Source: Octopus bimaculoides (taxonomy: Eukaryota). From it: DNA of 64,000 nt. Each line of letters opens with the position of its first letter. Positions within the stretch are counted from its first letter, which is position 1. The notes below the pieces were generated by a model, which did no database searches, was not told the DNA's origin, and saw only the letters and a list, made by a program, of their open reading frames with translations. The stretch is from the NCBI RefSeq assembly GCF_001194135.2, contig NC_068987.1, positions 60,074,386 through 60,138,385 of the forward strand. Reading direction: 5' to 3'. Made by a program: the position numbers and the translations under genes. This document shows positions 1 through 64,000 of this stretch, piece by piece.

Positions 1-244
1 TGTATTTACAAATATAGATATATATATAAGTGCATACATATATACATTCATACACATACATAGATATATACATTATGAAAATTTACAAGCTTGGAGAGAA
101 TTTGAGCAGATTATATTTTACGGTAGGGCTGAAGAAGATAAAGTTAGTAGATGTGTGCATCTGCCCGAATGCAGCCTTCCACTTTTTCCATTCGAATTTT
201 TTTTATTAATTCAGTATTCCATTTGCTATTATCTATAGCTTCGA

Positions 245-1020
245 GTGCCCTCGTAAAAATAATTTACCATATATAATGGCCTGAATTGAATCTAAAGCAC
301 TGTTCATAGATGTGGGGTGACATGACGTCACCTTCACCGAGGATACAGCCAAAGACTATTACAGTTAGAAGGAAATTAGTTATCGAAAGACTATTACAGT
401 TAGAAGGAAATTAGTTATCGAAAGACTATTACAGTTAGAAGGAAATTAGTTATCGAGATATGTGGGACATGAGATGGAACATAAGCAAGTCACCTTTTGT
501 TCTGGGTTGTTGTGCAACTGGTCCTGATAGAAGTTCTTTTCATCTGAGAAGAACCAGACCATCTCCGGCTCCAGAGAGTGCTGCAGTTAGTTCAGGAATA
601 TTTTGCCTTCGGTAAGCGGTTCACCTTGGCCTGGGCTCTCAGAATTTCTCCCTTGCACCTCTTGTACGAGTAGTAGTGAAGGTCCTCATTAAGATCCAGT
701 TTTATGGTGGTGATTCCAATTCTCGGCAAAGCTGATTTTGCTCGGATCGTCCATCACCTTGTCCTGCGGTTATTGCATGAATTGCGGCGTGAAGATGTAG
801 TCAAAACACCTGCTGTGTCCCTTTCTGCTGCCCGTGACTTCGTAATTTACATTGCAGCTCTCCATATCACATCTTACAGCTTCACAGTGTTCACAGAGCA
901 TTGAGCAGCAGCCCTGATGTCAGCATTTTGAAACCCAGCGCAAACCATAATACAGGTAACCCTTTTCCAATAATCAGATGGCTCCAGTACTCCATATCGG
1001 CTAACTTCTTCTCATCCACA
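245..1020 (-). mobile_element. Tc1/mariner DD37D (maT-like) transposase relic, N-terminal half to mid-catalytic domain, frameshifted
   Basis: Minus-strand translation gives ...NEDLHYYSYKRCKGEIL...PEMVWFFSDEKNFYQDQLHN... (first catalytic Asp, ~533-553) and ...FGCILGEGDVMSPHIYEQCFRFNSGHY (~270-350), matching DD37D motifs FFSDEK and VMVFG-x-EG-x-VMPPH. Confidence 0.8.
351..455. repeat. Perfect 35-bp tandem triplication inside the transposase relic
   Basis: aaagactattacagttagaaggaaattagttatcg at 351-385, 386-420, 421-455; its reverse complement encodes TNFLLTVIVF, the KTKFP-x-TVMVF segment of the transposase. Confidence 0.95.
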
Positions 1021-1139
1021 ACTTTAATCGATATACATGCCGGCAACGACTGTAGATGACCGCAAACTGGTGACTGTGATATCTCTTAACCGTACAGTTT
1101 CGGCTTTAGACCGAAGCATCGTCAGAAGAGTCGGCACAG

Positions 1140-1454
1140 TTTGGCGGACTGTAACCCGCTTGATTATTATGTGTGGGACGCAGTTGAGCGGGAGAACAAC
1201 AAAACTCCTTGTAACACCAACAATGAACTGAAGGCAAGGATTATGGCAGCATTCACCAACTTAAACAAGGAGATCATCCAGAAGAGTTGCAGAAGATTCC
1301 GAAGTTGTCTGGAGGCTGTAATTGAAGCTAATGGCGATTTTACTGAATAAATTTACTCATTAGTATTTCAAGATATTTTTACGTAATTTTGGTAAATATA
1401 TCTGTTAAAATGAGATGTCAGTATTTTGATTTTTACGTAACGTTGATGGCACTC

Positions 1455-1456
<2 letters not shown>
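1140..1456 (+). mobile_element. Tc1/mariner DD37D transposase C-terminus and right end
   Basis: ORF 1141-1350 ADCNPLDYYVWDAVERENNK...CRRFRSCLEAVIEANGDFTE matches SPDxNPLDY (third catalytic Asp) and the EANG-x-F-x-E terminus; ends gcactctg then (TA)n, resembling the caccctg-TA end at 10065-10073. Confidence 0.85.

Positions 1457-1457
<1 letters not shown>

Positions 1458-1518
<61 letters not shown>
1458..1518. repeat. (TA)n microsatellite
   Basis: Direct reading. Confidence 0.95.
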
Positions 1519-1525
<7 letters not shown>

Positions 1526-1536
1526 TCATACTCGAG

Positions 1537-1800
1537 CATGCAAGGCGTTGTGGTTAGAATGTTGCTCGCGAGATTGTGGTTTCAATTCCTGGACCGAGTA
1601 GTGCGTTGTGTTCTTGAGCAAAACGTTTTATCTCACGTCACTCTGTAACCGTCCCGACGCCTGACATGCAGTAAACCGAGCACTTGTATAAGGAATACCG
1701 ATTTGATGTTAGGAATTACTTAATGTATGTCACAAACGTTTGATCACGATTTTAAAAAATCATTTTTACAGGCTGTTTAGCAAAAAATTGCAGAACCGTT
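1537..1800 (+). mobile_element. Degraded tRNA-derived SINE (gtgttcttgagcaaaac body type)
   Basis: A-box-like ggcgttgtggttagaatg and B-box-like ggtttcaattcc, followed by tgcgttgtgttcttgagcaaaacgttttatctcac. Confidence 0.6.
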
Positions 1801-3364
1801 TTTCTCGGACCACGATAGATTACCATTATCACCAAAATCGTCGTACAGACGTAAGTAAATGAATACATATATGAATACACGTACGTACGTAAGTAAATGA
1901 ATACATATAAACACTCCTACGCATAGAGAGAAAACAATCACACAAAATGTGGATATGTTTAGCCCCGAGTGTTTTCCAGTGTGTGGTAATATGACTCACA
2001 TGAACTCAACATATTAATCGGAGAATAAGTCACAAAAGGTTTCAACGAATAATTATAGGTAATTAGTAATAATTCGGCTTTCTGACAATAATTTCGACTG
2101 AAAATAATCTAGACGGATAAGTGTGTGTATATATGTGTGACCGTATAGCACACTAGGTTTTGTTAAGCATTAATAAAGACAAATTAAATTATTGTTTGTC
2201 TTTATTATTAATTTATTGTTAATCATGTCTTACTTAATCTATTAAGATAATTGTCTTTGTTTTAATTAGTTGTTTTAGCTTTTGCTAGTATATAAAAATG
2301 ATTTCGATCTTAGATTTGTCACATATTTGCTTGTTTATACGTTTTGGCTTTATATTAATCATAATTATAGACCTGAAGTATAACTAATGATTTATTTTAT
2401 CCTTAGATTTTTCAACCACATCTTTTTCTTGTAGTCTTCAATTATCCTAATTATATATACATCTCCCAAGCGAAAGTGTCCATTTTTAGCTACTTATCCC
2501 ATTTATTTTTGCATTCGCTCACTGCCGATTTGACTTCTGTGAGATAAGTATTACAACTACATTTTTTAGCATTATTATATAAAACTAAGTAACCTAGTAT
2601 TATTAAGCTTATTTGATTCGGACTCCAATTTATTTAGCAACTTTCTAATTATATATTCACATGTTGAGAGTATGTATTCTTTAAGGGATTAATACATACG
2701 TTTCTCTACTTTTATTTGAGCTTGAACATTTGTTTAGTCGTATTTATATTTCCGATGTGATCGCAAACTGTGACTAATGAACACTATTTAGTATAGATTA
2801 ATTTGCTGAAATAACAATACCATATTTGTCTCAGTTAATTAGTGATCAAATTTATTTGTTTATTTAAAGAATGTATCTTCCTATTCACTGAATTTTGTAA
2901 ACAATTTAGCCATCTAAATGAAGCGTTCTTTCTTCCTTTCGTTTCTTCTGTCTGCTCATTACTGTCTTCTCTTCAGAGAGATGTAAAGAGTTTAATAATT
3001 CTTCCTCCACAGTTATTTCTTCCTACATTTCTTCCCCCAAAAGATTGCCTAGTCATTGTTACACCATTTTCTACTAAACAATATAATTTTGTTTTTACAT
3101 TCCTTTTGCTTTCTTTTTTCGTGTGTATGAAGTACGTTATTAAATGAAGAGAGCCCATTTATGATGAGTAGAAAAACATATCTGCAGTGCATAAATCTAA
3201 ATGTAATTCATTCTGCATTCTAAATTTTCAGTATGTTGGAGAAGCAATTCAATTGCTAATCCCTTATATTTATGATATATATATATATATATATATATTA
3301 TATTTTGTTATATATGTATACATGTGTATATATACAAGTATATATACAAATATATCAAATTAAG

Positions 3365-3600
3365 ATGCAACTGGCTGAGCACTCCACAGATACGTGTACC
3401 CTTAATGTAGTTCTCAGAGAGATTCAGCATGACACACAGTGTGACAAGGCTGGCCCTTTGAAATGCAGGTGCTACTCATTTTTGCCAGCTGAGTGGATTG
3501 GAGCAAAATGAAATAAAGTGTCTAGCTCAAGGACACAGCGCGTCGCCAGGAATTGAACTCACAGTAGAATGCCGAAACTATTAAGCCACGAGCCTTCACG
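3365..3600 (-). mobile_element. tRNA-derived SINE, head E + tail Y
   Basis: Minus strand reads gtgaaggctcgtggcttaatagt...gagttcaattcctggcgacgcgctgtgtccttgagctagacac; its 3' part (tggctgagcactccacaga...ccttaa..gtagttctc) is shared with 35870-35990. Confidence 0.75.
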
Positions 3601-3624
3601 CTATGTATATATATATATATATTA

Positions 3625-3835
3625 ATAGTATGACAACAAAAGAATGAATGAGACCTCGATATTTTGTAAATGGAGGAAATCTGCTCCGGCATCTCATCAG
3701 TTATTAGGACAAACAAAAAGGCATTTTTGTTTGTCTTAATAATTGATGAGATGCCGGAGCAGATTTCTTCCTCGACATCCAAAACTCGGAATTTTATTAT
3801 GGCAACCGAATAATTGTCACATGTTATATTACAGA
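3625..3835. mobile_element. Inverted (tail-to-tail) remnant of a PLE-like terminal repeat forming a 47-bp hairpin
   Basis: Arms 3673-3719 and 3724-3770, loop ggca, only 3 G-T mismatches; 3625-3680 matches the reverse complement of 43993-44047 and 3775-3835 matches 43925-43990. Confidence 0.8.
3738..3798 (+). ncRNA. Degenerate type I hammerhead ribozyme motif (family 1)
   Basis: AATAA-TTGATGA-GATGCCGG...CGACATC-C-AAAA-CTCGGAA-T-T-TTATT; core mutated (C3>T, G12>A). The mirrored arm at 3673-3707 keeps an intact CTGATGA on the minus strand. Confidence 0.65.
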
Positions 3836-3844
3836 TATATATAT

Positions 3845-4640
3845 ACACGCCAGCTTGATTTAATTCATCCTTAGTCGAAAGACATGTGTTGTTATGTCCT
3901 GTTTTTATTCTTACTGTATTTGTGTAACATTGTTCGTTTTTTTCCGTCCTTGTTTTTGTATACATTCGCTGCTTTCTTCCAAGGAATTTAATGCTCTTAG
4001 CTTAGTTTTTCCTTGGAGCTGGCCAGATTGAAGCAATATCGAGAATAACCAGCCGAAATTGCAAGAATAATCTGGATCTCGACTGAAGAGAGAAAGCTCC
4101 GAATGACCTGTCCATGTTTTCTTGGTATCGTCTACCTGTATGTTTTGTCCCTTTCTTGTATCACCTAACCGTCTGGATGTTTTGCATTCTTGTCCCATTC
4201 TGTATTATTAATACACACACACACACACNNNNNNNNNNATATATATATATATATATATTCATTTCTCTCTCTTTTCCGTTCCTCTTCCAATATATTTAAT
4301 TATTTAAATAATTGCTTTTCGACAATTTTATATTTATGGTGAAATGGTTATACGATTTATTCCTTGCTTTCCAAATTGTGGTCAAATTTCGTACGATCAC
4401 TGTTCAATATTTGCGTTGTTTGATGCTTAATACTACCTTCAAATGTTTCCTTTTGGGGAACCCAAAACCCCATAGTGTTATTAGGTGTTTTCGAAATTCC
4501 TTCATAAGGTGGATACCATAAAAAGTTTCACATCCATTTTGGTATCTTTAATCCTTTTGTCCGAGCTTGTGGAGCTTCTCGGTTTATTACTCAAGTTGGT
4601 TACACGGAACAAATTACAGCTTATCACGGACACAAACAAC
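3845..4640 (-). mobile_element. Probable Penelope-like element 5' relic with adjacent terminal-repeat-type sequence
   Basis: Minus frame FLWYPPYEGISKTPNNTMGFWVPQKETFEGSIKHQTTQILNSDRTKFDHNLESKE*IV..KIVEK (~4290-4530) resembles PLE ORF N-termini upstream of the IVIKxADKG motif; recognised from memory only. Confidence 0.4.
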
Positions 4641-6925
4641 TACTCAATTCAATACATATATCGACATAGATACAAATACATAGACTCGTGCATAATTACG
4701 TACATACGTTACATTTAATTTACTGTGTTTAAAACACTAATCCTTTTCTTCGGTTTGCGTGGCAGAGCATTAAAGATTTTAGATGGTGAGTTTTATTTTT
4801 ATTTTTGTACATTGAATTAATACAAAGTTGAAGAACCGAAGAAATCCTAACTCTGTTTAGAATATAATAAAATGAGGCATCTTGATTTATTCGCCGATAA
4901 TAGCGAATAATGAATAATAGTATTTAATCTAAAGCAAAAAAAAAAACCCATCAGAATCGATTTCCCAGCAACAAATCTTTCAAATATTTTCAAACGTTAT
5001 TCTTTTCCGACATTTGCAAATCACGTACAAAGACGTGTTCCTAAAAGAAGAATTAAACACAAATGATCCACAATAATTACACATACGCACGCGTGAACAC
5101 ACATGGATTCTTGTACTCTTAAAGACGAGTGCTTTTTTTTTTCTCTTTAGTTTGAATGTGTTAGTGAGGAGCGGAAACGTTTGACTTTCTAATGCAGAAA
5201 TGAATATTTTACCTTTATCTGATGTAACTAGGGCAGGTTACCATGATGGAATTCATATTCTCTTTAAGCTAAATCAATATGAATGTCTTATGCGCTTCTA
5301 ATATTAGGAGATACAAATACAAAAACATTTATAAAGGATTCCTTTATTCTTTCAAGTTATACTATGCGAAGTCAGCTCTTTTGAAAGACAAAATATCGCA
5401 AAAAATATAAATAGATTTATTTTTTGTCTTTTTAGCGTTGTAAGTATTGATCACTTAAAAGTATTCAATAAAGGTATGAAATCCTTATTGGATGATTGCA
5501 ATATTGCGTTATTTGAAAATTTCTTATGCTTGTGTACACGCTGTGCACATATAACTTTGTTATTATTTTATACGCCTTGAATAAAGAACATTGACGTGTA
5601 ACTCAGCCATATTGAGTCGTTTATTAAAAAAGATCGGATCTCTAGTTAATAAGACTTAGGTTATTTACGTCCTGAATTATAAAAATGTGTCACAAGAGCC
5701 TCGCAAGAAATTGCTTTCATGTTGTCCACATTAAGGGTTTATACCTTTGACATGTACATTGTACTTATGATAGAGTGGATGTTCTTTTCAAAAATCAATG
5801 CCCAAATCGTCAGGGTAAAGTTGTGTTGCCATGAAACAAGAGTTTACCTATAAACTTTACTAAATTAATGTATTTTTATATTGTATGAAATATATATTAA
5901 TCAGTGTAATATTCGATGAAACTCTCTATTTGTCGTGTCAAACAAACAAGTAAATTATTTTGGGCGAAGTATAGAGGCTCATATTAAGAAAGAAGAAACT
6001 CCAGCAATTTTAGCTTTGAACGGAAATTTAGAAACGCTATCAGATCACTTCTAACGTTTTATTACATTATAATACACTACACGCAAGAAAATTAAATTGC
6101 AAACCATTATAGCGGTTTCTTAAAGAACTACAATACATTTCATTAGGTACTCGTCGTTTAAAATCTTATCTTGCTTTGAAATTCTGAGAGGTTAATATAA
6201 ATAATTTCTAGGAAAAGTTTATTATTCTAACGCAAGTAACATAATCATATAATCTGGTGTCAATTTCCAATAAATTAAGGAAATCACAAGAACGTAGAAT
6301 TAAATTACCCTATTTATAGACATACCGAAATGCTGACTGAGAATCATAAATCATTAGCCATGAAATTGTAATTCAATTCCTTATTCGTTATCATCTTCCG
6401 AAAGAAAGAAATTTTTCTCTGAATTACAATATAATTTCATTATATTTCTCTTATTCGTACAAAAAATGTCATTAGTATTGACATGCTGTAAAAGTATGTC
6501 GGGTAGTGCTGGGACATATTTTAACCAATGTAGCGGAATAATATTTGAAGTTGATATTGATTGAATTTAAATTCAGATTGTAGAGGATCAAAGCAAAATT
6601 TTACTCTGTTATTTACTCAAGTACAAATAACAGTTTCATTTAGAGCATAGTATAATCCATTTGAAGAACCCCTACCAAATTCAAACCTATTCACATTTTA
6701 AACTTTCTGCTCGCGAAGTCTCTTAACATTTATATGACAAAATCGTTTAGGCCTTGAGACCAAGTCAGTAATATAAATTGCATACTAGTGATTTAGGAAA
6801 ATAAAATATTCATTACTTTTCCCTCAACAGAGCTCCGTCTCCACAGGTTCTTTTCGACTTACTATTAGCCAACATCAATGCAGCCTTTGTAATTTTATTG
6901 TTAGAGAAATGAAAATTCAACCTCA

Positions 6926-6983
6926 ACAAGGAATATCAAATCGCAGTGAAACCCCGACAAGGAATATCAAATCACAGTGAAAC
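6926..6983. repeat. 27-bp direct duplication, 31-bp period
   Basis: acaaggaatatcaaatc(g/a)cagtgaaac at 6926-6952 and 6957-6983. Confidence 0.9.
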
Positions 6984-7369
6984 TAAACGAAATGATACAT
7001 AGTATTTAGTCAGGCTGTCACTTTTCGGTCACAGTAGCACCATCATACTGATAGAAAATTTATATTGATATAATTAAATCAGTGTTAGCATATTTAATGA
7101 AAGGAGCATAAAACGTACGAGGAAAATTATGCTATGAGGTTAAAAAAACATTAGACATCGATTTTTTTTGCGAATAAGAGAAAATTGTAGACTGGTTTTG
7201 CGTTATATTAGAAGATTCTTCAGCGAAGGGTAATATTTGCTGATGCTGTATAGAAAATCGCTAAGCACTATGGAATGTCCACTTGTGAGCATACAAAAAT
7301 AGAAACTCTCAGTGATTTGGTTTTCTTTCTTTCAATCTGATTTCATTAAATATGTTAAAATTGATTTCA

Positions 7370-7505
7370 AATTTTGGCACACGGCGCGCAAGTTCGGTAC
7401 TGACAAAGTCAGTCTCGGTGAAATTTGAGCTCGGGACGTAAAGACGGACAAAATCCCACTACTTATTTTGTCGGATGTGCTGACGATTCTGCTAGCCCGC
7501 CGTTT
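7370..7505 (-). mobile_element. SINE family A fragment (head ggcggcgagctggcagaatcgttagcacgcc)
   Basis: gaaatttgagctcgggacgtaaagacggac...tgctgacgattctgctagcccgcc is the reverse complement of the family A head. Confidence 0.7.
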
Positions 7506-7529
7506 TTTTATATGTTATTATTAACTGAA

Positions 7530-7665
7530 CTACTGCTGAGGTCGGCTTTGCCTTTCATCCTTTCGGGATTGATAAAAGAAGTACTAGTTGTGCATTGGGG
7601 TCTATGCATTTGACTAGCTGCTTTCCTCAAAATTTCAGGCCTTGTGACTATAGTAGAAAGCAATA
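7530..7665 (+). mobile_element. SINE family A 3' fragment
   Basis: gaggtcggctttgcctttcatcctttcgggattgataaaa...aaaatttcaggccttgtgactatagtagaaag. Confidence 0.75.
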
Positions 7666-8211
7666 TTAAATGAACTATTTACTTATGTTGGTGTCTATCT
7701 AACATACAATAAATATTGTAAGTCTGACATTACTGATTCCTATGCAGTACTGTCACCACTCTAACAAATCAAATGAAGTAAAGCCTATAGAATACTGTTA
7801 GAATTATAAAATAAAATTCTGGATTGATATAAAAATACAACAGAAAATTTGCGTAACATAAGCTTGCATTTGTAAAAATATACTTGAATAAGTAATGTTT
7901 CATTACTTGTGTCTTTAGTGTGAAACATTATAATGAAATGTTCACCTGCAGTAAACTTGGCAGTTACTATGGCTGGATGACATTTTAAAGTTATTAACTT
8001 TGATCGTAAAATCTTTAGCTTTGTCGGTCATTCTGAATTTCATGCAATATTCATATCAGATCATTTCCTTCCTGTTCTGAGAGATTATGATTCTATAAAT
8101 ACATAGACATAGCTGTATGTATATATCTATTTGCCTGTAAATATATAAACGTCATGCAACTGTGTGCAGGTCTGGGGGCATCGTCTTTTATGAATCCTTT
8201 AACTCCAGCTA

Positions 8212-8383
8212 ATGTGTGAGTGTATGTGTGTGTGCGTGCGTGTGTGTACATGTGCGTGTGTATGCATGCGTATGCTTATGTTTCATGTGCATATGCATAT
8301 ACATATATGTGTATATATGTGTGCATGTATATATACATATATATGCAAGGATATATATATGTATGTATGCATGTGTATATATA

Positions 8384-8414
<31 letters not shown>

Positions 8415-8477
8415 GTGCGTGTGTGTGTATGTGTGTATGTGTGTGTATGTATGTATGTACGTATGTGTGTATGTACC
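8212..8477. repeat. Compound (TG)/(TA)/(TATG) low-complexity tract
   Basis: Direct reading; source of the CVCV/YIYI ORFs. Confidence 0.9.
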
Positions 8478-8939
8478 TTAGCTGGAGTGATGTTATTCAT
8501 AAAATATCTCTTTTCATCTTACGAATCGTTGGAAGGGCATATAAATGATGGAAATAAGGATAATTTAAAATTGATAAAATTAATATATGTGTCGATCATA
8601 TATATGAATATATGTGTGTGAGTGTATTTGCATACACACACACACACATATATATATATGTATATATANNNNNNNNNNNNNNNNNNNNNNNNNNNNNNNN
8701 NNNNNNNNNNNNNNNNNNNNNNNNNNNNNNNNNNNNNNNNNNNNNNNNNNNNNNNNNNNNNNNNNNNNNNNNNNNNNNNNNNNNNNNNNNNNNNNNNNNN
8801 NNNNNNNNNNNNNNNNNNNNNNNNNNNNNNNNNNNNTATATATATATACACACACACATTAGAGATTTATGGTTTTTAAAAAATGCTTATATAATAACAA
8901 AGAAAACTGTATTTTTATGAAAATCTATAAACATACGGC

Positions 8940-10071
8940 TAAGTTATCAATTTAATAATTCCATTCAATAAAACCACCATAAGCATCAATAACTGCCTCT
9001 ACGCGGGGTCGAAATCGTTTACAAGCTCAGTTTAAGAGGTCCTTGTTCATATCGGACATGATTTGGCGGCTTTCAAAGAATATTTGGTGCTACGGGGGTG
9101 TTCATTGATATTTTTCTCAATGATTCTCCATACATAGTAGTCCAGTAAAGATCTGGAGGATTAGGAGGCCAAATGTTGGAGGTGATGTGATCATGGAAAT
9201 TATCGGCCATCCATCATCTGAGCCTTGTGTGATGATACAGAATCTTCTTGAAAGACATGTCTTCCAATGCATACACTGTTGATCCAAGGCTTAACAACTT
9301 TATCCAGAACTTCAATATACGCAGCAGCATTCACCCTAAGTCTTTGTGGACAAAAGTGAGAAGGCATCACATGTCCTTCATTGCTAACAACACCCAAAAC
9401 CATGACCCTTACAGAAAATTGTGTGTGCATTACTCTTAGAACCTCAGAAGGGTCCGCACACAGCCATCTGTCACTTTTTCTGTTAGTTTTCTGATCTGGC
9501 CAAAGTTTTTCTCAGCTGAGAAAACCCAAATCACACCATCTTCTGATAGATTTTTAATCTTCTTCAAAAGTCTTTTGGATCTGGTTAAACGGTTTCCTTT
9601 TGTTTTTTCTGACATGAATTGACCTCCCTTCATCACGTAAGATTTCTAAGTGATATCTTCATGCACAACATTTCTGATTGTTTCTTCCGACACACGAAAT
9701 TGTTTTGTAATTGACCTCATTTATTTTCCTAGATTGTCTTCAATGTTTTGATTAACTTCCTGAATAAATTCAGGTGTCCTAATAGAATCTGAGCATTTGG
9801 AATGTTTTTTATACAGGCAATACGCTTCCATCGTCTTTTTCTTACTCACACCGAATCTTGTCGAGAAAAGATCTTGCATCTTTCAGAAAACGAGAAATTT
9901 CTAAATCACCATGCTTACCCTTCAAAGCTACAATCACAGCATGCCTTTTCATTTCATTAGTAAGCATAGGTCCTGTCATTGTTATTTTCTGAAACAAAAG
10001 TTTAATAAAAATTTAGTCAAATAAAATAATGACTAAAAATGCATGTGTCCTCAAATACCGTCCGCACCCTG
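8940..10071 (-). mobile_element. Near full-length Tc1/mariner DD37D element, pseudogenised transposase
   Basis: Minus translation: MLTNEMKRHAVIVALKGKHGDLEISRFL, VIWVFSAEKNF, VMVLGVVSNEGHVMPSHF, FQEDSVSSHKA, WPPNPPDL..DYYVW, RVEAVIDAYGGFIE; 5' end cagggtgcggac next to TA at 10072-10073. Confidence 0.9.
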
Positions 10072-10089
10072 TATATATAAACGTTTGTG

Positions 10090-10305
10090 TGTTTCTGCGT
10101 CTGTGTTTGTCCCCCTGCAGCCGATTTACAATTTTTGATGGTGTGTTTACGTCCCTATAACTTAGCTGTTCGCCAAAACAGACTGATAGAATAAGTACCA
10201 GGCTTTAAAAAATGACAAGTACTGGCCTCGGTTCATTCGACTGAAAATTCTCCAAGGTGGTTCCGCAGTATGGCCGCAGTCTAATGACTGAAGCACGTAA
10301 AAGAC
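10090..10305 (+). mobile_element. SINE tail module C (3' half of the B-microsatellite-C SINE)
   Basis: gtctgtgtttgtcccc...ggtgtgtttacgtccc...gatagaataagtacc...ggccgcagtctaatgactgaa, as in 44270-44478. Confidence 0.8.
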
Positions 10306-10341
10306 TGACAGACAGACAGACAGACAGGCAAGCAGGCAGGC

Positions 10342-10435
<94 letters not shown>
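10306..10435. repeat. Compound (GACA)(GGCA)(GATA)(GA) microsatellite
   Basis: Direct reading. Confidence 0.95.
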
Positions 10436-11521
10436 AGTAAGTAAACCGATAGATAAATAAATAAACAAAGACACAGACAGACGGGTAGGTAGGTAGGTTG
10501 ATAGGTATATAGATAGATAGCGGTTTTTCTTGACTTCTGTTTTGTGTGTATATTGTGCAAAACATGATAAATTATGCAAACAGTTATTAAAACCTAGTGA
10601 GAGAGATTATGGTAAACAGACATGAGATTGTATAAACCACCTAATTTTACTGCATAAGAAAGAAAAGAAAATAAGTCAATACTTACAATTTACACGATAA
10701 CTAGATGGATAATTTAAGAGGAAGGAATTTACTGTAGAGTAGGCGGAGAGATAATTTCAATATTTTATCAGTTACAATGAAAATAAGATCAGAAATAGAA
10801 AAAAATATCTTATATAATTTAAAAAACACAGAAGTATATCTGTAGCAGTCGAAAACTATCCAGCAGCGATGGTGGAATTAGCTGAATTATGATTACTTGT
10901 ACCTGTGCACGTCATCAGTAACTGGTATCCTCCACCAACAATGTTTAGATACATTTCCCTTTTAGTGATACAGAAAAACAGTAATTTTCAAATCACTGGT
11001 ATTGCAAATACCAGACGGACTGGTAAAAATTCTTTAGCGACAGAAGTAGTATTGGTTGAAAATAGCATTCTGTATATCCTATTGAACGTAGATATACTAT
11101 CGAAAACCACAAAATTGTAGTATTCGTCTCGAGAAAGCTTCTCATATCTAAGCATAACGGTGGTTGGTAAATCGATGTTCTTAGACGTCTTCTACCAGAA
11201 AACGCTCAGGTAATATATATTTCTCTGGATATGTGAGTGATATTTTATATTGTTGTTAGTAGAAGTGTTCTTTGAAACCAAAGAAATCACAATATTTTGA
11301 AAAGCAACTAGTGGTGATTGTGATAGAATTTAGATAGCAGATTAATATGAAAACTCGGCAGGTTATAATTGAATACTAAACATGGTATATGATTCTTTCT
11401 CGGAATCTAGTTTAATATTAAGAATAAGTACGTTACTAGTTTTAGAACAAGTTAAAGATTAATTTTAAAAGACAGCGTGATCATGCCGTGTTGTAGAATA
11501 CCCAAAGTAATATTAGTTACA

Positions 11522-11720
11522 AATTTTGGCACAAAACCAGCATTTCTGAGGGAGGGATGACGTCGATTACATCTACGTAGCTAATAGCCTGGATATAAAC
11601 GCAAGTATGAAAGGTAAAGTTGATCTCGGCGGGATTTGAAGTCAGAACGTTAAGACGGAGGAGATACCACTGAGCATTTAGCCCAGCGTGCTAACGATTC
11701 TGCCAGCTCACCACCTTAGT
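11522..11720 (-). mobile_element. SINE family A, core partly replaced
   Basis: Reverse-complement head cgtgctaacgattctgccagctcaccacctt at ~11688-11718; about 45 bp of core replaced by 11575-11604. Confidence 0.8.
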
Positions 11721-11751
11721 ACCTGATTCAATAATATTAGAACGTATATAA

Positions 11752-11944
11752 AGGCGGCAAACTGGCAGAATCGTTATCGAGGCATTTCATCCATCTTTAT
11801 ATTCTGAGTTTGAAGTTCTGCCGAGGTCAACTTTGCCTTCTATCCTTTCGGGGTCCATAAAGTAAGTACCAGTTGAACACCGAAGTCGCTGTAATCGACT
11901 TAACCTATCTCCGAACTTGCTACCTTTGTGCCAAAATTTGAAAT
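11752..11944 (+). mobile_element. SINE family A with 20-bp TSD
   Basis: aaggcggcaaactggcagaatcg...gtgccaaaatttgaaa; flanked by taatattagaac(g/t)tatataa at 11732-11751 and 11945-11964. Confidence 0.9.
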
Positions 11945-13710
11945 TAATATTAGAACTTATATAATAACGATGTAATACTAATTCCTAAGTGTTAACATGT
12001 TTCAAAGGGGTTTCCTGTACGGACTGAATTATGTTAAGTTATTGGAACCTGAATTTTATATCTATTTCATAAATGATTTGCTACCTTGTGAGGAGCTGTA
12101 TACACAGAGGTTGGTTTTATAGTTGCGCATCATATGAAGAGAGAGACCAGCTAAATTTAGACAAGAATTCTTAGTTATACAGCAGACATTAATATCAACG
12201 TTGTTAATAGCCTGGATATAAATGCAAATTTATACTATATTATTTCTCTTACCAAACTTCTCCTTTTTAGCATAAATAAACAAATATTATCATTACCTTC
12301 AGGGGCGGCCACGTTCAATAGTGATTTGCATTATTGTAATGAGTATCTCCGTAATAACTTTACTAATAAAATAAAATACACATCCTGCTCCAAAGTCCTG
12401 AAGCATAAAAATAGATAAGGAAATATTATATGCTAGATACAGCCTAGAATTCTGTGCAAATATCGTTAGAGAATTCTGAAAAGAAATGTTCTTTTTTATT
12501 TATTTTCTGATGATTCGGTGATAGCATAAGACTTACGTGGACATTCGAATGATATAAACTATTCTTTTTAAAATCTTCCAAGGTGCATTAACTATTTCAA
12601 TTTTAGGAAATCTTTCTTCAACGGCATAGTGCTTCTACTTGTAACTGAATTAATCTGAACAATTAATCCATTAACGGTAATTGCACGTCGAAAGCTCCCA
12701 TATATTGTGTTTAAGTTCAGCTTGATAATGAGTATTCTTTTTAATTATATTTGTTTGATTGAGAGTTTCTTTAAAGTTCGCTTTTATCAACATATCCCTA
12801 CATTTAAGAAAACGGGGAAAAAACATCCCCGAGCCTTTCCAATAACATTTTAACATAAACAGAATTGACGGCATTTAAACTTTCATCTGATAAATTCTAG
12901 GCCACGCAACATGGCAACAACATGAAATGGGTGCGTACGGAGCCATGTAAGCATTGGTGTTATGTTCAATTCCCAGTGGTTCGGCCCGTCTTTTTTCCGC
13001 CAATTGTTTGTGTTCAGTCGATTTAAGTGGAGCATATATTATTGTAAATAGCATATAATCATAGTTATTATTTAAAAAGACGTATGTGTGTCGCTCTTCT
13101 CCGTAATTTAATCCTTCGGATTTGTTTACATATATATGTGTATACATGTATACATGTGTGTGTGTGTTGTATATAGTTATATGTACATATATATTAAGAT
13201 ATATATACATACATTTATATAAACACATGTAAAAGTATATATATAATGTATATATATATATATATATATATATAACTGTTACGTTTCTCAGAATCTATTA
13301 TTAAACCTTAAACTCCATCGATCCAGGTTTTTTCACAATTTGTTGTTAGTCACTACATCATCACTATATATTGAAGTAGTGTATAGGAATACTTATTTTC
13401 TCCTTATGTTGATATATAAATGCAAGAAATAACGATAATTACAATGGAGTATCGAGAAGAAAACAAAACAGTGGAAGTATTACGTATCAAATATTCAATA
13501 TTAAATCTGTTTCTTTTATTTACTGAATGTAGTTAAAAGACGTATACAGATTATAGACGATTATATAAATAATATTTGCATATTATTATCATTCAAGTAA
13601 ACAATAAATAAAAGAAGTTTTAAATTATTATATATTAATTTTGAAATATACGAAGAACGCAAAAGAATGACAACTAAAAACTGATATTTATAACAAATAG
13701 TATTGTAATG

Positions 13711-14006
13711 GGAGGCGCAATGGCCTAGTGGTTAGGGCAGCGGACTCCCGGTCTGAGGATCGCGGTTTCGATTCCCAGACCGGGTGTTGTGAGTGTTTAT
13801 TGCGCGAAAACACCTAAAGCTCCACAAGGCTCCAGCAAGGTGGGATGAACCCTGCTGTTCTCTTTCACCACAACTTTCTTCTTGTTTCTAAATGTTAACC
13901 TGCTCGCTTAGCCAGCGGGGTGGCGTCATTCGAAGGCTAAAACAACGCGAAGCGCATTGTGGCCAGCGCTGTGTAGCAGCATCTGATTACCTGGTCGGTC
14001 ACGTGA
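13711..14006 (+). mobile_element. tRNA-derived SINE, head D + tail X
   Basis: ggaggcgcaatggcctagtggttagggcagcggactc (A box) and cggtttcgattcc (B box); head and body homologous to the reverse complement of 36020-36190. Confidence 0.85.
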
Positions 14007-14644
14007 ATAGTGTAATATTAAAATTGCAGGTATGAGGAAATGTTTTCAAGAAACTGTTTGTTTTTTGTTTTGTTTTGTTTTTTTCGTTGAGAAACGTAAT
14101 TATTTATACTGTTTCTGATACATTTGTGCTAAATCTGCATTTCGTTTTTTGATTGGTTTCTTTAAAGATTTCGCCACTTGAAAAGGGTTTGGGTACGTTG
14201 TAATCCACGCATTCTTTGTAACCGAATTAAATTATTCTTTCTCATTGAAGTATTTTCCTTGTTACTTCTCCCACATCTCTGGAACATAATTCTATTTTAT
14301 TTACGTTATGTATTAAATGAAACAATAATGGAAACTTCACAGACCATTTACATCAATGATTTGGCATCTACTCGCCTTGATCTAAATCAAGAACAATTTC
14401 ATTTTTTTTAGGAATGCAATCTCAACTGAAATCAAAACAAACATAAACACCTAAAACCATAATAAAAGAATTAAACAACCAAATGACATTCTACTTTGAA
14501 TGCTGATGACGAATTTGCTCTTTCGATGAATAAACTGGCGACGAATTTTCCCTGCATAGAACTAACCGACTACTGACGGACTGTCGAACTTGCGAGGAAA
14601 TGAACTAACAACAAACTGATCTGGCAATTAAGTGACCTAGCAAC

Positions 14645-14712
14645 AATGTGATAGATAATGAATTATCCTAGCATCAAAATGTGATAGATAATGAATTATC
14701 CTAGCATCAAAA
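14645..14712. repeat. 33-bp tandem duplication within a degenerate short-unit repeat tract (~14560-14790)
   Basis: aatgtgatagataatgaattatcctagcatcaa twice. Confidence 0.85.
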
Positions 14713-15104
14713 TGACTGGCAATGAAATGATCTGGTGTGGAATGGACACGATGACTAATTGACCGAGGAAAAATAGCAATGAGAATAGCTCATATAGCAA
14801 AATAATATATTCTCTTTATGAAGAATATTCAGAATCAAACATGTGCCAAATTGCAAAAAGATAAACAACTAAAAGTAGAGAAACGTGAAACGGGGTTAGA
14901 AATATGAAATATAGTATTAGAAATATGCTACATTATTACTAAATAATCATAATCTGAAATATCCCTTCTACAATAGACAAAAGGCCTGAAATTTTATTGG
15001 GGCTAGTCGAGTACATCGGCTCCAGTGCTCAACTGGTGCTTATTTTATTGAAAAGGCAGCGTTGTTCTCAGTGGTTTTGAACTCAGAACATAAATATGTG
15101 CCAC

Positions 15105-16175
15105 TAAGCACCAAAACTTCCGTTCGTTTCTTAAGCGAAAATAAGGCAAGTTTTAAACACAAAGCAATTTATTCAATCAATAATCTAATTACCGTTTCAT
15201 TCCAGTATTTTCTGCAATATTGTTGGCTGATGCATTATTCTCTCCTCAAAGAATTTCCAGTTTCTACTGGAGGAAACTTTCTCCAGGTGAATTTTTACGT
15301 CCTCTTCAGATTTGAAGGTTTGTCCATGCAATGAACTTTGAGGAGACCGAAACAGGTGGAAATTTGAAGGCACACGGTTGGGTGACTATGGATAGTTCAG
15401 CGAAACTTACCAACCAAGCTCCAGTAACATTTGCCACGTTTGCAAAGAAGCGTGCAGTCTTGCAGCGTCGTGATGAAAGACAATATCCTTACGATTAGCT
15501 GGTGTTTGACGCTTCTGATAGATCGCTGCATTTGATTTGACTAGCTGGTCAAAGTTCCCGTCCAAATTGATAATGCTATTCATGAGAAGGTCGAAAAGAC
15601 AACATTCCAATCCCAACGAACTGAATTGAAGGCATAACTTTCAAATTGAACACAAACTTCTTCGCGTGAAATCCTTCGCTGGAAGTTGTTTGTAGTGGTT
15701 TGCCACGCTTCTCATTGTTATAAACGATCAAGTTTTGGTCCCCTGTCACCATTTTCTTCAAAACGGTATCGTTTTCTTCACTTTTCTGCGACAATGGAAG
15801 ATGAAAATCAAATGGGCAAGGTTAGTGTTATTCAATTTATGTGGGATCCAAACTTCGAGCCTAATGACGTAACCAAGTTGATACAGATGGTTTTCAATAC
15901 ACGATTGTAACCATTCTGGTCGTATACCGGAGGCGGGGTGAGAGTGGAGGTTTGGTCGTTGTTAATCTCAGTTGGCCGGCCAGAGTGAGGTGCATCTTGA
16001 ACCGAAAAATTTCCCGATCTGAATTTTGAAAACTACTTCTCGCATAAACGTTCCGTAATAGAGTCTCCTCCGTAAGTAATGCATATGTTCCTGCAGAGTT
16101 CTGTCACTTTTCTGCTTTTCTTAAATTGAAAAATCATGAGGTGTCGATAATGCTCGTTTTGATTTTCCTTTTTCG
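15105..16175 (-). mobile_element. Mariner (DD34D) transposase pseudogene
   Basis: Minus translation: ENQNEHYRHLMIFQFKK..ICITYGG..FSKFRSGNFSVQDAPHSGRP, KMVTGDQNLIVYNN, IVFHHDAARLH, SPNRVPSNFHLFRS, matching WF.KFRSG, VTGDE, HDNARPH and YSPDLAPSDYHLF. Confidence 0.9.
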
Positions 16176-16194
16176 GTATGATTTCTTGATTTTC

Positions 16195-16585
16195 CTAGCT
16201 GGAAGACAAGCACTCGGCCCTTAAGTGTCCTTTTGTCCCGTACTTAAAGCACCGAGGCTTCCTCCATTCAACATTAACTTTTAGTACTGTCTCCTTTATA
16301 AATATTCTGTCAAGTACATTTTCTAAGTCACTGAGTGCGGCTTGTACCAACATCTCGATGCTCTGCCTCGACCAATTTTGGGAGCGGAGCGTGTCACCTT
16401 TACTATTTCAATTATTTCATCTCGCTGGTACATCAGAGCGGCCACAACCCAAGCGTCCTCTGTCTGGGGTGGCACTCCTAAAATTTTCACTCAACTCTGA
16501 ACTTTTGATCTCACTCGAATCTTTATTATTTATACTTTACTTGGACCTGTCTATCTCTCGCAAGGGGGCGTCGTAACTCTCATCA
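16195..16585 (-). mobile_element. L1/Tx1-like LINE ORF1 fragment with CCHC zinc knuckle
   Basis: Minus translation ...PQTEDAWVVAAL... and ...LENVLDRIFIKETVLKVNVEWRKPRCFKYGTKGHLRAEC (C-x2-[C>Y]-x4-H-x4-C). Confidence 0.6.
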
Positions 16586-17234
16586 CAACAATAACACAAA
16601 AATATGGAAGTACAGTTTTTATCTTAAAGCATTGAATATCTTGTTCTCTTTTCGATATTTTATTCCAATTTTTTGTTATACCCCACATCTAAATAACAAC
16701 AGGAAGATAAAGTTTTCATTCATTAAGTTATGTTTATTAATGTGTTTTAGCGCGAGTTTTTAACTTTGTAACATTCTCGACCTGGTATGGCATGAATTGA
16801 CCAGCGATAATTTATTTACTATATATTCATATATGTGTGTGTGTGCTGTGTTTATGTATGTGTATCTATCTTGTAGACTGTCATAGACTGTTAAATAGGA
16901 TAGAACGTTAAACTGAATAACATCAGTACTTAGTACCTGCAAGTTCTACATTCAAATTGTGCTAGAGCACTCTTGGTCTTCCATATCTACGCAGTTGATA
17001 AAATAATACGAGAAGTGTATTTGCGTTGATCCAACGGATTAATGATGTGTGTCAATGTTTTAATCTAAGAAATTATTGCAACCTGTCTTGGAAGTTTTCT
17101 CCGAAATCTACAACGCAGCTTCAACATTCATTTGAAATACTTTTACTCTAGTTATGGTTTATAATTCCCTTGATAATAACGTTAATGAAAACCTACCTCT
17201 ATAAAATGATTGACGTCAACAGAAACTGTCAATG

Positions 17235-17460
17235 TTGTTGTTTAGCTCCATATCAGTAATATTGGAGCAGGTCTATGATCAAAAGAGTCCCAGAAATGAC
17301 TATTCAGTCTTTTATATAATCAGGACTACATTATTTAATGTGTCTTTTTTTTTATTTTGGTTCAGAGAGCAGTGAGTGATTTGTGGGAGATATTTCTTCC
17401 ATTTCTACCACGAAAACCGACGATTTTAAATGTTCCTCGGTGATTTATTGATACTTATAT
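17235..17460 (-). mobile_element. SINE-like body/tail with (AAC)n end, directly downstream of the 5S-like head
   Basis: gttgttgtttagctccatatcag...gcaggtctatgatcaaaag...ggactacattat...gatttgtgggagatatt; a more degraded relative lies at ~51520-51720. Confidence 0.5.
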
Positions 17461-17566
17461 CACCTGTGTTTTCCAAGCTGTCACCCATCTAAATACTAAC
17501 CAAGCTGGAGATTGCTAAATTTCGGTGATCAGAAGGAAGCTGGCGTTCTCGGTGTGATGTGAGCAT
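17461..17566 (-). pseudogene. 5S rRNA-derived sequence (pseudogene or SINE3 head)
   Basis: Minus strand ...tctgatcaccgaaatttagcaatctccagcttggttagtatttagatgggtgacagcttggaaaacacaggtg aligns by eye with invertebrate 5S GATCACCGAAGTTAAGCAACGTCGAGC..GGTTAGTACTTGGATGGGTGACCGCCTGGGAATACCGGGTG, including the A box, intermediate element and C box. Confidence 0.8.
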
Positions 17567-19069
17567 AATCTAAACAAAAAAGATATTGTTACTGGTGAGT
17601 GATATTTGGCAAGATTTAATCTGTTGAGATATTAAATGCGTAACTAACTGCAAGTAAAATTTATTATTGGAATGTTCATCTTTAGTAGCCATGAAGAGGT
17701 TTTGTTGTATTTGTGACCTTTGTACAATATTTTTGTCATTACAGAAGTTGTAATATCGTGTTTTTGCTATAATTAGAACTATAGTTCAGGAAAAGTCTAT
17801 ATCAATTAGCATTTTCTCTCAAGAAAAATGCGCTACAGTGACATTTATATTTTTTTCTGGAAACCACTTCTATAAGGAGTGTTATTGAACTATGGCAAAC
17901 GTTTGTGAACAATCGCCAGAAGTAGCATCTAAATAGCATCAACGTGCTGAAAGAAAATAAGTACTAGTTAATAAAATGGTTAAGTGGATTCAAATTCGGC
18001 CAAATAGAAATTGGATTTTTTAAAAAAGAAAATAATTGTATTCAATTGCTATCTCATAGTCTTCAGTTTTCTAATCTTAATATTTTTTTTTAAACATTAG
18101 ATTATGATTTCAAGGGTTAAAACATTTTAAAACGCCTTTATATTAAAGTATCACACTAGTATAAGATTCAATTAAAGGAAATAATGGCTGATTCTATATG
18201 TTTTTTTTTGCTCTAAGTTACTTATTTTCGACTCTAAATTGTCTGTGGCTCGACAACAACAATCTTCAAGTAGCGACTCACATAATTTCAGTTTTGAATA
18301 GATAGCAACTGTATTTAATTTCAAAAATATCGTCTACCCTCAGTGCAAACGCTCAACAATACAATGTTAAGATTTAGTGTCAAAGAAATAAGTTTCACGA
18401 GATATTGAATAAAGCTGTACAATTATTAAAAAATTTCCCGAAGATTTGTAATACATTTATTGCTTCTTCCATTACTTTTATTTTCTCAAAGTATTAGTTA
18501 ATATAAAGGAAATGTAACAATAAAAGATATATTACACTGTATTCTTGTGCATAGTGCCATATAATGTAGAAGGAAAGCAGTGTTTAACAAAATGGAGGGT
18601 GTAAGTGAAATCTGTTAACAAAATGATAAAGCTATTCAAGAAAGAAATATTGTTTTATTGGGATATGCTGTGAAATGACACGAGTACAAAATTGTCTCGT
18701 GTATCTCAAATTATTGAGTTACATCCCTTATCATACAGCATTTGAATATGAATTCTTAATTCATTTCTTACGTAAGAAAGTAATATGTTTTAAATGCCTC
18801 CTACAACTGTATGTATGATGCTTATAAATTTCAGTTCAATGATTTTAATCCCGACGTCAGATTCCTCTGGTTGATAGAAATGATCGACAAGTGTCACTTA
18901 CATTACCTTCACCACATTCTGTTCGGAGGCAAAATATCAGTTAACACTATAGAAAGCCCTGTTGCAAGTTATAGGGGGAAAAGAGATTAGCATTCATATA
19001 GTACAATACCATTTGGACATCCAGTCTTCGGTAACGTAACAGTACGAGTTGAAAGTTATTTTTGTTATC

Positions 19070-19974
19070 TATATGTTTATGTAAGCGTTTGCATGCGTCT
19101 TATGCTTGTTATCTTTTGTGCGTGTGAAAAAATAACCACTAGTTTAAGCTTTTGAAGAATTTCATACACAAGAATAAGATGCGAATATATTATGTTGAGA
19201 TCACCAATCATAATTTATCAGAAGGCAAACCGAATTTCCACGTAGTTTTGTGACAAGAAAATTTCTGACATGAAAGTCGTCTTTGTTATCGATATAGAAA
19301 TGTTGTATAAACTCGAATTTTATTCTGTCCCATTGACAAAGAGACCCAGCTACCGTTATGGCTGCCATGATTGAGTGAGAAATTCAAAGCTAGGCACATT
19401 TAGCTAGCAACATTTCCTATGAGAAGAATTAAAATTAATATTCAGAGATAGCAATACACTTACATATCCCATATTAACGCTGCTTTTCTCGGAAAAAAAA
19501 CTGATCCACTCCTCAGCACTGATATCCTTTTTAATAGACACTAACTTCAAGCTTAAGTGCCATAACGTTTGCCAAAATTCTGTACCAGGGATAAGTTATG
19601 AACCCAGTCCTCCTGCTGTATTTCAAATGGAAAATAAATGAAAAGCAGTGACAGAGATAATTGTTTTAAAGAGGTAAAAGCAACAGGGAAAAAATCTTAT
19701 TTGCTACCCATGAGCGTATACAAGCATGGAAGTATCCAGTCATATATCGTGGGCCGATTACTGAACAAAAAAGGATTGTAAGTAAAATACATGAATATAT
19801 CCTATAGAGAGCTCTACTGCTTCTTCTACTATTGGCCTTTACATGATGCTGATTTTCAAAATTAACAAGAAGTTATTGTAACGGGAAATAGATGATATTT
19901 GTCCCCTACTGAGATCCAAAAAGATGAAAGGTCAATAGAGATAGGCAGATATATACATTGAGAATGTAAACGTT

Positions 19975-20011
<37 letters not shown>

Positions 20012-20997
20012 AGGCATTTTGCCAATCATTCTGCTGGTTCTTCTATCCGCTATTCTTTCTCTTTCTATACAATATCGTAATATTGAATTTTTATCCTTGT
20101 CTTATAATCATAAATGTATAATGTGTAACAAGACGTCAAAAATATTACATGAATGGTTATTTTATTTATCTAAAAGTTGGTTACTGATCTATTATGTACA
20201 AACGCATTTTATTATTGAGAAAAGAATTACAAAATGTATTGTTTGAGCTGTTTTAAGAGGCATTAATATGTTGAGTGAAGAGAAATAAGTCCAACTGTGT
20301 CGTATTCTGTTTTGAGCAGCGAGTTACCTACCTTCAGCTAAATGAACTAGCTCATTTTCGTAGGTTCTATCAGCGCATTTTCAGCCGGTTGACTAGCAAA
20401 GTAGGGGATAAGATGCAAACGTCTGACGTCTCAGCTGATATTCCCTTTCACTTTCCACGATCACATGTATTATATAATGAAGATGAGTTGATTGCATTGT
20501 TGTTTTTGAGTGGCAACATTGACAGACTACCCAGTCGACGCAGTAAGTTTAACCTTCTATCAACCAGCTGCCCAATTAGTAAGTTTTAAAAAGTACAGCG
20601 AAAACAAATTTATACAGAAAACAGCTTGTGTAAAATATAAACTTAGTGAAAAATTAAATATAAATCAAAGGAATAATTAGGTATGTTGCAAAACATCTGT
20701 TGGATGACCTGCGTACCGGTGTGTTTGAATCTGACTTCAGAATGAAATTTAATTATGTAATTAGTTGTTTTAATGATTCGGTAAATAAGCTGCTTTGAGG
20801 ATGTTTACTTCTTGTCAGAAAACTACGTGGAAATTCGGTTTGCCTTCTCATAAATTACCATTGGTGATCTGAACATAATATATTCGCATCTTATTCGTGC
20901 GTATGATATTCTTCAACAGCCTAACCTAGTGGTTATTTCTTCACACGCACAAAAGATTGCAAGCATAAGACACACGCCTAGGCTTACACAAACATAC
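19070..20997. repeat. ~190-bp inverted repeat pair (19070-19262 / 20808-20997) around ~1.55 kb
   Basis: e.g. aataagatgcgaatatattatgtt.agatcaccaat..taatttat.agaaggcaaaccgaatttccacgtagtttt.tgacaagaa occurs in both orientations. Confidence 0.9.
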
Positions 20998-21399
20998 GTG
21001 TAACATATAAATGATATATGTGTATGTGTACATTTGTATATATATATAGCTATATGAATTACATACATATATATATGTGTGAATGTGTGTGAGTGTATGT
21101 GTGTGTGTGGGTGTGTGCGTGCGTGTGTTATATACAGATGAGCTCCCTTAAACTTTTCGCAAGAAATAGGAGCAAGGGTAACAATTGTGAACAGAATTCG
21201 CCACCAGATCCCAGAATTAGGAATAACGAAAAACTTGTAGGAAATACTCACGAACAAAAATCATTTTTAAAATCACATAAGTGATGCAAAAGAATAAATG
21301 CAGTTTCCTGGTTTTACACTTTAGAAGGTTCATTATAGAACTGCAAGCGACTTGTGATTTGATGAAATCTCTCTCAATGATTTTTTAAATAAGTTCATA

Positions 21400-22190
21400 T
21401 CTGTACTCTATTTGTTTATCACTCATGTACAATCCTGATAACTGCTTATCTGACATTGTTGACATTAAACAGGTTTTTACTCTTCGCCTATTGCTGACAA
21501 ACCGCTTGAGTAATAAAATCAATAAGTATTGAGGTAATAACAGCAGCTAGTCGAACAGATGCGAGTTAATCAGTGTGTTCAAGTAATTCCTGAAGTTTGT
21601 GTTCACATTCATCATCTGGTTTTCGAGTTTCTTTCTTTCTAACTAGATTTTAAACCAAGTAACTGCCTCAGCTTCTGCGTTTTCAATTTGATACAGATTA
21701 ATGACATATGTACACGTCTCAATGAATTATTCCTTTGTAAGCTTTTGAAGTTTTAGTAAATGAAGTGAATAAAGACGGTAAATGTGATACAAAGACTCTC
21801 TGCAAACATCTTCTATAGCTGAACCATTAAAATTGGAACGAAATGCCTGCCGATCACACTGCCTGGTAAGGGATAACTCAAAGCCTAATTTTTCAGTCAG
21901 TTGTTTGACTTTGAAAATGATTTTCTTGAATCGCTCCTCTGGCTTTTCTCTGCGGCCATTGAACCAATTTCAGCGCTTCTAGACATAATTATACAATTTC
22001 ACTACATCAAGCAGTACAACATGCAGAGCTTCTATTATTGATTCCAGTCGTACTGAATACTTTGAAATGATAATTAGACAGACGAGAAAATTTGTTGTAC
22101 GCGAAGTTCTATTGGATGAGCTTCTTGGCGTGTTTTACCTGAAGCTGTATTGGTCAGTATTAAAATCTTTGCAGACGAAATGAAGTTACT
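21400..22190 (-). mobile_element. hAT transposase relic (THAP12/ZMYM1-like C-terminal half with dimerisation domain)
   Basis: Minus translation NFLVCLIIIS..EERFKKII..LGFELSLTRQCDRQAFRSNF..EDVCRES and RRVKTCLMSTMSDKQLSGLYM, matching PR..GRQ..R.N and RLKTYLRSTM...RL.GL. Confidence 0.7.
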
Positions 22191-22576
22191 CCTACAATTT
22201 ACATTTTGCAGTCCTACTGCAGTTTCATTTTACATTTTGCAGTCCTACTTGTTTCATGTAATAGTGACACACTGTAATGTCAAGAGTAAAGTAATGATAT
22301 TTTAACTGTGGCAATAGAAATCCATATGTGTAACATTGCATTAAGGTCGTTTTCAAGATTTAGTTTATGCGCAGCAGAAAGAACTCGGGTAATTTTGGGA
22401 TCTTTGCTCTTTATTTTAGCTTGCACAACAATATGTTTTCATGTCATTGTCCTGTTGTACCTTTGGTCGCATAGTTTGGTACTGTCAGATTTAACACCAT
22501 TTTCTAAATTCATGAATGAATGCATTGACAATAAAGACAGAACACACTCGCGCGCTCACACACGTGCACACACACC

Positions 22577-22646
<70 letters not shown>

Positions 22647-22838
22647 TATTTATATAGACACATAAATATGTATATGTGCTTGTCTACGTGTGGCTTTTGC
22701 GTTTGTTTGTTTCGTATTTAAATGGTTCGATAGGAAGATCAATAAAATAAGTACAAGACTTAAAATAAGTAGTCCAATAAACGAAACCAATAAAAGAATA
22801 TCAGTATAAGAAAAACGCTTTTTCGTGGTTATTAGTTG

Positions 22839-23204
22839 TTTTGACTCTTGTTTCTAGCAATGCTGGTGCTAACTATTACTCTCAGTCACTTCAGTGACAC
22901 TTATACTACTGCCTTTTGGCTGTAAATTTCGAATAAGCCACCTTTGTTTTTTATAATTATCACTTTTACCATTTATGAAACCAGCGTACAATTTCTAAGG
23001 TAACTCTTATAAACTGACAAGACAACCTAGCTTAACCCTAGGCATCCGGGTGAGAGCCACTGACAAGAATCAATCAAATGCAAAATCACTGGTGATCTGG
23101 CTATGCCCCGATGCTGTAGGGAGTTTTCCTCCCTTGTTAGTCATAAGTGCTTTCATATGGCTATGAGTTCTTTTGACTCTTGTTTCTAGCAATGCTGGTG
23201 CTAA
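22839..23204 (+). repeat. Perfect 34-bp direct repeat flanking 298 bp
   Basis: ttttgactcttgtttctagcaatgctggtgctaa at 22839-22872 and 23171-23204. Confidence 0.95.
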
Positions 23205-23350
23205 TAGTACCCATAGTGTTTTTACTGACATCTATATATACATATATATGTGTGAGTGAGTGTGTGTGTGTACGTGCGTGTGTGAGTGTGTGTTGTGTGT
23301 GTGTGTGTGTGTGTGTGTCTGTCTGTCTGTATGTGTGTCTNNNNNNNNNN

Positions 23351-23382
<32 letters not shown>

Positions 23383-25069
23383 AGTTGGAGAGTGTTTGTG
23401 GATATTTGTTTGGATATTATAAATCAAAAGGCACGAAATGGTGAAGCAAACCTCATCAGGAATCTAATTATAGTTCACTGCTAATAGTTACTAATTAGGA
23501 TCGTTTAACGATTTTATATGAGAATATATACCAATTCACATTTGAGCTTTTTGCTGTTTGCTACTTTGTGTCTGTTATATGATTTATGACTTTTGAAAAA
23601 CGAATATCTTTATACCGAGGTCTATTTTATATCTACCTTTTAACACCTACCTTTTAAAAAACTTCTGCATATTTGCGTGTATGCGCATGTGTGTGTATGT
23701 ATGTATGTATGTATGTATGTATGTTATGTATATATGTATGTATGTATGTATGTGTGTGCGTGTGTGTATGTGTGTGTGTGTGTATGTGTGTGTCTGTATG
23801 TGTGTATGTGAACGTATGTGTTTTATAATCATGCTCGCGGATTTGGGGCTGAGAAACGATCGATTGGATAAGAAGTCCGCTTGCAATGACGAGCACTCGA
23901 GCTCGTGACTGCTGTCTGTCATTTTGGTATGAGTCCTCTCACGTAGGTTCGAGTGGACCAAACACTTATAAAGAAAGGAAATAAGGTTGAAGGAAACGAG
24001 ATCATAAGCTGAAATTCAACAGTACTGCTTTTTAACACGCTGTGCTATGCTGATATTGCCAGGTGATATCGTTATTTCACAACCGCTGAGAGATCATCAC
24101 CTCGTATACATCTATTTCTACAGAGATGCGTCTGTAACAAAACACTAAACTACCAAATGCCCCAGATCATTTAGTGGTAAATATATAACGCTAGGAATGA
24201 ACAACATTCCGCTAAATGCACATCAGAGTTGACAATGGATCCTTTAATTTTCAGCATCAACTTCTGTAAATTGAAAATCGAATGTAATTTTTTCTTGAAT
24301 CATTAGATGAAAAGCAATTCTTTATTGGTGATCCTCAATCAGCAGCAGAGTTCCAGTACTCTAAGGATAATGATTATATACATGGAACGATATTTTTTCA
24401 CTGATATGATGTCTCATTATCTATATTCATGCTAGGAAAAACATAATTACGGAAAGGAAATACTGTGAAAGAAGAAACACAAGTGTGTGTTGTGAAGGAA
24501 AAGAAATGTATTGCTTTCCGATGACTTTTTGAAATGTGATGATTCACATCTAAAGCTGGAAATAATTTCTACATCGGAATTGAACCTTTCAATGAATTTC
24601 GATATAAGAATTGCTTTGAAGTTCAGGCATATATCATCACAGCTCATAAAAGAATCAAGTAAGTATTTTCTTTTTTCTATTCAATGCTTGTATAAAGCTT
24701 ACTTTACACAAGCGTTGACATAAGGTAAGACATAAAATAATGATTCATAATTCATTCAGTTCACGCAGATAAAAACGAAATACAGCTCGCGGTTTCCAGT
24801 TTCATCAATATGATATATCACCTCGTGTATACATACAATATTTGTAGCATAGTAATTCACTATCAAATGATCAGAGATATACAGTTTAATTACCATCTTA
24901 AAACTTATCCGATTATTTACAATTGGAAGTTGAGATATACTATAGTAAGTATAATAATTGGAATAATACTTCATATATATATCCAATCACATTTCTGTTA
25001 TCTAGAAGAATTGTTGCAAGCAAGTAAGTAATTCTACTCTTCTAGTCAGAATAGAGTCAGAATAAATGC

Positions 25070-25210
25070 CATTATTTCTTCCAGCGTTACGTTCTGTGTT
25101 CAAATCTCACCGTGGTCAACTTATCCTTTCGAGGTCGATAAAATAAAGTAACAGTCAATTAACTGACATCTCTTCTTTTTAAGTTGCTCTTCTGCAAAAC
25201 TTAGGAATCA
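25070..25210 (+). mobile_element. SINE family A fragment
   Basis: ttacgttctgtgttcaaatctcaccgtggtcaac...cctttcgaggtcgataaaataaagta. Confidence 0.6.
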
Positions 25211-25695
25211 TTATTTTAGATGATTGCATGAACCCGGCAATCATAGTCCTTTCGTGCCTTCAACGGAAGGTCACCTGTTTGAAGATGACTTTTGTCTTTT
25301 CTCCCACCAGTGCCGGATTTCCTGCAAAGGGCCAAGAGATTTGTATTCACACTAAAGAGGCCAGCTGTAACTCGCAGACGACTATGGTAATATGTACCAT
25401 ACTTTTGCAAATTGTCTTCGGTTCCAACATAGTCAGTAGCCAACATAAACACCGTCTCGACACTCCCACCCTTTGACCCAACGGCACATACATGATGTGA
25501 GATCGTTGTCACACACTGTCACACATTGTGTCTGACAAATTGAGCCTGAGAATTACGTTATGAGTACATGTGGCTGAGTACTCATATTCAACGAACAACC
25601 GAGATCCACCAGCCCCCACTATCTCCATACTTACACACACATACATGTATGTGCGTATATCTATATATACATACATACATGCATACATACACACA

Positions 25696-25753
<58 letters not shown>

Positions 25754-25761
<8 letters not shown>

Positions 25762-25851
25762 GAAGAGGACAACAAACGTTAAGGGAAGGAAAACGTATAT
25801 GACTTTAGATGTTTGCCTTGCCTTAACGTTTGTTGTCCTCTTTACCAATTA
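25754..25851. repeat. ~100-bp imperfect hairpin next to (CA)n
   Basis: Perfect 20-bp arms gaggacaacaaacgttaagg (25765-25784) / ccttaacgtttgttgtcctc (25821-25840), extendable with mismatches on both sides. Confidence 0.9.
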
Positions 25852-26004
25852 TATATCCTCTCTATCGGAAATCTGCAATGAATTCATAACTACCGTCTCG
25901 ACTATAACCTTGGAGCCCTACTAATCCGTAACAGCACCTTCTTAGCGTACCTAGTCGTTTAGATCACCTTTGAACTAAACCCCCATACTTGGCATATAGA
26001 TAGT

Positions 26005-26048
<44 letters not shown>

Positions 26049-26409
26049 CTATAATTGAATATAATTTGGGTAAAAGCTGGTAGTGCGCTATACAAGGCCA
26101 TCCACAGAAAGACTTCTTGAAACATTTTATGTCTTCGATGGATGACAGTCATTAGGTAATATGTTAATTATATCACCTCACCAATGAACTACGAGCGTAC
26201 CGAGTATCGATATAAAAGAATGTCGTTCATTTCATTTTCTCTCTCTCTCACTCTATCTATCTATCTATCTATCTATCTATATATATANNNNNNNNNNNNN
26301 NNNNNNNNNNNNNNNNNNNNNNNNNNNNNNNNNNNNNNNNNNNNNNNNNNNNNNNNNNGTTATTTGATATTATACTATTGTTAGTAGTTAAAGCAGTTCC
26401 TATTTAATA

Positions 26410-26625
26410 TTGGTTTAAAATTTTCGCACGAGCCCAGCAATTTTGCAGGAATGGTTAAGTCGATTATATCGACCCCAGTGCTCAACTAGTTCTTATTTTA
26501 TCGCCTCCGAAATGGGTGAAAGGCAAAGTCGACCTCGGCGGAATTTTACCTCAGAGCATAAAAACGAATGAAATATCGCTAAGTATTCTGTCCGGTGTGC
26601 TTACGATTCATTCAGCTCGTCGCCA
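26410..26625 (-). mobile_element. SINE family A
   Basis: cgattatatcgaccccagtgctcaactagttcttattttatcg...aaaggcaaagtcgacctcggcggaatt...cagctcgtcgcc. Confidence 0.85.
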
Positions 26626-27054
26626 TATTTTTCCTATTTAATATTGAAAACAGGAAAATGCTAAGGAGACACTATCAACTAAAAACTAAAAGAAAGTTAA
26701 ATCAATAAGTGAATATGCCATTCAAAGCCTTATTATTTTACATGATTTTTACAAAGTAAACATCTCGCTTCTACACTAAAACGAAGACAGGTGTTATCAA
26801 GTCCAAACGAATTATCTTACTTTCAAGTATTTACTCATTGATACAAAGAATATCATAAATATTAACCAAGCAGTAACAATTACCTAGACACAGACTTCTT
26901 CGGCTTATGTTGGTGTTGCACACATAAATAGTAATACACTTAAGGGGAACATATAAACATGAGACAGCTAATTGGTAGTTTTCTCAGACTGTGGGAAAGA
27001 ATGAATACCTTAGAGTTCGACTTTGTCTTCAGTAACTAAAGCACCAGTCTAGAT

Positions 27055-27055
27055 T

Positions 27056-27135
<80 letters not shown>
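27055..27135. repeat. (CT)n microsatellite, followed by a CT/CA-rich tract to ~27420
   Basis: Direct reading. Confidence 0.95.
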
Positions 27136-27137
<2 letters not shown>

Positions 27138-27476
27138 ACTTTCTTCTCTTCTTCTCTTTCTATGTCTTAGTTTTACTTTTCTTAATTCCTCAATTTCAGT
27201 ATTGTCGCATATCTTTTAGAAATTTTGTTTTTCCGTTTTTCCCTTATCTCTTACTCTCTCTCTCTCACTCACTTTCTCCCTCTCTCTCACATACACACAC
27301 ACACACTCATACACTCACACACTATCCCTCTCTCTCTCTCTCTCTTCCCCACACACTCACTAACTAACTCATTCTTTCTCTCTCTCTCTCTCTCGCACAC
27401 ACACACACATGCACACACAAACATACGTTTATTGAAAGATTCCTGGTGTGAAACCGTGTGTAGAAACAGATATTGT

Positions 27477-27755
27477 ATTTCGGGATGGACATTTTTTTCT
27501 TTTTGCCAAATAAACACACACACTATATATTCGTTCTTCGTTCGTCTATTACTATTCTTTATTTTCTCTCATGTCCATTGTCTGGAAATTTTTCGTCACA
27601 GATCTGTGACCTTTTCAGCGACCCTTCTCATCATAGGAGTACAGAATGGACTAAGACTTCCAGACAATGGACATAAGAGAAAATAAGAACAGTAATAAAG
27701 AACGAATATATAAACGGGTGTTTATTTGGCAAAAACAAAGAGACCATCACGGAAA
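27477..27755. repeat. Foldback with ~100-bp imperfect arms (27477-27587 / 27658-27755)
   Basis: tttttgccaaataaacac..tatatattcgttct..attact.ttct..attttctct.atgtccattgtctggaa in both orientations. Confidence 0.9.
27580..27622 (-). ncRNA. Degenerate minimal type I hammerhead motif (family 2)
   Basis: Minus strand GTCG-CTGAAAA-G-GTCACAGATCTGTGAC-GAAA-AATTT-C-CAGAC: perfect palindromic stem II, palindromic AAATTT stem III, UUC triplet; core has G8>A and stem I (GTC[T]G/CAGAC) lacks one base. Confidence 0.55.
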
Positions 27756-27759
27756 GCTT

Positions 27760-27895
27760 GCTCCCAACCACATGGTTCCAAGTTCAGTCCCACTGCATAG
27801 CACTTTGGGAAAGCGTCTTCTACTGTAGCCTCGGGCCGACCAAAACCTTGTGAGTGGATTTGTTAGTTGGAAACTGAAAGAAGCCCGTTGCATAT
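27760..27895 (+). mobile_element. SINE head module B, 5'-truncated, running into (TA)(TG)n and a gap
   Basis: gcttgctcccaaccacatggttccaagttcagtcccactgc...ggaaactgaaagaagcccg. Confidence 0.85.
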
Positions 27896-27912
27896 ATATA
27901 TATATATATGTG

Positions 27913-27954
<42 letters not shown>

Positions 27955-28302
27955 NNNNNNNNNNNNNNNNNNNNNNNNNNNNNNNNNNNNNNNNNNNNNN
28001 NNNNNNNNNNNNNNNNNNNNNNNNNNNNNNNNNNNNNNNNNNNNNNNNNNNNNNNNNNNNNNNNNNNNNNNNNNNNNNNNNNNNNNNNNNNNNNNNNNNN
28101 NNNNNNNNNNNNNNNNNNNNNNNNNNNNNNNNNNNNNNNNNNNNNNNNNNNNNNNNNNNNNNNNNNNNNNNNNNNNNNNNNNNNNNNNNNNNNNNNNNNN
28201 NNNNNNNNNNNNNNNNNNNNNNNNNNNNNNNNNNNNNNNNNNNNNNNNNNNNNNNNNNNNNNNNNNNNNNNNNNNNNNNNNNNNNNNNNNNNNNNNNNNN
28301 NN
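27955..28302. other. Assembly gap (example). Others at ~4230, 8669, 23341, 26288, 29332, 31896, 35098, 40269, 43615, 55043, 56363
   Basis: N runs, almost all flanked by di/tetranucleotide repeats; typical of a short-read draft assembly. Confidence 0.95.
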
Positions 28303-28361
<59 letters not shown>

Positions 28362-28364
<3 letters not shown>

Positions 28365-29165
28365 AAGTTGCATTCCAGAGGATTATAGATTTTTTTCAGG
28401 AGAGGCATTTATTAATTGCAAAGGTAGGACTTTCTGAATTCAACATACTTCCATGTGAAGGCCACATGGAAGTCCTTCAAAGTAAAGGTGGCCAGGACCT
28501 TTGACATGGCCTCCTTCATCTCCTTCAGCTTGGAAAATAACCGAAAAATAAATAGGGAGCAAGGTCTGTATTACAGAGAGGGTGAGGGACAGTTTTGATG
28601 CCCATCTCTGGTTTCTAGGGTGGAATTGTGAACTGGTCCATTGTTCTGGTTCATGTAGTCTGGCTTTTTGTGACGAAATTTCTTTTTGAACTCCGTCAAA
28701 ACCTCCACAAAGTACTCTTTGATGATCGTCTGATTGGAGGGAACCCAGTAGATGCAGATGATGCCCTTGCTGCCGAAAAAGGAAACCCTCATCAGCTTCC
28801 TCGTGGACTTGTTTTGCCTGGCATCTCGAGCCAGTGACAAACGAGCTGACTCATAGAAATTAATCCATAAGTAATCAGAAGCATTTCATAAATTTGTGTA
28901 GCATTTTTGTCCAGTTTAACACAAAGCTTTATTGCAAATTGTCTTCACGTACCGACAGCATTCTACAAACTAGTCAGTTATGAAATACAATGTTTAGCAC
29001 GGTGTGTTCACAATGCTGTTACAGCCGTATCATGCAATTGGGAATAAAACAAAGTTGGCAGGTCAGCTTATTATATGTATGGTAACGTTATACTAAAATT
29101 ATTATAATTAAGACAGTTGTAAGTGCCTCTTCTCCTCATTCAAAACTTCTGGAATGTACCTTGCA
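28362..29165 (-). mobile_element. Internally deleted mariner (DD34D) with both TIRs
   Basis: Minus translation AIKLCVKLDKNATQIYEMLLITYG joined to ARQNKSTRKLMRVSFFGSKGIICIYWVPSNQTIIKEYFVEVL; TIRs tgcaagttgcattccagag (28362) and cttctggaatgtaccttgca (29146-29165, followed by TA). Confidence 0.85.
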
Positions 29166-29283
29166 TATTTATCTATATGTGTGTTACTGTATACATATAT
29201 GTGTTTATGTATGTACATACGTATGTGTATATATGCATACATATATATATATATGTGTGTGTATGTGTGTATTATGTGTGTGC

Positions 29284-29328
<45 letters not shown>

Positions 29329-29699
29329 TATNNNNNNNNNNNNNNNNNNNNNNNNNNNNNNNNNNNNNNNNNNNNNNNNNNNNNNNNNNNNNNNNNNNNN
29401 TATATATAGTAACAGAGATCCCCAGTGCTACCAGAATATCACATCAATGTAACTTTAAACGATTTCGCTATTATTTCTATCAAGATAAGATACCATGTTG
29501 AGGCTCCCACAGTGGCCCATACATATACATGAGATGCTTTTCTGTGTAGTAATCACGTATAATGCAGAAAATATGGGAACTGGCATTCTTATGACGTTAC
29601 CTTTTTTCAATTTGCTTTGGCACTGATTATATTCGCGGATTCATCTCAGATATTAATGAGAACAATATTTCCACGTCTTTGCCGTTAATGACTCCGATT

Positions 29700-29910
29700 A
29701 ATAATTATCATCAACGTGTCGGATAAAATGCTTCGTAGGATTTCTTCTGGTTCTTTACATTTTGAGATCAAATATCGTCGAGGACAACTTTGCCTTTCAT
29801 TTTTTTGGGATCGCCGAAACAATTACCAGTTGAGCACTGGGGTCTATGTAATCGACTAGTCCCTTTTCCACAAAATTTCAGACCTTGTGCTTTCAGAAGA
29901 AATAAGAATT
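29700..29910 (+). mobile_element. SINE family A
   Basis: gtcggataaaatgcttcgtagg...gaggacaactttgcctttc...ttgagcactggggtctatgtaatcgactagtccc. Confidence 0.75.
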
Positions 29911-30898
29911 ATTATTATTGTTAATGGCAATGTTTGGCAGAATCTGTAAAGCGCCCAAAACGAAATGCTTCCTTCATTTTGTTACTTTCACTCGTCGATA
30001 CTTTAGGAATTAAGACCATCTCAAAGTTGAATTGCTTTTTTATTCTTCTGGAAGTGAAAACATAAGTTCTACTACAGAAGCTCTAATATTTAATGTTGAG
30101 ATCCTTGTCATCAAGGAACATATTTAGAGTAATATCATTGTCAGATAAAACCACACTTAGCGTGGTTTGATAATCCAGGACTCGATTTAATCTACACATA
30201 CACTCCTTTATGCCAGTATGAGAAAATCTCATTGGAATCATCATATTTGATGTGTATCTAGGTTTTTTACGTTTAAGGTTAAATATCATTCAATCCGTTT
30301 CGCACGTCCACCGTCTACTTTAATCCAATTATATACACCTGCATGTAACAAAACTAAAACACTGAGCCAGTATAAAAATATATATAAAAAAATCATCGTT
30401 ATTATTGATTTGTTCGTGTTGTCATGGTTATTGGAGTTATTCTTATTTGTTAACATCTTTCCTTACAACTTAATTTGTATCGCTTGCTGTTTGGTAATAT
30501 CGAATGTTTACAGACAATTGAAATTATTGGAAAGTTCATATCAAATGAAAGAGATATCAGCAGAGAAAGTAAGTCAGTAATATAATAATAAAAAATAGTA
30601 TTTCAATCGATAAAAATGTCTAAAAACAGACGCTGTTTTATCTTTACTGACTACAAATATAGCCATATCATTCATTTGAAGTGTATTAGGTGTGACACGT
30701 AGAGCAATCAATTCCTAATTCCTAATCAGTCATTAAGGGAAAATGTCTGTGTCTCAGTCAAAACTATGTATTGTACATACATCGATACTCCCTCTAAGTA
30801 GATCTCAAGCCCACACTTTCCTCTGACAGTTTATTATTTTTTAAAGTTATGATAATACTGTGTAGAGTGCTGCATGTACTCTAGTTACACAAAACAGC

Positions 30899-30968
30899 AA
30901 GATCCTTTGGTTTCTTAAAGCAAATATTGCCATGGATCCTTTGGTTTCTTAAAGATATTGCCATGGAT
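30899..30968. repeat. Short tandem duplication
   Basis: gatcctttggtttcttaaag(caa)atattgccatggat twice. Confidence 0.85.
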
Positions 30969-31833
30969 ACGGTATATCACAGATTATGAATTATTAGATT
31001 CGAAATCCTAGTAACTCAGTAAACTACAATAACTATTTCTCTAATGTACTTCAAATAAATGTACGTAGATTATATTATTTAAATATCTTCCTCTTGTTTG
31101 TCAATATATCTATATTGAACAGTTTAGTTTTCTGCTCGAAAGATTAAGAACCAATCTTAGTAACGTGTCAAACAATATATGAACTAATTATGTATTCTCT
31201 TATATATTTAATGAACTTACCAGTTTCACTTCGTAGTGTAGTCTGCAATCAATAGACTATTACACTGAGAAAACATTGACTATCGAACTATGAAAGTAGT
31301 TTTAATACACTGCAAATAATTAGAAATGGAAAGTGGTTGAACTGATCGGCTCTTAGATAACAACGAAATAGTAGACTGTTTTATTCCATCCTAGGTTCTG
31401 CCGTCGTGAGATTTGATAATCGTAGAGGAACGAAAGCAAATAATGTTATCTCACACTAGTAAAAATCCAATGGAAGGAACATGGTCATTAACCATCTTCT
31501 ATCGCCTCAATTTTTGCTTTTACCATACGCGATGGTTGTCGTGGTACATATCCCATTCTCTCAGCCGTCACAGTAGCACTGACTATCATCAAGCACAAGC
31601 GGCTAGAGTTTTAGGAAGTCGTCCATAGTTCATCATCTTCTTGTGAGTTGATTCCTATATGATGATCTCAATGGCGAGCAACTCAATGTCATCGTCCTAA
31701 ATTCTTTTGGAAAAGAATGAAAAAATATATCACACAACAGCAAAAAAAGTTAAATTTACTTTTACCGGGGAAATAAACACATAAAAATACATAAACACAC
31801 GAAGGGTTTTATATATGTATATGTGGGTGCGTC

Positions 31834-31895
<62 letters not shown>

Positions 31896-32376
31896 NNNNN
31901 NNNNNNNNNNNNNNNNNNNNNNNNNNNNNNNNNNNNNNNNNNNNNNNNNNNNNNNNNNNNNNNNNNNNNNNNNNNNNNNNNNNNNNNNNNNNNNNNNNNN
32001 NNNNNNNNNNNNNNNNNNNNNNNNNNNNNNNNNNNNNNNNNNNNNNNNNNNNNNNNNNNNNNNNNNNNNNNNNNNNNNNNNNNNNNNNNNNNNNNNNNNN
32101 NNNNNNNNNNNNNNNNNNNNNNNNNNNNNNNNNNNNNNNNNNNNNNNNNNNNNNNNNNNNNNNNNNNNNNNNNNNNNNNNNNNNNNNNNNNNNNNNNNNN
32201 NNNNNNNNNNNNNNNNNNNNNNNNNNNNNNNNNNNNNNNNNNNNNNNNNNNNNNNNNNNNNNNNNNNNNNNNNNNNNNNNNNNNNNNNNNNNNNNNNNNN
32301 NNNNNNNNNNNNNNNNNNNNNNNNNNNNNNNNNNNATATGGAAAAAAAGGTGTGTATTTTCACACAGGAAAAAATA

Positions 32377-32745
32377 TAGGAGAATTTGTTTTTGAAAATG
32401 CACCTGAGTTTGAAAAAAAACTTGTAATTGATTTTAAATAAATTTATTTACGTACATACCTGACGAGTTTCAACAATATTTTGTTTATCAATGGTATAAC
32501 CGCACATTAAACAATGAGATATTAACAATTATAATCGCAATGTAGAAAACATTGAATTTTGTGAACGTTTAATCATTGAAGCAAGTTTTCTACTTCGCAA
32601 TTGTTAAAATCCCATTCTTTTATATACGTTTATACTATTGATAAAGAATTTTTGAAACTAGTTTGTCATCTATGTAAATAAATTTATTTAAAATTAATTA
32701 TAAGTTTTTCAAATTCAGGCGTATTTTCAAAATCAAATTCTCCTA
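32377..32745. mobile_element. ~370-bp foldback MITE-like element
   Basis: taggagaatttgtttttgaaaatgcacctgagtttgaaaaa.. versus the reverse complement of tttttcaaattcaggcgtattttcaaaatcaaattctccta; arm similarity continues inward to ~32560. Confidence 0.8.
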
Positions 32746-32768
32746 CATACACACACACACACACACAC

Positions 32769-32839
<71 letters not shown>

Positions 32840-32929
32840 GATATATGTGTGTATAAGATAAATACATAATACATACATATATATGTATGTATAGCACCTG
32901 TAACAAAACACTTGTCACTAAAGAATATT

Positions 32930-34405
32930 ACAGCCTAATAAAGAAAATTTGGATCTTAGAACTCTTTGCGTTCAATAAAACTGTAGCCCAGAATGTGTTT
33001 GCAGTGCCAGCACTGCTTGACTGGACGCTTGATGAGATCTGAGCCACTGATGTAAAAACAAAAAAAATACTAACAAGCACACAATTTCCACATACAGTGA
33101 TGTAGACTGCCACTACCTAAAACGAAACCAAGGCAGCAGAGGTTTAACATCGATCCAAAATGCCTTTGAATTTCATGTCATATCCCTTCGGCAACATCTG
33201 TTAACCACCAAGTGTCGAAGTGCATCCCTTGACCAATTTTGCATACATAAGTCTGATAACATAAGACTTGGAAGACAGTTCCTTGAGTAACATTCTTTTT
33301 GTCTGATAACTCCAAAAATGTCACCCGACTCATCAGGTGAAAGGATGAGCAACGTATCATCAGGTAAAAAGATGAGCCTATATGAGCAGAAGACTATGCA
33401 TGGATATGTTAGTAGAAAGCTCCGCGATGATAGTAACATGGATCATCAAAGCAGTTTATCATGGATCAATAGCTGGATTACTACCTCCCACTTTGAAGGG
33501 TATATGTTTGCAATCCAGGAACAGGAAATATAAACCAAGAACTTGAAGCACAAAAGGGATAGAGATGCAAGAATAGCCATTAAATGTGACAATCTATGCA
33601 GACTTTGTTGAGTTAACACGAAAGATATCACCCACAACATAAGCAGTTGTCCTGAAACGCTATCACTTTATTATCTACCGATTAATCATAAGTTGTAGCT
33701 AGGACAATCCGTCGGAAGGATGACACCGAGGACAAAGAAATAAGAACCCACAGTATGGAGGAAGCAATAGCAACTCATAATAAAAAGGAGTACTGGCGGA
33801 ATGTCCTAGTGAAGACCTCAATAAAATGTAAGCACAACAGACCTGATATAATGATTTGGGATAGAGAAGAGACACTGTGTACAATTGTGGAAATTAGCTG
33901 TTCAGCAGATGTTAACGTAAAGCTGAAGATCAATAAAAAAGAGAACATCTAGGCTGAACTATTGAGAAATCTGCAGTTAGTCTGTCCAGACTACAAGTTT
34001 AGGTTTATACTTGTAATTATTGGGGCCCTGATATGTAACACACAATCTAAATACCAATCTGGAGAAATTAGGCTTCTCAAAACCAGAAAGGAGAAAGCTA
34101 ACTCGAAGACTACGGATCCAATCCATCACTCGAACTGAAAAAACTGTAAAACTTTCCAGAAGTTTATCATTTAAATATATATGAGCATGTTTAGATATGC
34201 AACTATATGCATGAGAATACATACATAAAGCAAAGCATACAAACCTGCACATACACATACATACATACATACATACATACATACATACATACATACAAAC
34301 AAAAACACCTTGTTAATGGTGAAAATCAAGAAAAGAGCCTTAGATCTAAGTTAGAAACTGGCTCCTCTATTAACAAGAAATCTTGAAATAAAACTGGACA
34401 ATGAC
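32930..34405 (+). mobile_element. R4/Dong-clade RLE LINE, 5'-truncated (RT C-terminus, CCHC finger, RLE, 3' UTR with (ATAC)n)
   Basis: NKTVAQNVFAVP..DWTLDEI..DVKTKKILT..SDVD.HYLKR.QG.RGL; KTMHGY..FEGYMFAIQEQEI; CRLC..HNISSC; KHNRPDIMIWDREETLCTIVEISC (PD..D/ExK nuclease); multiple stops. Confidence 0.9.
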
Positions 34406-34609
34406 ACAGACACACACATATATTTAAGGTATATTCCATTAGGAATGTAGTAGAGTACGGTATAGAGCGCGTTTACCCTTAAAATTACCGAATTGCTGGT
34501 AGTATTACGATATACTTCTAAGTCTAGATTTGGGCATTCGTCGTGTGTGAAAATAAAATTGAATATAATAGAGTCAACCAGAAGCATTACGGTTGGACAG
34601 TTATTTTTT

Positions 34610-34717
34610 AATCCCTACAAATGTTTCGATACAACATAGTTCCTTATATATGCAGGCATTTGAGTATGGAACCGTTTCCTTGTATAATGGGATCCAATTG
34701 TATGTCTTCAGGTGCTC
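34610..34717 (-). ncRNA. Degenerate type I hammerhead motif (family 3)
   Basis: Minus strand GAGCAC-CTGAAGA-C-ATACAA...TTGTAT-C-GAAA-CATTTG-T-A-GGGATT: intact core, 6-bp stem II, ACA-TT-TGT stem III, GUA triplet; 10.1/11.1 pair is C-C and stem I is partly eroded. Confidence 0.5.
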
Positions 34718-34719
34718 TT

Positions 34720-35269
34720 TATTATTAATAAGTAGACTGCGCTTGTCCTGTTAGGTCACCAATAAGTTCAACGTACCGGAAAAGCCCCATATCTCGGGAA
34801 TCCGTGCTCCGATTTACGCAAAACAATTTTCTATTCGGTTTGTATTCACATTTCAGTGATTCCTTACTTTCAGAGTATTTTCCCATTATGTGCCGGTTTG
34901 GCTATTTATAAAGGTACTCGAAAAAAAACCGCGTATCTCGGGAACCTGTGCTCCGATTCACGCAAAACTTGTTTTATACCGTTTGTATTCAAGTTTCAAT
35001 GGTACTTTCAAAGTATTTCCCTATTATGCACCAGTTTGGCTGTATCAAATTACAGAAAAGCGTGCATGCAAGTAAGCACGCAAACAAAACTATCCANNNN
35101 NNNNNNATATCGGGAAGCGGCGGTCCGATTTACGCGAAATTTGTTTTACTCTGTTAGCATTCACATTTCAGGGGTACCTTACTTTCAGAGTATTTTCCCA
35201 TTATACACCGTTTTAGCTGTATTAAATTAGAGACAAGCACGCAAGCAGGCAATCACAGACTTTTATATA

Positions 35270-35272
<3 letters not shown>
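34720..35272 (+). mobile_element. Element with ~3 degenerate 145-170-bp internal units, Helitron/Helentron non-autonomous (HINE/DINE-like) architecture
   Basis: Units atatctcgggaa..gtgctccgatt.acgcaaaac..gtttgtattca..tactttcagagtattttcccattat start at ~34790, ~34935 and ~35108; ends in gcaa-type repeats plus cagacttttatatagat. Confidence 0.5.
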
Positions 35273-35319
<47 letters not shown>

Positions 35320-35684
35320 AAGCAAGTAGGAATGGAAATGTAATTTTGTACCTAATTAAATCCTTGTCATTTAATTTCTTGCTATTACGATAAAGTTAAA
35401 TATGATAATTAATAGTTCAATAACTTACCTGTAAGTAATTGGGAAATAATAGCAGGAAAGCCAACTCAGTAAACAGATGCATGATAGTTAAGCATATTAA
35501 TATAATGATAAAGGAAAATGATTTATTGTATTCACATAAGTATAATCTTTCTGTCTCATTCTCTGTCTTACTCTCTTTCTTTACATATCTCTTTCTCTCA
35601 GTTCACACGCACGCGCACATACACGTGCGCATACAGAACTTATCTTTCCCTCTGCATGTTTCTTTGCCTCATTCTTCGTTTTCT

Positions 35685-35785
35685 AGGGATGAAAAGCAAA
35701 GTCCCTCGATCTCAGCAGAAATTGAACTCGGAACGTAAAGACGGACGAAAATCCGCTGAGCATTTATTTTGTCTAGCTCGCTACC
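35685..35785 (-). mobile_element. SINE family A fragment
   Basis: ggatgaaaagcaaagtc..gaaattgaactcggaacgtaaagacggacgaaa..ctagctcgctacc. Confidence 0.7.
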
Positions 35786-35800
35786 TTTGTGTTCAATTTA

Positions 35801-36193
35801 TGTTGTTGTTGTTGGCACTCTGTCGCTTACGACGTCGAGGGTTTCAGTTGATTCAATCAACAAAACAGCCTGCTCGTGAAATTAACGTGCAAGTGGCTGA
35901 GCACTCCACAGACACGTGTACCCTTAACGTAGTTCTCGGGGATATTCAGCGTGACACAGTGTGACAAAGCTGACCCTTTGAATTACAGGCACAACAGAAA
36001 CAGAAAGTAAGAGTGAGAGAAAATTGTGGTGAAAGAGTACAACAGGGTTTACCACCATCACCCTGTCGGAGCCACGTGAAGCTTTGGGCGTTTTCGCTCA
36101 ATAAACACTCACAACGCCCGGTCTGGGAATCGAAACCGCGATCCTATGACCGCGAGTCCGCTGTCCTAACCACTGGGCCATTGTGCCTCTTCG
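35801..36193 (-). mobile_element. Full SINE, head D + tail Y, (AAC)n end, perfect 12-bp TSD
   Basis: TSD gtgttcaattta at 35789-35800 and 36194-36205; minus-strand head agaggcacaatggcccagtggttaggacagcggactc. Confidence 0.9.
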
Positions 36194-36221
36194 GTGTTCA
36201 ATTTAATACTAGTTCCAAATA

Positions 36222-36453
36222 AAGTGGCGAGCTGGCAGAATCGTTAGCACGCGGAGCATAATGCTTACCACAATTTCGTCCGCCTTTACGTTCTGAATTC
36301 AAATTCCGCCGAGGTCGACTTTGTCTTTCATCGACTCGAAAGGATAAAATGCAAAGTCGACCTCACTGGTATTTGAACTCAGAAAGTAAAGATGGACAAA
36401 ATGTTGGTAAGCATTTTGGCTAGCGTGCTAAAGATTCTGCCAGCTCGGTACCT
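36222..36453. mobile_element. Two SINE A 5' halves fused tail-to-tail into a ~230-bp imperfect palindrome
   Basis: gtggcgagctggcagaatcgttagcacg...gaggtcgactttgtctttcatc | gaaaggataaaatgcaaagtcgacctc...cgtgctaaagattctgccagctcg; a third minus fragment at ~36490-36565. Confidence 0.85.
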
Positions 36454-36599
36454 TATACGATGTTGATTTCCAAAATTTGTCGAACCCAGTGTGATTTGAG
36501 CTCAGAACGTAAAGCCGCTAAACCATTTGTCTGGCGTACTCACAACTCTGTCAACTTGATACCTTATACAATGTTATAATATTGGAAATATAGTGCCTA

Positions 36600-36757
36600 A
36601 TATACAATGTAATTATTACATCTGCATTATATATGTAATAATTAAATTATATATTAAGCACGTCAATGTATTTTGTAATGCATGTTATCCCTTGGTCTGT
36701 GGAGAAATTGTTTCACATGAAACCGGTCTGCGGTGCAAAAAAGTTTGGGGACTGCTG
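36600..36757 (+). mobile_element. Right end of a hAT-Charlie-like non-autonomous element
   Basis: gtggagaaattgtttcacatgaaaccggtctgcggtgcaaaaaagtttggggactgctg resembles the Charlie/MER1-type terminus; left TIR not found. Confidence 0.55.
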
Positions 36758-37739
36758 GTCTCGACCATCGGTAAGCTGCTTCTTTTGGAGGCATGTCAAT
36801 ACTCCTTCCAGCCTTCGGGAAGCAGAAGTATGCTATTTCCATTTCACTCGCTCTTGAGTTACTACTGAACTCGATCCCTGTCTACAACGCCGTTTTGGCG
36901 TATAACACTACAATTTGTTTTCTTTTTTGTACCTCTGTTAATGTCGTTTTTTTTTTGTGTGTGCAGGTTATGATGGTGATGTTAATTATAATAGTGCCAC
37001 TCGACAGCTCATTGTTGTATAACACCAGAATACGACTGCTCTTGTCAGAAACAATACATTTTAATCTGCTAAGCTTCGCTGAAAATATTTTCGAATGATG
37101 CCGTTTTTTTGGCTTTGTCAAGCAAAGCTGTTAACTGCTGTCACGGCTTTCGTGACTGCTTCTAACTGCTCCCCCCCTCTTCAAGCAGCAAACATGTTGA
37201 CATTTTTACTGAAAATATGTTACATTTAATAAAAACAAAACTTTAACCATTAATTGTTAATATTATTTCAGACAATAATGGAGTATGAAAAAACAAGCAT
37301 ATTTATATGTCTCCTCTAATTAAAGGAAACATGATTTTGCCCGAAAATGTATTAAACAATATTAACAGTTAACATTTTAAATTTTGGAATTGAACTTGTT
37401 TGGCAAGCGACTTGATCTGTGATCGCTTGTTGAGACTAAGGCAATTACGTTGTAGAAGTGTCATTTTTGAAATTTCAGAAAATCTCGGTGTTCTTTTTTT
37501 TTCTTATCTCTTTTTCTTCTCGCTTTATTCTTTTAAAATATTTTTACATCTGTTTTTGCTCAATTTTAGAACATACGGGTCTATTATATAGTTGTGCTTG
37601 ACATTTGATAGGGGTTGCCATTAGTGTCACCTTTAGTTTCAATTTTTTGCTTATTTATAATGTTGTAGTATCATTACTCCAATTGTATTTTGTCTGTAAT
37701 TCTAATTATAACCCTTTCTACTAAAAAAAAGCACAAGAC

Positions 37740-37865
37740 CCTAGAGCTCAGCTGGTATTTATTTTATCGACCTCGAATGGACGAAAGGCAAGATTTGAAC
37801 TCAGAACAGAAAGATGGACGAAATGCTAAGCATTTTGTCCGGCGTGCTATCGATTCTGCTAGTGA
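37740..37865 (-). mobile_element. SINE family A fragment
   Basis: gctcagctggtatttattttatcgacc...gatttgaactcagaac...cggcgtgctatcgattctgc. Confidence 0.8.
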
Positions 37866-37879
37866 ATGATAATATAACA

Positions 37880-38020
37880 ACGATGACGACGGTAGCGGAG
37901 TCGTTTGTAATGGTGCTGGTGATGGCGGTGCTGGTGATGGCAGTGCTGGTGAAAGCACTGGTAGCGGCGCTGGACGCAGCGGCGGTGCTGGTTTTGGTTG
38001 TTGTTGTTGGGGAGGGATGA
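37880..38020. repeat. Degenerate GGT/GCT/GAT trinucleotide tract
   Basis: ggtgctggtgatggcggtgctggtgatggcagtgctggt... Confidence 0.75.
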
Positions 38021-38524
38021 GTGAGGGGGTGAGTAATAATAGGTTTTGCGTTTTATGAGGGATAGTTGTAACGTAAGTAACGTAAGTAAAATGTCACTGC
38101 CGTTTGAAGTAAATCAAAATCTGGTCGTAAACTTGATTTGCACGGTTTCTTTAGTGTTTACTACTATGGAAACCTTGTAATATAGCCGTTATACTCGGCT
38201 ATTGATGCCAGCTTCTAAGGGTGGGAAAAAAAGCTCTATTCTAGAGTCTTCCTGCTTCATTTTCCTAGTAATGTCGTTTCGCTTGACATAATAAATATTG
38301 TTTACGCAAGAGTGAATAAGTCCTAGACCCCTCTGTTAGATATATTTAAAATATTACTACAAAGTGTATCTTACATTTATCTTTATTTTCACCCTAAAAT
38401 TTATAATACATTTTACGAGCAATCAAAGTGTATCTCATATGTTAAACTCTCAGTATCAGATTGCATGCTTTATCTAAACGATTCTGTATATATTCAGCTA
38501 TAGAATGATCATTTTTAAATCATA

Positions 38525-38942
38525 TTGGTTTCAAATTTTGTCACAAGGCCACCAACTACTTATTTTATTGCCCCCGTAAGGCAAAGTCGACCTCAGCGGA
38601 ATTTGAACTCAGAACGTAAGGACGAAACGAAATGCTACTAAGATTTTGCACGGCGTGCTAATGATTCTACCAGCTCGCCGCCTTAATCATATATTATATA
38701 ACCACTACTAGTAATTTATATAAATGTAAATGCAGAACAATCCTTTCTACTAATGGCACAAGGCCTGAAGTTTGTGGGGAGGGGACTAGTCGATTACATC
38801 GGCCCCAGTGTTTCACTGGTACTTATTTTATCGAGCTCGATAAAATTCCTCAGCGGAATTTGAACTCAGAACGTAAGGACAGAACGAAATGCCGCCAAGC
38901 GTTACGCACGGCGTGCTAACAGTTCTACCAGCTCGCCGCCTT
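38525..38942 (-). mobile_element. Two SINE A copies in the same orientation (38525-38685, 38740-38942)
   Basis: Both carry gcggaatttgaactcagaacgtaaggac...cggcgtgctaa..ttctaccagctcgccgcctt; short TSD-like flanks aatcatat and aaatg.agaa.aat. Confidence 0.9.
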
Positions 38943-39779
38943 TTGCAAATGTAGAATAATATTGTTATCTTATGTTTTTTAATGTTAGTTTAAATTGTTG
39001 CATACAGAAACAGCTGCGTCGGAATTAATAGTAACCTTTTAACAGATCTAATTCTTTCATGCTTTCTTTGTTGTTATTTCATCAATATTTCCGTTATTGA
39101 GGACTCTATTTGTTGTCATAATGAATACAAATCCTTCAGTGATTTGAAATGTGGATTAAAAACGAGAGATTTTCATTCAAAGTTCAAATTATTCCGGCAA
39201 TAGAAGAGACAAACAATATGCGACCGGCACAGCTTGTGAGAAAAGCCTCGGGTGAAAATTTTCGTTGTGAGAGAAAAATACAAAATAGTAGCGAAGTAAC
39301 AGCTGCTGACTACTTTTCAAATTTTACTTGTTTCTTTTAACATTTAAATATAAACATCTCAATCAGAATTTATTTTCTTAAAATTCCCCCAACAACCAAA
39401 TGGAGTGGGTAAAAGTCTCTATACATTTGTATGTTAGTATCCTCGTGCCGTCAACAGTAGCGTAAAGTTATTTTAATTAAGTGCATTGAAAATGATAATA
39501 GTATACAAATATTTGCAATTTGTTAATGCTCAATGCAAACATAAAATTAACGTATGTTCAAAATTAACGGAAGTTTATTATAACTGGATGTTTACTTCAC
39601 TTTTATGATGAATAATTTTTTTCGTATCTTGCTAGCAGTCGAGTCGGTGTTTGTCCGTTCGTATTCATGAAGCCCGTTAGGAAAATCAACTTGCTAGCAG
39701 TTTTTAGCATGATATTAAAATATAGATCGAAAATAAAATATCTATGCCGAATTAATGAGAAATCTACACATTCACCATC

Positions 39780-39920
39780 CAGATATTAGCTTTAAATTTG
39801 TAGTAATAATTATTGGAGCATTCAGATACGTAATTAGCTGCCTCGGAACGAATCTTGAGAATCGGGGCTTCACAAAACTTGAAAGAACACGGCTAATTAG
39901 GAAAATAATAATTTGAAAAT
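39780..39920 (+). mobile_element. R4/Dong LINE C-terminal fragment
   Basis: IIIGAFRYVISCLGTNLENRGFTKLERTRLIRK, similar to 34010-34110. Confidence 0.55.
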
Positions 39921-40232
39921 ATTCAAACATTCAATAAATTTAGCATGCTTGATCTGTTTGATATAGATATATAGAGATTTGCGTTCTAATGTATATGCAC
40001 GCGTAAGTGAAAACAACCTGATAAACGCAAGCAATGATATCAATCTTTACACACAAAGACTTGTGGGCTGATAATATGTACATTAATACATATACATATT
40101 GAATGTATGCATATATTCAATCTTACTTAAACACATATATGCATTCCTACATGCACACAAGCATACATACACACAAATGCATACAATAAGGCTTACACAG
40201 GTGCATAGACACAGACAAGTGATATATATATG

Positions 40233-40268
<36 letters not shown>

Positions 40269-40278
40269 NNNNNNNNNN

Positions 40279-40322
<44 letters not shown>

Positions 40323-40958
40323 TCTTCTATGGCTATACTAACACGTGAACATACATAGAAAACGAGTCCATATGGTCAAGGTTACATAATGCAAAAATCA
40401 ATCAATTAATCAATTACTTGATCAGTAGGTATTTAAAATATTAATGTCCTTTTTGAAAATGTGGCAGTAGTTTGCAAACAGCATATGACCAATCTAGACA
40501 TTTCGGTTCTGTTACACCAGTTAAAAAAATATAATTCTATAACTCCGTAGAAATTACTAACAAATAAATAGTTTTTCTCTCTATGGGAAGAAAATAGGAT
40601 TTTATATCCCCGTAGTTTCCAAGCGCGTTAGAAGTAAAACATAAAACATAATATAATGCCTTTCAATCGGAAATCAGTGATGCTTAGCTTACTCGACAAG
40701 TTGGGGAAATTGTCTTTTCTTCTACAGAGCTTACTACACACTAATACATAAGGCTAAGTAAGATATCCATCTTTTCCTTTAAATGTAACAGTTTTCGCGT
40801 CGGTCTTCTAAATAGTGTCTATTTGATATGATGTGAATAGGTCCTTAAATGTGGCAAATCTGCTTAAGCAGACAAGATAGAGGCAAAATGTATTATTTCT
40901 TCACCTCTTGAACAGATTCATTATTTAAGGATCATAGACCAGAAATAAAGTAAATTGC

Positions 40959-41006
<48 letters not shown>

Positions 41007-41008
<2 letters not shown>

Positions 41009-41215
41009 TCTTTTACTCTTTACTCATTTACTTGTTTCAGTCATTTGACTGCAGCCATGCTGGAGCACCGCCTTTAGTCGAGCAAATCGACCCCAGGACT
41101 TATTCTTTGTAAGGTTAGTACTTATTCTATCGGTCGAACCGCTAAGTCTCGGGGTCGTAAACACACCAGCATCGATTGTCAAGCGATGTTGGGGGGACAA
41201 ACACAGACACACAAA
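41007..41215 (-). mobile_element. SINE tail module C
   Basis: ctcttttactctttactc..cttgtttcagtcatttgactgcagccatgctggagcaccgcc...ggggggacaaacacagac. Confidence 0.9.
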
Positions 41216-41899
41216 TATATATATACATATAAATATATATATATACATATATGACATGAGCTGTTCGCATGAATTTAGATAATTCATTCTGTTGATGTAA
41301 TACTGACTGACATACATAAAAATATTTTTAAACAAAATTAAATTTGCCCTTTCGAGTTGGAAAGATACGACAAAAGCCCAGTGATAAATATTGGAGGCTG
41401 TGAAAGAACAAGGGAAATAATTTCAAGATATCATGAGTGAATATCACAGCAAATTGAATTTTCAAGCTTGACAGATGAAAACTGTCATTGTATCTAGTTT
41501 TGTTTCTTCTATTCTTTTATTGTATTATAATATACAGCAGTGTGTACAGTAATGCAAAGTTGCATAACACTACCATACTATGGAGAATTCTACAAAAAAC
41601 AAAATAAATAAAATCTAGTAGAAAGCTATAGAATCTTTATTAGTAGCAAAATACGATAATGAACAATTTAAAATCTGTTAACGACGTTTTCATCAATCAC
41701 AATATATTTCTGTAACTTGACTCCTCACCACTACACACCAACAGCAATCATTAACCTTCAATGAAAGTCGCCTCATTAAGATGACAAGACTTTTGTGAGA
41801 CTCTTGAAGCGTTAATGGGTTTAGGAAGGTTGTTCTAAAAATGGACTAAAATGGACTAAAAACTAAAAATGGACTTTGAAATGTTGATGCTCCAAATTA

Positions 41900-42650
41900 A
41901 ACATAATAATATTAATAAAAGAAATATGAAAAATCATTAACAAAAGAATGTTAAACGCTAACGTAATCGTTGTTTTCAATATATGTTTGACAGAAAAGCT
42001 GTATTGAAATGATACCAAAACAAACATGTATGACGAAGCGGCTAAAACCGAACAAGGCGCATACGAATACCGGAAATGACTAATCGAATATCAAATACAC
42101 ATTACAACTAAGGACGTAAGAAAATCACCAATAAATTCTCAACTAAAAAATAAACACAAAAGCTTAACCGTCTTTATGATGACAAAATATTATTGTCTAC
42201 ACAAGAAGATAAATGATTTAACTTCATAGTAGACACTCAGCTCTGATCAATTTCGGCACTTATTTCCACCTTAATGGAAAGAATGATCAAAGCAGAAAAT
42301 CGAATTTGAATTACTTTACCAGTCTCTCGAGCAACTTAGTGATAAAAGTATGAGACATGACGCCGAACTGCAATATTTATTCAAGTGTGAAGGTAATTAC
42401 ATACAGAGATATAAACAAAAGAACCAAAATGTACTTTACGTGAAACTTAAACTCGCTCTGCTAGATCTGGATAACGATGATAATATCATATATGCAAAAA
42501 CGATAAGAGCAATCAGTTTGTTATTGTGAAGAAAGGCGAAAGCAATACCATAACCGACAATATCCATTGTTACCGTATATTGGTCAAAATTAGAAAGGAC
42601 CGCTCTGTTCAATCAAAAGTGAATTACAAAGAGATAATTACTGTTACAAA
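41900..42650 (+). mobile_element. Highly degraded Penelope-like ORF fragment
   Basis: aac gat aag agc aat cag ttt gtt att gtg aag aaa = NDKSNQFVIVKK (~42500-42535), resembling the PLE ADK.N..VI..K motif; Lys/Asn-rich coding-like context. Confidence 0.35.
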
Positions 42651-42976
42651 GAAACAGATGTGAGTTACCCTTTTCAAATATATAGATATATAGAATAAAG
42701 GCTTAGTTCAGAATACATTGTGTTGCAGTAAAGACTCACAAACACACTAACAGCTCAAAGAAGCGGTGAACAGCATGATTGCTTGCTACTAATACGTGAT
42801 AACAACAATATCTCATTTCTATCATTTCTTTCAAGGGACAAGATCGTGAAGGCCTTAAACTGAACATACAAAGGTTGATCTTCTACACTTAACATAAAGG
42901 AATGTTTAAAATCTTTAATATTATGTAAATAGAGGAATTTATCTGTAAAAATATGTGACAATTATTCGGTAGCCAT

Positions 42977-43037
42977 GATAAAACTCCGAGTTTCGGATGC
43001 CGGGGTGGAAACCCACGCCGCCATCTCTTCAGTTATC
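42977..43037 (-). ncRNA. Type I minimal hammerhead ribozyme motif with intact core (family 1, copy A)
   Basis: GATAA-CTGAAGA-GATGGCGG-cgtgggtttccacc-CCGGCATC-C-GAAA-CTC-G-GAG-T-T-TTATC: stem I GATAA/TTATC, CUGANGA and GAAA core, stem II 7 of 8 pairs, stem III ACTC-G-GAGT, GUU triplet. Confidence 0.75.
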
Positions 43038-43039
43038 TG

Positions 43040-43160
43040 AGCTTAAAAGGTCTGTATTTTTCTCCAAAAGCTTCTTAGAGAATAGTTCCCTTAATGGTAT
43101 AGGTATGTTTTTCATAGAATAATCGAGGTAGTAGGCGTCCATATTGAATTCTTCTGAGGG
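43040..43160 (-). mobile_element. Penelope-like ORF N-terminal fragment
   Basis: EEFNMDAYYLDYSMKNIPIPLRELFSKKLLEK resembles the YS.KNIPIP...Y.K.L.EK N-terminus of PLE ORFs; lies between two hammerhead-bearing repeats. Confidence 0.55.
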
Positions 43161-43213
<53 letters not shown>

Positions 43214-43218
43214 TATAT

Positions 43219-43380
43219 AGGTGCAGGTGTGGTTATGTGGTAAGAAATTTGCTTCCCAACCACATAGTTCCGGACTCAGTTCCACTGCGTGGCACCTTGG
43301 ATGTCTTCTATTGTAGCCTCGGGCCAACTAACGAGTCTCGTAAGTAGATTTGGTAGACGGAAACTGAAAGAAGCCCGTCG
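43219..43380 (+). mobile_element. SINE head module B
   Basis: ggtgtggttatgtggtaagaaatttgcttcccaaccacatagttccggactcagttccactgcgtggcaccttgg...gaaagaagcccgtcg. Confidence 0.9.
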
Positions 43381-43541
43381 AATATGTGTGTATATATATA
43401 TGTGTGTGTGTGTGTGTGCGTGTGCGTGCGTGAGCGTGTGTGCGTGCGTGCGACGGCCTTTTTTACTTTTACTTGTTTCAGTCATCAGCCGTTACCATTC
43501 TGCTTGCGTACGAAGAAGAATGACACTTATTCGGTAGCCAT

Positions 43542-43602
43542 GATAAAACTCCGAGTTTCGGATGCCGGGGTGGGAGCCCACGCCAACATCCCTTCAGTTA
43601 TC
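43542..43602 (-). ncRNA. Hammerhead motif family 1, copy B (core CTGAAGG)
   Basis: Same fold as copy A; stem II GATGTTGG/CCGGCATC with two G-U pairs; A9>G here, whereas the post-gap duplicate at 43625-43654 has CTGAAGA. Confidence 0.65.
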
Positions 43603-43889
43603 CAGCCATTGAAANNNNNNNNNNGGAGCCCACGCCAACATCTCTTCAGTTATCCAGCCATTGAAAGTTCCTGTGAAAAATGACCGTTAAACAAAGAGAA
43701 ATTACTGTGTGGTTGACCGTTAATAAGACAAAAGAGCTACAGACCGCTAAGTAACGGGAGGGGGTAAAGGTAAGGGAGTAGAAAAGTCTATACTTAGTGG
43801 TCTATGGCTCTTTTGTCTTAATAACGGTCAACCACACAGTAATTTCCCTTTGTTTAACGGTCATTTTTCACAGGAATTTTCAATGGCCA

Positions 43890-43950
43890 GGTAACTGAAT
43901 AGATGTTGGTGTGGGTTCCCACCCCGGCATCCGAAACTCGGAGTTTTATC
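43890..43950 (+). ncRNA. Hammerhead motif family 1, copy C (core CTGAATA)
   Basis: GGTAA-CTGAATA-GATGTTGG...CCGGCATC-C-GAAA-CTCGGAG-T-T-TTATC; G8>T. Confidence 0.65.
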
Positions 43951-44061
43951 ATGGCTACCGAATAATTGTCACATATTATATTTACAGATAAATTCCTCTA
44001 TTTACATAATATCGAGGTCTCTTTCTTTCTTTTGTTGTCCTTTCTATCAATACATATATAT

Positions 44062-44478
44062 GGCTGTGTGGTAAGTAGCTTGCTGACCAACCACATGGTT
44101 CTGGGTTCAATCCCACTCGTGGCACCTTGGGCCAATGTCTTCTACTATAGCCTCGGGCCGACCAAAGCTTTGTGAGTGGATTTAGTAGACGGAAACTGAA
44201 AGAAGCCCGTCGAATATATGTATATATATATGTATGTATGTATGTGTGTGTGTGTGTGTATATGTTAGTGTGTCTGTGTTTGTCCCCCCAACATCGCTTG
44301 ACAACCGATGGTGGTGTGTTTACGTCCCCGTAACATAGCGGTTCGGCAAAAGAGACCGATAGAATAAGTACTAGGCTTCCAAAGAATAAGTCCTAGGGTC
44401 GACTTGATCGACTAGAGGCGGTGCTCCAGCACGGCCGCAGTCAAATGACTGAAACAAATAAAAGAGTAAAAGAGAGAA
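44062..44478 (+). mobile_element. Full composite SINE: tRNA-like head B + internal (TATG)/(TG) microsatellite + tail C
   Basis: ggctgtgtggtaagtagc..gggttcaatccc (A/B boxes) 44062-44215; microsatellite to ~44270; tail ending gactgaaacaaataaaagagtaaaagag. Confidence 0.9.
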
Positions 44479-45002
44479 TATATATCCCTTTATAGTGTTC
44501 ATTATTTCTAGAAAAGCATATTATGATGTTAAAATGGTATCTACCTTTTTGTGACTTAGAAAAACATGTATGGATACGTTGCATGCGAGTTATTTGTTAT
44601 TTAGGCTTTTTCACAACAGATATAGTAACGTTCAAGTAAGCAGTCCAGAATATTAATTATGAATATCTTCCTTGAGGTGTAATATAATTACTTAGGAATA
44701 CACGTCTGACTGAATAAATTATGCATAGAAAATAATATTAGCTGGTGTAAATTACAGCGTTACGACTCTTCTAACATTAATTTTCATTCATATATTGGAT
44801 GAGTGACTAGTTCGTTTTTATTCACCAGCTCATTCTGGTATTGTCTAGTTTAGGTGATATCTTTGGCTCTAAATTAGTCTTGAAATTTAATGACACCAAT
44901 AGAAATGAATTTGCAATAAACCAAGTTCTAATGAATTATTTCAATGTTGCATTACCGTGAACAACTTCACCGTTTTTTAAATAAATATCATTAATATAGT
45001 AA

Positions 45003-45245
45003 TCTGGCTGTTTGGTTAACACACGTAGTGGTCTTTGATTCGATCCATTGTGTGGCACCTTAATCAAATGTCTAGCGTGTGGAACTGGAAAACTTAACTA
45101 TTAGATAGAAATCGATCAATAAAATGAGTACTATGAAACGAATCACTGGTGCTAACAGGATAGACTTAAGCCTTTGAAGATGGTGCCTCATCATAGACGC
45201 AGTTCAATGGTTGGAAACAAGAGAAAGAAAAAAGAAAGAATAATA
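45003..45245 (+). mobile_element. Old, degraded SINE related to B/C
   Basis: ctggctgtttggttaa..ttgattcgatcc..gtggcacctt..; ends cgcagttcaatggttggaaacaagagaaagaa. Confidence 0.5.
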
Positions 45246-46505
45246 TATTCAATTCTATACTTCTCGATAAAATTTAGTCTTGTACCAAATCGTAAGCTAT
45301 CACGTTTTCAGCATTTAAGAGTGGTGAAGATAGTATACATTATATTCCTTAATTTGTTATCAGAGATTAGATTTAAATAGCCAAACAGACGGCAATGTTC
45401 GTTTCCTATTTTCGCCTATCCCAACCCCCATTTCAATTTACAATAAACAACTTTAGCAGGGAATAACATGACATTTTCCATTTCCCAAAGTCAACAGGCA
45501 TGGGATGTTGCGCTAATTCAACCAATTCAGTTTGGCCCATCATGGAACGTAATTCAGTCCACTGCCCATCTAAATATGCTTAGTTTTACGCTCTTCCGTA
45601 TACATTGGTGTACGCGTGTGTGTGTGTGCGCGCGTCTAAATACCAAGTTACTGCTGTGTGTAAAAAATGTACTGTGAATTCAATTAGAACTTATACATTA
45701 CTGCTACTTATTTTGAAAAATACAAATCCTAAAGCGAATAACAAACTTTTTCTCGAATATAAATCGAGTAATTGAACCAGCTAGGAGAAGCTGATGATCG
45801 AAGGTTGTAATGGACAGAGATTTGTGTGTCACATAGCTAGCTAGAGGCGATGGAACTAATCAACGGCAGCATTCGTCCTAGTTCTCTGGACTGCCATGTT
45901 AGCTTAGCGATAAATATTAATACCTAGTACTGCTGCCGTAGTCTCCTTTAGAGAGATTTAGAAATAATAATATTTCTATAAATCGAGTAATCCTGGACAT
46001 CAATTATCTGAATATCATGGTGAATTGAAGTTTGTAAACTTTGTATGCATTTACAGCGTAACAGACTGAGCGAAAGATGAATGTTATTGACGTAAACGTC
46101 ATGAAGGAAGCTGTTAATGAAAATTGCCAAATAGCTTGTCTGTAATAGGGCACACTAACAAATCATCCTGCTGTGTAGTAATGTATATAAGTTTATATAT
46201 ACGTTCGTTTTCATTTTTAAGTAATAAAGTAAATTATTCCGTTGATAGTATATATTATAAGTGAAAGAATGTGTCTCGGCGCGCGTGTGTGTGTGTGTAT
46301 ACAATTATGTATGCATTTATGTGTATATCAACATATTTACATATGAGAGAATCTGTGTGCGTGTGTGTGTGTGTGTGTAAAAATCCCGGTTTACTCGTCT
46401 TCATTCATGTAACATTGATTTAATTATATACACCTGCACATATACACACAAATGTATGCATGGACGCATATATCTATGTAGCTATGCATTGTGCATGTAG
46501 GAATA

Positions 46506-46635
46506 CAACTTTGTATGCATCTTTGTATGCAACTTTGTATGCAAATTGTATGCATCTTTGTATGCATCTTTGTATGCAACTTTGTATGCAACTTGTATGC
46601 ATCTTTGTATGCATCTTTGTATGCAACTTTGTGTC
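46506..46635. repeat. 12-bp minisatellite tttgtatgca(a/t)c, ~10-11 units
   Basis: Direct reading; two unit variants alternate. Confidence 0.9.
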
Positions 46636-46744
46636 CATCTATGTCGACGTACATATATGTAAAAGTGCGCATGTGTTATGTGTGTACGTTTGCCAGTCTA
46701 TGAACTTAAGGTCGTTTATATATTCTTTTTCAATATAATCTTCC

Positions 46745-46747
<3 letters not shown>

Positions 46748-46811
<64 letters not shown>
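46748..46811. repeat. (GA)n microsatellite
   Basis: Direct reading. Confidence 0.95.
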
Positions 46812-46816
<5 letters not shown>

Positions 46817-47194
46817 AGACAGAAAGAAAGAGCGAGAGAGCAATCAATATAATTTTAAACGGATTCTTCTTTATTCAGTTTATCATTTATTCAATTTTCA
46901 AATAAATCTATTTTTAAACGCATCAGAAGTTAATTATCGTAATTCATTCAGTAAAATTTGCAAAGAATTGGCATCAAAGCAGTACCGCTGGGCTTTAGTC
47001 TAACAAAAAAAAATCCTATTACCATTTTGTTGTACACTTGCCATGTTTGCAACGCTGTATATCTTGAAAAAAAAATTTGACTTAGTTTACATGAAAAATT
47101 TATTTAGTTGCTGTATACTAACAGGAAAATCGAAAATATATATATAGAGAGAGAGATATGTTGCATCTAACATAGGAATTATATATTTATATCA

Positions 47195-47475
47195 TCTTTT
47201 ACTTGTTTCAGTCATTAGACAGCTGTCTTTCTGAAAGTTGTTTTAGTCAAACGTCACGACGTCAACACTTTTTGTCAATGGGTTTCTGTGCCAAAACGCT
47301 AAGTTGCAGCGACGCAAAACAACCAGCACCATTGTGTATATACGACAGGCTTCATTCAGTTTCTTTCAACCAAATCCGCTCACTATGGTTTATTCGGCTC
47401 GCGGCTATAGTAGAAGACACTCAGCCAATGTGCTACGCGGTGAAACTGAACCCTGAACCATGTGACAGGGAAGTC
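47195..47475 (-). mobile_element. Degraded B-C composite SINE
   Basis: ttttacttgtttcagtcattagac...acgacaggcttcattcagtttc...ctatagtagaagacact...gaaccatgtg. Confidence 0.7.
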
Positions 47476-47521
47476 ACATATATGTGTGCGTGTGTGTGTA
47501 TTTGTGTGTGAGTGTGTGTAC

Positions 47522-47580
<59 letters not shown>

Positions 47581-47729
47581 TTTTAAGGCAGAAAGTCAAA
47601 ACAAGACTTATCTCCTCCATACTGAATTAATGTCGAAGCATTTGATTTTTATCATTAACATGATTAACATTAACATACAGATTCCGTATGTCAGACTGTA
47701 TGTGTGTGCGATCTCTGTGGTAGGTGATT

Positions 47730-48035
47730 CCCAAAGACTCATCCCTTTTATGATGCTCCCCAGTATCTTCTTACTTTGTGGAATGGACATGATGGATATC
47801 ATTTCAGTATTCTACATATTGAACCTGCAACACGAGAGCCAATTACAAAGCAAAAGGTGTTGTCAAATGACTTCTATTCTTACCAACTGATGTTAAGGCC
47901 ACAACTATCAAATCAATTACACATGTATCGTATTCTATTTCAACAATACTTGGTTGATATGTATGTTAAAGTTGAGAGTGAGAGTCTCCTCTACATTCGT
48001 AACAATCAAAAAAGTTAAGGGCTAAAAATCATAAC
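47730..48035 (+). mobile_element. Helitron Rep-domain fragment
   Basis: THPFYDAPQYLLTLWNGHDGYHF...KVLSNDFYSYQLMLRP...LFQQYLVDMYVKVESESLLYIRNNQK matches Helitron YDALQYPL..GEDGYH, FY.YRLM.R and QQ..VDMY.KIE.ERL.YIR.NQ. Confidence 0.9.
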
Positions 48036-48050
48036 ACTACAACAAATCTC

Positions 48051-48632
48051 GGATCTTTTTTAAAACGGGGGCCACATTTTTCATTAACGAAACACTTTGA
48101 AACTTGGAACACTGGTAGAATGTGTCATATAAAACATCTTTTTCTCTTAGTCTTCTTTAAAAAAAAAAGAAATCCATAAGTTATTCCATGTTAAAGTTGT
48201 CGTATTTCTGTAATTTCAACCAATCACTGACGTCCATTCCTGCCGCTATACATTAAGTGCCGACTACATAAACAAACGATTCTGAAACAATTAACCCTAA
48301 CCCTAACCCTAACCCTAACCTTAGGGTTAGGGTTAGGGTTAAAGCAAATTTAAAATGAAAAAAGCAAATAAAACGAAGGTATGGAGATTAAATACGCTTT
48401 ACATCGCTTAATCAGCCAAAGGAGTAAATGTAAACAACTGAATACTTGTCAGTGATTGGTTGAAATTATCGAAATAAGACAATTTTTTACATGAAATAAA
48501 TTCGAATACGAAAATATTTTTCTGTTCTATAACACAAAATAGATAAGTATACGAAGTTTGAAAGTCTTTCCGTACCAAAAATACTACGTAAAACATTAAT
48601 GAAAAATGTGGCCCCCGTTTTAAAATAGATCC
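48051..48632. mobile_element. 582-bp foldback MITE with 39-bp TIR, 8-bp TSD and central telomeric-repeat hairpin
   Basis: TIR ggatct(t/a)ttttaaaacgggggccacatttttcattaa(c/t)g at 48051-48089 / 48594-48632; TSD caaat(c/t)tc at 48043-48050 / 48633-48640; inner IR aatttcaaccaatcactgac; centre (CCCTAA)4-CC-(TTAGGG)3 at 48295-48338. Confidence 0.9.
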
Positions 48633-48919
48633 CAAATTTCGGGGTCAAGAAAAAAACATAGTTCTCATGTACATTTATTTATGAAGTTTATTGTGCTAAA
48701 TTCAAATTTTCTAACAAATTTCCTATCACGTCACATTTTCTTGTAAATTACCGACTTAACAACCATGCAATCTCTACCTATTTCCACAATACCATAAATT
48801 TAGTTTGCTCCTAAAGTCGGATTAAATATGTCCATTGTAATTAATTCATAAATATATAATGAATCGGCATGTTTGTTAGCATTATATAATGTATTAACCT
48901 ACATTTTAGTATTTACTTC

Positions 48920-49320
48920 TTCGTTTATAAGACTCTCAGGTTTGTCACACTTCAGGTTCCAGCAGAAGTCAGCCAACATAGCTGGGCTCCATTTTCCCTA
49001 ATGCCTGTTTTCCACTGACGCTATATCTTGATGGAATCTTTTTCCATGTTCATTACTCATCTCCTGCATTCACTGAGAAAAAGGACAGATGAAAATGAAG
49101 AAAGTGTATCTTCAGTGACATATTGCATCTGAGAACTTGGTAGCACTTGATTAGGCTCTGCACTATACTCTCTCGCTGGGCCACTTGGTGCTTTCCCAGA
49201 AGTCCTGTGCAAACATCTTTGAATGCATGCCAGGCCGCTAACTCGGTTTCATCCATTGTCGCCTAGAAATCTCCATCAGCTATAAGTTGACGAATTTGCC
49301 TCTTTAATCGATTAAAAATT
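48920..49320 (-). mobile_element. Chapaev3-like (CMC) transposase C-terminal fragment
   Basis: QIRQLIADGDF..ELAAWHAFKDVCTGLLG..CNMSLKIHFLHFHLSFF..NEHGKRFHQDI..MLADFCWNL; motif recognised, superfamily label from memory. Confidence 0.7.
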
Positions 49321-51892
49321 CTTCAAGGTGGTGTCCCAGCATGCCGCAGTCTAGAGACTTAAACAAGTTGTAGAGTAAAGATAAAAGATTAAATTATGTT
49401 TCCTAATATTCCGCCACCCTTACAGTCAGAAAGATTGCAATGCCTTTCAATTCGATCATGTCTATTCAATCAACGTTGTGCAGAAGCTAAATAATAGCAA
49501 CTAGTTATCGAACAACTTAGGTAAAAAGTAATAGAAAATCATTCAAAGATTCGATTTTTGTTCTTTAATAATTCATAGCTCGGTCACCAAGTTTAATAAT
49601 TGCAAAAGGTTGTCTGCAAGAAGCTAAATAAGAAACTAACCAGCATGCTGTCAACGGTAATCAATATCTTTATCTAATTCTTTAACATTAAACGCCTTTT
49701 CACCTGTGAACGAAATTTTCACTTTCAGTAGAATTTTATCGTTTATTGAATTTGTTTATGTCTTGAAACATATTTAAAAACAGTCAGTCGACTGTTACTG
49801 TTCTCATTTTCCTTCGAAAAATGATAATCTGTGAATAACTTACAATCTGCTATTTTCACACTCTTTCTAAACTAATGAGCAAAGTCAAATAAGATGTCAC
49901 ACAAACTGACAGTTAATTTTATCACCTCAACAGTACTATAAAACACAGTTTGTTACCTAATTAATGCCAGCTGTTTAACAGATGTATTAATTGAGACATC
50001 GTAAATTCGACAAATGACACTTTACTTCGGAATGCCATTGTTTACTGCAGTAATTTGGTGTCTGAAATGGGAAAGCAATAGTGTATATGCAATTAACAAT
50101 CGTCATCAGATTACTTAGTCCCTTTAATGTTTCATGAAAGAGATGTTGGACAATTGTAATAATTGTGCTGCTATTCGTGTTGCTGTTGTTTTTAAGCACA
50201 AGTAAACCCCGATCAAACAGACATACTGTACCTATGTACAATATCAATTGTCTAGGTACGATCTATAAATCTATCATTTTATATATAATACATTCCTTCA
50301 CCTAGTTGGTGATTATATAGCCACTCTGACAAGCAGTTCAGTATGTGTTAGACCGACCGTGCTGTTTTTTAAAAATTTTATTTAATCTTCGGCCCTTATC
50401 GCCTTCCTCACTTCCGACTGCCAGTAAAATGTGGGTCTCGGTATGTCTATGATCAAAAGCGTTTCTATATTTTCTTTCCAAACACAATATATTTGGAATT
50501 ACATTGTTTAATGTGCCCATCATCATTTACGAAAGTAGCGTGTGATTTTCTGAATATTTTGTTGCTATTACTGAATTCTACAGGACACACACTACTGCGA
50601 CGATGTGACTTAGGGATAGTGGCATTATTAAAATAATGATGGGAACTGTAGTAGAATGTTGCAAATGTATGATCTTTTGATACATATAAGATAGATTTCG
50701 TTTGACATAACTCAGTGCCACTTTCAAACCAGATAGAAATATAAGAAGACAATAAATCACGACATATAATTAGAAATCATTTTATAAACCTGAAGCTAAG
50801 AAAAATGAAATCGAACATGGAGGGATATGATGCCAGATCAAAACAAAATAGGGGTGGCTGTCGTCGTAATTTTGCTGTTGTTACCATGTGCGCATAAGCG
50901 AAAGCAAGGTGTTGTAATCACTTGTCTTTGTTTGTCTGTGTTTGCAAAATTACTGGAACACGACTGAACGGGTTTTCGCCACATTTGACAGAAATACTCT
51001 ATGGGTGAGCGGATCGAAATGATGAACATTTGATTTCATTATCTTAAAATATATATACATATTAATCAAACTTATCAAACTTACATATTTCCCTATAAGC
51101 AAGTGGTCATATTATTTTGCTCACTTTCTTTTTTCATATGAATCGACCTTCGTCAGCGTGTGTATAGATCATGGTGTTCCTATACGCATAGACATGTGTG
51201 CGTACATACATACATACAACCATACATACATGCGACTGTGTGTGTGTATGTGTGTGCGCGAATATATGTATGTGTACACTGATTTATTTACGAGTTGATT
51301 TCTTCATTTCGCCGGAGTATAAATACCTATAATGGTGATACTTTAAAAAAAATTAATTCAGTTCAGTTAAGAGATGGGATATAACGCATTGTAAGACATA
51401 TTATAAATTGCGAAAAAAATTATCTGCGTGCAGGGTATGCATAGCCCCTCCGATGCCTTTTTTTGTTATTTTTTTCATTAATGTTACTGTTACTGTTGTT
51501 GTTAATGATGTTATCATTTAGCCTTAGATCAGTCTTGATCGGCGAAAACTTTGGTAGCACTTTTTCTGTTATTCCAAAATAGTGTATCCGTTACCATACT
51601 ATTTGATGTGTTAATTCCTTATATTTACAGATAGTAGAATGCGAGCTAAAAATGGATTTAGTCGCTACTTCTGATAGGTCGAAAAACAATGGAGACACTC
51701 CCTAATTTTTTTTTCCGGAATAAGTGTTTATTTTTTTTTCTTTTCTCTCTCTCTCTTAAAATTTTTTATCACATCGTCTGCTTTATCTTTTCCTTCAGGA
51801 CAGTTTCTTGATTCCACGTGTGAGCCAATATAAAACATTTCTCAGATTATAGCGAAGGAATCAGAAGAAACAATAATACTAATTGACATGGT

Positions 51893-52111
51893 AAGGAGGC
51901 GGGCTGGCAGAGTCGTTACCACACCGGTAAAATGCTTAGCGGCATTTTTCCTGGGTTTACGTTCTGTGCTTAAACACGAACAGAGTCGACCTTGCCTTCC
52001 GTCCCTTCGGGTTTGATGAAATAAGTACTAGGTGAGTAATGGAGTCGATGTAATCGACTAACCCCTACCAACAAAATTTCAAGCCTTGTACTTGTTGCAG
52101 AAAAAAATTTT
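51893..52111 (+). mobile_element. SINE family A with 11-bp TSD
   Basis: TSD attgacatggt at 51882-51892 and 52112-52122. Confidence 0.85.
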
Positions 52112-52419
52112 ATTGACATGGTTAGTCATGGCTACATCACACTAACGGTTAGTCACTGTTACTGATACTAGTACAGTTAGTGATGCAGTTTTCATTAAAA
52201 TTGATATTATTCGAAATTTCGTAGAAGTCGAGATTTCTTAGCATAGAAAATAAACACTATGCCGTAATCTCTATAATCCCAACAACCTTTGTTTTTATCT
52301 CATTAAGGCCCTTCGACAATAACATAAACGTTGCCATGCACCATTCTTCCTTTATTAGAAACCTCTAGCCTTATAGTTATTTGAAATCCTACAAATTTGT
52401 GTGGAGGGGAGAGTAGTTA

Positions 52420-52580
52420 ATACCATCATGAATGTTAATGGTATTAAATATCGACCCCGGAGAGATGAAAGGCAAAATTGACACTAGTGGGATTTTAACT
52501 CAGTAGGAAACAGGGATGGCAGAAATAGCACTGGGCATCTTAGCAGATACGCTTGCAATTCTGTCAGCTCGTCACCTCAG
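52420..52580 (-). mobile_element. SINE family A fragment
   Basis: tatcgaccccggagagatgaaaggcaaaattgac...attctgtcagctcgtcacct. Confidence 0.7.
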
Positions 52581-52704
52581 ATGAAAGAAATAATAATAAT
52601 ACTGTATGACATTTATTTACTTTTATACTTTTATGGCTCAATCAGAGGAGAGAGAGAGAGCGGTTGCCACGACCTCTTCCGGGGCCATCAAAGTTGGTGA
52701 AAGA

Positions 52705-52755
<51 letters not shown>

Positions 52756-53064
52756 TATTTGACTTACTAAACTTTGGATTGATGTTTTCTGTAAGCTTCC
52801 TAACCATTAGTCAGTTGTCCACTTTCAGTTTTATAAAAATAAACTATAGAATAACGGTGTTAAATTAGTTACAGTTTGTGGGCAATAAAATAGTGACCCA
52901 TAAATGGAAAACAAAAGATTATTTGTATTTCATAGAACACGAAAGACATTTTCAAGGGACGAGGAAATATTGTGCCGAAAATACCTACCACAGTACAAAA
53001 CTAAGCTGCTGCAAACTTGAACTACCTACAGCTTGACACGTTGGTCAAGCTGCTCTCAGGTAAT

Positions 53065-53300
53065 CTTTTATCTGTTCTTTTACCTGTTTCAGTCTTTTGA
53101 CTGAAGCCGTGCTGGGGTATTGCCTTGAAGGGTTTTTAGTCGAATAAATCAATCCCAGGACTTTTTAAAAGCCTGGTACTTATTCTATCGGACGCTTAAG
53201 CCGAGCCGATAAGTTATGGGGACGTAAACACATCAACACCGGTTTTCATGCGGTGGGGGGACAAATACAGGCTCAAAGACACAAGCACATAGATATGCGC

Positions 53301-53355
<55 letters not shown>

Positions 53356-53506
53356 TACGACAAGCTTCTTTGAGTTACCATCTACCAAATTCTCTCACAG
53401 GGCTTTGGTTGACCTGAGGCTATAAGCACATTTTCCCAATGTGCTACGCAGTGGGACCCAACCCGGAACCATGTGGTTGGGAAGCAAGCTTCTTACCACA
53501 CAACCA
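53065..53506 (-). mobile_element. Full B-C composite SINE with internal (GATA)n
   Basis: Tail C reverse complement 53065-53285, (GATA)n 53304-53352, head B reverse complement 53355-53506. Confidence 0.85.
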
Positions 53507-55225
53507 CTTGTTTTTGTTTTTCTAATTTTTCCCCGTTGTTTTTTAAGGGAATATGAAAGCTTCTGTGTCTTTCTCAAGGTTCTAATAGTACAGGAGAAAT
53601 TAAATATTTTCGACCAAGCGCCGAAATCGGTTTTATAGACTTTAAACCGAAGCTATGGCCTCTAGGGACCTATTTCTGACGTAACAACAGATTTTGTGAG
53701 ATCCCCTGTTTTCTCAAGTATCTAAAGTCTCACTTGTTTTCCTCTAATTCAGTTAGTACTCAAGAGCCCCGAGGCTTGTTATAATGATTTCTATTATTCC
53801 AATGAAAAATATGTAAGTGGATACAATGGATATTATTTGATAAAACAAAAAGATAAAACTTACTTTGATAGTTACATATTATATATCATTACCATCGAGC
53901 AGAAAGTGTTATGAGCCGACAGCGTGACAAAACAGAACGTCAATTAATAGATGTATTTGGATGATATGCCTGTCACATCATAAAATAAACAATAGAGCAA
54001 TACAGTTGGTTGATAATGGAACGTCCATATGGACACAAAAGAATACGTTCAGAAAGATAAGAAAAATATTTATTGTTATTCAGTTTCGTTTAGCCATTAC
54101 AACGAACCCCATGCTAAGACACCATTTTTATATAACCGTTTTGAAAGAAAAATCTTTTCTACCACTGAATCAGGAGCGTTTGTCGTTAGATTGTAAAACG
54201 ATAAGCTGTATAATCCCATTAAAGTCCACCGTTGCCCACATAGCATACATCTAGGTCAAAACAGCCTAACCATCCTTAAACTATATTCAAGGCAAGAGTT
54301 TAATTCATCACAGTTAATCGATGGCGATACAAAACATCATCTGTTTGACTGATATACCTGTACAGTATTGATTTAGCCAGCTTCAACGGCCATATCTTTT
54401 ATCACCTTTCTGAAATTGCCATTAATAGTTACCATTGTATTGACAAACCAGCGAGGGCGCCAATATCGAGTCGCTCGATAAGCTAGAAACGCCAACCAGA
54501 TCTTCCTTATATAATTTCCATCGAGCGTAAATGTGGAATAATGTATTGTACTTCATAGTCACAAACTCGCAAAAAAACAAGCGTGATGGCCATGGACTAA
54601 TAGCCTTTGATCCGAAGTTTGTCCTAAAAGATTTGACCCTGGGTTACACAAAGATAATAATAACCATTGGACTCATTCAAATACTTAAAAAGTGTAAATT
54701 GATCAATAACATATAACGTATTTACTAAAGCTATATATTAAACATCCATTTATAGCTAACGCCATTAATTATTGGCTAAAAGACGTAGAGGACAAAAGAA
54801 TTATATACGATTGCTGATAATATTTCAATTACAATACGTTAAGAAATGTATATGCGCGTGTGCTTGTGCGAATGTGTGTATGTGCGTACGTATATGTGTA
54901 TGTTTGAATATGATTAAAGACTGTGATTCATTCGCTCTTCACTATAGCAAGTTGTCTCCGTTGTTAAGATACCCAGCTCTTGATGCTCCTAACTATAAAC
55001 CGACATATATATGTATTTATGTATATATATATATATATATATNNNNNNNNNNNNNNNNNNNNNNNNNNNNNNNNNNNNNNNNNNNNNNNNNNNNNNNNNN
55101 NNNNNNNNNNNNNNNNNNNNNNNNNNNNNNNNNNNNNNNNNNNNNNNNNNNNNNNNNNNNNNNNNNNNNNNNNNNNNNNNNNNNNNNNNNNNNNNNNNNN
55201 NNNNNNNNNNNNNNNTATATGTATG

Positions 55226-55258
<33 letters not shown>

Positions 55259-55289
55259 GTGTATGTATATATATGCATTTTCCACTTCT

Positions 55290-55332
<43 letters not shown>

Positions 55333-55349
55333 GACATATATGTATACAC

Positions 55350-55502
55350 ACGACAGCTTCTTTCAGTTTCCAAATACTGTTCCTATGCCTTTGGTTGGAC
55401 CGGAACTATAGTTGAAGACACTTGCCCAAAGTGCCAAGCAGTGGAGCTCTAATCCCAGAACCATACATTTGGGAAGCAAAAGAACTTTCCACACAGCCAT
55501 GC
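55350..55502 (-). mobile_element. SINE head module B
   Basis: acgacagcttctttcagtttcc...ctatagttgaagacacttgcccaaagtgcc...ccacacagcc. Confidence 0.75.
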
Positions 55503-56689
55503 ATTCTCCTATTATGTAAATAATTTGCAGTTTATCTGTGTCATTGGCAAAGAAATGGTTGTTTTTCACATCAATAGACGCAAATAGTAAAGAAAATAAT
55601 AAACCTGCTTCAAATCATTACTTTTTCGGATGAATACAAATGAGAAAATATTAAACTGAAATTATCATTTGAAAAATCAATACTATTTAATAATGGAATC
55701 CAAATATAATTTAGAATTACAGAAAAGAAGAACAAAATAATGCTTTTTATTTGTTTTCGTAAAATATTACCAAGACGATTGAAAAGCGTTTTACTAATGT
55801 TACTATTTATCTGTTGTAAATGACGTTGAATTCCAGAAGTCGAAGATGAGACTATTGTCCAAATGTTTCTGACACTTGACTGTACACAAAATCAGGCTTG
55901 GATAGGCTATTACAAGAAGTAAGCCATATAAGACATGGATTATCATTGGTTGGACTGCACTGCTAAAAAACATTCAAGGTAATTTTTCGTCTAGGCATGC
56001 CATTCAGAAAGAATCGCGGTCTGCAGTTTGCCTGTGACTGCTCTAAATACCTCAATCTGACTGACTGTCAATTAGTGCTATGAAGAGGAAGTAAATTTAC
56101 AAAGGAAGGAAATCTTGGGCCACATTTATGCTCTTTTTAAAGATATCAGGTCCCTAAGAGAAAATAATTACCTTATCGTCTTCTATAACAAATTGTAAAC
56201 AAAATTTTGTCATTATTTGTGGTGTTGAGAAGATGAAAGGAGTATCTGTAATTTGTAATTTCGTTCTAAGATTTTCGATATTTTACAGAGATACAACGGT
56301 GAAAGATGTGAACATGCATCTGTATGTATGCATGTATGTATGTATGTATGTATGGGTGTATGNNNNNNNNNNNNNNNNNNNNNNNNNNNNNNNNNNNNNN
56401 NNNNNNNNNNNNNNNNNNNNNNNNNNNNNNNNNNNNNNNNNNNNNNNNNNNNNNNNNNNNNNNNNNNNNNNNNNNNNNNNNNNNNNNNNNNNNNNNNNNN
56501 NNNNNNNNNNNNNNNNNNNNNNNNNNNNNNNNNNNNNNNNNNNNNNNNNNNNNNNNNNNNNNNNNNNNNNNNNNNNNNNNNNNNNNNNNNNNNNNNNNNN
56601 NNNNNNNNNNNNNNNNNNNNNNNNNNNNNNNNNNNNNNNNNNNNNNNNNNNNNNNNNNNNNNNNNNNNNNNNNNNNNNNNNNGAATCAA

Positions 56690-57370
56690 AATTTCATAAA
56701 CTTGCCATGCCTGCTCCCACTTTTATTGGATTCCTTTCTAGTTAAAAATACTTTGATTAATAATTAACAAACTAGTATTATTGCTCTTGCGGTTATTCTT
56801 ATTTGGTGCCAGACCAACCACAATCGAATAAACCTTTGATCATAGGCATTTCATTCAAGAGCATATAATCTGTTTTTTCACGCCTAAGTCCATATTATGC
56901 ATGAGATGTTTCAATGTCCCCTCAAATATTTTTGCTTTGGGTGTGGGCAGGAATTTACTTGGGTACGAATTTTGTCTTTCTTCGTAATGCTTGGGTGCAT
57001 CGAATTCCATCTTCAATTAAAGAAATCCGATTCCATTTGCAAAACCTTGTATGCGCAAAAATTTTTTTGTGTACCATTTGTTAAACTTGTAGGCACGCAT
57101 AAGTGCACACTATATATAGACCATTTGTCTCCTTCTAGCAGTAAGGTGGTGGGGTATGGTTTGAGCCAGATTTGGTTGCTGTTTTTAACTGATCAAACGG
57201 CTATCTTGAAATTTCATTAATATGCAAGGAATAATTTTGTCATAACTGGAATAATCTTGTGATAAAATGGTATCCTGCGACCTGAAGAATACCTCTTGAA
57301 TGTTGAACTCCTGGAACGTTTTAGAACGTAGCAGATTATTCCAGCGAGTTCTAAATGTTGGGAAGATATA
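56690..57370 (-). mobile_element. Possible Penelope-like 3' ORF relic
   Basis: Minus frames give coding-like text ending TRKESNKSGSRHGKFMKF*, loosely like the PLE LN.R.E..S.CRH..KF end; no clean GIY-YIG motif. Confidence 0.3.
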
Positions 57371-57454
57371 ACAAAATGAAAAAACAAACTGTCTTTATAT
57401 AACAGCTATACAGAGGCAGGCATAGCTGTATAATTAAAAATCTCGCTACAGGCA

Positions 57455-57870
57455 TAAGCGTAGCTACGTGATTAAGAAATTCGCTTTGCAACTGCGTAAT
57501 TTCGGATTCAAACCCATTGCACTTTACTTTGAGCTAGTGTCTTCTATTATAACCACAAGCCGATCAATGCTTTTTGAGAGAATGTAGCAGACGGAAACTG
57601 TGTGGAAACCTGCGCGCGCGCGCGTTTGTGAGCATGCACGCGTTTGTGCTTGCGAGCGATCGTGTCTTTATGTGTATGTGCGTGTGTATTTGTTTCTGCC
57701 ACAGTTTGACAATAGTTGCTGATTTGCTTACGCCGCTTCAACTTAGTTCCAAAGAACGATTATCAGACTTAAAAATATACCGTTGAAGTTGATTTATTTG
57801 ACTAAACACTTCCAGGTGGAACCCAGCACGGCAGCAATCCGATGACTGAAACAAATAAGAGAATAAGAAC
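57455..57870 (+). mobile_element. Degraded B-C composite SINE
   Basis: gtgattaagaaattcgctttgcaac..ggattcaaaccc..gcagacggaaactgtgtggaaacc..; tail gactgaaacaaataagagaataag. Confidence 0.7.
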
Positions 57871-57960
57871 ACAAAAGCAAAGAAATTACTGGAGATATTT
57901 TCACTAAAGAAAGACAAAAACGACTATTCGTTGATCTTTTGTTAATATCTCTGTAGACAC

Positions 57961-58840
57961 TAAGGCGGTGAGCTGGCAGAGACGTTAGCACGCCGGGCGA
58001 AATGCTTAGCGGTATTTCGTCTGTCGCTATGTTCTGAGTTCAAATTCCGCCGAGGTTGACTTTGCCTTTCATCCTTCGGGGTTGATAAATTAAGTACCAG
58101 TTGCGTATTGGGGTCGATCTAATTGACTGGTCCCCTCCTCAAAAATTTCGGACCTTGTGCCTAGAGTAGAATAGAATATTTCTGAAGGCAGTAAGGCGGC
58201 GAGCTGGCAGAATCGTTAGCACGCCGGGCGAAATGCTTAGCGGTATTTCGTCTGCCGCTACGTTCTGAGTTCAAATTCCGCCGAGGTCGACTTTTCGTTT
58301 CAACCTTTAGGAGTCGATGAATTAAGTACCCGTGAAACACTGGTGGTCGATGTAATCGACTAGTCCCCTCCACCACAATTTCAGGCCTTGTGCCTATTGT
58401 AGAAAAGAATCGTAAGCATGCTAGGAAAAACGCTTAGTGGCATTCTGAATTCTAATTCAGCCGAGGTCGACTTTGCTTTTCATCACTTTCGGGGTTCGAT
58501 GAAATAAGTACCAGCTGAGCACTGGCGTCGATGTAATCGACTTAACCCGCTCTGAAATTGCTGGCCTTGTAACAAAATTTGAAATCAATATTTCTGAAGG
58601 CATCAAGGCGATGAGCTGGGAGAATCTTTAGCACGCCGGACAAAATGCTTAACGGCATTTCGTCCGTCTTCAGGTTCTGTGTTCAAATTCCGCCGAGGTC
58701 GACTTTGCCTTTCATCTTTCGGAGTCGATAAAATAAGTACTAATTGAGCACTAAGGTCGATTTAAATCGACTTATACACACACCCACCACCCGAAATTGA
58801 AGGACTTGAGCCAAAATTTGAAAACCATATTTCTGAAGGC
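57961..58840 (+). mobile_element. Head-to-tail array of four SINE A copies with a repeated ~15-bp spacer
   Basis: Copies start at 57961, 58192, ~58405 (head truncated) and 58605; spacer aatatttctgaaggc at 58175-58189 and 58587-58601, its last 14 bp at 58827-58840, and a degenerate aatatctctgtagac at 57944-57958. Confidence 0.92.
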
Positions 58841-60167
58841 GTTCCGCTATTCTCGTTCCTCATATATTCGTATAACGTAGAACGCTTTCGCTGACATGGC
58901 AAGAGACCAGCCCCCAAGGCAGATGTTTCCATACAAAAAAGAACTCCGAAATGCTCTTTTTTTTTTCCTTTTTTGCTTTCGTTTGTGAGGAATAGTTTTA
59001 TGCAATCAACCAAGCAGCTTGACAATGAACGGTTTCCAGTTCTATTGATATGGAAAAATCATGCAAACAATTTCTTGAGTGCTTATTTAAAAGTTAATCA
59101 TCTGAAAAACAAATATGTTACCAGTATTGAAATATTTTTATTTTGTTTCGTTTTCCTTTTATTTTCCCTTTCATCAATACAGACATGTATCATTTCATCC
59201 CGCAACCACATTTAAATGCAAATTTCTATTGAAATTGTTTCGGGAAGTTTTTCTAATACAAGAAATAAAAAGAAAAGTATGTACAATACAAACAGACAGC
59301 GCTGATGCAGTAACTTCGAAGAGTTTAACTAAACTATCATGTTTATTGTTCGTTAACTACCCCCTGCCTGGAGTGAATATATCAGCACACAATGTATTAG
59401 CTTTGAATGTGTTTCGTAAGCTAAGAATGTAGAATATATGTAATACGTAAAATATGCTACTAGATCCAAACTTGATTTATTTATAAAGACTTTGACTTAA
59501 ACTTTATGTAAATATTAGTAAGCGGTAAAAACGCTCTCATTGTTCTTTATTTTACAGAACGATCGTACTTTCGTTTAATCATGTCAGCTGTCAAAACAAT
59601 CCAATCAAAGTAATTCTATTAAATATGCTGTAAAAAAATTCATCTGCGAGAAATTCATATTAACATAAGAATAGGAAACGAGGTTAGAAAATATGACGCT
59701 GAATCGACCAGTTAGAGAACTGTTTTCGATGACAGCTTATGTCCATGCTAAAGAATATTGTTGTTAATTGTATAATGTCAAGTCTTAATTATTTTTACAA
59801 ATCACTCCCACGTTTTTAAGAAGTATTTCTTTCTTTCTGCTTGACAGTTTCTTATACCTAGAATTTAGATTATGCTAAGAAAAAAAAAAAACAATTAGCA
59901 TGTATGACTGGAGATTAGTGCTACGTAATAAAGTGATTAAAACAACAAATGAAATTATAAGCTGATTAACCAATGTGTTGAATTTCAGTCAATAATCCTA
60001 CATGCTATTACATTATTAGCAGAAACATTTTACACCTCTCGCTACTTAGATCTTATATTTTAGCAGAATAAAAAGAATAATATTTTATATGACAATGTCT
60101 TACGTTTAAACAAATATCAAATTGCTAGAACATAGCACAAGAGTATTCAAAGTCCCAGTCGCTGCCT

Positions 60168-60323
<156 letters not shown>

Positions 60324-61190
60324 TTTCTTTCCTGGCCACAAGGACGGGAAAATCATGAAAATAAGATATAAAGAAAACAAGAAAACAAAAACAGTTAACA
60401 TGAAAATTAATCAGAAATTCCACAATAGGAGGAGTAACATTGAGGAGCAGCCAAGGACACCCCCCACCTTCACAAACCTGAATCAATCTGACTATCAAAA
60501 ACAACACAGAGAGCTGCCCCTTTCCCACTCGTTCTCACTAGCCTCGAGGCACAAATTCAGAGTTGTGGACAGCACTTACTCTTCACCTTCATCTTCCTTT
60601 CCAAGTGGAACTTTAAGAGAAGTTGGCTGAAGAAAAAAAGGGTCTGTCCTTGGTCCTTTCAGTCTCTTCGACCACACATCCTTTTTAGCCATCGGCAACA
60701 GGCAGAGGAAAGCTCCCTACCTTTCTTGTCCAAACGAGAGCGGCTGGATTATCTTTACGACGGAATCGACTGATAAATTGATCCGTTCAACATGCGATAG
60801 CAGCTGTTCGATAAGACCACAGCTCAGCAATGCTGTACAAAAGAGTGACAGATGGCTTCGTAGCTCCGAGGGCATCTCGAGTAGATGCGGCTGATGTCAC
60901 TAATCTTCATATAGAGTTTACCACAAGTCGACAATGCACCGGTAGAACTTCCAGGCCAGGTATTACTGAAAATTATCGATAGACCCTGAACCGAAAGTAC
61001 TCCGAAAAAAATTACCTAGTTGATCTTCTCGATACCCATGGTTTCACCGAGGATGTCGTTCTTCTTGCCCATCACTAATCCACTATAGAACAGTGAAATT
61101 TCCACCGACGTCATTTCCAAATTGGCAAAGGGTCTGACGATGCTCTAGGAGTAAGGCACATTATCTCGCTCTACGCTTAGTCCAGAGACG
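60324..61190 (-). mobile_element. L1/Tx1-like LINE 3' end (ORF2 C-terminal zinc-finger region + 3' UTR)
   Basis: Minus frames RCPRSYEAICHSFVQH / IAELWSY / IEQLLSHVERINLSVDSVVKI..AFLCLLPMAKKDVWSKRLKG..FHLERKMKVK; UTR ends cccgtccttgtggccaggaaagaaa into the simple-repeat tail. Confidence 0.55.
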
Positions 61191-61251
61191 AGCTATGGAG
61201 AGAAAGTGTCTCACAAATACCCCCATCACACACACGCATATAAATATACAT

Positions 61252-61334
<83 letters not shown>

Positions 61335-62157
61335 TATATATATATATATAATAAGAGAAAAGAACATGGGCATAACTTGAATCTCCTTTATTCCAGTTGT
61401 TACATGTTTCAATTTCATCAACACATGACGTCACACTAAATCTGTAACAAGTGTACCAAGTTATGCCCTTCTTTTTCTTATTAATATAGCAGTGTTCTTT
61501 GTATTAGGAAGTTCATAGCCCACCATCAGACACGGACAACCTGTGTTTTGCACAAACGACCGTGAGAGTTTACACGATTAGCATTAGAGCCGAAACCTAC
61601 CTGATTCAGTTGTAGCGCGTCGAGCGCATCATATCGTACCCATATGTATGTATACATACACATACATACATATATGCGCGCACGCATACACACACGCGTA
61701 TACATACACACACACACATGCATACATATATATATTTATATATATATATGTAAACAATTCTTGAAATAACGTCCCGTTTTTTCATGTCAGGTCCATGAGA
61801 ACAATTAATCAGTGCAAATATCGATATTCAATTATCGATTAAATGTATGAAATGGGTTTCAATCAATAACAGTAGACAACCGGACGAGATGATCAACAGT
61901 ACCTATTTCTGTCCTTCTATCAACCAAATATAAATGCTGATAAGATCAATGTATTCGTTTGACAGTTCGCTCAAAATCCTTGGGGCGAAATTGCTGGCCT
62001 CTGGCTTGGTCAAAAGAAATTACTATTAAATTCAAATGATTTCTCTTTAATAGAGCAACATAACACTTAGAGATGAATGTTCTGGAGCGTTGATGATATA
62101 GTGTGAGGATAAATCACTTGGTTATACACGTTTTTTCAAAGAAATCAATAATTAAAG

Positions 62158-62211
<54 letters not shown>

Positions 62212-63940
62212 CGATGCAAAACTTGAAGTATTCCTAATATAGAAAAGCCTTGTTTTCAGATAACAAAACTGAGAAATATGAAAAACCAAAATTTATATAA
62301 ATGAAACAAGTTTAGAATGTTTGTGAAATAGAAAGAAAAACAAAATTAACCAAAGTCCCACTTCCTGTCTCTCTTACTTCGTATTCAATCCCTCTCCTTT
62401 TCTTTCTTTTCTCCCTCTCATCCTCCTGCCGTTTCTCTACTGACTTACTCTCTTAATTTTTCACACTTAATTCCGTATGTTCTTTGTTCCTAACGTAACT
62501 TTTAGTTTTTAAGTTTTGTTTCATTTTTCAGTTTTCATTTTCCAGTCTTCCTATAGAATTAATGTTTATAGCTTAGAGGCAAAAAGAAACATTTTACATT
62601 ACAATATAGGAAAATATTAAAATATTGAAATATAGAAAATAAACTCCTAAACTTTACAATTCTCTCTGAACAGGAGAAAACTGAAACCATTCAAAACATT
62701 GCATTAGATTATTTGATTGCACAAGCAACTCTTTTTCAGTTTTTTTCATTTCTAGGTTGTTTTAGTTTTTAGCGAGGGTTCAAAAAAAGGGGCTGATAAC
62801 AACTACTTAAATGTACAGTGGCTTGTATCTTGTTGCAAGTAATACGCCGTGTCACAAAACATGGTTAAAACCGATGGAGGAACTTCTAAATATTCATTGT
62901 TAGAACTTCGAGAAGTAGCAGCACAGCGATTTGTTCGAATTCTTTACGAATTAGATACAGTCCTTTTCATTTCCACTCTTTCCCTCCATTGATATCAGAC
63001 GTTGGCATATTCCATTTGGCAAAAACGATGTTTGATATTTTGAAATATCTTAAGCACCTTGACAAAATGTGCCATTGTAAAGTTCTGCATGGTGCAGTCA
63101 TCTTTTACTGCCTATTCATCACCAGCGTCAACCCCGAACTATGTGTATGTTGACAATATAGTTATACCGAAAATGGGAAAGAAGCTGCTCAAGTGCCACG
63201 AGGCTGGATGTTAGGTGAGACTGTTGCAAGGAGTCTACTCGAGGAAGCGGAATGAGAAGCATGTGCATTAAAGTGCCAGATAACAAGAGCAAACTGTAAG
63301 ACTATTGTAAGAAATTATCCTTAACCCATTAAGAAGGCACTATTTTCGCATATCTTTCCTTTAATGCTTTTACTTCCACGAATCAGCGTTCACCTGGTCT
63401 CCTGATAAAGCTGCATATTTTACCTCATACACAGAGAACTCGAATGTCTGTTGATGATAACATGACCATGGAAACAATAACCACGAGTAGCGTAGTCAAC
63501 AGGATTATCCCCTCACAAACTACATTAACACACACACTTATACACCCACATTTACACATATATGATATACATAAATATATACATATTTGGGTTGACTTAG
63601 GGTTCCTAAACGATAATGTAACCTTCATGTACTTAAAGTATTTTCGACCTGATGAGTAGCTAGCCTCATACCTCTCATAGAATAATTATTATATCAGAGG
63701 ATTTTCTAAGTAACATTCATAGCCGAGATTGGATTTATATTTGCATTCGTAGCAACTCTATTTGCTAACCGTAAGTTATACAATTTTTCATCCTACCTTA
63801 CTTCCATATTGGAAAAGATTACAACCTTCGAAGGTTGGTCCTGGATGTTATTTTTTAGACCTACCACGGACTAGTCGAAGCTTACAAATATTTTTCACTT
63901 AGATACCTGGATCTTATCATTTCATATCGATCCATACATG

Positions 63941-63981
<41 letters not shown>

Positions 63982-64000
63982 ATATATGTATATATATATA

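What the first reader, a model, noticed from the sequence alone, without database searches (positions are those of the whole stretch)
42977..43037. Core-intact minimal hammerhead ribozyme in a Penelope-like terminal repeat
Seen: the minus strand folds as a type I hammerhead with stem I GATAA/TTATC, core CUGAAGA and GAAA, stem II GATGGCGG/CCGGCATC plus an inner GTGG/CCAC hairpin, a tiny stem III ACTC-G-GAGT and a GUU triplet. It sits directly downstream of a PLE-like ORF start (YSMKNIPIP). Known: Penelope-like elements carry minimal type I hammerheads whose short palindromic stem III favours cleavage as dimers. Inference: this may be an unannotated self-cleaving RNA. A bulged C beside the G10.1-C11.1 pair and the GUU triplet may slow it.
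Basis: partly seen in the sequence, partly recalled or inferred. Interest (0 to 1): 0.85.

Follow-up and report, generated by a model that had tools for sequence, protein, structure and literature searches.

The report
Decayed retrotransposon hammerhead ribozyme relic
The sequence really has the shape of a small self-cutting RNA (a hammerhead ribozyme) of the kind that Penelope-like jumping genes carry, but it lies in a broken, protein-less fragment of such an element among mutated sister copies, so it is an ordinary genomic fossil whose activity is untested.

Summary
The motif is at the stated coordinates on the minus strand (43037..42977). All 11 core nucleotides are present, plus A15.1-U16.1, G10.1-C11.1 and U17. 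Predicted cleavage is between 42982 and 42981.

A relaxed type I hammerhead descriptor finds it, against 0.004 hits per shuffled window, so it is not chance. No Rfam hammerhead model matches, even at E<=10.

It deviates in three ways:
- an extra C between C11.1 and G12, present in every copy;
- a G/G mismatch in helix II;
- a competing GAAACUC-G-GAGUUUU near-palindrome.

It belongs to a repeat family with three or four full and one or two partial copies in the window. Their layout matches published Penelope-like element (PLE) insertion features:
- the hammerhead lies about 40-100 nt from the 3' end;
- the 3' ends abut (TA)n;
- 5'-truncated copies sit head to head.

The sister copies carry inactivating core changes (A9G, G8U, C3U+G12A) at the neutral rate. 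Copy A's intact core is therefore expected by chance.

The "PLE-like ORF start" is not supported. No reverse transcriptase or GIY-YIG endonuclease lies within 36-50 kb, and there is no terminal-repeat pair.

Verdict: a relic of a known kind of PLE-type minimal hammerhead. Self-cleavage is possible but doubtful. Low interest.

The parts
42977..43037 (-). Copy A: hammerhead-like motif with an intact core. Stem I 5' strand 43037-43033; CUGAAGA 43032-43026; helix II hairpin 43025-42996; extra C 42995; G12A13A14 42994-42992; helix III ACUCGGAGU 42991-42983; U17 42982; stem I 3' strand 42981-42977. Predicted cleavage between 42982 and 42981.
   Evidence: model R1, 90.7 bits
42918..42976 (-). 3' tail of copy A, homologous to the tail of copy D. 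Homology ends at ACATAATAT, after which unique AT-rich DNA follows.
   Evidence: BLAST (92.8% over 125 nt with 43888-44012)
43038..43162 (-). Unique 125-nt stretch 5' of copy A. It holds the 37-codon ORF MDAYYLDYSMKNIPIP...SSDN, which stops at the UGA of the CUGA core. It is unrelated to the 5' flank of copies B, C and D. No PLE homology was found.
43163..43225 (.). (TA)n microsatellite bordering the unit that contains copy A
43521..43602 (-). Copy B: hammerhead 43602-43542 with core CUGAAGG (A9 to G), plus 21 nt of tail, then truncated
   Evidence: family D6, 93%; 88.2 bits
43625..43753 (-). Copy C: 5' half of the hammerhead (43660-43625, intact CUGAAGA) plus its upstream flank. It forms the left arm of the head-to-head inverted repeat. 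It is separated from B by a 10-N gap (43615-43624) whose 42-nt flanks are 98% identical, so B and C are probably one copy.
   Evidence: (D7, I1, I4)
43791..44049 (+). Copy D: upstream flank 43791-43889, hammerhead 43890-43950 with core CUGAAUA (G8 to U), and 3' tail 43951-44049 ending at a short TA run. It is the right arm of the inverted repeat (129-nt arms, 91% complementary, 37-nt spacer 43754-43790).
   Evidence: 88.1 bits
3738..3837 (+). Copy E, a diverged member (about 82% identity): hammerhead 3738-3798 with UUGAUGA and CAAAA (C3 to U, G12 to A), then a 39-nt tail ending in (TA)n
   Evidence: 78.7 bits
3641..3705 (-). Copy E': head-to-head partner of E. AAUAACUGAUGAGAUGCCGGAGCAGAUUUC (canonical CUGAUGA) is fused by an internal deletion to the end of the 3' tail.
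   Evidence: 17.4 bits

Best explanation
Copy A is one of several dead, 5'-truncated 3'-terminal fragments of a hammerhead-bearing retroelement. The element was of the Penelope-like type, or a protein-less element mobilised by one.

Inferred from published PLE biology: in the active ancestor the minimal type I hammerhead lay about 40-100 nt from the 3' end of the inserted unit. Because its helix III is too short to be stable, two copies in one tandem or read-through transcript, or two transcripts, would pair through the near-palindrome ACUCGGAGU. Each core would then cut the other copy's GUU site and trim the element RNA.

Shown here: the copies in this window have no reverse transcriptase or endonuclease. 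They accumulate substitutions in core and non-core positions alike, and sit among short interspersed repeats. Copy A simply has not yet been hit in the core.

If transcribed, A might still cleave weakly as a homodimer. In an A-B heterodimer only A's core would be competent, and it would cut B's site. This is unproven. It is made less likely by the extra C between C11.1 and G12, the G/G mismatch in helix II, and a competing helix that pairs G12-A14 with U17-U1.2.
For: - All core positions, A15.1-U16.1, G10.1-C11.1 and H17 are present.
- The descriptor hits against 0.004 expected per shuffle.
- Four full copies keep the three helices: 95.2% of cells paired, against 33-58% with partners slid by 1-3 columns. 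There are two compensatory changes, both in copy E: stem I G-C to A-U, and inner helix II G-C to A-U.
- N7 varies (A or U) while the other core positions were ancestrally canonical; CUGAUGA survives in E'.
- Architecture matches metazoan PLE minimal hammerheads: helix II 7-8 bp, helix I 4-5 bp, palindromic 15.2-16.2, and paired motifs 100-700 bp apart on opposite strands (PMC4209133).
- Head-to-head inverted 5'-truncated copies with different truncation points (C/D and E'/E), a hammerhead near the 3' end, (TA)n at the ends and an assembly gap inside the inverted pair match the PLE insertion features described in PMC8557442.
- The distance from the hammerhead to the 3' end (about 100 nt in D) parallels the Anolis Poseidon element, where reverse transcription starts 111-118 bp into an ORF that begins at helix II (PMC11167929).
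- Neutral decay: in A, B and D there are 2 changes in 39 core cells and 6 in 144 other cells, counted from alignment A3.
Against: - No Rfam hammerhead family matches, even at E<=10 in an 86-nt search.
- The published PLE consensus has its unpaired nucleotide between A9 and G10.1. Here it lies on the other strand, between C11.1 and G12. I found no tested precedent for that.
- No reverse transcriptase or GIY-YIG domain in 36-50 kb, and no PLE homology of any flanking ORF. The link to PLEs rests on architecture only.
- The hammerhead fold is not the predicted minimum: -15.5 against -19.4 kcal/mol for the monomer, and -44.9 against -52.7 for the double hammerhead versus the dimer minimum. The z-score is only -1.6.
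- Covariation is not significant with four sequences (120 of 500 shuffles reach it).
- No copies could be retrieved from outside the window.
Confidence: 0.65

Rival explanations
1. The family is a short protein-less hammerhead element of its own: a retrozyme-like or SINE-like non-autonomous element copied in trans by a PLE, not the truncated end of an autonomous PLE. The 125 nt upstream of copy A would then be part of such a short unit bounded by (TA)n.
For: No coding capacity next to any of the copies. The frame from the AUG at the start of helix II stops after 20 codons in every copy. A 2026 preprint argues that animal retrozymes derive from PLE terminal regions. Copy A's unit is bounded by (TA)n on its 5' side.
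Against: No head-to-tail tandem unit of 170-400 bp as in animal retrozymes. A and B share only the ribozyme plus 21 nt. The 5' flanks differ between A and B/C/D, and the truncation points vary, as expected for 5'-truncated copies of something longer.
Confidence: 0.17
2. The hammerhead resemblance is incidental. The repeat is a foldback or MITE-like DNA element, or a retroelement end whose GC-rich 30-nt hairpin serves another purpose such as protein binding or priming. CUGAAGA...GAAA plus short flanking complementarity arose by chance.
For: Rfam is negative. The extra C breaks the canonical junction. Only the helix II hairpin is robustly predicted by folding. Large inverted repeats are present.
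Against: The descriptor's expectation is 0.004 per window. The diverged copies E and E' point to an ancestral canonical CUGAUGA and keep stem I through a compensatory change. The inner ends of the inverted pairs differ between loci, which fits variable 5' truncation and not fixed terminal inverted repeats.
Confidence: 0.13
3. Copy A is a host-retained, functional self-cleaving RNA kept by selection, for example to process a transcript at this locus.
For: Its core is intact while the neighbouring copies are mutated.
Against: At the observed 4.4% divergence, 13 constrained positions stay intact with probability about 0.56. One intact copy among three is therefore expected without selection (computed). 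A also carries a helix II mismatch. There is no gene context, and the flanks are repeats and unique AT-rich DNA.
Confidence: 0.03

Closest known systems
Minimal type I hammerhead ribozymes of metazoan Penelope-like elements (Cervera & de la Pena 2014, PMC4209133; Lunse, Weinberg & Breaker 2017, which I could not read)
   Same: Canonical core. Long helix II (8 bp plus a 4-bp extension). Open 5-bp helix I without loop-loop contacts. G10.1-C11.1. A very short near-palindromic helix III that implies dimers. Many diverged copies per genome, mostly solitary, often paired on opposite strands a few hundred bp apart.
   Different: The unpaired nucleotide at the base of helix II is on the 3' strand (between C11.1 and G12), not between A9 and G10.1. 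The helix III palindrome has an odd central G, which gives a G/G mismatch in the dimer. No PLE ORF lies nearby.
Insertion architecture of Penelope-like elements (Craig et al. 2021, PMC8557442; Anolis Poseidon element, PMC11167929)
   Same: Hammerhead near the 3' end. An inverted 5'-truncated copy joined head to head. Variable 3' ends. (TA)n at the insertion ends. An AUG at the start of helix II, as in the Anolis element.
   Different: No reverse transcriptase or GIY-YIG ORF and no direct pseudo-LTR pair in the window. The frame from the helix II AUG closes after 20 codons.
Animal non-LTR retrozymes and satellite hammerheads (Cervera & de la Pena 2020, PMC7229834)
   Same: Type I hammerhead with a weak helix III in a non-coding repeat. 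Dimer-dependent cleavage.
   Different: No 170-400 bp head-to-tail tandem array. Helix II is long, not 4 bp. No loop 1-loop 2 tertiary contact motif.
Natural hammerhead core variants with insertions or a mismatch at the base of helix II (Perreault et al. 2011, PMC3088659; extra nucleotide after A9, De la Pena & Flores 2001 as cited in PMC4209133)
   Same: One extra nucleotide at the edge of the core that could flip out. Precedents that retain activity: the U13a insertion in the GAAA strand, an extra nucleotide between A9 and G10.1, and a U10.1/U11.1 mismatch.
   Different: I found no tested precedent for an insertion exactly between C11.1 and G12.

Membership tests
Hammerhead ribozyme, type I | Core C3 U4 G5 A6 N7 G8 A9 and G12 A13 A14 | tested here: met
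   CUGAAGA at 43032-43026 and GAA at 42994-42992
Hammerhead ribozyme, type I | A15.1-U16.1 pair and a cleavage-site nucleotide H17 that is not G | tested here: met
   A 42991 and U 42983; U17 at 42982, giving a GUU triplet
Hammerhead ribozyme, type I | Three helices abutting the core directly, with G10.1-C11.1 next to A9 and G12, open at helix I | tested here: inconclusive
   Helices I (5 bp), II (7 of 8 bp plus 4 bp) and III (3-4 bp) are present. One extra C (42995) separates C11.1 from G12 in all copies.
Hammerhead ribozyme, type I | Match to a curated covariance model (Rfam hammerhead families) | tested here: not met
   No hammerhead hit at gathering score, nor at E<=10 in 601-nt and 86-nt searches. 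The published PLE minimal motifs needed their own descriptor (PMC4209133), so this carries limited weight.
Hammerhead ribozyme, type I | Covariation supporting the helices | tested here: inconclusive
   95.2% of cells paired and 2 compensatory pairs, but only 4 sequences; 120 of 500 shuffles reach the score
Hammerhead ribozyme, type I | Site-specific self-cleavage in Mg2+ | not testable with these tools
   Needs in vitro transcription. The thermodynamic model places the active fold 3.9 kcal/mol above the minimum for the monomer and 7.8 for the dimer.
PLE minimal hammerhead (Cervera & de la Pena 2014) | Helix II longer than usual (6-8 bp) and short open helix I (4-5 bp) | tested here: met
   8-position outer helix II plus a 4-bp extension; 5-bp helix I
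PLE minimal hammerhead (Cervera & de la Pena 2014) | [quoted passage not shown] | tested here: not met
   A9 is followed directly by G10.1. The unpaired C is on the opposite strand.
PLE minimal hammerhead (Cervera & de la Pena 2014) | Palindromic 15.2-16.2 and loop 3, allowing a dimeric helix III | tested here: met
   CUC-G-GAG. The dimer gives 8 bp with a central G/G mismatch. The double-hammerhead structure scores -44.9 kcal/mol against 2 x -19.4 for two monomers.
PLE minimal hammerhead (Cervera & de la Pena 2014) | Located in the flanking repeats of an element encoding reverse transcriptase and a GIY-YIG endonuclease | tested here: not met
   No such Pfam domain among the non-low-complexity stop-to-stop segments of at least 45 aa in 36-50 kb. 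Flanking peptides have no homologues. The paper notes that most genomic motifs are likewise solitary.
Penelope-like element insertion | Inverted 5'-truncated copy joined head to head, with variable truncation | tested here: met
   C/D arms 43625-43753 and 43791-43919 with a 37-nt spacer; E'/E with a 4-nt spacer and a different truncation point
Penelope-like element insertion | Hammerhead close to the 3' end; microsatellite, often (TA)n, at the insertion site | tested here: met
   Tails of 39 nt (E) and about 99 nt (D) end in TA runs. E' also ends in (TA)n, and a (TA)n lies on the 5' side of A's unit.
Animal non-LTR retrozyme | Head-to-tail tandem repeats of about 170-400 bp, each with one type I hammerhead | tested here: not met
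   A and B are 565 nt apart and share only 82 nt. The interval is a microsatellite plus an interspersed repeat.

The most novel reading that the evidence does not exclude
The family represents a previously undescribed variant of the PLE-type hammerhead. In it the usual flipped-out nucleotide at the base of helix II has moved to the 3' strand, between C11.1 and G12, and the ribozyme still cleaves as a dimer. The second descriptor hit at 1130..1083 also carries a C at this position, which would fit a lineage-specific core variant.
Probability: 0.2. Interest if true: 0.3.

Novelty: new member of a known kind. Interest (0 to 1): 0.15.

Why it matters
It matters little. Minimal hammerheads in Penelope-like elements have been known since 2014 and number in the thousands per genome. 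This is one decayed locus of that kind.

Two modest points of value:
- The whole local family shares an extra C between C11.1 and G12. Published descriptors and Rfam models would probably miss it. If it is active, search descriptors for this ribozyme class should allow a 3'-side bulge.
- The locus shows why an intact core in a repeat copy is not evidence of function. Sister copies decay at the neutral rate.

Tried and rejected
- Rfam scans of the whole window (gathering score) and of 601-nt and 86-nt slices at E<=10 gave no hammerhead. The hits were AT-microsatellite look-alikes of miRNA families, discarded.
- The upstream peptide was searched three ways. The only hit, P0001, is a 1752-aa PAN/apple-repeat protein that matches LLEKNTDLLSSD repeatedly. 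I rejected it as spurious.
- I tried to collect family copies from outside the window. I searched with alignments of the frames that are open across the repeat, antisense (A1) and sense (A4). I looked up an overlapping ORF by exact sequence. I ran DNA pattern scans of metagenome and viral contigs. Nothing was found except two chance matches in unrelated contigs, L001 and L002.
- A covariance model built from the four copies found no further full copies in the window.
- ARAGORN found no tRNA genes in 42-45 kb.
- A terminal-inverted-repeat or MITE reading was rejected, because the inner ends of the inverted pairs differ between loci.
- A retrozyme tandem array was rejected, because there is no repeat unit.
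- Lunse et al. 2017 (PMC5785218) is not held in the library. Its consensus could not be compared.
- The source organism was not identified. The flanking interspersed repeats remind me of cephalopod SINEs; that is memory only and unverified.

Full report
**1. What is there**

On the minus strand, 43037..42977 reads GAUAA CUGAAGA GAUGGCGGCGUGGGUUUCCACCCCGGCAUC C GAA ACUCGGAGU U UUAUC. It parses as a type I hammerhead:
- helix I GAUAA/UUAUC, 5 bp, open;
- core C3-A9 = CUGAAGA;
- helix II = 8 positions GAUGGCGG/CCGGCAUC, with one G/G mismatch at 43021/43000, then a C/C internal loop and GUGG-GUUU-CCAC;
- an extra C (42995);
- G12 A13 A14;
- A15.1...U16.1 enclosing CUC-G-GAG;
- U17 (42982);
- the 3' strand of helix I.

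The options are 3 bp with a CGG triloop, or an intermolecular 8-bp helix with a central G/G mismatch.

**2. Chance**

The simple pattern CUGANGA-N10-40-GAAA occurs 14 times in the window, against 4.5 expected. That pattern alone means little.

A full descriptor requires helix I >=4 bp, the core, 0-1 extra nt on each side of a G..C-closed helix II >=4 bp, GAA, A15.1/U16.1 around a hairpin or palindrome, and H17. It gives two hits in the real window. Over 1000 dinucleotide-preserving shuffles the mean is 0.004. The motif is therefore not a chance arrangement.

The second hit, at 1130..1083 on the minus strand, is described under section 8.

**3. Curated models**

No Rfam hammerhead family matches. 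This holds at gathering score over the window and at E<=10 in 601-nt and 86-nt searches.

Its weight is limited. The metazoan PLE motifs were found only with a purpose-built minimal descriptor (PMC4209133). This motif has a 30-nt helix II and almost no helix III.

**4. It is a repeat family**

BLAST and repeat finding show further copies:

| Copy | Position and strand | State of the hammerhead |
|---|---|---|
| B | 43602..43521, minus | core CUGAAGG (A9 to G) |
| C | 43660..43625, minus | 5' half only, CUGAAGA intact |
| D | 43890-43950, plus | CUGAAUA (G8 to U) |
| E | 3738-3798, plus | about 82% identity; UUGAUGA and CAAAA (C3 to U, G12 to A) |
| E' | 3705..3641, minus | AAUAACUGAUGAGAUGCCGGAG..., then an internal deletion |

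A covariance model built from A, B, D and E finds no other full copy in the 64 kb.

B and C lie on either side of a 10-N gap. The 42-nt flanks of that gap are 98% identical (family D7). They are probably one copy duplicated by the assembler. One version has an intact 5' core half and the other has A9G.

All copies that cover the position (A, B, D, E) keep the extra C (CAUCCGAAA or CAUCCAAAA). It is therefore ancestral to the family and not a lesion of copy A.

**5. Structure support**

On the four full copies, 95.2% of pair cells are standard pairs. With partners slid by 1-3 columns the figure is 33-58%.

There are two compensatory changes, both in copy E: helix I G-C to A-U, and inner helix II G-C to A-U. 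Helix II C-G to U-G wobbles occur in B and D. With four sequences none of this is significant (120 of 500 shuffles).

N7 is A in the A-D group and U in E and E', as expected for the one free core position.

Folding does not favour the active junction:
- Only the helix II hairpin is robustly predicted. The z-score is -1.6 for A.
- For the monomer, the hammerhead fold scores -15.5 against a minimum of -19.4 kcal/mol.
- For the dimer, the double hammerhead scores -44.9 against a minimum of -52.7.
- The competitor is the longer near-palindrome GAAACUC-G-GAGUUUU. It pairs G12-A14 with U17, U1.1 and U1.2. This follows from U at positions 17 and 1.1.

Nearest-neighbour models ignore the tertiary contacts of the core. 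This result is therefore a caution, not a refutation.

**6. What kind of element**

The copies look like PLE insertions as described in the literature:
- C and D are joined head to head: arms 43625-43753 and 43791-43919, 91% complementary, 37-nt spacer. E' and E are joined head to head at a different point, 4-nt spacer, only about 19 nt upstream of the ribozyme. PLE copies often have an inverted 5'-truncated copy at the 5' end, and this causes assembly problems (PMC8557442). A gap lies exactly there.
- The differing inner ends argue for variable 5' truncation and against fixed terminal inverted repeats.
- The ribozyme lies near the 3' end. Tails of 39 nt (E) and about 99 nt (D) run into TA repeats. 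(TA)n is a preferred target of several PLE clades.
- In the Anolis Poseidon element the ORF begins at helix II, and reverse transcription starts 111-118 bp into the ORF, so genomic copies end about 100 nt past the ribozyme (PMC11167929). Here an AUG also sits at the start of helix II (GAUGG). Its frame closes after 20 codons in every copy.
- The motif's proportions match the published metazoan PLE consensus: helix II 7-8 bp, helix I 4-5 bp, G10.1-C11.1, a palindromic helix III, and pairs of motifs 100-700 bp apart on opposite strands.

Against membership:
- The published consensus has its unpaired nucleotide between A9 and G10.1, not between C11.1 and G12.
- There is no PLE protein anywhere near. 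Stop-to-stop segments of at least 45 aa from all six frames of 36-50 kb were scanned after I dropped low-complexity ones. They gave no reverse transcriptase or GIY-YIG match, only a weak Helitron_like_N.
- The peptide upstream of B, C and D has no Pfam match.

**7. The 'PLE-like ORF start'**

The ORF exists (ATG 43142, 37 codons, stop = UGA of the CUGA core).
- Its 44-aa extended peptide has no relative in the word-indexed search.
- A full HMMER pass over 1.84 billion representatives gave one hit, a PAN/apple-repeat protein that matches LLEKNTDLLSSD many times over. I treat it as spurious.
- Pfam gave nothing.
- The 125 nt that carry it are unique in the window. They are unrelated to the 5' flank of B, C and D. 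Homology between A and the other copies begins at helix I.

Copy A is most simply a copy truncated at, or within a few nucleotides of, the 5' edge of the ribozyme and lying next to unrelated sequence. A short query cannot exclude distant PLE homology, but nothing supports it.

**8. Function now, and the second hit**

Relative to the A/B/D consensus there are 8 substitutions in 183 positions (4.4%). Two fall in the 39 core cells and 6 in the 144 others. E has 2 of 13 core positions changed at about 18% overall divergence. So there is no purifying selection on the core.

At 4.4% divergence a copy keeps 13 constrained positions intact with probability about 0.56. One intact copy among three is what neutrality predicts.

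In a double hammerhead each core cuts the partner's site (established geometry, Forster et al. 1988 as cited). A read-through minus-strand transcript containing B and A would, at best, be cut at B's site by A's core. A's own site needs a second intact copy.

GUU is a permitted but slower triplet than GUC (my own knowledge of the NUH rule).

Precedents exist for tolerated irregularities at the edge of the core:
- an extra nucleotide after A9;
- a U13a insertion in the GAAA strand;
- a U10.1/U11.1 mismatch (PMC3088659; PMC4209133).

I found none for an insertion between C11.1 and G12.

Even canonical PLE minimal hammerheads cleave poorly in vitro. In the Anolis element, cleavage was not needed for insertion in vitro.

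The second descriptor hit is at 1130..1083 on the minus strand: CUCUU CUGACGA U GCUU-CGGUCUA-AAGC C GAAA CUGUACGG UU AAGAG. Its helix III is 3 bp with a palindromic GUAC loop. It has an extra U after A9 and, again, a C before G12. By my reading it lies antisense in a mariner-like transposase remnant. It is single-copy in the window and has no Rfam match. It remains unresolved.

**9. Verdict**

This is a hammerhead motif of the Penelope-like minimal kind. It sits in a decayed, protein-less, 5'-truncated retroelement fragment. It is not in a demonstrable terminal repeat next to a PLE ORF.

It is a new member of a known kind, of low interest. The only mildly unusual feature is the family-wide C between C11.1 and G12.

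No copies from outside the window could be obtained. The family consensus and the cleavage assay remain the decisive tests.

Noticed in passing
window 1083-1130, minus strand: Second hit of the type I hammerhead descriptor: CUCUU|CUGACGA|U|GCUU-CGGUCUA-AAGC|C|GAAA|CUGUACGG|UU|AAGAG. Helix III is 3 bp with a palindromic GUAC loop. There is an extra U after A9 and also an extra C before G12. By my reading it lies antisense in a mariner-like transposase C-terminal remnant (...NPLDYYVWDAVERENNK...). It is single-copy in the window and has no Rfam hit. Expected by chance at about 0.004 per window.
   Followed up: partly
window 43573-43614 and 43625-43666, flanking the N gap 43615-43624: The 42 nt on both sides of a 10-N gap are 98% identical. 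This is probably one repeat copy duplicated by the assembler inside a head-to-head inverted pair. The single difference is in the ribozyme core (CUGAAGG versus CUGAAGA).
   Followed up: partly
window 17452-17570, minus strand: 5S rRNA match just above the Rfam gathering score (39.6 against 38 bits) with many non-canonical pairs. It looks like a 5S pseudogene or a 5S-derived repeat, not a working gene.
   Followed up: no
window 43226-43460, 44062-44470, 41019-41252 (inverted), 47337-47437 (inverted): Several copies of one short interspersed repeat with TG/TA microsatellite tails directly flank the hammerhead copies. ARAGORN calls no tRNA in 42-45 kb. From memory they resemble cephalopod SINEs; this is unverified and the organism was not identified.
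   Followed up: partly
window 43813-43894 (copy D) compared with 3724-3742 (copy E): Upstream of the ribozyme, copies C and D carry about 75 nt that E lacks. The insert consists of two units of about 35 nt that each start TAACGGTCA, between two TAAC repeats. It could be an internal duplication or a template-switch product.
   Followed up: no
window 3641-3705, minus strand (copy E'): An internal deletion joins the helix II loop (GCAGAUUUC) to the end of the 3' tail, at a shared CAGAT(T/A) microhomology. It looks like template switching or a microhomology-mediated deletion.
   Followed up: no
window about 47750-48020, plus strand: Weak Pfam Helitron_like_N match (E 4.3e-06, 27.5 bits, just under the curated cut-off of 28.9), probably in the ORF ...DFYSYQLMLRP...LFQQYLVDMYVKVESESLLYIRNNQ. 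Likely a Helitron remnant.
   Followed up: partly
window 28574-28885, minus strand: Mariner-type transposase remnant (Pfam Transposase_1, E 5.8e-06, 26.5 bits, above the cut-off). Similar-looking fragments at 600-1330 (plus) and 9203-9511 (minus) gave no Pfam hit.
   Followed up: partly
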